From NCBI GenBank assembly GCA_043821645.1, contig JBDRCO010000122.1:1-33276 (forward strand): a stretch of DNA of 33,276 nt. Direction: 5' to 3'. The notes beneath the pieces were generated by a model that saw only the letters and a program-made list of their open reading frames with translations, was not told where the DNA came from and ran no database searches. This document shows, piece after piece, positions 1 to 33,276 of this stretch. The DNA is from Pseudomonadota bacterium (lineage in GTDB: Bacteria; Myxococcota; JACRCW01; JAFGSX01). Within the stretch, counting starts at the first letter, position 1, and each line of letters opens with the position of its first letter. A program made the position numbers and the translations under genes.

Positions 1-1
1 C

Positions 2-781
2 ACCAAGGCCATAGGCTCGGCGCTGATCAAGCACGATAAGCTGGACGCACGGGTTCTGGCGTCGCTCAACGCGGCAGATGTGCTGGCCAGGGTGTCGCGG
101 CCGACGCTCAAGGAGCGCCTGGCTCGCACTCCCGTCGTCATTCGGGACGGGCTTGTGCAGTGCCGGGCCACGTTGATCAACACGGTGCGCTCGGTGCTGG
201 ACGCCGAGGGCATCGAGGTCGCGTCGAGCACAGCCGACGGGTTCACGAGCAAGGTCTGCTCCGTTCTCGCTGAAGCGCCCAAGGAACTGGCCGAGGCGGT
301 GACGCCGATGCTGGAAGCGATCGACGCGCTGAGTGAGCAGATCGCCACATGCGACGAGGCGATCGAGCTGAGCGTGAAGTCGGACCCGGTGGCGCTCGGG
401 CTGATGACAGCGCCGGGCGTCGGTCCCATCGTGACGTCTTACTTTGCGATGGCGGTTCGAGATCCCTCGCGCTTCAAGAGCTGCCGGCAGGTCAGTGCGT
501 ATCTCGGCCTGGTACCGTCGCTGTACGCCTCGGGGCAGACCTCTCGACGAGGGCGCATCACCAAGCACGGCAGCCGCAAGGCGCGCTGGGCGCTGACCGT
601 GGCGGCGAACGCGGTCTTGCGAACGCGGTCTCCGAGTCGGCTCCGGGACTGGGGACTGGTTCTGGTCAAGCGCCTGGGTCGCAAGAAGGCCATCGTCGCC
701 ATCGCGCGCAAGCTGGCGAACGTGCTGTGGGCGATGAGGAAGAACGAAAGAGTATTCGAGCCCATGCACGGCATGGCGTGA
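2..781 (+). CDS. IS110-family (IS1111-type) transposase/recombinase, 5'-truncated by the window edge
   Basis: The frame of ORF 80..781 is open back to base 2 and reads TKAIGSALIKHDKLDARVLA (IS110 K-x-D-x-x-D-A motif). C-terminal domain motifs: PGVGPI, AYLGLVPSLYASG (catalytic SG), ITKHGS, AIARKL. Confidence 0.95.
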   Translation, partial: TKAIGSALIKHDKLDARVLASLNAADVLARVSRPTLKERLARTPVVIRDGLVQCRATLINTVRSVLDAEGIEVASSTADGFTSKVCSVLAEAPKELAEAVTPMLEAIDALSEQIATCDEAIELSVKSDPVALGLMTAPGVGPIVTSYFAMAVRDPSRFKSCRQVSAYLGLVPSLYASGQTSRRGRITKHGSRKARWALTVAANAVLRTRSPSRLRDWGLVLVKRLGRKKAIVAIARKLANVLWAMRKNERVFEPMHGMA

Positions 782-789
782 CAACGGAG

Positions 790-1000
790 AATCTATAACG
801 TCACCGCGGAGCCAAGGTGAGGTTTCGGAGGTCATCCATTGTGTGGAGTGCGGCAGGTGCCATGGCGGGACAACTACGCCGAGTGTCTGATTGCACCCAC
901 CTCTCGAAAACCATCCTGTGCCCGGGCATCAAGGCCCGACCAAGAGCACGTATCGATGGCTGAGGAGACGCTCTCGACGACGACACCGGGGATCCGCTGA
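790..1000 (+). ncRNA. Putative bridge/seek RNA of the IS1111-type element
   Basis: Nested stems 821-832/899-912, 848-853/891-896, 864-867/877-880, 918-921/946-949. 855-863 (AGGTGCCAT) is the reverse complement of 1093-1101, and 951-960 (TATCGATGGC) is identical to 1088-1097. Boundaries approximate. Confidence 0.7.
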
Positions 1001-1068
1001 TCAGTTCTGGAGGTCAGACAGGAAAGATATCAGGACACAGCGATAGCCCGGGCAAGGCCAGGTCGTGC

Positions 1069-1074
1069 TTGACA
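1069..1074 (+). promoter_or_regulatory. -35 hexamer near the IS right end (candidate circle-junction or outward promoter half)
   Basis: Perfect TTGACA just inside the putative right IR, as is typical for IS1111-type ends. No partner -10 can be verified in this window. Confidence 0.45.
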
Positions 1075-1131
1075 TGGGGGGCCGCTTTATCGATGGCACC
1101 TATTCCGGGGGACGCCCCGACGGGCTGCGAC

Positions 1132-1755
1132 TCACAGTGCCTTGTCGAAGTAGACCCGAACCCCGGCCGCACCGTGGATGCCAATGCCCCACTCCTCGTT
1201 GGAGGTGGTGTTGACCTCGACCAGATGAGTGCCAAGGGTCAGGTAGGGCGCCAGCGACAGGCCGCCGCTGCTGTCCTTTTGCAGTCCGATGTCATAGCTC
1301 AGGTCCAGGCCAAAGTTGACGTACTGGATCATGTTGTCGCGCTGGCCGTCGTCGAACAGGAAACCCCAGCCCACCATCAATCCGGCCGCGAAGTCCCCGA
1401 ACAGGAGGTCGAACAGGACGCGGGGCTCGAGCATGTGGTTGGGGCGGAAGTAGGTGATCGTGCTGAAGCCCTCGCCCAGGGAGTAGGTGTACGCGTCCTT
1501 GGTAATCAGGTTGTGCGAGGCGGCCAGCTGTAGCTCGACCCTGCCGAGGTTGCTCTGCCAGGTCCCGCCCAGGCCGTACATCGGTCCGCCAAAGGTCAAG
1601 AATTGCACCTGTCCAATGTCGGTCCAGCTCTCGAAATCCGCGTAAGAGACAAAGGCCGTGACGCCAAGAAGGTCGTCCTCCGCGGTGGCGGTGCTGGGAA
1701 CGAGCAGGACCGCGGGAAGCACTCCGACGAGGGCAAGAAAATGTGATGGCTGCAC
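1132..1755 (-). CDS. Exported protein, probable small outer-membrane beta-barrel
   Basis: GTG start with AAAGGAG RBS, signal peptide (LLVPSTATA/EDD), alternating hydrophobic/aromatic beta strands, C-terminal strand GAAGVRVYF. Confidence 0.7.
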   Translation of the reverse strand: MQPSHFLALVGVLPAVLLVPSTATAEDDLLGVTAFVSYADFESWTDIGQVQFLTFGGPMYGLGGTWQSNLGRVELQLAASHNLITKDAYTYSLGEGFSTITYFRPNHMLEPRVLFDLLFGDFAAGLMVGWGFLFDDGQRDNMIQYVNFGLDLSYDIGLQKDSSGGLSLAPYLTLGTHLVEVNTTSNEEWGIGIHGAAGVRVYFDKAL

Positions 1756-1807
1756 GTGCGTTCTCCTTTCTCCAGACGTCCTGCAGGGGCGTGTTCCGTT
1801 GGCACGG

Positions 1808-2289
1808 CTATTCAGGAAAGCGGTTCTCGGTGTCTCGCATCACGCGATGATTCCAGCCATCGCCCTCGGCCACGGACGTCATTCACTCACCCAGGTAGGA
1901 CACAAACAAATGCTCCTCGGTGGCCTTGAGGTGTGCCACGGCGAAGTAGGGCTCGGACATGGGGCCCGCACCGCTCCAGGTATCAGCCACCGGCTGCCAG
2001 GTTTCGGCATCCACCATCTCGAAGATCCAGGTGTCTTCGTCCGGGGCCTGCTGGCGCCCAGGCCGCCGCGCTGCCCACTGGACCAGCGTGACTCCCCGTT
2101 CAGTTCCTCGGTCTCATCGAGCTTGAGAACCTGAAACTGTCCCCCGCCGATGCGGGCGTGGTAGGTCCAGTTGTGAACGACCATTTCATCGTCCTGCCAC
2201 GCGAACCAGTGCTCCTAGGGAGCACAGTCGAGGGCCAGGCCCCAGGCCAGCGACGACACCGCCGCCAATTCGACCGACGCACGGTTCAT
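1808..2289 (-). pseudogene. Degraded hypothetical gene
   Basis: ATG at 2289 gives MNRASVELAAVSSLAWGLALDCAP*(TAG)EHWFAWQDDEMVVHNWTYHARIGGGQFQVLKLDETEELNG. After a frameshift it continues ..APDEDTWIFEMVDAETWQPVADTWSGAGPMSEPYFAVAHLKATEEHLFVSYLGE*MTSVAEGDGWNHRVMRDTENRFPE*, with coding-like codon usage across the breaks. Confidence 0.5.
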
Positions 2290-2400
2290 TGTTCCAAGCC
2301 TTCTCGCAGCAAGCACAAGCGCATTTTACGGTCAGCGGCGAGTTCGGACGAAGCGATTTCTGCCCCTGTACGGTGCTTGATGGAGTGAACAACGATGGAA

Positions 2401-2444
2401 GGTGACGGGGACAAAGCCAACACCACGGTGACGGGGACAGAGCC
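2401..2444 (+). repeat. Direct repeat GGTGACGGGGACA(A/G)AGCC x2, period 26 nt
   Basis: 2401-2418 and 2427-2444, 17/18 identical. Confidence 0.8.
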
Positions 2445-2447
2445 GAA

Positions 2448-2560
2448 CGATCGGGCAAACCCCCTGCTGAGTATGGGATGATGCTCCACTTGGGTCAGAG
2501 CGCGCCAGCAAAGGCGGCTGATCCAACACATGCGGTCGCCGGAGAACCCGGGGCGGTTCA
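2448..2560 (+). mobile_element. IS3-family (IS51/IS6110-like) right-end remnant
   Basis: 2535-2560 GTCGCCGGAGAACCCGGGGCGGTTCA resembles the IS6110/IS629-type IRR (...CCGGGGCGGTTCA). Upstream DNA translates as IG..PPAEYGMMLHLGQSAPAKAA, resembling the OrfB C-terminal PPAEYE motif. Confidence 0.75.
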
Positions 2561-2677
2561 GGTACGACCGTACGTGCGGCGGCAGCAGCCGATCATGTCG
2601 ACGGCTTGACCACCCTGTGCGCCACACTGGATCATTGACCGGACCCGGGATCCATACGCGTTGCGGAGGCTGAGTCC

Positions 2678-4246
2678 ATGTTCGATGTCTTCGCGGCAGC
2701 CGGGTATCGTCAACGTTCGCCGTTCATCACCTGCTGCGCGGCGAGCCTCCTGCTCGTGGGGGTGGGCGGCTGCCCGGAAGCGCAAACCACAGGCAGCGCG
2801 GCCGACGCCGCCACCCTGGATTCGCAATCAGACCGGTGGGACAGCGCCACCGCGGCCGACGCTGCCGCCCTGGATTCGCAATCAGACCTGAGGGACAGCG
2901 CCACCGACGCCGCCGTCCTGGATTCGCAATCAGATCGGAGGGACAGCGCCACCGCGGCCGACGCCGTTGCCCTGGATTCGCAATCAGACCGGAGGGACAG
3001 CGCCTCCGCGGCAGATGCCGCTGGCGATGCCGCTGACGGGGCGGATGGAGGCGTGGGAGACAGCTCGGCGTTGGAGGATGCAAGCGAGGGCGATGACAGA
3101 CGCACCCAGTTCACCTGCAACCCCGCCACCACAGGCCTGACCGCACCCTTGCCCGAGTGTACGGTCGACAATCCCTGTGCGCGCCCCACCGGCCCAGACC
3201 AAACCGTACCCTCCGCGCCTCCCGACTGCCCCCTCAGCGATTGGGACGAAGTTGCCGAACAGCAGATCGTGGGGACCATGCGCTATGCCTGTATCCATCG
3301 CGCAGCCGCAAGTCCGAGACCGCTGGTTCTGTTTTTTCACCCGGGTGGCGACGGCGCGTCGGTGGTCTCGGCGACGTCGCTACTGGCCAGGTCCACGACC
3401 ACGAATCTCACTGGCGTCACGGGACAGACCGGATTCACGCTGCTCGCCATTCACGGGCGTCGCATCAGGTTTGGCACAGCCGCCAATCGTGACGGCGAGT
3501 ATCACCACGATTTCTACTATCGCGACCTGAGCTCACCCTCGACAAACCCCGACATCGCCAATGCCGACGCCTGGATCGACCGCATGATCAGCGAGGGCAT
3601 CGTCGACACCAACCGCATCTATGTGATGGGCTGGTCCAACGGTGCCTTCTTCGGACAGCTCTACGCCGTGGCACGTCACGCCACCGGCACCCCCGTGCAC
3701 CACGCTCGGGTGGCAGCGGCGGTGGTCTTCGCCGGCGGCGATCCCTTCAACGGCATCGACGCCAATCCCTTTGCGGATCCCTCTTTCTCGCCGACCACCG
3801 ACGGGGCAGAGTGCCAGCTGAGCACCTATCCCAGCTCGACCGTCCCCATTCTGCTCGTCTATCGAACCTGTGACGTCACCGTTCCCTGTGGTCCTGCCGA
3901 CATCGCCTGCTGGGGTACCAATCGCGGCTATCCCGTCGATTCCTGGCTCAGCAAGGCAGCCACGTACCTGCCCAACCTCACGAGCGTCATGATCAACGGT
4001 GCCGAACCCGAGCGCTCGGGCTTGCAAGACGAGACCGCCACCACCTGCTCGGACGTCGCGCCGAGATGCGGCAGCGAGACCCAGCCTTCGGCTCAGCAAT
4101 GCCTGGTCGACATCTCGGTCTCATCAACCGCCTACTGCCAGTGCTTCTTCAACCACTTGCGTTGGCCGGACAACGACTACCCCGGCTCGACGATCGATCG
4201 CGAGGCGGGGATGCTCCTCTACCTGCGCGCCAATCCTCTCAACTGA
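2678..4246 (+). CDS. Secreted/lipoprotein alpha/beta-hydrolase (PHB-depolymerase/esterase-like) with N-terminal Asp/Ala/Ser repeats
   Basis: Hydrophobic segment ending LLLVGVGGC, LVLFFHPGG (oxyanion region), DTNRIYVMGWSNGA (G-x-S-x-G nucleophile elbow), many Cys, C-terminal NHLRWP. Confidence 0.8.
   Translation: MFDVFAAAGYRQRSPFITCCAASLLLVGVGGCPEAQTTGSAADAATLDSQSDRWDSATAADAAALDSQSDLRDSATDAAVLDSQSDRRDSATAADAVALDSQSDRRDSASAADAAGDAADGADGGVGDSSALEDASEGDDRRTQFTCNPATTGLTAPLPECTVDNPCARPTGPDQTVPSAPPDCPLSDWDEVAEQQIVGTMRYACIHRAAASPRPLVLFFHPGGDGASVVSATSLLARSTTTNLTGVTGQTGFTLLAIHGRRIRFGTAANRDGEYHHDFYYRDLSSPSTNPDIANADAWIDRMISEGIVDTNRIYVMGWSNGAFFGQLYAVARHATGTPVHHARVAAAVVFAGGDPFNGIDANPFADPSFSPTTDGAECQLSTYPSSTVPILLVYRTCDVTVPCGPADIACWGTNRGYPVDSWLSKAATYLPNLTSVMINGAEPERSGLQDETATTCSDVAPRCGSETQPSAQQCLVDISVSSTAYCQCFFNHLRWPDNDYPGSTIDREAGMLLYLRANPLN
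2798..3020 (+). repeat. Intragenic tandem repeat, 4 units of 54/48/54 nt spacing (AADAAxLDSQSDRRDSAT)
   Basis: Core CTGGATTCGCAATCAGA starts at 2816, 2870, 2918, 2972. All spacings are multiples of 3. Confidence 0.95.
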
Positions 4247-4498
4247 CACGCACCCGATCGTTCGGGCGCTGGACCTCAGGCGGCCAGCGTTCGAGACTCC
4301 CCTGCACCGGTGTTCGGGCATCGACGACGCCGCGACCGGGTTCTCCGTCGCTGGCGTGACCCCGCAGAGAAGTTGCAGAACGCTTTGGGTCGATAGCGAC
4401 CCACACTGGCCGGGCGTTTACAACATGCCTGATTTTGGCTGAATCGAGACCGCGTAGTCGGCGAGCCGCGAAGAATGGCAGGACTGGAGGAGAGGTCG

Positions 4499-4642
4499 AT
4501 GCTCAGTACGAGGCTTCGGGATTTCATCGGCCCGATTCGCGAGATGTGCGGCGCGCAGTTTCAAAAAACCTGCAGCCGCTGTGGCAAGCACGACGAGAGC
4601 TTCGAGGCGTTCGCCCGGGAGACGCAGCCGATCGGCGTGTGA
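4499..4642 (+). pseudogene. Short or truncated ORF with CxxC (possible zinc-ribbon protein N-terminus)
   Basis: Strong RBS GGAGGAGAGG; MLSTRLRDFIGPIREMCGAQFQKTCSRCGKHDESFEAFARETQPIGV*. It ends at a TA immediately before the IS630-like remnant. Confidence 0.45.
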
Positions 4643-4895
4643 TACGGATTCAAGCTGACTCGGATCGAGGCCCTGGATCATGAGGCTGTGATCTCCCCAA
4701 GGAGGTCGCATGCCTCACCCCGTCGTCGTCACGCCACACCTGACCGTCCACCTGACCGTCCCCGAGCTTGAAGGCCGCTACCGGCAGTGCCGGGACGCCG
4801 TTGTGAAGATCCACTTGCAGGCGATCCTGCTGGTGGTCCATGGGTATGGCACGGCGGATGTGGCCAAGGTCTGTGGCTACAAGCCGCACGCGGTG
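4643..4895 (+). mobile_element. IS630-family remnant (left end plus N-terminal HTH of transposase starting 4710)
   Basis: AAGGAGG RBS then MPHPVVVTPHLTV(HLTV)PELEGRYRQCRDAVVKIHLQAILLVVHGYGTADVAKVCGY, resembling the IS630 HTH pattern HLS.EELE.RYR...D...H.Q.I.LL..G....VA...GY. Has a 12-nt tandem duplication (4737-4748/4749-4760). No DDE domain follows. Confidence 0.7.
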
Positions 4896-4990
4896 GCTGG
4901 CACGCTGGCGGGCAGCTCCGGCGCCCGTCACCCTCCCGCTCGCACCTCCTGCGAGGTACGCTCAGACCAACCGTCGCCAAGGGCCATGCC

Positions 4991-5791
4991 ATGTCCACAC
5001 TGCTGGCCGTGAGTCGCTGGGCCACCACGCCTGCCGCCGAGGCCGCCACCCTGGCAGCGGAGCTCGGCATCGCCGTGTACGATCTGACGCTCCGACTCAA
5101 CGGGCCGCTGCCCGTCCTCGTCGCCACCAACCTCGAGGACAGCGCGGCGCGGCGCCTGCTGGGCGGGCTGCGCGCACGGAACAATGGAGCCATTTGCCTC
5201 GACCAGCACACACTGCTGGCCGTGGCCGATCTCTACGTGCCCAGGACCTTTTCCGGGGACGCCACCGGGCTGGTTCTCAGCGAACCCGGAAAGCCGCCTG
5301 TGAGCGTTCGCTTTGGCGAGATCGCGGCCCTGCTCAGAGCCAAAGGCTCGGTCGAGTCGAGCACTCATATCAAGACCGAGCACAGGACGTTCAGCGCAGC
5401 CAAGGCTGTCATGACGGGCGGGCTCCTGGTGAGCAAGACGGTCCGCAGCGAGCTAAGCCAGGTCGTCGCCGAGCAGGAGCAGGTCCTGTACATCGTGATG
5501 GCCGCACCCGCCCGGGCCCTCGTGTTGCAGGAGAGCACCCTGCACTACGAGGGTCTCGGCGCCCTGTTGCAGAAGACCACCGCCGAGAACTTCAGGATCC
5601 TGCGGCAGGTGTTACGCGATCACGCGCCGCAGGCCCTGTACGACGAGCGGCTGTTTGTACAGCGTCGCAAGCGCGAGCTGGTCAGCCTGGCAGGCACCAC
5701 GACCAACAGCGAGGCGATCAGCTCGAATAGCTACACCAACCTGCTGGCCGCGCAGCTCATCGTCGCAGCCCACCGCGAAGGCCAGCTTTGA
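4991..5791 (+). CDS. Hypothetical protein
   Basis: ATG 4991 in the frame of ORF 4787..5791; globular-looking sequence with GC3-rich codons; no recognised motif. Confidence 0.7.
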   Translation: MSTLLAVSRWATTPAAEAATLAAELGIAVYDLTLRLNGPLPVLVATNLEDSAARRLLGGLRARNNGAICLDQHTLLAVADLYVPRTFSGDATGLVLSEPGKPPVSVRFGEIAALLRAKGSVESSTHIKTEHRTFSAAKAVMTGGLLVSKTVRSELSQVVAEQEQVLYIVMAAPARALVLQESTLHYEGLGALLQKTTAENFRILRQVLRDHAPQALYDERLFVQRRKRELVSLAGTTTNSEAISSNSYTNLLAAQLIVAAHREGQL

Positions 5792-6004
5792 GCTGCTTCT
5801 CACAGCAGTCCTCGGTCGCCCTTGCGCGCGGCCCCCACCCCTCGGGCTCGCCCCGCCGTTCCCGCTCGACGCGCAGGGGCCCTGCCCCGGGCCCAGCGCC
5901 AGGATCCTCACATGTTCGATCAAACTGGCGCCGGCATCTGGTGGCCACCTTCCCTGTGCTGCCGGGGACTCTGAAGCGAGAGCATGGACGCTCGCGGGTG
6001 TGGC

Positions 6005-8362
6005 TCAGCGCGCCGTGGCGGGCAGGTCGACGAAGGGCGCGTCGGGCGTGTACAGGAACCGGTACACGCTCCACGAGCGCAGCACGCGCTTGGTGTAGCC
6101 CCGGGTCTGCTCGATGGGAATGTTCTCGATGCTGACATCGAGATCGGCTGTGGGTGACGCTGCCATCCACTTCTTCACCGCGTTCGGTCCAGCGTTGTAG
6201 GCCGCGATGGCCAGCGCCGGGTTGCCGTCGAAGGTGCGGATGCGGCGCGCGATGTGGGCGCTGCCCAGCCGCACATTGAGATCGGGCTCGGTCAGTCTTT
6301 CCACCTTGAAGTCCGCGACCCGGTCCAGGGCCGCCTCGTCCCGGGCTGTCGAGGGCATGAGCTGCATCAGGCCCACGGCACCGGCCCAGGACACCACGGG
6401 CGCATCAAAGGCGCTCTCCTCGCGGATCAGGCCGTACACCAGGTTCTCGTCGAGGGAACGGCTCTGCGCCCAGCGCGATACCGCGTCGGAGTAGCCTCGC
6501 GGGTAGCCAGCGTGCCACAGCGCTGCATCGGCAGGGTCCGGGCGGCCCACCAGCTCGCGCTCGGCGCGCTTGCGCACCAGCCAGTGCGCGGCGTGGGTGT
6601 CGCCGGCCCGCCTCAGATCTTCCGCCACCGCCAGCACCCCGGGCATGTCCAGGCTCGAGCCATCGATGGTGTTGAGCAGCTCGACCGCCTCCTCGTCGAG
6701 AGCCGCCTGAACCAGGGCATGACCCAGGCGCGCTGCTGCAAGGTCCGGGACCACGATGGACGCTACCTGGCTGGCCGCCTGTTGCACTTGCACGGCCTGC
6801 TCCACCATCCAGCGATCCAGGTTGGCCGCGCGCTCGGGCACCTGCCTGTGCAGCAAGGTCCTCGCCAGCACACCGTAGTAGCTGGTGGGGTCGGCGCGCA
6901 GCAATCCCTCGAGATCGTCGATGGCAGCCTCGCGCTCGTCCCTGGCAACGGCATCTGCAGGTCCAGCGCCGGACACTGCTCTCTCACCGTCTGGACGCGT
7001 GATCTGGCCACCGGCAAGACCGAGCCGCGCGCGCCAGTACACCGCCTGCTGGTAGGGGCGGGAATCCGGGGCGCCGGCTTCGGCCCGAGCGATGGCATCC
7101 AGCCTATCCCGGGCCAGTGCCTGCTTGCCGTCGAGAAAAGCACCCCAGGCCAGGCGCCAGCGTGCCTCGGGCGCGTAGTCCCCCGTCGGGTGCTGATCCA
7201 CGACCTTCTGGTAGAAGCGTTCGGCCTCGGCGTGGCGGCCCTGGCGTGAGAGCACGTCGCCGGAGAAGAACAGCACGTCATCGGTGTACTCGTGCGCGGG
7301 AAAGTTCTCGGCGAAGCGATCGTAGGCAGCCAGGGCCTGGGCGTTCTGGCCCCGGAAACCGGACACCATCCCCAGCAGGTACAGCGCCCGCGGTGCCTGC
7401 TCCGGACACCGCCGCGACAGGGGCTCGAGCACGCGCGCGGCCTGGCTGTGACGACGCAGGTTGCGCAGGCTCTTGCCCTCGACGTAGCCGGCGCGACAGC
7501 TCAGAGTGGCCTCGTCCGTCTTCACGGCGCGCGATGCCTGGAGGGCCTGTTCCAGTTGACTGGCCTCGAGCAAGCGCTCGGCGCGGATCACCGCCCCCAG
7601 GGGCCCGGCGCGACGCTGGATCGCGGCGAGATCGGCACCCAGGAAAGGATCCTCGTCGACGGGAAAACCCGGGACGGTGAGGACATCCGCCGGGTGGCTG
7701 GCCCACAACTCGGCGAGCATCGTGATGCCCAGGTCGGGCTGGCCAGCTCCCCGAGCATCGCGGGCAGCCTCGGCCAGCAGGGGGGCACGCAACACATCGG
7801 TGAGGGGCAAGCCGCGGGGTCCGGTGCGTTCGATGGCCTCGAGCGCCTGTGCGGGTTGACCGGCCCGCCGCAGCGATTGCGCCAGGCCCAGGGTCGCCCG
7901 CAGCATCACGTCGTCGGCCTGGGCGCGCTGGTACCAGCCCGCCGCTTCGGCCGGATGCGCACTCACCAGCAGCACATCACCCATGCGGATGGCCAGACGA
8001 GCGGCCACGGCGCCATCCCCCGCCGCCGCCGCACGCTGGTACAGGGCCTGGAACAGAGGCAGCGCCAGGTCAATGCGGCCCGCCCCCTGAGCGGCGCGCG
8101 CCAGGACCGTCGCGGCCACCCCATCGGCCTCGACGAGGGCAGGCAGATTCACGGCGACACCCGCAGCAGACTTCTCCAGGGTGGGCTCGAGCAGGGCAAG
8201 GGCGGCTTCCGCCTGCCCCTGATGGAGCAGGCTGCGGGCCCGTTCCACCTCGGCGCGGGTTGCAGGCTGGCTGCTCGGCACAGCGGCAGGCAGAGTCTGA
8301 GTCCGAGCCTCGCTCGCAAGCAGCGAGGCGATCAGGGTGACGCTCAGGGTGTGGATCTTCAT
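6005..8362 (-). CDS. slt: Soluble lytic murein transglycosylase (Slt70-like) with TPR repeats
   Basis: Start MKIHTLSVTLIASLLASEA (signal peptide) at 8362, TPR-like helices, C-terminal SLT motifs IREES, AVGLMQLMP, AIAAYNAGP, EQTRGYTKRV. Confidence 0.9.
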   Translation of the reverse strand: MKIHTLSVTLIASLLASEARTQTLPAAVPSSQPATRAEVERARSLLHQGQAEAALALLEPTLEKSAAGVAVNLPALVEADGVAATVLARAAQGAGRIDLALPLFQALYQRAAAAGDGAVAARLAIRMGDVLLVSAHPAEAAGWYQRAQADDVMLRATLGLAQSLRRAGQPAQALEAIERTGPRGLPLTDVLRAPLLAEAARDARGAGQPDLGITMLAELWASHPADVLTVPGFPVDEDPFLGADLAAIQRRAGPLGAVIRAERLLEASQLEQALQASRAVKTDEATLSCRAGYVEGKSLRNLRRHSQAARVLEPLSRRCPEQAPRALYLLGMVSGFRGQNAQALAAYDRFAENFPAHEYTDDVLFFSGDVLSRQGRHAEAERFYQKVVDQHPTGDYAPEARWRLAWGAFLDGKQALARDRLDAIARAEAGAPDSRPYQQAVYWRARLGLAGGQITRPDGERAVSGAGPADAVARDEREAAIDDLEGLLRADPTSYYGVLARTLLHRQVPERAANLDRWMVEQAVQVQQAASQVASIVVPDLAAARLGHALVQAALDEEAVELLNTIDGSSLDMPGVLAVAEDLRRAGDTHAAHWLVRKRAERELVGRPDPADAALWHAGYPRGYSDAVSRWAQSRSLDENLVYGLIREESAFDAPVVSWAGAVGLMQLMPSTARDEAALDRVADFKVERLTEPDLNVRLGSAHIARRIRTFDGNPALAIAAYNAGPNAVKKWMAASPTADLDVSIENIPIEQTRGYTKRVLRSWSVYRFLYTPDAPFVDLPATAR

Positions 8363-8503
8363 GGTCTGCACGCCCTTGGTAACAGTGCGCGCTCGCACGC
8401 TATTCCGGACAGGCTCCGGGGACAAGCTGTGCACGGGCGGTTGCGTCGTGGCGAGGGGTCTGCTACCGAAGAGCCCTTTGTTGTACGTCACGAGGGAGAG
8501 CAC

Positions 8504-9562
8504 ATGAAGACCCTGGGGATGGCATTGTCGATCGGCGCTCTGTGCGCGAGCGTTGTGGCCTGCGACACGACGAACCCGGGCACCGCGACCACCACCGGCG
8601 GGACCGGTACCACCAAGGGCACGACCCTGGCCAAGGTGGGTCCGACCGTGATCACCGTCGAGGACTTCGAGGCCAAGCTCAATCAGCAGAGCCCCTTCAT
8701 CCGCAGCCGCTACGCCGACCTCGAGAAGCGGCGTGAGTACCTGGACAACCAGATCCGCTTCGAACTGCTGGCGCTGGAGGCGCAGCGCCGGGGCCTGGAC
8801 AAGGATCCCGAGGTCGCCGACAGCATCCGCAAGATCATGGTGCAGAAGCTTACCCGCGAGGAGTTCGACAACCGGGTCAAGCTCGAGGACATCACCGACG
8901 CCGAGATCCAGAAGGCCTTCGACGACAACGCCGACGACTACCACAAGCCCGAGATGGTGCGCGTGTCGCACATCTTCTTCGCCGGCGGCCAGGACAAGGC
9001 CGCGGCCCGCAAGCAGGCCGACACGGTGCTGAAGCAACTCAAGGCCAAGCCCGACGATCGCATGCTGTTTCGCACCCTGGCCCAGGAGCATTCGGCCGAC
9101 GAGACCACCAAGGCCACCGGCGGTGACCTGCGCTATCTGTCCAAGGAGCAGTACGCCGAGAAGTACGGCCCCGTGGTGGCCGAGGCCGTGTTCGCCCTGG
9201 CCCAGCTCAACCAGCTCTCCGACGTGGTCGAGGGGCAGGAGGGCTACCACATCTTCAAGCAGACCGGTCGACGCCAGGCCATCGAGCGCACCCTGGATCA
9301 GGTGTGCACCCAGATCCGCAACCGCCTGTACCGGGACAAGCGCACCGAGGCCTTCAACGTCTTCGTCGAGAACCTCAAGAAGCAGGCCGGTGTGACCATC
9401 GACGACGCCAAGCTCGCGGCCATTCAGATCGCGAGCGCCCAGCCTCCCCATGGCATGGGCTCACCGACGACCGAGCCCATGGCGCCCCCGGCTGGCAGCC
9501 CCACGGGCGTGGCTGGCGAGCAGGTGCCCAGCGCTCCGGCGCAACCCGACGGCGAGGAGTGA
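8504..9562 (+). CDS. PpiC/parvulin-type peptidyl-prolyl isomerase, lipoprotein
   Basis: RBS GAGGGAG, lipobox VVAC, VRVSHIF, HSADETTKATGGDL, GYHIFK. Confidence 0.9.
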   Translation: MKTLGMALSIGALCASVVACDTTNPGTATTTGGTGTTKGTTLAKVGPTVITVEDFEAKLNQQSPFIRSRYADLEKRREYLDNQIRFELLALEAQRRGLDKDPEVADSIRKIMVQKLTREEFDNRVKLEDITDAEIQKAFDDNADDYHKPEMVRVSHIFFAGGQDKAAARKQADTVLKQLKAKPDDRMLFRTLAQEHSADETTKATGGDLRYLSKEQYAEKYGPVVAEAVFALAQLNQLSDVVEGQEGYHIFKQTGRRQAIERTLDQVCTQIRNRLYRDKRTEAFNVFVENLKKQAGVTIDDAKLAAIQIASAQPPHGMGSPTTEPMAPPAGSPTGVAGEQVPSAPAQPDGEE

Positions 9563-9563
9563 G

Positions 9564-10523
9564 GTGCGCCTCCGCGTCCTCACCCTGTGTGGTGTGCTGA
9601 CTGTGGTCGGCTGTGCGCGGCCCTCGGTCGTGGATCCGGCGACCCAGGTCCTGGCCCTGGTGGATGAGCAGCCCCTGTATGCCCACGAACTCAAGCGCGT
9701 ACTCGCCGGCTATCTGCAACCCGGGCAGGATGGCGCGTCCAAGGTCGCCGTCGCCACCGCTCTGCTCGACGAGATGATCGGTGAGCGCGTGCTGCTGCTC
9801 GAGGCCGACCGGCAGGGCGTGCAGGTCAGCCGGGAAGAAGTCACCGAGGTGCTCGAGCGCTCGGCCCAGGGCTACCGCGTGCGCGATTTCCAGGAGCTGA
9901 TGCACAGCGTCTACCTGACCCCGACCCTGCTGCGAGAGCGCGTCGAGTCCCGCCTGCGCATCGAGCGCCTGGTGCAGAAGAACGTGACGGCCCCCCCGGC
10001 CTTCGACGACGCCGCGCTGCAGGCTTACTACGACTCCCACCTGCAGGAGTTCCAGCTGCCCGAGCAGGTGCGCGCACGCCAGATCGTGGTGCGCACCCGC
10101 GAGGAGGCCGAGAAGATCCGCGAGCAGGCGCGCAAGCAGCCCTTCGACGAACTGGCACGCCAGCATTCGGTGTCGCCCGAGGCCGAGCGCGGCGGCGATC
10201 TCGGCCTGTTTGGACGTGGTGGCATGCCTCCGGTCATCGAGGACACGTGCTTCGCGATCAAGCCTGGAGAGATCTCCGACGTGGTCGCCGGAGAGTTCGG
10301 GTTTCACCTGTTCCAGGTGGTCGAGGCGCGCCCGGCCGAGACCATCCTTTTCGAGCAGGCTCGAGATCGTATCGCCCAGGACCTGGCCGTTGAGCACCGG
10401 CAGACCCAGGCCTCGACCTACATCGCCGCGCTCAAGAACAAGGCCCAGGTGGTCCGCCACCTGGATCTGCTGGCTGGCATCGTCGACAGCGTCGCGCCCA
10501 CCCCGCACGCCGAGGAGCCCTGA
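9564..10523 (+). CDS. PpiC/parvulin-type peptidyl-prolyl isomerase (SurA/PrsA-like), lipoprotein
   Basis: GTG start, lipobox VVGC, QVRARQIVV, FDELARQHSVSPEAERGGDLG, FGFHLFQV. Confidence 0.9.
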   Translation: MRLRVLTLCGVLTVVGCARPSVVDPATQVLALVDEQPLYAHELKRVLAGYLQPGQDGASKVAVATALLDEMIGERVLLLEADRQGVQVSREEVTEVLERSAQGYRVRDFQELMHSVYLTPTLLRERVESRLRIERLVQKNVTAPPAFDDAALQAYYDSHLQEFQLPEQVRARQIVVRTREEAEKIREQARKQPFDELARQHSVSPEAERGGDLGLFGRGGMPPVIEDTCFAIKPGEISDVVAGEFGFHLFQVVEARPAETILFEQARDRIAQDLAVEHRQTQASTYIAALKNKAQVVRHLDLLAGIVDSVAPTPHAEEP

Positions 10524-10524
10524 C

Positions 10525-11523
10525 ATGACCCCGCTCATCCTGAGCGCGCTGCTGCTGGCCCCGGCCGCACCGGCCGAGCACCTGCTCAGCCGCATCGTCG
10601 CCGTGGTCAATGAGGACGTGGTGCTGCTCGACGAGGTGGAGGAGGCCGCGGGCCCGCTCCTCGAGCGCATTCCCGGTGACGTCTCGACCGACGACAAGCT
10701 CGAGCGGTCGCGCCGGCTCAGGCGTCAGGTGCTGGAGACCCTGATTGCGGACAAGCTGCTCGAGCAGCAGGTCGAGGTCCTCAAGATCGAGGCCAGCGAG
10801 CGCGAACTCGACGGCGTGATCGAGGACCTGCAGAAGCAAAACAGCCTGACCCCGGAGCAGTTCGAGCTGGCCCTGCGCGGCCAGGGTTTGACCCTGCGCG
10901 AGTATCGCGACGGCCTGCGCAAGCAGCTGCTCAAGATGAAGATCATCAACGTCAAGGTCCGCAGCAAGGTGCAGGTCTCGGATCAGGACGTCAAGAACCT
11001 GTACCAGCGCCAGCGCGCCGCCGCCGACCGCGACCTGAGCTACCGCGTGCGGCACATCCTGTTCCTGGCCCCCGAGACCGCCACCGACGACGAGGCTGCT
11101 GCCGCGCGCGCGCGCGCTGTGTCCGCCCGCAAGCGCCTGCTGGCCGGTGAGGACTTCGCCGCCGTGGCCCGCGCCGTGTCGGAGGCGCCGGATGCCCCCC
11201 AGGGCGGCGACCTGGGCTTCTTTCGTCCCGGGGACATGGTCGAGAGCTTCGAGAAGGCTGCCCTGGCGCTCGAGGTGGGTCAGGTCAGCGCGCCGGTGCG
11301 CACTCCCTTTGGATGGCACCTGATCAAGCTCGAGGAGCGCCGCACCGGGAAGGTGGCCGACCTCAAGGAGGTGGAGCGACAGCTCCGCGAGCGCCTGATG
11401 CAGGAGGAGGTCGAGGTCGCCTTCGGCCGCTACATCGACGAGCTCAAGAAGAGTGCCCACATCGAGCGCCGCCTCGACCCCAGCTTCGCCGACGACGACG
11501 GAGCCAGCGCGAAGGGCCCGTGA
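10525..11523 (+). CDS. surA: SurA-like periplasmic chaperone/PPIase
   Basis: SurA N-terminal RIVAVVNEDVVLLDEV; parvulin motifs YRVRHIL, GGDLGFF, PVRTPFGWHLIKL; directly upstream of pdxA as in the conserved surA-pdxA arrangement. Confidence 0.8.
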   Translation: MTPLILSALLLAPAAPAEHLLSRIVAVVNEDVVLLDEVEEAAGPLLERIPGDVSTDDKLERSRRLRRQVLETLIADKLLEQQVEVLKIEASERELDGVIEDLQKQNSLTPEQFELALRGQGLTLREYRDGLRKQLLKMKIINVKVRSKVQVSDQDVKNLYQRQRAAADRDLSYRVRHILFLAPETATDDEAAAARARAVSARKRLLAGEDFAAVARAVSEAPDAPQGGDLGFFRPGDMVESFEKAALALEVGQVSAPVRTPFGWHLIKLEERRTGKVADLKEVERQLRERLMQEEVEVAFGRYIDELKKSAHIERRLDPSFADDDGASAKGP

Positions 11524-12431
11524 GCGCGCGCCTGGCGATCACCCTCGGCGACCCCCGGGGCATAGGCCCCGAGGTGGTCGCCCGGGCACTCACCGATCCC
11601 GATGTGCACGCCCGCTGCACACCCCTGATCTTTGGCGACGCCACCTTGCTGGCCCGTCCCTACGTGGCGGACTGCAGCGAGCACGACGCGGCCCTGGCGG
11701 CAGCAGCCGCCCTCAAATCCGGCGTGGATGCCGTGCTCGAGGGACGCGCCGACGCCCTGGTCACGGCCCCCCTGCACAAGAGCGCGCTGCTCGCCCTCGA
11801 CGGAGGCCCCTACATGGGCCACACCGGCTACCTGGCGTACCGCTGCCAGGGTACGCCGCTGATGGTCTTCGTGGGCCCCGGGATGTGTCTGGCGCTGCTC
11901 AGCATCCACGTCCCGGTCGGCGAGGTGCCCCACCTGCTCACCGAGATCGGCAGCCATGGCATCGCGCGCCGCCTGCACATCTTCGCCGACGGGCTGCGCC
12001 AGGACCTTGGGATCGCCCGGCCACGCATCGCACTGCTCGGCCTCAACCCCCATGCGGGGGAGGGGGGTCTGCTCGGCGTCGAGGAGCAGCGCGTGCTGCG
12101 GCCTGCGATCGACGAGGTGCGGCTGCTCGGCATCGATGTCGAGGGCCCGCTGCCCGCCGACGGATACTTCGGGCGTGTCGCGCGCGATGGTCCCCAGCAC
12201 GACGGTGTGGTGGCCTGCTATCACGACCAGGGCCTGGTGGGGTTCAAGACCCTGGTGCCGCGGCTGGGTGTGCAGATGAGCTTCGGGCTTCCCATCGTGC
12301 GCACCAGCGTGGCGCACGGCACCGCGCGTGACATCGCGGGCCAGGGTCGGGCAGATGCCGGAAGCATGACCGAGGCCCTGCGGCTGGCCATCGAGATCGT
12401 CGACCGGCGGCGCCTGGCCCGTCTTCAGTAG
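11520..12431 (+). CDS. pdxA: 4-hydroxythreonine-4-phosphate dehydrogenase
   Basis: GTGA overlap with surA; ITLGDPRGIGPE, ALVTAPLHK, GHTGYL, GLNPHAGEGG, GPLPAD, YHDQG, RTSVAHGTARDIAG. Confidence 0.95.
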   Translation: MSARLAITLGDPRGIGPEVVARALTDPDVHARCTPLIFGDATLLARPYVADCSEHDAALAAAAALKSGVDAVLEGRADALVTAPLHKSALLALDGGPYMGHTGYLAYRCQGTPLMVFVGPGMCLALLSIHVPVGEVPHLLTEIGSHGIARRLHIFADGLRQDLGIARPRIALLGLNPHAGEGGLLGVEEQRVLRPAIDEVRLLGIDVEGPLPADGYFGRVARDGPQHDGVVACYHDQGLVGFKTLVPRLGVQMSFGLPIVRTSVAHGTARDIAGQGRADAGSMTEALRLAIEIVDRRRLARLQ

Positions 12432-13324
12432 TCCACCACGTCCTGGTCCTGTGGTGCCGGGGGTGCGGTCTCCTCGGGGGAGATCCCTGCCGGGTCCTTT
12501 TCCACAAGCGGAGGCGGCACGGCACCTTCGCCAGCGGGAGCGCGCATCGTGCTCCCCGCCGCCGGCGCTGAAGAAGTCACGGCCGGTTCGTCGACGCCGC
12601 CCCACAGCCAGGTGGCGCCCACGGCGCCGACCAGGGTGATCGCCGGCGCCAGCAAGGACAGTGCGACCCCCGTACCAAGAACCAGGAACTTTGGCTCGAC
12701 CTCCCCCGGCGCGGAGCGCAGCGACGACAGGCGGTCGTCGAGGATCGTGAGCGAGGCCACGGCGAGACCCAGCCCCGACAGGCCCACGATGGCGCCAGGA
12801 ACCGAACCCAGAACACCCCACCACGGCGGCCGACCGTCGACGAGCGCGCCGATAATCGCGCCCACCGCGACACTGAAGGGACCGAGTCCTCCGCCGAGAA
12901 CCACCGCCACCGCATTGGTCACCAGGGCTCCGGCGATCCCGATCACGGAGATGCAGCAGGCACCAAAGGGATCGCGCGCCTGTGAGGCCTGGTTCAGGGA
13001 CTCGATCAGGAAGTAGATACCGAGGCCCGAGATGCTGCCCGACACCAGGGTGCAGGCCGTGCACGCCGCGCCACCACCGATCGCCGCGCCCCAGGGAAAG
13101 CCCGAGCCCCCATCCTCGACCACGGCAGGGGACGCCGTGGGATCCGCTGGCAGCGCCGGAACTGGCTGCGTCGTCGAGCTTGCGCTGCCGTCGCCAGCTG
13201 GTGCCGGAACCACCGGGGGCGCCGGGAACATGTCTGCAGGCCCGCTCTGAGCAGCCGCCGGTGCGGCCAGGGCCACCACCAGACACCATCCCGTCGACCA
13301 CAGCACGGTTCGGCTCGGGGACAT
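12425..13324 (-). CDS. Hypothetical Gly-rich multi-pass membrane protein with signal peptide
   Basis: RBS GGAGG, AAA-Q cleavage site, Pro-rich linkers, several Gly-rich hydrophobic segments with CTAC and ACC. Confidence 0.75.
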   Translation of the reverse strand: MSPSRTVLWSTGWCLVVALAAPAAAQSGPADMFPAPPVVPAPAGDGSASSTTQPVPALPADPTASPAVVEDGGSGFPWGAAIGGGAACTACTLVSGSISGLGIYFLIESLNQASQARDPFGACCISVIGIAGALVTNAVAVVLGGGLGPFSVAVGAIIGALVDGRPPWWGVLGSVPGAIVGLSGLGLAVASLTILDDRLSSLRSAPGEVEPKFLVLGTGVALSLLAPAITLVGAVGATWLWGGVDEPAVTSSAPAAGSTMRAPAGEGAVPPPLVEKDPAGISPEETAPPAPQDQDVVDY

Positions 13325-13372
13325 GCGCCCTCCTTCAGGTGCTGCGGTGAGTGTAGCGCAGGTCCCGCCAGC

Positions 13373-14512
13373 TCAGGGCAGGAAGCTCTTGGGATTGGCC
13401 AGCTTGGCGGGCAGGTACTCATCCATGACGTAGTTGAGGCCCCACTTGGCCAGGGCCTGCTGCTCGGCGCGCACGCCCATCTTGATCTGCTGCTCCAGGG
13501 CCGCACGCCATTTGGGATGGGTCTCGAAGAAGGGATCGTTCTTCAGCGCGTCCCTGGCCCGCTTGATGTCCTGCTCGGTGAGCGGGTGGGTGGCGTCCTC
13601 GAGTTTCCAGTCGATGATGTCCTGGGGTGTTACACCCAGGAACTTGGCGTCGGGCACGCAATAGAAGCGGTTGATGTGCGCGGCGTTGCCCGAACCCACC
13701 TTGAGCGTGCGGTAGATGTTGGAGAAGCCGTAGGGGTCGCAGTCGGTGAAGGCAAACACGGGGATCTGCGCCGACTCGCTGAGGCGGCGGATGAAGCGGC
13801 GGCATGATCGGCTGGGCACGCCGTTCATCGACACGATGATGCAGTTCGACTTCTCCCAGAACTTGTGGCTCTGCAGGCGCTGGAACACGCCATGAGTCTC
13901 GATGGCGAGGATGAAGCTGGCCCTGGTCTTGAACTCGAGGTGCTCGACGAAGCTGGGTACGCTGTAGGCACCCGAGCCGAAGCGGGTGCAGTCGATGTCG
14001 ATGCGCTCGCCAGTCTCGCGATCCCGATCGATGACGACCAGTTCGCCGGCCAGCGCGCCACCGTGCTCCTGGGGGATGAAACGCATCTGCTCGCGCGTCA
14101 CGCCCCACACCGAGAACAGGGCCTCGAGATCGTCCATGACCTCGTCGCTCTCGGGCTGCTCCTTGAAGCGCGCGTCACCCCAGTTCTTGCTCTGGTAGTA
14201 GGCGTCTCGCTTGGTGGCGAAGTCGTCGGACTCGACCATGAACTTGCTCAGGGCCATCATCTTGAGGCTCTGGGCGAAGGTCTTGACGGTGTTGACGGTG
14301 AGGGCGCGGATCTTCTTGGCGCGGCCGATCTCGAAGAAGCCCTTCTTCACGTCGTAGTGCACGTTGGACAGGCTACGTACTGGAAAGGCCATCTCGGGCT
14401 TCTGGCCCTTCTGGATCTTGTCGTAGATGCCGCGCGCGCCCTCCTCGATGGCGGCGATGGTGGCGGCGTCCATCTTCTTGGCCTCGGGGCTGCGAAACGT
14501 TCTCTTGGCCAT
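13373..14512 (-). CDS. top6A: DNA topoisomerase VI subunit A (Spo11-like)
   Basis: TKRDAYY (catalytic Tyr region), Toprim LAIETHG and FTDCDPYG, NGVPSRSCRRF, RAEQQAL. Confidence 0.95.
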   Translation of the reverse strand: MAKRTFRSPEAKKMDAATIAAIEEGARGIYDKIQKGQKPEMAFPVRSLSNVHYDVKKGFFEIGRAKKIRALTVNTVKTFAQSLKMMALSKFMVESDDFATKRDAYYQSKNWGDARFKEQPESDEVMDDLEALFSVWGVTREQMRFIPQEHGGALAGELVVIDRDRETGERIDIDCTRFGSGAYSVPSFVEHLEFKTRASFILAIETHGVFQRLQSHKFWEKSNCIIVSMNGVPSRSCRRFIRRLSESAQIPVFAFTDCDPYGFSNIYRTLKVGSGNAAHINRFYCVPDAKFLGVTPQDIIDWKLEDATHPLTEQDIKRARDALKNDPFFETHPKWRAALEQQIKMGVRAEQQALAKWGLNYVMDEYLPAKLANPKSFLP

Positions 14513-14553
14513 GTCTTGTATCCGTCGACGTCGGGGGATGGCGAGGGGCGAAC

Positions 14554-16473
14554 CTACAGCTTGCGGCTGCGCTCGAGGATCTCGCGGATGGTCTGCACCG
14601 TCACCTGGGTCTGGGCCTGGCTCAGGCCGAGGATCTCCTGCAGCGCCTCACCGATGGGATCGATGTACTTGTGAATGTACTTCGCCTTCTTCTCCTCGTC
14701 GGCCTCGCGCCGCCGTCGCCGCACGTGGATCGCCAGGCGACGACCCGCCTCCTGCAGGGCCAGCTTGAGCTCGCGCAGGATCTCGGGGTAGTGGGCGATG
14801 GCTTCCTTGGATTCCGAGGTGTAGGGCACCCAGGCGCTGGCGATGTGGACCATGACCAGCATGGGTGCCGTCGGCAAGGCACCGCGGGACTGCGGGATGT
14901 CGTAGTTGCGCCACGCGGTCTGCATCACCGACTTGGTCATGGCGCAGGCCGACTGCTGGTACAGCAGCGGCACCCGGTTGGCGAAGCGAAACACCCGCGC
15001 CAGCTGATCCGCGGGCAAGGCCTTGCCGTAGGCGATGCCCACCTCGACCTGGAAGGGGTTGCCACGGTACACGGCCGGCGGACGCGTCACGGCGGTGACG
15101 AACATGCCCTGGGTCTCGATGCCACTGTCCGGGTCCACCTCGGCGGTGGCCACGATCTGGTCGACCAGCTCCTCACCCACCTCGTCGAGACTGGTCTGGT
15201 CCGCGTGCAGCAGGGCCAGCATGCCGCGCTGTATGGCCTCGACGCCGATGGGCGACAGACAGCTGGTGGGCGGGGCCATGATCTTGGTGGCCTGGATGGC
15301 CTGGTACAGGGCCTCGACGTGCTGGCGGTGCACCTCCGAGGTGGTGGTGCGCGGCCCGAGCTGTGCGGTCGCGAGGATCTCGCCGGCCACCTTGTCGCTG
15401 ACCCGCGAGAAGCTCTGCACCAGGAACTGGCGCACGGTCAGCCCTCGGGCCTCCTTGAGCATGCGCATCAGGATGCCCAGCTCGACACCGTGCGGGTGCG
15501 GCTGTATCTCCTGCGCCTCCTCGGGTGCCTGCGACACCACCCGCGCGAAGCGCAGGGCTGGACCCTTGGGCGGCACGTAGGCCAGCTCGGTGTGAGGGTT
15601 GGCCAGGGCCGTCTGCCTCAGATAGCTCTCGACCGAGTGCTGGCCTCCCTTGAACGAGGCCTGCAGCTCGATCTGCACCAGGGTGCCGCTCTCCTTTTCG
15701 TTCCAGTACGTATCGTCGGTCAGCACCTGATCACTCAGCACCACGGGCTGGTTCTTGATGGTGTCGATCTGCTGCTCGAGCCTGTGCACATCGCGGCCAT
15801 GGCCGGTCTTGGAGATGATGGTGATGGGCCGCCCGGTGGTGATCTGGCCGTACATGGCCGCCGCCGAGATGCCTATGCCCTGCTGGCCGCGCGACTGCTT
15901 GAGGCGGTGAAACTTGCTGCCATACAGCAGCTTGCCGAAGATCTTGGGCAGCTGCGCCTTGACGATGCCAGGGCCGTTGTCCTCGACGGTGACGATGTAG
16001 CGGTCCTCGCTCACTTCCTGGATGGCCACCGCCACCTGAGGAAGAATGCCAGCCTCCTCGCAGGCATCGAGAGCATTGTCCACTGCCTCGCGAACCGTCG
16101 TCAGCAGGGCCTTGTGCAGATTATCGAAGCCGAGCAGGTGGCGGTTCTTGGTGAAGAACTCGCTCACCGAGATCTCGCGCTGTCGGTTCGCCATGTCCTG
16201 CGCCGTCTGGCGCCGGGCGACCTTGGGCTGCCGACCACGCCGAGGCGTGTCCGCGATCACGGGCTCGGTGTCGACGGACAGCACGGCCTGGGCCGGGGCC
16301 GCGGCACCGTTGCCCTTGCGCTTCGGGGTGCTGGCGGCCGGGGCACGGCGCGGCGCCTTGCTCGGGGCCGACGCCAGGAACTCGAGCTGGTCGCCCTTGG
16401 CCTTGCCGTTGCGCTTGGACCCGCTGCCCTTGCGAGCCGGGGTCGTGCGCGAGATTCGTGTGGTGGAGCTCAC
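14554..16473 (-). CDS. top6B: DNA topoisomerase VI subunit B
   Basis: [20 protein letters not shown] motifs [42 protein letters not shown]; transducer [10 protein letters not shown] and [14 protein letters not shown] start with GAGG RBS. Confidence 0.95.
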
Positions 16474-16593
16474 CTGTTGTATCCTCTCGAGTCGCTGGAA
16501 CGGCGGGCACCGTAGCGATGCCAGGATCGCGTGTCAAGGCAGCGGCCTGGCGGGTCTGGCCGATGTTTCCGTCGAGCACGAAGCGAGGACCCC

Positions 16594-17016
16594 GTGGAGC
16601 GCCGCCGCTATCCCATCCTGGAGTCGCTGTATCCACCGCGGGATCCAGCACCGGCCCTCCGTGCACGCGGTGAGCGCCAGGCCCTGGTGCGGCCCTCGGT
16701 CACCCCGCACCAGGAGTCGCGTACGCTCCCCGAGGGCGCGAGGGTCATGGCTCCCGGGGACCTGGTGGAGTTCATGGTCTACGGTGTCGACGACGAGGAT
16801 CAGACCCAGGAGGTACACCTGGCCTTTCGCGAGGAGGTGGTGCAGGGGGTTTACCTCAAGCTGCGCTTCGAGCCTGCCGGGGTACGGGCCATCTTCATCG
16901 TGCGCGACACGAACGGCAGGCGCTGGGCTGCGGCCTACGGCGAGCAGATCCTGGCCCGGCTGTCGCAGCGGGGTTTGCGCACCCAGCACGTCGACATCGA
17001 AGAGCAGGTGCCATGA
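16594..17016 (+). CDS. Small protein with FliK/YscP C-terminal (T3S4)-like domain
   Basis: GTG 16594 after GAGGA. EVHLAFREEVVQGVYLKLRFEPAGVRAIFIVRDTNGRRWAAAYGEQILARLSQRGLRTQHVDIE follows the FliK-C pattern. Stop overlaps the next start (ATGA). Confidence 0.6.
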   Translation: MERRRYPILESLYPPRDPAPALRARGERQALVRPSVTPHQESRTLPEGARVMAPGDLVEFMVYGVDDEDQTQEVHLAFREEVVQGVYLKLRFEPAGVRAIFIVRDTNGRRWAAAYGEQILARLSQRGLRTQHVDIEEQVP

Positions 17017-18044
17017 GCACCTCGCCCATCCTGCGCAAACTCGAGGCCCTGGACGCGGTCCTCGTCGGCACCCAGCACCTGCTGGTGGTGATGCAGAACT
17101 ATCCGGATCCGGACGCCCTGGCCGCGGCCGCGGCCCTGCGCGAGCTGGCGCGAAGCCGGGGCGTACACGGCGTCAGCGTGGCCAGCGGCGGCGAGCTCGG
17201 GCGCGCCGAGAACCGGGCCCTGGCGCGCTACCTCAGGCTCAACCTCGAGAACCTGGACCTGCTGGATCTGACGCGCTTCGACCGCCTGGCCATGGTCGAC
17301 ACCCAGCCGCGAACGGGCAACAACGCCCTCCCACCCGACGCCGTTCCCCACATCGTGCTCGATCACCACCCCCTGCGCCAGGCGACCAGGGCGGCGACCT
17401 TTTATGACGTGCGCCGCACCTATGGAGCCACCTGCACCCTGCTCTACGAGTACCTGACCGCAGCAAAGGTAGAGCTCCAGCCCATCCTGATCACGGGCCT
17501 GGTCTACGGCATACGCTCGGACACCCACGACCTGGGCCGCGACACCAGCCGCGCCGACATCGCCGCCCTGGTCGCGCTGTACCCGCGCGCCGACCACCGC
17601 GCCCTGGGCGCCATACAGGCGGCAAAGACCCCGCGCTCGTACTTTCACGCCATCGCCCGCGCCCTCGTCAGCGCGCGCGTGTACGGCGACACGATCCTCT
17701 CCTTCATGGGTGAGATCGAGACACCCGACATCGTGGGCGAGCTGGCCGATCTGCTCCTGCGCGACGAGAAAAGTGCCTGGACCCTGGTCTATGGCGTTTT
17801 CGACGACAGGCTGCTGCTGTCCCTGCGCACCTCCGAGCGCCAGCGGGACGCTGGTCAGATCATGCACCGCCTGGTCGATGGCCTGGGCACCGGCGGCGGT
17901 CACAATGCGATGGCCGGTGGCCAGATCCCCCTGCCCGAGGACTCACCAGCACGGCGCGCCCAGCTCGAAGCCGAGCTCAAGCGCCGGCTGCTCAGGGCGC
18001 TGCACATCCGCGATCGCAAGGGTGTGCCTCTCATCCAGACCTGA
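17013..18044 (+). CDS. DHH/DHHA1-family phosphoesterase
   Basis: NYPDPDA, MVDTQP, LDHHP, GATCT, GIRSDT, GGGHNAMAGGQI. Confidence 0.92.
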   Translation: MSTSPILRKLEALDAVLVGTQHLLVVMQNYPDPDALAAAAALRELARSRGVHGVSVASGGELGRAENRALARYLRLNLENLDLLDLTRFDRLAMVDTQPRTGNNALPPDAVPHIVLDHHPLRQATRAATFYDVRRTYGATCTLLYEYLTAAKVELQPILITGLVYGIRSDTHDLGRDTSRADIAALVALYPRADHRALGAIQAAKTPRSYFHAIARALVSARVYGDTILSFMGEIETPDIVGELADLLLRDEKSAWTLVYGVFDDRLLLSLRTSERQRDAGQIMHRLVDGLGTGGGHNAMAGGQIPLPEDSPARRAQLEAELKRRLLRALHIRDRKGVPLIQT

Positions 18045-18191
18045 GGGAGACGCGTTTCGGGTTCCCGCTTGCGCCGTTCCCCCGGACCCTGGCCCCGCGC
18101 TCCGATCCCGCGGAGACCTTTGCGGAACCCGCGCCTGCGCCAGGTGTCTGTGCCTGGGTAGGTATGAGTTGGATGCGTGCAGGAGGCAACC

Positions 18192-20336
18192 ATGCACCTG
18201 GTGGCGATCGTGTCTGTGCTGTCCGTGGTGTCGTCGGCGGGCCCCAGCTCCGAGATCTTGCCACTGCACAGGGTGCGACTATACGAGACCGGGGTCGGCT
18301 ACTTCGAGCGCGACGGTCAGGTCTCGGGCCAGCGCCGGACCTCGCTGCCCCTGCCGGCGAGTCACGTCGACGACGCGCTCAAAACCCTGGTGGTGCTCAG
18401 CAGCTCGAGCCACGTGACGATAGGTGGCATCGCTTTTTCGAGCCTGGTCAGCGAGGGCATGGCACGCGCCCTCGCCGGCCTGCCCCTCGACACCGAGAGC
18501 ACCCTGGGCTATCGCGATCTGCTCGAAAGCCTCGAGGGCGTCGAGGTCGAGGTGCAGACACAGCGCGAACGCTTTGTGGGACAACTGGTCGAGGTGCTTG
18601 GCCCCTTCACACCCCTGGCTGCATTGTCCTCGGATCCCGAGGCCACCGTGCCCGGCTGCCGGCTGCTGGATGAGAGGACCGGAGCAGCTGACGAGACAGG
18701 AGCGGAATCTGCGGATTGCGTGCTGGAGGCCGAGTACACGCTGGTGGTGCGCAGCGCGCGCGGTGCGATCCGCCGTGTCAGGACGCGCGATCTCCAGGCC
18801 ATCCGCCCCACCGAGGCCGCCTCCAATGCCAGGATCGAGGTGGCCCTGGCCGCCCTGTCCGGCCGCGCAGCGCAGAGCGAACGCCCGCTCAAGGTGCAGA
18901 TCGAGGGCGCGGGTCCGCTCAAGCTTGGCTACATCGCCGAGACACCGGTATGGCGCACCACCTACCGCGCCGTGCTCGCCGCCACCGGAGGCAAGGCCAC
19001 CTTGCAGGCCTGGGCCCTGTTGCACAACGACACCGACGAGAACTGGCGCGATGTGAGCGTGGAGCTGGCCAACGGGCGCCCCACCTCTTTCCTTTTCCCC
19101 CTCGCCGCACCCCGCTATGCCCGGCGAGAGCTGGCCGAACCCGAGCTCGAACTCTCCACTGTGCCACAGCTGCTCAACACCACGGCCGACAGGCTGTGGG
19201 GCGACTTTGTCGACGGTGGGACAGGCTCGATCGCGCTTGGTGGGCGCGGGCACGGCGCCATGGGCATGGGCATGGGCTACGGTTCTGCCGGCGGCGGCGT
19301 GGCGACTCGCGTCGAGGGCAGCGTCGCGAGCAACCTGGCCCTCGGGGACCTGGCGCGCTTTGCCCAGGCCACCGGTGAGGAGAATGGGTCCCTGTTCGTC
19401 TACAAGCTCAGCACGCCGCTCGACCTCGACGCGCATCATTCGGCGCTGGTACCCGTGGTGCAGCGACAGGTCGAGGCCGAAGCCATCACCTGGTTCCTGC
19501 CGGACGAGGTGCAGGCCATGACGGCCGCCCGTCTGGTCAACACCACGAATCAGACCCTGCCCGCCGGTACCATCGCATTCTTCGACAGCGAGGGCTTCCT
19601 GGGAGAATCCGGTTTCGATCGCCTCAAGCCGGCAGAGCAGACCTTCGCGGTGTTCGGGGTGGAGCTCGATGTGGATCTGGAGCGGCACAAGAAGCGCGAG
19701 AGGGAACAGCTGAGTGCCGTCGAGTTCCGGGGTGAAGCGCTGGTCGAACAGCTGGTGGCACACAGCAACGTCGAGATCCACCTGCGCAACCGCAGCGGGA
19801 GCCCTCGAATCGTCTACGTGGGACTCCCGGTCGCGCGCAATGCGACCCTGCAAGGTCACGACCGCCTCGACTTCGACCACCTGCGCAAGGTGGCCCTGGC
19901 CAGGTTCGAGCTGCCAGCCCGCAAGGAACTGAGCGCGACCCTCCAGGTGCAGGAAGCCGAGGCGAGGGCCACCGGAATCGGCCAACTGAGTGCCCGGCGC
20001 CTGGGCGAGCTCGCCTCCCTGAAACAACTGCCGGCCGCCCACCGCGAGCTGCTGACCAGGGCCGCCGAGCTGAGGCGCCAGCTCGACTCCGTGCGCGTCG
20101 CCCAGAACGAGCGCAGCGCCCGCACGACGACGCTCCAGGGAGAGCTGGAGCGTCTGCGCGAGGACCTCCGCGCGCTCGGGAGCGCCAAGGTCAGCGACGA
20201 GTCCACCCGCCACCTGAGCCGGCGCATGGTGGAGCGCGAGGAGGAGATGGATGCGCTGACCCGGGCCGAAGCCCAGGGCCAGCGCGAGGACACCAGGCTG
20301 ACGACCTCGCTGCGGGGTCTGCTCAGCAGGCTATAG
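18192..20336 (+). CDS. DUF4139-domain secreted protein with C-terminal coiled coil
   Basis: AGGAGG RBS then ATG 18192, signal peptide, RVRLYETGVGYFER, GYIAETPVWRTTYR, QAWALLHNDTDENWRDVSVELANGRP, RLVNTTNQTLPAG. Confidence 0.85.
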   Translation: MHLVAIVSVLSVVSSAGPSSEILPLHRVRLYETGVGYFERDGQVSGQRRTSLPLPASHVDDALKTLVVLSSSSHVTIGGIAFSSLVSEGMARALAGLPLDTESTLGYRDLLESLEGVEVEVQTQRERFVGQLVEVLGPFTPLAALSSDPEATVPGCRLLDERTGAADETGAESADCVLEAEYTLVVRSARGAIRRVRTRDLQAIRPTEAASNARIEVALAALSGRAAQSERPLKVQIEGAGPLKLGYIAETPVWRTTYRAVLAATGGKATLQAWALLHNDTDENWRDVSVELANGRPTSFLFPLAAPRYARRELAEPELELSTVPQLLNTTADRLWGDFVDGGTGSIALGGRGHGAMGMGMGYGSAGGGVATRVEGSVASNLALGDLARFAQATGEENGSLFVYKLSTPLDLDAHHSALVPVVQRQVEAEAITWFLPDEVQAMTAARLVNTTNQTLPAGTIAFFDSEGFLGESGFDRLKPAEQTFAVFGVELDVDLERHKKREREQLSAVEFRGEALVEQLVAHSNVEIHLRNRSGSPRIVYVGLPVARNATLQGHDRLDFDHLRKVALARFELPARKELSATLQVQEAEARATGIGQLSARRLGELASLKQLPAAHRELLTRAAELRRQLDSVRVAQNERSARTTTLQGELERLREDLRALGSAKVSDESTRHLSRRMVEREEEMDALTRAEAQGQREDTRLTTSLRGLLSRL

Positions 20337-20347
20337 CGCAGCCGGGA

Positions 20348-21679
20348 CTAACGCTTCTTCGGCCGGCGCTTCACGGGAGCTTCGGGCCCTATGCTGGGCT
20401 GGTGGGGTCTGGCCGAGCGGTAGATCATCTTGTGGAAGCTCTGCGGCACCGCGCGCAAGAGCACCTCCCGGATGGCCTGGTCGCGCGCGGGCTGAAAGGG
20501 ATACAGGTCGTAGGCCACCAGCATCTCGTCGGCAAAGGCGGTCAAGGCAAAGGTCCCGCCCGAACCCAGGGCTGCGGCATAGCTCAGGGTGCGCTCGTCG
20601 CGGTGGCGAGTCTCGACGATGACCTCGATCAGGCTGTGCTGCTTGAGCGTGTCGATGGCGCCGTCGACGCCGTCGAGAGAGAAGCGCGCCGGGTCAAAGC
20701 CGCGCAGGTCGCAGGCCTGGTGGTGACGCACGTCGAGCTCGCTCGAGGTCAGGTCCAGGGGCGCGGCCTGGTCCAGGGCGTACACCGGTCTCGTCTCGCG
20801 GACCTTCTCGATCTCGATCAGGTCCGAGCGGTAGTAGTTCTCCCAGAAACCTTCCTCGTAATAGTGATTGAAGTCGTGGTGACGTGCCCGCACCGCAAAG
20901 CGCATGTCGCGCTGCACGGCCTCGAAGATCTCCACCGCGTAGGCGTGCATGGCGCACAGACAGGTGCCACCGGTCTTCAGCAGCGCCAGCCCGCGCGACA
21001 GGAACAGGTCAAAGCACTCGCGCGTCGACATGGGGTCGGACACCACGGCGTCGAACCGGGGCTTGCGCCGGGGCTGGGGCTGGGTCAGATCGACCTTCTC
21101 GACCTGGATGTCGAGCTTCCACTCTCGAGCCAGCCCACGCAAAAAGGGGATCAGCACCGCCTCGTCGATGTCGTAGACCGTGACACGGTGCCCGAGCAGG
21201 GCCAGGGGCACGCTCAGGAGATCGTCGTCACCTATGCACAGCACCTCGAGCGGACGCGAACCCAGCAGCAGTGCACGCCGTACCGCGGTCTCGGGCATCA
21301 CCGGGGTCTGGCCGTAGGCCTGCACGAAGATCTTGCGCCGCGCGTGGGCGCGCAGGGTCGGACCATAGACACGCTGGAAACGCTGACCCTCACGCCCGCC
21401 AGGACGCTGCCAGGCCCACTTGGCGGCCATGGCGTCGAGCCTTTGCTCGAGCACCGGGTCATCACCCGAGGGCTTGTCGGCCAGGAAGCCCAGGCGTCGC
21501 AGGGGCGCCAGCCTGGGGTCGTCGACCTGCGCGGGGTCGAGGCCAAACATCAGTGGCACCAGGATGTCGCGGTCGGCGGGCGAAATCTCGGCCTTGCCAA
21601 AAGACTGCACCGAGGCGGCCACGCTGTCCTTGCCATGAAGGTCGAGATTGACGTGGACACCGTCGGCGTAGGTGAGCAT
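20348..21679 (-). CDS. BpsA-like (branched-chain polyamine synthase, DUF43) aminopropyltransferase fused to a degenerate AdoMetDC-like domain
   Basis: YGQTPVMPETAVRRA, VLCIGDDDLLSVPLAL, VTVYDIDE, FDAVVSDP, LFLSRGLALLK, YRSDLI match the BpsA motif order. C-terminal HHQACDLRGFDP...VAYDLYP resembles the SpeD/SpeH fold. Start moved to ATG 21679. Confidence 0.75.
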   Translation of the reverse strand: MLTYADGVHVNLDLHGKDSVAASVQSFGKAEISPADRDILVPLMFGLDPAQVDDPRLAPLRRLGFLADKPSGDDPVLEQRLDAMAAKWAWQRPGGREGQRFQRVYGPTLRAHARRKIFVQAYGQTPVMPETAVRRALLLGSRPLEVLCIGDDDLLSVPLALLGHRVTVYDIDEAVLIPFLRGLAREWKLDIQVEKVDLTQPQPRRKPRFDAVVSDPMSTRECFDLFLSRGLALLKTGGTCLCAMHAYAVEIFEAVQRDMRFAVRARHHDFNHYYEEGFWENYYRSDLIEIEKVRETRPVYALDQAAPLDLTSSELDVRHHQACDLRGFDPARFSLDGVDGAIDTLKQHSLIEVIVETRHRDERTLSYAAALGSGGTFALTAFADEMLVAYDLYPFQPARDQAIREVLLRAVPQSFHKMIYRSARPHQPSIGPEAPVKRRPKKR

Positions 21680-21725
21680 GGCGGTCTCTCGCTCGACGCC
21701 GGGGCACCCGCTCGAACCAGGCACG

Positions 21726-22379
21726 CTAGCGTCGACGGAACAGGTTGAACTCCTGGCTCAGGTCCTCGGCCAGGCGATCGAAGGCCGAGGGGCCGAACAG
21801 GTACTGGTATTCCTCGCCGTGCGCCCGTGCCCAGGCTTGCAGGTAGCGCTTGAGCTCCACCGTCTCGGGGCGGACCTCGTCGTCGACCACCACCTCGGCT
21901 TGCTCGACCTCGGGATCCGGCGGAGGTGGCAGCTCGAGCGACCAGCCCGGCTCCTCCTCGCCCTCGATGCGGTTCATCTTGCACCAGTCGAGGATGAACT
22001 GGTGCACCAGCACATCGCGGAAGGCGAACCAACGCTTGCGCTCCTCGACATGCTGGGCGATGCAGTCCTTGAAGCGCCGGAACGCACCCTTGCCGACGAT
22101 GGCATCGCTGAGGCGCTCGGCCAGTGCCGGGTAGGTCACGGTCGCGATGAAGCGCTCCATGATGCGGTACTGCTCGCGGCTCGGCACCGGTTCGACGAAC
22201 AGGAAGCGCTCGGGGTTCTCGCGAACCTCGACGCCACGCGCGGTATCTGCCTCACCCCCGACGAGGCTGAGCAGTTCGCCGCTGTGCCTGTCCAGATAGG
22301 AGCGCACCTCGGGAGAGTGGTTCTCGAAGGCCGCCTCGAGGGCGCTCCAGTCGACCGCTATCTTGCTCACATCACTCAC
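21726..22379 (-). CDS. UPF0158-family protein
   Basis: GTG with GAGGA RBS; VDWSALEAAFE, YLDRHSGE, SREQYRIMERFI, LSDAIVGKGAFRRFKD, RWFAFR. Confidence 0.9.
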   Translation of the reverse strand: MSDVSKIAVDWSALEAAFENHSPEVRSYLDRHSGELLSLVGGEADTARGVEVRENPERFLFVEPVPSREQYRIMERFIATVTYPALAERLSDAIVGKGAFRRFKDCIAQHVEERKRWFAFRDVLVHQFILDWCKMNRIEGEEEPGWSLELPPPPDPEVEQAEVVVDDEVRPETVELKRYLQAWARAHGEEYQYLFGPSAFDRLAEDLSQEFNLFRRR

Positions 22380-22565
22380 GCAGCGTCCTCGCGTTCGGTC
22401 TGAACAGATCGAGATATCACGCCCATCCAAGTCCCCGCAATGATCGGGCAGCCACACCCCCGCCCTGGCCGATGCACTATACTGGGACCGGCACATCCAT
22501 GCTCGTGAGCCCACGACGGTGCCGGGACATAGCAGGACCCGGCTCGGGCTCGACAGGAGAGGTTC

Positions 22566-25331
22566 ATGAAGCGACCTGTCGCCACCAGGAGTGGAGTCCG
22601 GCTGCTGGTGCCTGTGCTTCTCGTGTTCACCGCGGCCTGTCCGGAGTGTGCGCCGGGCACGAGTACCCTGCGCTTCGACTGCAAGACCAGCACAGAGTGC
22701 ACCGTGGGTTTCGAGTGCGTGGCGGGCGAGTGCGTGCGCGAGGGCGCGCGGATCGACGCGGCCTTTATCGACGCGGAAGCCGCGGACGCGCCCGGCACGG
22801 ACCACATGGCCACGGACCGGACCTCGGCGGATCTGTCCGCTGCAGACGCACAGGCCGCCGACACCCAGGCCGACGCTGGCGCCCAGGACGTCGCTGGGAT
22901 GGACGCCCCCGGACTTGACGGCGCGGCCTCGGATTCGATGGTCGTTGATTCCACTTTCGACGCGGCCTTGATGGACGCCGCAAGATCCGACACGGCCCTC
23001 AACGATGCCACGCTCGACGACGCAGCGGGCATCGACGCGGCCACCGGCGACGCCGGGACCTGTGCCCCCGATGCCGGCAGCAGCCCGTGGACCCTGACCC
23101 CCGCCATGTCCAGGCGTGCCAGCGGAGGCCCCTTTGCCGTCGCCACCGGTATCCAGGGCGCGGTGCGTGCGGATATCTGCACGCGGGGCGACGCCATCGC
23201 CGTGGCCCGGGGCAGCTACCTGGGCCGGTCCTTCTACCAGCACTTTGACCCCACCCAGGGCAGCCTGGTGGTCTGGATCAGTCCGGAGTGGGACGCCACC
23301 GACCTGCAGGGCGAAGACCGCACCCTGCTGGCTGCAGGCGACTTCGAGTTCGGAGTGGACGCCGCCACCCTCGGTGCCTTCCTGCGGCTGGGCAACAATC
23401 GTCACGTGATGCCCGGCGCCTTCGATACCTGGCTGGCCGGGGACACGCACTTCGTGGTGCTGCGCTGGGACGCCCAGCACGACATCGGTGCGGGCCGGGT
23501 GTCCCTCGTCGTCGACGACCACGCCCCCTACGAGATCGCGACCAGCATCGTGGTGACCGAAGTGGCGGACCCCATCATCCTCGGCGCCGCGGACCTCGAG
23601 GGACGTGGCTCCCTGGGGGCCCTGCTCGAGGGTCTCACGATCTACCGACGCGTGCTGGCGGACTCGGCGGGCGGTGTGAGCCTGGGTCATGACGACGAGG
23701 TGGGGGAGATCTACGCTGCCGGTCCGGGCACCGAACCCACCCTGATCACCGGCTCCTGGGATGTCGTGCTGGCCCTGCCCGGCGACGCCGAGGAAGGCCT
23801 GCTGCCCGCCACCGGCCAGGCCTTCAGCCACCCGCACAGCGCCAACATGCTGGGAATGCCGGGCTACTTGCTCGCGCCAGCGGCCCGGCAGGCCTGGGAA
23901 CTGGTGCAGGCGGGCTCGAACAATGTCTCCCTGTCCGGAGCCCAGCCGCAGCAGTGGATCTACGGTGCCGCGAGCCAGCTGACGACGACGGAGGCTGGCG
24001 CCGGCATGCGCCTCTCTGCGAGCACCGGGGGCGCGACCTCGCTGGTACTGCGCGCCATCGTGCACTCGGACGGGACAGCCATCCCCGCCCTCATCCTGCA
24101 GAATGCGTCGGGCAACGACATCACCGCGCTCACGGGCAGCGCCGCGACCAGCCGCGACCACCCCGACGTCCTGATCCTCACCGCCGAGATACCGGCCAGC
24201 CCGGCCCTCGTGCACGTCATGCTGGTCAATCGCGTCTCGACCAACAGCTCGATCTTCGTGCACCAGGTCGAGGTACTGCCCAACTTGCTCGCCAACCCCT
24301 CGTTCGAGACGGGGAGCGACGTCGACCCGACGTGGCAACCCGACGACTGGCTCAACCACTCCACGAGCGCGCTGAGGACCTACAAGGAACAGTCGACCGT
24401 GCACTCGGGCGCCACGGCCGTCGCCATAGAGGGCATCGGGACCGGCGGCTACCACGACATCCGCACCCTAACCAGCGTGCCAGGGCTCAACCAGCTCAGG
24501 CACTTCTTCGGCACCGGCGCCATGTTCTGGTCGAGCTCGGGCGCGGCGCCGGGCATCCGGCCGGACAACGGCTGCTTGATGCAGCTCGCAGCCCCTGTGG
24601 GCAAGTTCGACGTTCGAGGGAGACCGGTCACCGGCACCTGGCAGCACGTCGCGGGCGTGGGCCGACGCCACGACGTCTACACCGACGGCGGTGTCAACTG
24701 CCAGAACGACATGCTGCGCTTTGGCGGTCAGTGGGGCGCAGCCCTCCAGGCCATCATCGACGATGCCTACCTGATCCACCTCGAGCAGGTCGACCTCACG
24801 CCTCTGCCCGCAGATCTCTCGCGATCCCTCGAGCAGGGCTACGTGCGCCACGACGGCGAGGACTCCCTGGCGCAACCCATCACCGATCTCACCGCCAACA
24901 GTGGCCGTATCGATCTGGCTCTCGGACTCAACCACCCGGTGAGCCTGCGCGACACCTTCTGTCCCTACGACGCGGTCCTGTGGCAGGCCTGGAACGACGC
25001 CAGCAACAACATCACCCTGCGCTTCAACTGGGACCAGAGCTCGAGCCGCGTGGGCATACGCGTCGACGCCTATTTCGACAGTCAGCACTTCGACTACGTG
25101 GTGCTGGGCTTGCCCATCGACGGCATGGCCACGCACGTGGTGAGTTTCAGCTACCAGACCGGCGGCCGCCTGCAGCTCCTCCTCGATGGCGATCCGGAGC
25201 TCGACCAGCCCATGGGGAGCATGGCATTCGGCAGAATCCCCGAGACCCTGTATGTGGGCCATGACCACCTGGGCGATGGGCTCTGCGACCTGCGCGTCGA
25301 CGTCAACGGCGCCAGCTTCAGCACACCCTGA
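22566..25331 (+). CDS. Large surface lipoprotein-like protein with Cys-rich module, Asp/Ala linker, LamG-like and CBM4/9-like domains
   Basis: RBS AGGAGAGG; FTAAC; CKTSTECTVGFECVAGEC; DA repeats; LamG-like QGSLVVWISPEW..HFVVLRWD..LVVDD..LTIYRRVL; CBM-like NLLANPSFE..VHSGATA..WQHV..IDDAYL. Confidence 0.8.
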   Translation: MKRPVATRSGVRLLVPVLLVFTAACPECAPGTSTLRFDCKTSTECTVGFECVAGECVREGARIDAAFIDAEAADAPGTDHMATDRTSADLSAADAQAADTQADAGAQDVAGMDAPGLDGAASDSMVVDSTFDAALMDAARSDTALNDATLDDAAGIDAATGDAGTCAPDAGSSPWTLTPAMSRRASGGPFAVATGIQGAVRADICTRGDAIAVARGSYLGRSFYQHFDPTQGSLVVWISPEWDATDLQGEDRTLLAAGDFEFGVDAATLGAFLRLGNNRHVMPGAFDTWLAGDTHFVVLRWDAQHDIGAGRVSLVVDDHAPYEIATSIVVTEVADPIILGAADLEGRGSLGALLEGLTIYRRVLADSAGGVSLGHDDEVGEIYAAGPGTEPTLITGSWDVVLALPGDAEEGLLPATGQAFSHPHSANMLGMPGYLLAPAARQAWELVQAGSNNVSLSGAQPQQWIYGAASQLTTTEAGAGMRLSASTGGATSLVLRAIVHSDGTAIPALILQNASGNDITALTGSAATSRDHPDVLILTAEIPASPALVHVMLVNRVSTNSSIFVHQVEVLPNLLANPSFETGSDVDPTWQPDDWLNHSTSALRTYKEQSTVHSGATAVAIEGIGTGGYHDIRTLTSVPGLNQLRHFFGTGAMFWSSSGAAPGIRPDNGCLMQLAAPVGKFDVRGRPVTGTWQHVAGVGRRHDVYTDGGVNCQNDMLRFGGQWGAALQAIIDDAYLIHLEQVDLTPLPADLSRSLEQGYVRHDGEDSLAQPITDLTANSGRIDLALGLNHPVSLRDTFCPYDAVLWQAWNDASNNITLRFNWDQSSSRVGIRVDAYFDSQHFDYVVLGLPIDGMATHVVSFSYQTGGRLQLLLDGDPELDQPMGSMAFGRIPETLYVGHDHLGDGLCDLRVDVNGASFSTP

Positions 25332-25361
25332 ACGCTACCGGCATCCCCGTATCCCCTAAAC

Positions 25362-26216
25362 TCAGGGCTGGTGTCGCCGCCCCACCTCGACCACCAGGGC
25401 CCGGTGATCCGAGACCCCGGTGTCTACGACGCGGCTTTTCCAGGCCAGCAGGTCCTGGGAGATCACGACGTGGTCGATGCGCAAGAGGGGCTGCCGCGAT
25501 GGATAGGTGGGCCCGGCGTCGAGGCCGGCCAGCTCGCCCACGATGCTCAGGGGAGTCAGGGCCACATCGCTCGCCTCGGTGTTGAGGTCGGCGAGCAGGA
25601 TGCTGCCCTCGCGTCCCCCCAGGGCCTCGGCCACAGCCCGGGCCTGGTCGCGGTGCGCACTCGCCGCACCAGGTGCATCTCGCAGCGACGAGAAATGGCT
25701 CACACCCAGCACCCAGTCCTGATCCTTGAGGCGAGTTCGCGCCAGCAGCAGCACCCGCGGCTCGCCACCTGCGACCACGGGCAGCGCCAGGGTACGCACG
25801 GCACTCAGGGGTGTCCGCGAGAGCAGGGCCACACCGTAGGCACCGCCGTCGAAGTCCATGGCCTTGCCAAAGGCCTGGTACATGCCGGTACGCCGGGCCA
25901 GCTCACCAGGCAGGTCCAGACCCCCCGAACGCCGCGTGCCCACGTCGACCTCTTGCAGTCCCACCAGGTCGGCATCCAGCGCGCGAATCGCCTGGGCGAC
26001 GCGTTCCACCCCGAAGCGGCCGGCCAGGATGTTGAAGCTGGCGACGACGATGGGCGGCGGTGGTGGAGTTGGGCGTGGCGGAGGCCTCTCGGTCTGCCGT
26101 GACGCCGGCACCCGCGATGACGTGGAGGGTGTGGGCGTCTCCTCGCGCGGGCCCTCCACCTGCGCCATGGATGCCGGCGCGCTGGCACAACCCAGGATCG
26201 CGCACAGCACGCCCAC
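25362..26216 (-). CDS. Endonuclease/exonuclease/phosphatase (EEP) family protein, probable lipoprotein (start uncertain)
   Basis: ASFNI, DLVGLQEVD, YGVALLSR, LADLN, RIDHV, SDHRAL; AILGC lipobox-like. Alternative starts at 26291 or 26168. Confidence 0.85.
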   Translation of the reverse strand: MGVLCAILGCASAPASMAQVEGPREETPTPSTSSRVPASRQTERPPPRPTPPPPPIVVASFNILAGRFGVERVAQAIRALDADLVGLQEVDVGTRRSGGLDLPGELARRTGMYQAFGKAMDFDGGAYGVALLSRTPLSAVRTLALPVVAGGEPRVLLLARTRLKDQDWVLGVSHFSSLRDAPGAASAHRDQARAVAEALGGREGSILLADLNTEASDVALTPLSIVGELAGLDAGPTYPSRQPLLRIDHVVISQDLLAWKSRVVDTGVSDHRALVVEVGRRHQP

Positions 26217-26289
26217 TGCCCACCACGGCTCGCGCCGCCAGGAGGCGCGTGCTATGTGAGCGCGGTCAAGGGCATGCCACGGAGGTCGC

Positions 26290-26865
26290 ATGATCACACG
26301 CGATGACATCACCAAGCTGTTCTCGAAGCAGCTGCAAAAGATCCACAAGGTCGAACTTCGCGAGCAGGTGGTCGCCGCCTGGGTCGAGGCCTGCGCCGTA
26401 GGCCGCAAGACCAGCGTCGACGAGTTGATGGACATGCCCTTCTCGCTGCTGGTGGACTGCCGGGGCATCAGCTTCATCGAGCACTGCCAGGCTGTGACCG
26501 ACGGCGCCTGGGCCCTGTTCCAGGCGCAGCGCGAGAGCTACCGCGCCATGCCCTACGCTGTCGACGAGGACAGGCTGGTGGCGGGCGGTCTGCTGCACGA
26601 CCTGGGCAAGCTCATGGAGCTGGAGCGCGGCAGCGACGGAAAATGGACCAAGAGCCGCAACGGCAAGCTGCTCCGCCATCCCATCTCCGGCGCCATTCTG
26701 GCCGGCCGCCTGGGCCTCGACGACGCGATGCTCAACATCATCGCCTGTCATGCCAAGGAGGGTGATGGTGCGCCCAAGGTCGTCGAGACCATCCTGATCA
26801 AGCAGGCTGACTTCGCGACCTTCGATCCGCTGGTGATGCAGGAGAAGGGTAGCCTGATCGCCTGA
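26290..26865 (+). CDS. HD-domain (HDIG-type) phosphohydrolase
   Basis: GGAGG RBS; IEHCQAV, GGLLHDLGK, LRHPISGA, IIACHAKEG, QAD. Confidence 0.9.
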   Translation: MITRDDITKLFSKQLQKIHKVELREQVVAAWVEACAVGRKTSVDELMDMPFSLLVDCRGISFIEHCQAVTDGAWALFQAQRESYRAMPYAVDEDRLVAGGLLHDLGKLMELERGSDGKWTKSRNGKLLRHPISGAILAGRLGLDDAMLNIIACHAKEGDGAPKVVETILIKQADFATFDPLVMQEKGSLIA

Positions 26866-26889
26866 GCCGCCCGCCAGTGTCGATGGGCC

Positions 26890-28758
26890 TCAGTGTGCGA
26901 CGCTTCCCGCGCCACCCTGTGTCCCGGCTGTGCGCGTGCGAGCGCGCCTGCGCTGCGAGAGCCGACTACTGTGCTTCGGCACCACGGCGCCGGGCGGATA
27001 GCTCAGGCCATGGCCATAACTGTAATGCCCCGGGATGCTCACCGGGAGCTTGCCCTGGGGCGGGTTCTCGCCCACCAGGGTCAAGGCTGCCGCACTCTGC
27101 GCCACGGCCTGGTAGGTGTACGCACAGACATAGACATCCACGTCGGGGAAATCGCCGAGCATGTAAGGCGAGCCGAAGCTCACCAGGACCACGGGCTTGT
27201 CCGGGTAGCGATTCCTGAGCGCGTGGAGCATCTCCTTGTAGTAGCTGTTCGACAGACCCACCACCACCACGTCTGCCGTCGCCGCCGAGGCCAGAACCTT
27301 GTCGGTGTCGACGCTGCGGCGCTTGCGGTTGGGTGCCCAGCGCAGCGGCACCTGTCGCACCTGGGCACCGCTCAACTTCTGCTCGAGGACCCGGCGGAAC
27401 ACGTCCTGCGAGCTGGCCACCAGCACCCTGGGCGTGCGCGCTGCGGACAGTGGCAGCACGTCGTTCTTGTTGCGCACCAGCGTGATGGCCAGATGTGCGA
27501 TGGTGGAGGCGACCTGTCGATCGCTCCGGCTCACCGCCGGCGGATCGAAGTGCTGCGATGGCAAGATGTGATGCCTGGCCTTGGCCGCCAGGATGCGCCG
27601 GACCGAGAGGTCCACCCGGGACTCCGGAATCTCGCCCCGCTGCACCGCCTGCAGCAGCGCCTGGCGCACTTCCTCTTTACGCTCCGCGGTCCACACCACC
27701 AGCACCATGTCCGCGCCTGCCTGGATGGCCTGCACCGCGGCGCTGCCCAGGCCGTACTTCTCGACGATGCCGCGCATCTCCAGGCCGTCGGTGATGACGA
27801 TGCCGTCGTAGCCCATCTGATCGCGCAGCACCTCGGTGAGGATGCGGTAGGACAGCGTCGACGGCAGGTCCGGCGACTCGGCGATGTTGGGCAGGGCGAT
27901 GTGGGCTGTCATCAGGGCCTCGAGCCCGCCTTCGATGGAGCGCTCGAAGGGCACCAGCTCGACGCGCCGCAGGTGGGCCAGGTCGTAGGGCAGCGAGGGC
28001 AGACCATAATGGCTGTCGCTCTTGGTGGCACCGTGGCCGGGGAAGTGCTTGGCCACGCCGATGACACCAGCCACGCGCAGGCCACGGATGTACGCCACAC
28101 CGATGTCCGCGACCAGCTCCGGGTCCTCGCCGTAGCTGCGGATGCCGATGACCGGGTTGCGCGGGTTGGAGTTGACGTCCAGCACCGGCGCCAGGTTCAT
28201 GGTGAAACCCAGGGCGCGCAGGTCTCTCCCCACCACGCGCCCCGCGGTCTCGGCGAGCTTTACCGAGCGCGTGGCACCGAGGGCCATGGCGCTTGGCAGC
28301 ACCGCATCGCCGTCCTTGATGCGCACCACATTGCCGCCCTCCTGGTCCACCGAGATGAAGGGCGGGATGCCACCGGTATCCAGACCGTGGATGGCGTCGA
28401 GCAAGCGCCGCACCTGGTCGCGGTTCTTGATGTTGTGGCTGAACAGGGCAATGCCACCGACGTGCTTGTCCGAGATGAGCTCGACGATGGCGTCGGTGCT
28501 ATGGGTGCCGACGAAGTCGACGAACATGAGCTGGCCGATCTTCTGCTCGAGGCTCATGCCGGCCAGCAGCGCCTCCACATCCACACCCTCGATGCGCGCA
28601 GCGGGCAAGGACGCAGGGGCGCTCTGGGCCCCGGCGACGGACCCGGGCTGGGACACCGGTGCCACGCTGGCTTTCTTGCCCGCAGCGGCACCGCCGTCCT
28701 CGACGGTGGTCGCGCCCAGCATCAGGGCAGCCAGCAGGAGCAGTGCGCTACGAAACAT
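26890..28758 (-). CDS. nagZ: Beta-N-acetylhexosaminidase, GH3 with C-terminal domain, exported
   Basis: ISVDQEGG, NLAPVLDV, KHFPGHGATKSDSH (NagZ signature), MTAH, ITDGLEM, ITLVRN, GKLPVSIP; N-terminal signal peptide. Confidence 0.92.
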   Translation of the reverse strand: MFRSALLLLAALMLGATTVEDGGAAAGKKASVAPVSQPGSVAGAQSAPASLPAARIEGVDVEALLAGMSLEQKIGQLMFVDFVGTHSTDAIVELISDKHVGGIALFSHNIKNRDQVRRLLDAIHGLDTGGIPPFISVDQEGGNVVRIKDGDAVLPSAMALGATRSVKLAETAGRVVGRDLRALGFTMNLAPVLDVNSNPRNPVIGIRSYGEDPELVADIGVAYIRGLRVAGVIGVAKHFPGHGATKSDSHYGLPSLPYDLAHLRRVELVPFERSIEGGLEALMTAHIALPNIAESPDLPSTLSYRILTEVLRDQMGYDGIVITDGLEMRGIVEKYGLGSAAVQAIQAGADMVLVVWTAERKEEVRQALLQAVQRGEIPESRVDLSVRRILAAKARHHILPSQHFDPPAVSRSDRQVASTIAHLAITLVRNKNDVLPLSAARTPRVLVASSQDVFRRVLEQKLSGAQVRQVPLRWAPNRKRRSVDTDKVLASAATADVVVVGLSNSYYKEMLHALRNRYPDKPVVLVSFGSPYMLGDFPDVDVYVCAYTYQAVAQSAAALTLVGENPPQGKLPVSIPGHYSYGHGLSYPPGAVVPKHSSRLSQRRRARTRTAGTQGGAGSVAH

Positions 28759-28877
28759 GGGACCCGACGTTGGTGACGGCGTCGTCAGGACGAACGCCAG
28801 GCTGTTGCATCGGGCTGTGCAGCAGGGCGGAGGATCTCACACGACGAGACCGGTGCGGGCGCTGCGCAGCGTCAGGG

Positions 28878-30437
28878 CTATCCTTGTCCAGGGTTTCGGC
28901 CCTGGGCAAGCGCAATCTCGCTGTCCGCGAGCTGTGCCGCGCGCTCCTCGATGAGCCGGGCGAAGGCAGAGCGCGCCGCAGCCGGCAACGGGGCCGCACG
29001 GGGCATCTTCTGCTTCAGCGGGTCCACGTAGTGACCGGTCCGCTTCATGCCGAAGTGCACGTGGGGACCCGTCGACAGCCCGGTGGAGCCACAGTAGCCG
29101 ATGACCTGGCGCTGGCTGATGTGCTGCCCGACCTTGATGTTCGCGAACTTGGACAGGTGCGCGTACTGGGTCAGGTAGCCATTGGGGTGGCGCACCTCGA
29201 TCAGGTTGCCGTAGCCGCGGTCGTAGCGACGGGTGACCACCGTGCCGTCGCCAATGGTCCACACCGGAGTGCCCCGGGGCACGCCGTAGTCTACGCCGTT
29301 GTGAGCACGGGTGTAGCCGAGGATGGGGTGCTTGCGGCTGCCGAAGCGGGAGGTGATGCGGGTGACCTCGACCGGCGACTTGAGAAAGGTCTTTTGCAGG
29401 CTCTCGCCGCTGTCGTTGAAATACCCCGCGACGCTGTCGTCCTGGTAGTAGAAGGCCCGCGAGGCCACCTGCCGCCCCGCGTACTCGGCAGCCAGCAAGC
29501 GGCCGTAGCCGATGAACCGGTCGTCGACGTAGCGCTTCTCGATCAGGATGCGAAAGCGATCCGCCTCCTGCACCTCGCGGTAAAAGTCGATTTCCCAGCC
29601 AAAGACCTCGGTGAAGGCGCTGATCAGCGAGGCACCTTCTCCCGTCGCCAGCATGGACTCGTACAGGGTGGAGTGCACCTGACCCTGGACCGTGACCTGG
29701 CGCACGTCGACGGCGACCGCCTCGCTGCGCCCGACCAGCCCCTCGCTGCCGCGCTCGGCGATGTAGATGTCACCCGCGGGCCCCTCGGCCCGGGCGCGGT
29801 ACTCGAAGCGCTGCACCTGCTCGTCGCCCCCCAGGGTGACCGCGAGCTGGTCGCCAGGCCGCGACCGCCTGAAGTCGAACTTGCCCTTGAGCGCGCTCAC
29901 GATCTCATGCACTGCCTCGGGTGCCAGGCCCTCGGACTGCAGGGCTCCGGCCAGGGTCTGACGCGGCTTGAGTTCGGCGGTGATGTGGCGGAATCCGTCG
30001 TGCTCCGCCTCGACCTCGGCGGTGGCCACGGCGACCGGGCTGAGCCAGGCATCGGCGCCTGTGATGCCATCCAACTCCAGCCCCTCGAGGGAGGCGCGGC
30101 GCGCCGGCTTGCGGGATGTGGCGGTCGGCTGCGGAACAGAGTTCAGACCGTCGAGCAGCGAGATGCGCCTCACGGCTGCCGGGGCCGCCACGCTCTCCAC
30201 CGGCCAGATCGCCTTCGCCGGCTGGGGCGCGGGCCGGGACAGGGCCGCACCGTGCAGGGCCAGCACCGCCAGGTTGACCGCGATGGCGATGGCGAAGGCC
30301 AGCAACAGGCCCATGCGGCGCCTGGACAGACGACGCTGACCGGCCCGGGCCGGACGCGCGAGGTGCGGATGCGCCTTTCGTCGGCGTGCGACCAGGCGAT
30401 CACGCAGGGGGCTTCGCATGTGTCGGTAGTCGATCAC
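28878..30437 (-). CDS. M23-family peptidoglycan DD-endopeptidase (MepM-like) with N-terminal TM anchor
   Basis: GTG 30437 with GGAGG RBS; FGWEIDF, ITSRFG.RKHPI, HNGVD (HxxxD), YAHLS, STGPHVHF (HxH). Confidence 0.92.
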   Translation of the reverse strand: MIDYRHMRSPLRDRLVARRRKAHPHLARPARAGQRRLSRRRMGLLLAFAIAIAVNLAVLALHGAALSRPAPQPAKAIWPVESVAAPAAVRRISLLDGLNSVPQPTATSRKPARRASLEGLELDGITGADAWLSPVAVATAEVEAEHDGFRHITAELKPRQTLAGALQSEGLAPEAVHEIVSALKGKFDFRRSRPGDQLAVTLGGDEQVQRFEYRARAEGPAGDIYIAERGSEGLVGRSEAVAVDVRQVTVQGQVHSTLYESMLATGEGASLISAFTEVFGWEIDFYREVQEADRFRILIEKRYVDDRFIGYGRLLAAEYAGRQVASRAFYYQDDSVAGYFNDSGESLQKTFLKSPVEVTRITSRFGSRKHPILGYTRAHNGVDYGVPRGTPVWTIGDGTVVTRRYDRGYGNLIEVRHPNGYLTQYAHLSKFANIKVGQHISQRQVIGYCGSTGLSTGPHVHFGMKRTGHYVDPLKQKMPRAAPLPAAARSAFARLIEERAAQLADSEIALAQGRNPGQG

Positions 30438-30731
30438 GGATATGCCTCCACAGCGTGCGGTCTCCACCGCACGTCGGATCCGAACCAGGTGTCGTTCGAA
30501 CTCTGCGAACCCGACCTTCTCGCGATGAACCGCAGCGAGACCCGAATTCCGATCGTCTCCAGGCGACGATGTTCAGATGCTACGCGGAGATCCGGGTCGG
30601 GTCAAAAATTCTGCCACCATTTCGGCCAGGCGGCGGAATCTGGCGCCAGATGGCTCCACCGTGGCACCCGGGGCATGAATGTGGCGGAACTTGAGGCGTC
30701 AACCACCTGCGCCACGTCCGCGGGAGGTGCT

Positions 30732-31247
30732 ATGGTTTGGAGCATGCCACGCACGGTTCTGTCCTCGCTGCGGATCGCCGGATTGTCGGTCGCGCTCTCG
30801 GTGCTCGCGGTGCCGATTCGAGCGGATCCGCTCTATCCCAGCGTCGAGGCCAACAGCGCCTGCACCGAAGACGCGTGCCAGATGTGCGCCTTTGGCGGCA
30901 GCTGCTTCACCCAGGCCCTGGCCCAGTGTCAGCACCCAGCCTGTGTGATCCTGGGCATCGCCGGCGGCGTGGTGGGCGCCATAGGCGGAGGCGTGGCGGG
31001 CCCCTTCGTGTTTGCGCCCCTGGCCGTGCTCATGTACCCGGGTCTCGACCTGGGAGCGGCGCTGTTCGGCGGCATCTTCGTCGGCGCGGGTCTGGGCTGC
31101 GTCGCCGGCGGCCTGCCAGGCATGCTGTGCGGCACCTGGGTCGGCGAGAGCTGGCGCGCAGGCACCAGCTGGTGGCCCTGGGAGGCCGCGGCCCCACCCA
31201 AGCGGCAGAGCCCGGCACAGCGGCGCAAGAAGCGCGGGGCCAGCTGA
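30732..31247 (+). CDS. Hypothetical Gly/Cys-rich membrane protein
   Basis: GGGAGG RBS then ATG 30732 (frame of ORF 28659..31247); signal peptide, Cys cluster, glycine-zipper-like hydrophobic segments, basic tail. Confidence 0.7.
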   Translation: MVWSMPRTVLSSLRIAGLSVALSVLAVPIRADPLYPSVEANSACTEDACQMCAFGGSCFTQALAQCQHPACVILGIAGGVVGAIGGGVAGPFVFAPLAVLMYPGLDLGAALFGGIFVGAGLGCVAGGLPGMLCGTWVGESWRAGTSWWPWEAAAPPKRQSPAQRRKKRGAS

Positions 31248-31330
31248 GCCTCGTGCAGCGCGCCCGTCGCTGCGATGAAGGGCCGCCGTCCGCGACGCCA
31301 TCCGCACATCCAGGCGCGCTATAGTGCCCC

Positions 31331-32200
31331 ATGCCTGCGCCGCACACGCTCGTGGACAAGCTGCAGACCTTTGCCCGCTACCACCTGAAACGGCGTGTGG
31401 TGGACTACCCAGCTCCGGAGACAGAGCTCGACCTGGTGCCCCTGGACTTGGACCTCGACGCCTTGGTGAGCGAGCTGCATCAAAGGCGAGACCGCTACGA
31501 CCTCGACGTGCTGGAGCGCGTGCGCTACCAGGATCGCGAACACGAGATCCTGCGCCTGCGCTCCCGCTGCGCCGATCCGCGCGCCACCCTGATGCTGCTG
31601 GTCGGCGTGCACGGCAACGAGCACGCAGGCCTGCTGGCGCTACCGGACATCCTGGACGCCCACGACGACGCGCGCGTGCGCCTGGTGGTGGTGGCGCCGG
31701 TGAACCCGGTGGGCGCCGCCGAGCTGTCGCGCTACAACGCCCAGGGCTACGACATCAACCGCGACTTCGTGCGCTTCGACACCCCCGAGGCACGCGCGGT
31801 GCGCCGCGCCGTCGACGAGGACAGGCCGGACTTCGTGCTGTCGCTGCACGAGGGACCGCAGGACGCGACCTTCGTGTTCAGCAATCGCCTGGTGTCGCCG
31901 CAGCTCGCGGCTCGCCTGGTCGAGGCCCTGGCACGCGGCGGCACGACCCTGGCGAGCCACGACTATTTTGGTCGCCGGCTCGAACCCGCCGGACACTCCC
32001 CCGTCGCTGGCCAGATGTACCTGCTCAGCCTGCTGTGGGCGAAGTTGCTGCACATGGAGACCAGCGCCCTGTGGTGCGAGCAGCGCGGCATCCCCGAGCT
32101 CACCCTCGAAAGCTCGTGGCGGCAGCGCGACCGCGCGGCGCGTCTGCGCCCCCACGTCGATCTGGTGCGGGCGATCGTGGCCGAGCTGGCGACGTCCTGA
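31331..32200 (+). CDS. M14-family metallocarboxypeptidase / succinylglutamate desuccinylase-like protein
   Basis: GVHGNE (HxxE), VNPVG, RYNAQGYDINRDF, LSLHEG, TLES. Confidence 0.85.
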   Translation: MPAPHTLVDKLQTFARYHLKRRVVDYPAPETELDLVPLDLDLDALVSELHQRRDRYDLDVLERVRYQDREHEILRLRSRCADPRATLMLLVGVHGNEHAGLLALPDILDAHDDARVRLVVVAPVNPVGAAELSRYNAQGYDINRDFVRFDTPEARAVRRAVDEDRPDFVLSLHEGPQDATFVFSNRLVSPQLAARLVEALARGGTTLASHDYFGRRLEPAGHSPVAGQMYLLSLLWAKLLHMETSALWCEQRGIPELTLESSWRQRDRAARLRPHVDLVRAIVAELATS

Positions 32201-32300
32201 GCTCGACGCGTGACCGCGCTTCCCGGTCCACTCGCCAATGCGCTTGCAGTCCAGGCCTGGACTGGTTAACTCAACAGCTCACCTGCGCAAGGGGGTACGC

Positions 32301-33276
<976 letters not shown>

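Follow-up and report, generated by a model that had tools for sequence, protein, structure and literature searches.

An IS1111-group element with a TG core and a predicted bridge/seek RNA in its 3' non-coding region, from an uncultured Myxococcota genome

The window, i.e., the whole stretch of 33,276 nt analysed here, is contig C122 of a draft genome of 7.07 Mb in 140 contigs (G000). It opens within a transposase gene followed by a long non-coding region, and an earlier note on this DNA had proposed that segments of this region match the right junction of the element itself and act as the guides of a bridge or seek RNA. This locus raises the question of whether the matches belong to such an RNA and, if so, which of its bases would read the target, the donor and the core. 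Our analysis indicates that positions 1–1095 are very probably the right-hand three quarters of an IS1111-group element (IS110 family), the 3' non-coding region of which would encode a bridge/seek RNA at about 802–976. The protein family, the element ends, the core, the RNA structure and the covariation of three guide segments with the flanks were all computed here.

Transposase gene, element ends and core

2..781, forward strand: 3' part of the transposase gene, 259 codons and TGA, the 5' end cut by the contig start

In the ORF listing, this frame is open from its first base and closed by TGA. Its 259 residues matched the C-terminal Transposase_20 domain (PF02371, 79.3 bits, cut-off 21.3) and the NCBIfam model NF033542 'IS110 family RNA-guided transposase' (191.6 bits, cut-off 140). 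The N-terminal DEDD/RuvC-like domain (PF01548) reached 19.6 bits, below its cut-off of 29, because it is cut by the contig start and only its last third lies in the window. Alignment with a 339-aa homologue (L084, an element of 1471 bp; 59% identity) covers residues 79–333 of the latter; therefore, the contig lacks the left end of the element and some 78 codons. The L084 protein carries PF01548 at 54.9 bits in addition to PF02371, and its nearest solved structures are the transposases of IS621 (8wt6, E 4.6e-14) and ISCro4. The GL-P----S(t)G motif of the IS1111 group is present in the window protein as GLVPSLYASG. By these sequence matches, the window protein is a member of the IS110 family of DEDD RNA-guided transposases. 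Transposases of the IS1111 group have 330–350 aa; among complete homologues, the longest ORF measures 338–347 aa in nine of eleven; one has 357 aa, and that of 402 aa in the remaining one is spurious and lies in another frame. Fragments from the PF01548 side of the protein occur on other contigs of the genome, none of which could be linked to the window copy.

Two further observations concern the coding content. The product of window 2–778 and the L084 protein show sub-threshold similarity to NF052498 'TIGR-Tas system RNA-guided endonuclease' (24–27 bits, cut-off 100) and a weak match to TasH chains in the PDB (E 0.0003). Downstream, the ORF listing contains a 522-aa frame at 2678–4246 on the forward strand, the N-terminal part of which holds several tandem units of about 16 residues (DSQSDRRDSATAADAA-like).

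782..1095, forward strand: non-coding 3' region of the element, which starts behind the stop codon, is 314 nt long and closes with the core dinucleotide, where homology among copies ends
1080..1090, forward strand: right sub-terminal inverted repeat, found in reverse complement at the left ends of homologues and of copies on other contigs
1091..1095, forward strand: three-base right terminal extension (1091–1093) and core TG (1094–1095, the crossover point), from junction comparison and from filled and empty sites on contig C112
1096..1101, forward strand: right half-site of the target, GCACCT, part of a palindromic motif that is repeated in the host and does not belong to the element, from the flanks of copies, empty sites and contigs of sequencing run X1

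A long non-coding region downstream of the transposase gene is the arrangement of the IS1111 group, and complete homologues have 345–495 nt downstream versus about 70–105 nt upstream of the gene, with one row (L075) left out of this comparison because its longest ORF is spurious. Approximately 14 further copies or fragments of the region occur in the genome at 76–90% identity. At the right ends of these copies, where assembled, and of the homologues, homology stops after a common right-end motif and TG, so that other copies end at the position that the earlier note had assigned to this one. Past the TG, the copies in this genome carry similar but not identical bases (G, A or T before CACCT, then a T-rich run, then Gs), and some contigs of run X1 part from the window sequence after 1101. 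In the left ends, found through an N-terminal protein fragment, the flank is followed by TG-ATGGAG and then by the right-end repeat in complement. On contigs C5, C66 and C67, this complement matches at 10 of 11 positions, the left repeat of the window copy itself being off the contig. The right terminal extension is 3 bp (1091–1093) and the left one 7 bp (TG plus five bases before the repeat), the latter if the single TG is counted with the left end, which is how PMC11187229 treats ISEc11.

The core was read from filled and empty sites. Contig C112 contains a 310-bp segmental duplication (55–365 and 7997–8303, 96% identity), one copy of which is uninterrupted (...TCGTG-TG-ACACC...), while in the other the sequence switches to the left end of the element directly behind TG. 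The right half-site that matches this C112 site was found at a right junction on C25. Comparison of filled and empty sites shows that insertion adds the element and one TG; therefore, TG is the crossover core. The non-CT core proposed from the window is thus confirmed by filled and empty sites, and the junction comparisons agree. The interrupted C112 copy itself retains about 20 bp of the element left end before running into unrelated sequence, i.e., it is a solo left-end remnant.

Uninterrupted targets were also found. In the same genome, GTGTC-TG-GCACC occurs once, at C109:2268, and GTGCC-TG-GCACC at several places; the homologous element L017 lies beside two uninterrupted GTGTC-TG-GCACC sites. 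Positions 1–700 of C112 hold a cluster of short repeats of the form ...TCGT(A/C)-TG-ACACCT..(T-rich)..GGGG, and window 1096–1115 and the right flanks of the elements share the same RCACCT-T-rich-GGGG tail. Therefore, this genome seems to have a family of REP-like palindromic repeats, half-sites of which would serve as the target. The guide RNA would explain why the element lies within such a host repeat and why the assembly breaks at this place. A second uninterrupted target copy is also seen at L020:3650-3720, about 20 bp past the right flank and with the same 14 bp as the left flank, so that this element occupies one of two target repeats arranged in tandem.

The left flank of the window copy itself lies off the contig, and the copy could not be joined to a left end, as the three contig-edge left ends (C5, C66 and C67) have no sequence overlap with the window start. 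No empty site for the window locus was found among 20 relatives, and contigs of four DNA sequencing runs contained neither a joint across the element nor a piece spanning the window start. A contig of run X3 carries a sequence ending in ...AAAAGGTGCC-ATCGAAAAAGT joined to window position 639, which may be a deletion derivative or a rearranged copy from a related population.

1069..1074, forward strand: conserved -35-like hexamer TTGACA, facing outward

The alignment shows almost no variation in CTTGAC. In the circle junction, TTGACA would stand 17 nt upstream of GATGAT, as opposed to GATGGC in the integrated state, which suggests that 1069–1074 provides one half of a junction promoter and circularisation of the element the other. 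A simple scan of the linear form found no promoter or terminator, and none of the listed RNA sequencing runs contains the stretch.

A conserved RNA structure in the 3' non-coding region

802..976, forward strand: conserved structured RNA, the candidate bridge/seek RNA scaffold with two guide-bearing loops (covariance model R1, 187.9 bits)
816..836, forward strand: 5' hairpin P1, 816–820 pairing with 832–836; 5 of 6 pairs changed on both sides in alignment A2
846..897, forward strand: predicted target-binding loop, the closing stem of which (846 and 848–851 with 893–897) encloses both guides and the hairpin 863–867/877–881, from the alignments
917..950, forward strand: hairpin inside the predicted donor loop, 917–922 with 944 and 946–950, and 923–927 with 934–938; all five inner pairs compensatory

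Homologues came from two sources, i.e., ten loci from species-representative genomes (uncultured Myxococcota, Polyangia and one archaeon) and 58 further loci from metagenomes, found with a pattern built on conserved positions. In the first alignment (A1, 14 sequences), the conserved block is the equivalent of 802–976 and consists of a 5' hairpin, a stem around an internal loop that contains a small hairpin, and a long hairpin flanked by conserved single-stranded segments. A structure of 29 pairs placed on A1 gave 94.8% paired positions and 11 pairs changed on both sides, which none of 500 shuffles reached; slid controls gave 35–46%. A search of 75 sources with the covariance model R1 returned 58 matches; 41 of these were pattern loci, and the other 17 of the 58 pattern loci, which lacked a model match, were dropped. 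In 50 distinct sequences, aligned by fitting to R1, 95.5% of cells are paired, and 18 pairs show compensatory changes in 92 cells. The building of such a model from homologous non-coding regions, which had been put forward as a check, thus yielded a conserved structure with compensatory pairs, and we consider that the secondary structure deduced from these alignments is supported by covariation. The score of the window RNA is as high as that of any copy. Among kin genomes, R1 matched 3 of 150 others of the phylum and, outside the own genome, none in the same order (one other genome) or class (three other genomes).

Folding of the region alone, another check put forward, gave no support. Neither 782–1101 nor 802–976 folds better than shuffles (MFE z-scores of 0.01 and 0.08, respectively), and the MFE structure pairs the guide strands with each other. 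An Rfam scan of 700–1200 found no relevant family, its sole match being a chance snoRNA (E 5.8). RNAalifold preferred a long-range pairing between the donor guide and the 3' strand of P1, which was dropped in favour of the local hairpin, because a substitution in L018 is compensated inside the latter. The complementarity behind this pairing, of window 831–836 to 955–960 (donor guide and core), could be an alternative conformation that masks the guide, or a coincidence.

With the homologues, the stems described for the window can be placed more precisely. The hairpin 864–867/877–880 is present and conserved with compensatory changes. The stem given as 848–853/891–896 is likewise present, but it includes two G.U pairs (852–853/891–892), and only 848–851/893–896 is conserved. 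Position 891 does not hold as part of the stem, since in the homologues 890–891 belong to the guide side.

Guide segments, flanks and alternative readings

855..863, forward strand: right-target guide, an exact 9-nt complement of the right junction that covaries with right flanks
883..891, forward strand: left-target guide GUGUC (883–887), core UG (888–889) and AU (890–891); 61/65 Watson-Crick over 13 left junctions

Direct reading of the window agrees with the two matches from which the proposal started, i.e., 855–863 is the exact reverse complement of 1093–1101 (9 nt) and 951–960 is identical to 1088–1097 (10 nt). In 5000 dinucleotide-preserving shuffles of 782–1110, an inverted match of at least 9 nt appeared in 2058, so that this match alone is unremarkable; a direct repeat of at least 10 nt appeared in 276, and both together, overlapping at one place, in 8. 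The signal of the guide matches in the window itself is moderate, and the decisive support comes from the homologues.

For this comparison, loop segments were taken by alignment column from the 58 model matches and junctions by regular expression, which gave right junctions in 36 and left junctions in 20. After duplicates, short flanks and one misregistered row (L055) had been dropped, 25 right and 13 left non-redundant junctions were scored. The 5' side of the target loop pairs with the 7 nt after TG at a mean of 4.8/7 Watson-Crick positions (permuted 3.46), and the 3' side with the 7 nt before TG at a mean of 5.0/7 (permuted 2.72); none of 10,000 permutations reached the observed value in either case. 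Since the homologues are related to one another, these permutation figures overstate independence, but the agreement between guides and flanks is plain by eye. The loop–flank covariation that the earlier note required of its reading is hence seen for both target guides. On the left, only the five guide bases next to the core and the core itself track the flank (61/65 Watson-Crick for the five bases), and the six-base right guide is Watson-Crick at 113/150 positions. The window right guide matches 6 of 7 flank positions and the core. Poor right-guide matches were found in 3 of the 25 junctions, namely L066 (2/7), L075 (0/7) and a decayed copy, C82a (1/7).

The half-sites themselves differ widely among the relatives, with TCCAAAA, TCCCCAG, ACCCC and AGGTAAT among those on the right and CAGTAC, AACAG, GACTC and CAAGT among those on the left, and the donor end and TG remain constant. 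In one close pair, L020 and L021, a single-base difference in the left guide is mirrored by the same base in the left flank. Each side of the target loop pairs with a different strand of the target, the two matches overlap at TG, and the top-strand match comes first; AU at 890–891 matches the first two bases of the element left end.

The left half of the target had been read as GAGTGTC-TG. Of this, GTGTC-TG stands, while the leading GA (881–882) is scaffold, because it is conserved in most homologues regardless of the flank. L084, which has the same 3' loop side, indeed has GTGTC-TG on its left, as predicted for other copies. Within the genome itself, the left flanks agree in part, as GTGCC precedes TG at the three contig-edge left junctions (C5, C66 and C67); this is compatible with the guide through one U.G wobble but not identical to the predicted flank.

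951..960, forward strand: left-donor guide UAUCGA (951–956), core UG (957–958) and handshake-like GC (959–960), identical to 1088–1097
911..916, forward strand: candidate right-donor guide CCAUCC, complementary to 5 of 6 bases of the core and left-end start, placed by alignment position and left-end sequences

The left-donor guide had been expected at about 950–958, and the copy of the element right end and core was found at 951–958, where 951–956 repeat the last six bases of the element and 957–958 the core. This identity holds across the homologues, and it yields no covariation because the element end is nearly invariant. The dinucleotide that follows, 959–960, recurs as the opening two bases of the right target flank at 22 of the 28 non-redundant junctions (permuted mean 10.8, 0/10,000 permutations). 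This suggests that 959–960 tracks the target in the manner of a handshake guide. In the homologues, 4 to 6 of the 6 bases of the candidate right-donor guide match, again with no covariation, as the left end varies too little.

The alternative that survives best accepts the RNA gene as real and holds that the window copy, and possibly all of its family in this genome, is a fossil without activity, in which the matches record a past insertion. We regard this as possible but rather unlikely. No complete element is assembled in the genome, which is, however, to be expected in a draft of 140 contigs, because repeats break assemblies. A tblastn search with the 259 residues returned one other long match (C109), which is 5'-truncated and split over two frames, and contig C82 holds one internally deleted and one rearranged copy; the visible ORF of the window, on the other hand, has no interruption in its 259 codons before the stop, and the three contig-edge left ends carry open N-terminal reading frames. 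The copies differ from the window copy by 10–21%, and none of the eight full-length RNA copies of the genome has a candidate right-donor guide that pairs with the first core base. Against this, the RNA score of the window copy is unsurpassed among the copies, and its right guide still fits its flank at six of seven positions and the core. Since the genome copies are diverged and several of them are truncated, rearranged or internally deleted, the window copy may be a fossil, and the family may be decaying here. One of the C82 copies (2507–3053, L005) is an internally deleted derivative in which the last ~30 codons follow directly on a short N-terminal piece of the transposase; its RNA region is full but diverged, with UA instead of UG as core guide, and it resembles a non-autonomous miniature copy.

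It is very unlikely that the repeated segments act as DNA, for instance as internal transposase-binding sites that copy the end sequence, with no guide RNA involved. Such a reading draws on the fact that 951–960 is a direct DNA copy of the right junction and that the listed sequencing runs gave no transcript evidence. In addition, mismatches of the G.U type are no more frequent than those of the A.C type (7 versus 8, and 1 versus 1), so that the pairing pattern alone is no proof that RNA rather than DNA reads the target. However, the segments lie in the single-stranded sides of internal loops whose surrounding helices keep their pairing (the 18 pairs and 92 cells above), and compensatory helix changes are a property of RNA or single strands and not of duplex binding sites. 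Moreover, two of the segments track the host target and not the element ends, and related IS1111 elements have been shown to need such an RNA and to co-purify with it (PMC11187229). The last alternative, that the matches are due to chance or are a by-product of a palindromic target and inverted repeats, can be set aside with near certainty, since, for all that a 9-nt inverted match is common in the shuffles and a palindromic target inflates self-similarity, the combined pattern is as rare as stated above and complementarity is kept at the same loop positions in homologues with different, non-palindromic targets (L019, L053 and L095).

We thus retain the reading of 802–976 as the guide RNA of an IS1111-group element. 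By analogy with published relatives, we infer that this RNA is transcribed, bound by the transposase and used to direct recombination. In such a mechanism, the RNA would be bound by the DEDD transposase, strand exchange would occur at the shared TG, and the preferred target would be approximately GTG(T/C)C-TG-GCACC(T), i.e., half of a low-copy palindromic repeat. The locus would be a clean natural example of an IS1111-type guide RNA, whose target guides, donor guide, core and element ends are each placed to the base. The 25 right and 13 left junctions, with many target guides on the same donor end and TG core, form a natural reprogramming series for the scaffold. The useful features of the system would be its TG core, its palindromic repeat target and the many relatives retargeted in nature; with a TG (CA) core, sites that suit CT-core IS621 poorly would come within reach. 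Furthermore, IS1111-type systems may follow a design rule, to judge by the donor-loop dinucleotide, which agrees with the target in 22 of 28 junctions.

Comparison with known systems

For four IS1111 elements (ISEc11, ISPa11, ISKpn4 and ISPst6), a seekRNA from the downstream non-coding region has been shown (Siddiquee et al. 2024, PMC11187229). According to the same paper, the seekRNA co-purifies with the transposase, is reprogrammable, and has its top-strand match 5' of the bottom-strand match, and the elements have sub-terminal inverted repeats of usually 11–13 bp with left and right extensions of 7 and 3 bp, respectively; a range of 7–17 bp is given for the repeats in PMC11208160. The window element resembles these elements in its downstream non-coding region, sub-terminal repeats, 7- and 3-bp extensions, transposase of about 339 aa (in the homologue) and GL-P----SG motif. 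It also shares the order of the two matches, top strand 5' of bottom strand, and their overlap in the target, as well as a -35 element near the right end that could serve a junction promoter. In contrast to them, it stems from an uncultured Myxococcota host and has a different target; the likeness is one of description, the window element being known here from its sequence alone. A second loop matching the element's own end is also evident here, a point beyond the passages of PMC11187229 on target matches, which do not discuss the donor loop.

Bridge RNAs have been predicted in the right end of 93% of the IS1111 elements in ISfinder (Durrant et al. 2024, PMC11208160), so that a guide RNA in the window would not surprise a specialist, and donor-binding bases in multi-loops were noted for many IS1111 orthologues in the same paper. 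Thus, of the proposed programmable-recombinase ortholog with a non-CT core, the core is upheld, while the kind itself has already been described for IS1111 (PMC11187229, PMC11208160). In the sequence-level features compared, the window element agrees with IS1111 elements and their bridge RNAs, and its placement as an uncharacterised member of the class described in 2024 is well supported.

With IS621 (PMC11208160, PMC11208158, PDB 8wt6), the window element shares the predicted two loops with bottom- and top-strand guides overlapping on a 2-nt core, core-adjacent dinucleotides that would pair with the non-cognate partner, and, in its full-length homologue, a recombinase of DEDD and Tnp domains. 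It differs from IS621 in that its RNA lies in the right end instead of the left, the order of the guides in the loops is reversed relative to the direction of the transposase gene, the core is TG and not CT, the sub-terminal repeats are long, and a long hairpin stands between the donor guides, which may be part of a multi-loop. The handshake guides of IS621 adjoin its top-strand guides and, once strands have been exchanged, pair with the non-cognate DNA (PMC11208158, PMC13626964), whereas the handshake-like bases of the window element stand beside the bottom-strand guides. When read on the opposite DNA strand, the RNA would have the IS621 layout of left guide, hairpin, right guide, core and handshake, with CA as the core. 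We give about even chances to the interpretation that, in this IS1111-type clade, handshake-like dinucleotides stand beside the two bottom-strand guides (strands in transposase orientation), i.e., that this is the IS621 machine with its DNA polarity flipped relative to the transposase gene. Such a flip may underlie the 'reversed order' reported for IS1111 seekRNAs. If it is true, the strand antisense to the transposase gene would be exchanged first, and reprogramming of IS1111 elements would require the donor-loop dinucleotide to be changed along with the target. Our literature search returned no paper on handshake guides in IS1111 elements, although the extended data or supplements of PMC11208160 may show them.

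Finally, the element can be likened by description to ISPpu9 and ISPpu10, IS110-family elements of Pseudomonas that insert into repeated palindromic extragenic sequences (PMC12288879, bioRxiv 10.64898/2026.03.19.712850). According to the same sources, ISPpu9 has a small RNA gene downstream of its transposase gene.

Follow-up and report, generated by a model that had tools for sequence, protein, structure and literature searches.

The gene that we examined, in a 33,276-nucleotide stretch of DNA (the window) from a bacterium that GTDB assigns to the Myxococcota, encodes a protein, P0001, that is somewhat more probably than otherwise an aminopropyltransferase of the BpsA type, using decarboxylated SAM (dcSAM) and carrying at its C-terminus a relic domain derived from AdoMetDC that serves as a pairing module. 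The aminopropyl transfer, its acceptor and the pairing are all features that we infer.

The reading frame, whose position is as first annotated, extends from an ATG at 21679 to a stop codon at 20348–20350, encodes 443 residues, and begins at a methionine common to eight homologues (P0002–P0009). The database label reads only 'bis-aminopropyl spermidine synthase family protein', and the C-terminal domain carries no annotation. The short tail of P0001 is replaced by longer tails rich in Lys, Arg, Ala and Pro in P0003, P0007, P0021 and L057.

Table 1. Features of the gene and of its predicted product, in positions of the window.
Feature	Position	Strand	Basis
Whole gene, 443 codons and stop	20348..21679	-	ORF list, translation
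N-terminal domain, residues 1-113	21341..21679	-	colinear with BpsA-type N-terminal domain
BpsA-type catalytic (Rossmann) domain, residues 114-292	20804..21340	-	PF01861, PDB profile matches
GDDD motif, G150-D153	21221..21232	-	translation; alignment to 5xnc and 2qm3
D215, equivalent of acceptor-site Asp225 of Tk-BpsA	21035..21037	-	alignment, invariant
H245, invariant, adjoining the Glu259 column of Tk-BpsA	20945..20947	-	alignment and list of invariant residues
Y273, equivalent of acceptor-site Tyr290 of Tk-BpsA	20861..20863	-	alignment, invariant
Linker, residues 293-318 (26 residues)	20726..20803	-	low pLDDT, sequence
Pseudo-AdoMetDC domain, residues 319-422 (104 residues)	20414..20725	-	domain model, fold, hhalign
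G374-G375, on the self-cleaving Glu-Ser position of AdoMetDC	20555..20560	-	hhalign register, T. maritima numbering
Disordered tail with terminal basic run KRRPKKR	20351..20413	-	pLDDT <50, residues 424-443

Pfam, sequence searches of the PDB and fold comparison agree that residues 1–292 are BpsA-like, as the first-pass annotation had proposed for the N-terminal and central part of the protein. The PF01861 match covers residues 114–292 (E 1.8e-23; 83.5 bits against a cut-off of 27) and appears at 20801–21340 when searched at the genome level, and profile matches of the catalytic domain to PDB entries reach 3.8e-25 for 2qm3 and 5.1e-24 for 5xnc. When the full-length AF2 model (mean pLDDT 87.8, pTM 0.73) was submitted to Foldseek, the top nine matches were all BpsA or its P. 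furiosus homologue, with E from 2e-14 to 2e-11 (2.3e-14 for 2qm3; about 1e-13 for 6j27, 5xnf and 5xnc); the alignments to BpsA structures span roughly 300 columns (295–330 columns of chains of 338–354 residues). Sequence identity to solved BpsA is 21–23%. The BpsA motifs that had been named beforehand are all present in the translation (YGQTPVMPETAVRR, IGDDDLLS, YDIDE, SDPMST and FLSRG), and GDDD, the DxD of YDIDE, D215 and Y273 are the same in all 15 family members aligned. For the roles of BpsA active-site residues we follow a review (PMC12979288), according to which Gly157–Asp160, the GDDD of T. kodakarensis BpsA (Tk-BpsA), places the aminopropyl group of dcSAM; alignment to 5xnc and 2qm3 sets G150–D153 of P0001 on these residues. 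Tk-BpsA residues were counted by hand with a chain offset of 20, which held good because D225, E259 and Y290 all land on D, E and Y. P0001 is unlikely to be an ordinary class I methyltransferase, since GDDD stands where the Gly-rich motif would be and BpsA structures give the best fold matches. The sole NCBIfam match was to TehB, at 13 bits against a cut-off of 303.

The resemblance to BpsA does not extend to every residue of the active site. The Glu259 column of Tk-BpsA holds Ala246, beside the invariant His245, which constitutes a difference in the acceptor site, and Tyr316 of Tk-BpsA falls outside the alignable region. The linker, which includes the acidic residues D303, D309, E314 and D316 and has pLDDT <50 at residues 313–316, may, to judge by position alone, occupy the place of the flexible acidic C-terminal carrier region of BpsA, although no alignment backs this equivalence and the acidic cluster of that region (Glu339, Asp342–Glu345) has no clear counterpart. 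Given the 21–23% identity, the change of Glu259 to Ala and the carrier cluster, P0001 could differ from BpsA in its acceptor or even in the reaction catalysed.

The same order of domains exists with an intact decarboxylase. Eight of 65 other PF01861 loci, from Bacteroidota and Bacillota, encode BpsA, a Zn-ribbon-like linker (two CxxC, about 90 residues) and an intact AdoMetDC, arranged as in P0001; the AdoMetDC domains of all eight keep Glu-Ser-His...Thr-Cys, and the three that were scanned score 130–144 bits on PF02675.

The C-terminal domain of P0001 has the topology beta-alpha-beta4-alpha-beta (domain model pLDDT 82), and the model and profile comparisons together support its identification as a class 1b AdoMetDC fold with detectable profile homology. 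The first-pass annotation had aligned the stretch 20440–20728 (residues 318–414) by eye with SpeD/SpeH and had suggested a structure comparison; this stretch coincides with the modelled domain, and Foldseek and VIA both returned the AdoMetDC fold. In each of these independent searches, class 1b AdoMetDCs (2iii, 1tlu/1vr7) came top, and the N-domain of spermine synthase came next: Foldseek placed prokaryotic AdoMetDCs at ranks 1–5 (2iii at E 1.3e-5), and VIA-align gave Z 10.5 for 2iii, 9.9 for the second-best match, the N-domain of 3c6k (rmsd 2.7 over 95 residues), and 9.8 for 1vr7. Because the VIA list also contains many unrelated alpha/beta folds at Z 7–8.6, the margin in favor of AdoMetDC is about 1.2–1.9 Z units.

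Aligning the profile of the family's C-domain with that of AdoMetDC by hhalign placed 84 columns in register (score 37.3, probability 87%), whereas 41 control templates gave probabilities of at most 1.4%, with scores of 9.9 for the one reversed template and no more than 16.2 for the 40 column-shuffled ones. Against the eight low-diversity fusion-type AdoMetDC domains alone, the probability was 1.3%, with the register unchanged. When searched with a C-domain HMM, a small local set yielded one genuine SpeH ORF (E 3.6e-4). In direct searches, PF02675 had no match in P0001 at E up to 1, the C-domain profile matched nothing among PDB sequences at E up to 10, and its 22 matches among 1.84 billion proteins included no canonical or free AdoMetDC, such that homology of the domain rests on its fold and on one profile-profile result. 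The PF02675 model does find two other genes in this genome. Apart from the family itself, the search of 1.84 billion proteins matched only P0033 (RTX/DUF4347), spuriously, in five short Gly-rich stretches. In the ESM Atlas, where AdoMet_dc stood at structure row 6, all rows were under the bar and there was no usable feature match. As to the alignment by eye, hhalign bears out the placing of GSGGTF on the E-S-H segment, but the H-x3-D-x2-G stretch (H320...D324..G327), which fits the N-terminal strand of AdoMetDC, lies outside the hhalign coverage and is thus still matched by eye only.

Class 1b AdoMetDC cleaves itself at a Glu-Ser bond (Ser63 in T. maritima) to generate its pyruvoyl group, and His68 and Cys83 of the T. 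maritima enzyme are catalytic residues. In the hhalign register, G374–G375 lie on Glu62–Ser63, and Thr380 and Phe395 are the equivalents of His68 and Cys83. Because the cleavage serine and the counterparts of both His68 and Cys83 have been lost, there is justification, from sequence, for regarding the domain as catalytically dead, the very term used at first annotation, and as unable to form a pyruvoyl group. The missing serine also rules out an active bifunctional enzyme.

Conservation within the domain centers on one place. Glycine occupies the Ser position (G375) in 36 of 37 family members and the preceding position (G374) in 30 of 37, and the best-conserved positions also include P394 (37/37), H320 (31/37) and D324 (D or E in 30/37). 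P394, G375, H320, G374 and D324 map to T82, S63, H7, E62 and E11 of the T. maritima enzyme, the mappings of H320 and D324 onto H7 and E11 having been made by eye, and these conserved positions make up what was once the active site, where the two members of a pair meet. A histidine follows the Gly-Gly in 21 of 37 members, P0001 having Thr376 instead, and clade I members read [E/D/K]-G-H-x-x-x-H as against E-S-H-x-x-x-H in AdoMetDC.

A common origin of the relic-domain proteins and the intact BpsA-AdoMetDC fusions is no more than plausible, since the C-domain comparison with the fusions gave a probability of 1.3% and full-length hhalign of the family against them aligned only residues 1–322 (99.8% probability).

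The family is rare, with 22 cluster representatives among 1.84 billion proteins and members in 19 of 401 genomes of the phylum, and it forms a single clade separate from canonical PF01861 proteins and from thermophile BpsA. A gene for AdoMetDC (PF02675) was present in 10 of the 10 C-domain-carrying genomes searched vs. 22 of 51 others, counts that come from related genomes and are not independent observations; in six of the ten it lies 2.1–3.6 kb away on the same strand, and local HMMs found AdoMetDC near the family gene in 8 of 22 distinct loci. Directly upstream in 11 of the 22 family loci is a second, degenerate paralogue (X) that has the same C-domain and has lost GDDD, and in other members the operon consists of the family gene, an intact AdoMetDC and the degenerate paralogue. 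The first-pass annotation had suggested that the dead domain might channel or sense dcSAM or partner a separate AdoMetDC; with regard to these suggestions, the operon linkage shows a link in pathway and is not proof of binding. The window genome carries two unlinked paralogues, and its stand-alone SpeH, with Glu-Ser-His intact, is located on another contig (C76) between a kinase gene and dnaK, unlinked to either paralogue. Four genomes (G055, G030, G037 and G044) gave no strong SpeE-type match. The neighbors in the window, which encode a UPF0158 protein, a DUF4139 protein, topoisomerase VI and a DHH phosphoesterase, offered no functional clue: UPF0158 and DUF4139 lack any connection with polyamines, and the neighborhood is not shared by the closest relative, G029.

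To account for these observations, we propose that the transferase would use dcSAM, though it belongs to a clade apart from the thermophile BpsA enzymes, and that its C-domain descended from a class 1b AdoMetDC, having lost all residues for making or using the pyruvoyl cofactor. The stand-alone SpeH on C76 would supply dcSAM, and aminopropyl groups would be added to a polyamine acceptor in a predicted pocket unlike that of BpsA at Glu259. The class 1b AdoMetDC fold is a face-to-face pair of beta-sheets; and because the fold occurs as such a pair, the most likely partner of the relic domain is another copy of that fold, and the domain would have been retained as a structural module for this pairing. 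That copy might come from a second P0001 chain, in a homodimer, or from the second of the genome's paralogues, and the pair would keep the enzyme in a working oligomer, as the N-domain of human spermine synthase does. Prediction of a homodimer from two copies of the C-domain, run without controls, gave 0.22 where the mark was 0.42, and is uninformative either way.

A more elaborate arrangement, which we consider unlikely, is that the dead domains dock the transferase, the degenerate paralogue and the genuine AdoMetDC into a hetero-oligomer in which dcSAM would be made and consumed without release, giving Myxococcota, Bdellovibrionota and their relatives a SpeE-independent route to a branched or long-chain polyamine that has gone unrecognised outside thermophiles. 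In other clades the degenerate paralogue would then be X, encoded next to the transferase gene, and in the window genome it would be the second, unlinked paralogue. Contact between dead and living decarboxylase is also the essence of a prozyme-like role, to which we assign a lower probability still: here the dead domain pairs with the stand-alone AdoMetDC, activates or stabilises it, and passes dcSAM to the BpsA-like site, forming a metabolon. The active site of class 1b enzymes sits between two protomers, the best-conserved residues of the C-domain lie on that former active site, an intact AdoMetDC gene is adjacent and on the same strand in other clades, ancestor-like intact fusions exist, and there is a solved structure (5tvf) of a heterodimer of a dead homologue with AdoMetDC in T. 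brucei; but the SpeH of the window genome is unlinked to both paralogues, and linkage in an operon denotes a shared pathway rather than contact. If the relic pocket instead bound SAM, dcSAM, MTA or a polyamine and controlled the transferase allosterically, conservation would be expected to center on the former substrate pocket, as it does (H320, D324, and the His after Gly-Gly in 21 of 37 members). However, pairing explains this conservation equally well because the same residues are at the pair interface, and P0001 has Thr376 in place of the histidine; such a ligand sensor is improbable.

The remaining alternatives dispute the premises of our proposal. That the protein is no aminopropyltransferase, and performs methyl or carboxyaminopropyl transfer or no chemistry at all, would be in keeping with its 21–23% identity to solved BpsA, the loss of the Glu259 equivalent, weak matches to methyltransferase families among relatives, and the position of the family apart from canonical PF01861 proteins. 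We nonetheless hold this to be decidedly improbable: GDDD, the defining motif of dcSAM handling in BpsA, does not vary, it is exactly in the degenerate paralogue X that it has been lost, and the family gene is linked to AdoMetDC in eight loci. Convergence of an unrelated alpha/beta sandwich on the AdoMetDC fold would also account for the C-domain, but is very improbable. Whereas the lack of direct sequence matches, the many unrelated folds at Z 7–8.6 and the weak hhalign result against the low-diversity template would each be expected under convergence, AdoMetDCs take the first five places in Foldseek and the first and third in VIA, the profile alignment runs motif on motif, in register and far above its controls, the C-domain HMM reached the SpeH ORF (E 3.6e-4, small local set), and intact AdoMetDCs occur in proteins with this order of domains.

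If the preferred reading, a BpsA-type transferase with a relic pairing domain, is correct, P0001 would represent a second, independent decarboxylase-transferase fusion reduced to a relic, after animal spermine synthase, for which such a history has been proposed, and one in which the transferase scaffold is unrelated and the relic sits at the other end of the chain. It would point to a general rule, namely, that a class 1b pair holding an oligomer together outlives its own chemistry. On the same condition, BpsA-type enzymes would be placed in Myxococcota-like bacteria, and related intact fusions in Bacteroidota and Bacillota, so that the polyamines produced by these organisms would become a question of interest; and the operons of AdoMetDC, GDDD-less paralogue and transferase resemble an enzyme/pseudoenzyme pair that is directly testable.

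Among known systems, P0001 shares with BpsA, the N4-bis(aminopropyl)spermidine synthase (EC 2.5.1.128; 5xnc/5xnf/6j27, homologue 2qm3), the N-domain, the Rossmann domain, GDDD, DxD, and the equivalents of Asp225 and Tyr290, but where BpsA ends in a short, acidic, flexible C-terminus, P0001 has a linker and a domain of 104 residues. The 2026 review confines BpsA phylogenetically to thermophiles (PMC12979288), whereas the relatives of P0001 that have record titles come from Myxococcota, Deltaproteobacteria, Bdellovibrionales and Planctomycetota MAGs. The first-pass annotation's description of BpsA as mainly from thermophiles is too narrow for PF01861 homologues, which are common in Paenibacillus, Dysgonomonas and Roseburia, genera not known as thermophiles. 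With class 1b AdoMetDC/SpeH (2iii, 1tlu, 1vr7), the C-domain has in common its fold, strand order and 84-column register, yet those enzymes are free and possess the Ser, His68, Cys83 and PF02675 match that the fused domain lacks. Bacterial bifunctional fusions, of the AdoMetDC-SpeE/SpmSyn and BpsA-AdoMetDC kinds, like P0001, combine a decarboxylase fold and a transferase in one chain; the BpsA-AdoMetDC ORFs have an intact Glu-Ser-His and a linker of about 90 residues, as opposed to Gly-Gly, no PF02675 match and a linker of 26 residues in P0001.

The closest parallel in design is human and animal spermine synthase (3c6k), which likewise joins an aminopropyltransferase to a domain of the class 1b AdoMetDC fold in which catalysis has been lost. 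Its N-domain, according to PMC12803844, originated from a bacterial AdoMetDC fusion, is inactive, and is required for dimer formation; by analogy, P0001 likely had the same history, that is, an active fusion followed by loss of the decarboxylase function. The resemblance is nevertheless an analogy of design and not membership, as the transferase of spermine synthase is of the SpeE type (PF01564) and that of P0001 of the BpsA type (PF01861), and the relic is N-terminal in the former and C-terminal in the latter; that the relic mediates dimerisation is established in the human case but an inference in that of P0001. The first-pass annotation had taken the architecture as not known to be described, and our literature search, which covered few subscription journals, likewise found no description of a BpsA-type transferase with a dead AdoMetDC domain, although spermine synthase, as presented in PMC12803844, is a precedent for the general design. 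Dead AdoMetDC-fold units are also found in the T. brucei prozyme (5tvf, which appears in the VIA list of the C-domain at Z 7.3) and in the SpeD2 domain of Victivallis vadensis, a degraded unit that, according to PMC10407285, is kept for pairing. The dead units of T. brucei and Victivallis pair with an active AdoMetDC, whereas that of P0001 is attached to a transferase.

The gene occupies positions 20348-21679 of the minus strand, as the first-pass annotation had placed it: the open reading frame extends over 20348-21724, and since eight homologues begin at the same MLTYADG, whose first residue is encoded by the internal ATG at 21679, translation was counted from there and yields 443 residues. 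All of the BpsA motifs named in that annotation are present, at coordinates confirmed by translation. The only Pfam family in the protein is PF01861 (BpsA_C; residues 114-292, E = 1.8e-23; score 83.5 bits, cut-off 27), and a scan of NCBIfam returned nothing meaningful. An AlphaFold2 model built from 15 members of the family, i.e., proteins joining a BpsA-like part to the same C-terminal domain, was confident (mean pLDDT 87.8, pTM 0.73), and its nine best Foldseek matches in the PDB were all of BpsA type (E = 2.3e-14 to 1.8e-11, about 300 columns, 21-23% identity). Searched against PDB sequences, the family profile recovered 2qm3 (3.8e-25) and 5xnc (5.1e-24).

Catalytic residues were transferred from the review PMC12979288 through the printed alignment with the BpsA chains, whose numbering is offset by 20 from the native one, as verified by native D225, E259 and Y290 landing on D, E and Y. 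The GDDD motif (G150-D153) and the equivalents of Asp225 (D215) and Tyr290 (Y273) of the Thermococcus kodakarensis enzyme are each unchanged across all 15 family members compared. Ala246 stands in the column of Glu259, beside an invariant His245. No part of the protein could be aligned with the BpsA region that contains Tyr316 and the cluster of acidic carrier residues (Glu339, Asp342-Glu345); an acidic linker of 26 residues, modelled in part at low confidence, stands there instead. Judged from these residues, the protein has a BpsA-type catalytic core with an intact dcSAM (decarboxylated SAM) motif; with GDDD and the equivalents of Asp225 and Tyr290 kept, and Glu259 and the C-terminal region not, the machinery handling dcSAM looks intact and the acceptor site appears to differ from that of BpsA.

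Residues 319-422 form a beta-alpha-beta4-alpha-beta unit that the annotation had read as AdoMetDC-like, a reading that three comparisons bear out. Modelled alone (pLDDT 82), this C-domain matched prokaryotic AdoMetDCs at ranks 1-5 of a Foldseek search of the PDB, led by 2iii of Aquifex (E = 1.3e-5, TM 0.58/0.67, rmsd 2.9, 107 columns) and followed by 1tlu, 1tmi and 1vr7 of Thermotoga maritima, with human spermine synthase (3c6k) at ranks 6, 7 and 10. VIA-align, an independent search covering 48,161 representatives, gave 2iii (Z = 10.5), residues 5-120 of 3c6k (9.9) and 1vr7 (9.8), the first unrelated fold scoring 8.6. PF02675 (AdoMetDC) did not match the protein at E up to 1, and the C-domain profile found no match among PDB sequences and reached no free AdoMetDC among 1.84 billion protein representatives. 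Profile-profile comparison of 38 aligned C-domains with 28 AdoMetDC domains from genomes of the same phylum (hhalign) gave a probability of 87.1% (P = 4e-6, 84 columns) and a score of 37.3, against 9.9 for a reversed template and 16.2 for the best of 40 column-shuffled templates. Adding eight AdoMetDC domains of fusion type to the template gave 83.6%, and those eight by themselves 1.3%, with the register unchanged.

In this register, numbered by the T. maritima enzyme through the alignment, G374-G375-T376 fall on Glu62-Ser63-His64, T380 on His68, D391 on Asp79, and P394-F395 on Thr82-Cys83. Ser63 is the processing residue (title of PDB 1tmi), and His68 and Cys83 are presumably catalytic. The self-cleavage motif is thus gone, as the annotation had claimed, and the domain is a descendant of AdoMetDC unable to process itself. 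Among 37 non-redundant members, P394 is conserved in all, G375 in 36 (with a lone Ser in P0036), H320 in 31 and G374 in 30, and position 324 (D324) is Asp or Glu in 30; the conserved core of the relic domain therefore coincides with the former active site, a site that class 1b AdoMetDCs form between their two protomers. Clade I members keep [E/D/K]-G-H-x-x-x-H at the former cleavage site, where P0036 (C-domain at residues about 301-435) is the only member with Gly-Ser-His rather than Gly-Gly-His. What the window protein carries is a conserved, non-processing domain of AdoMetDC fold.

The C-domain profile retrieved 22 cluster representatives from the 1.84 billion at E up to 1e-3. A Pfam scan of the 18 that were new found PF01861 in 12, no family in four short ones (94-222 aa) that may be fragments, a weak methyltransferase match only in one and a spurious hit in one; PF02675 occurred in none. 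The domain is present in 19 of 401 sampled genomes of the phylum, and titled full-length relatives come from Myxococcota, Deltaproteobacteria, Bdellovibrionales and Planctomycetota MAGs; in Paenibacillus, archaea and others the match is confined to the catalytic core. A quick tree from IQ-TREE (60 rows, branch support by SH-aLRT only) groups the C-domain-bearing proteins in one clade (52 rows, support 96) separate from eight canonical PF01861 proteins: the family has a single origin. Both paralogues of the source genome fall within one subclade (support 99). Paenibacillus, Brevibacillus, Cohnella, cyanobacteria and diverse archaea often carry PF01861 homologues, in contrast to the restriction of BpsA to thermophiles stated in a review (PMC12979288), and a free AdoMetDC gene adjoins the homologue at three loci (L154, L134, L096). 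Eight of 65 non-family loci, from Dysgonomonas, Roseburia and other Bacteroidota and Bacillota, join in a single ORF the BpsA_C part, a linker bearing two CxxC motifs, and AdoMetDC in intact form; because all eight keep ESH...TC (130-144 bits to PF02675 in the three scanned), the same domain order exists in live form as well.

The transferase is linked in its pathway to AdoMetDC. An AdoMetDC gene was found in all 10 C-domain genomes searched for PF02675 vs 22 of 51 others, related genomes not being independent, and in six of the 10 it shares the strand of the transferase gene at a distance of 2.1-3.6 kb. Genes at family loci were called with a GC3-based caller, then assigned with Pfam and local HMMs. 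The typical order is AdoMetDC (ESH intact), gene X, transferase, in some loci followed by a 130-aa ORF without a family; of the 22 distinct family loci, eight contain an AdoMetDC and 11 contain gene X. Gene X and the transferase are paralogous across both domains (hhalign 98.6%, 295 columns); gene X reads GDVDG, DDPDG or DDLDD for GDDD but keeps the relic domain, so the two look like an enzyme/pseudoenzyme pair, with gene X the candidate pseudoenzyme. In four genomes (G055, G030, G037, G044) matches to PF01564 (SpeE type) are weak and partial and fall within ORFs about 550-1,350 residues long, and dcSAM may be used there mainly by the BpsA-like enzyme; G022 has a strong SpeE match. The source genome itself encodes a stand-alone SpeH with ESH intact (contig C76), another full-length paralogue that has both GDDD and GGG (contig C113) and an AdoMetDC-like/SpeE fusion. 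The decarboxylase half of the fusion has Asn-Ala in place of Glu-Ser and Gly at the Cys83 position, which makes it the bacterial equivalent of the dead N-domain in animal spermine synthase.

Features in the window and at compared loci
Feature	Location	Strand	Remarks
UPF0158-family gene	window 21729-22397	-	ends 46 nt upstream of transferase start, same strand
DUF4139 gene	window, downstream of transferase gene		convergent
Topoisomerase VI subunit A and B genes	window 13376-14512, 14557-16473	-	Spo11/Toprim and transducer/GHKL domains
IS110-family transposase fragment	window 2-778	+	PF02371; contig edge
Long high-GC3 ORF	window 22566-25328	+	921 aa
Long high-GC3 ORF	window 2678-4243	+	522 aa
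AdoMetDC-X-transferase cassette	L061:4668-7836	+	similar: L058, L068, L059, L060, L062, L065, L083, L084, L087, L080
BpsA_C-AdoMetDC fusion ORFs	L137:5617-7170, L112:2648-4186, L132:5611-7152		about 515-540 aa; also L135, L136, L139, L148, L150
AdoMetDC-like/SpeE (spermidine/spermine-synthase) fusion	source-genome contig C126, L160:5180-6469	-	430 aa; PF02675 80.5 bits, PF01564 193 bits

In the pathway we propose, SpeH would make dcSAM, and the window enzyme would move aminopropyl groups from it to a polyamine acceptor. Because class 1b AdoMetDC protomers pair obligately, and because paralogue pairs with the same domain recur, the relic domain would be expected to pair with another AdoMetDC-fold unit and thereby fix the oligomer. 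Human spermine synthase argues for the same role: according to PMC12803844, its N-domain descends from an AdoMetDC fusion of bacteria, no longer performs its function, and is indispensable because it forms the dimer. Alternatively, the relic domain may act like a prozyme, its partner being the genuine AdoMetDC. Or the old AdoMetDC pocket may serve to sense a ligand.

The window holds no other polyamine-related gene near the transferase, as judged from the gene neighbourhood and Pfam. The UPF0158-family gene may share a transcript with it, a pairing not seen at L066, the locus of the closest relative. The two topoisomerase VI genes adjoin each other on this bacterial contig, and neither of the two long high-GC3 ORFs has a Pfam match at E up to 1e-4. 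Lys/Arg/Ala/Pro-rich tails close many of the family's proteins (window 20351-20413, minus strand; P0003, where the tail reaches about 35 residues; P0007; P0021; L057:5079-6428) that recall those of histone H1 and might bind nucleic acid or another polyanion.

Overall, the first-pass annotation was correct, and the system is somewhat richer than it claimed. In the literature covered, short of many subscription papers and of the primary BpsA papers, we found no account of a fusion between a BpsA-type enzyme and an AdoMetDC domain, whether live or dead, and none of the live fusions of Bacteroidota and Bacillota. The design principle of a relic AdoMetDC domain on an aminopropyltransferase already has a precedent. 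The window protein is a full member of neither BpsA nor spermine synthase: it would resemble BpsA in chemistry, sharing PF01861, GDDD and the fold but differing in acceptor site and C-terminus; it resembles spermine synthase in design; and it lacks the features that define AdoMetDC.
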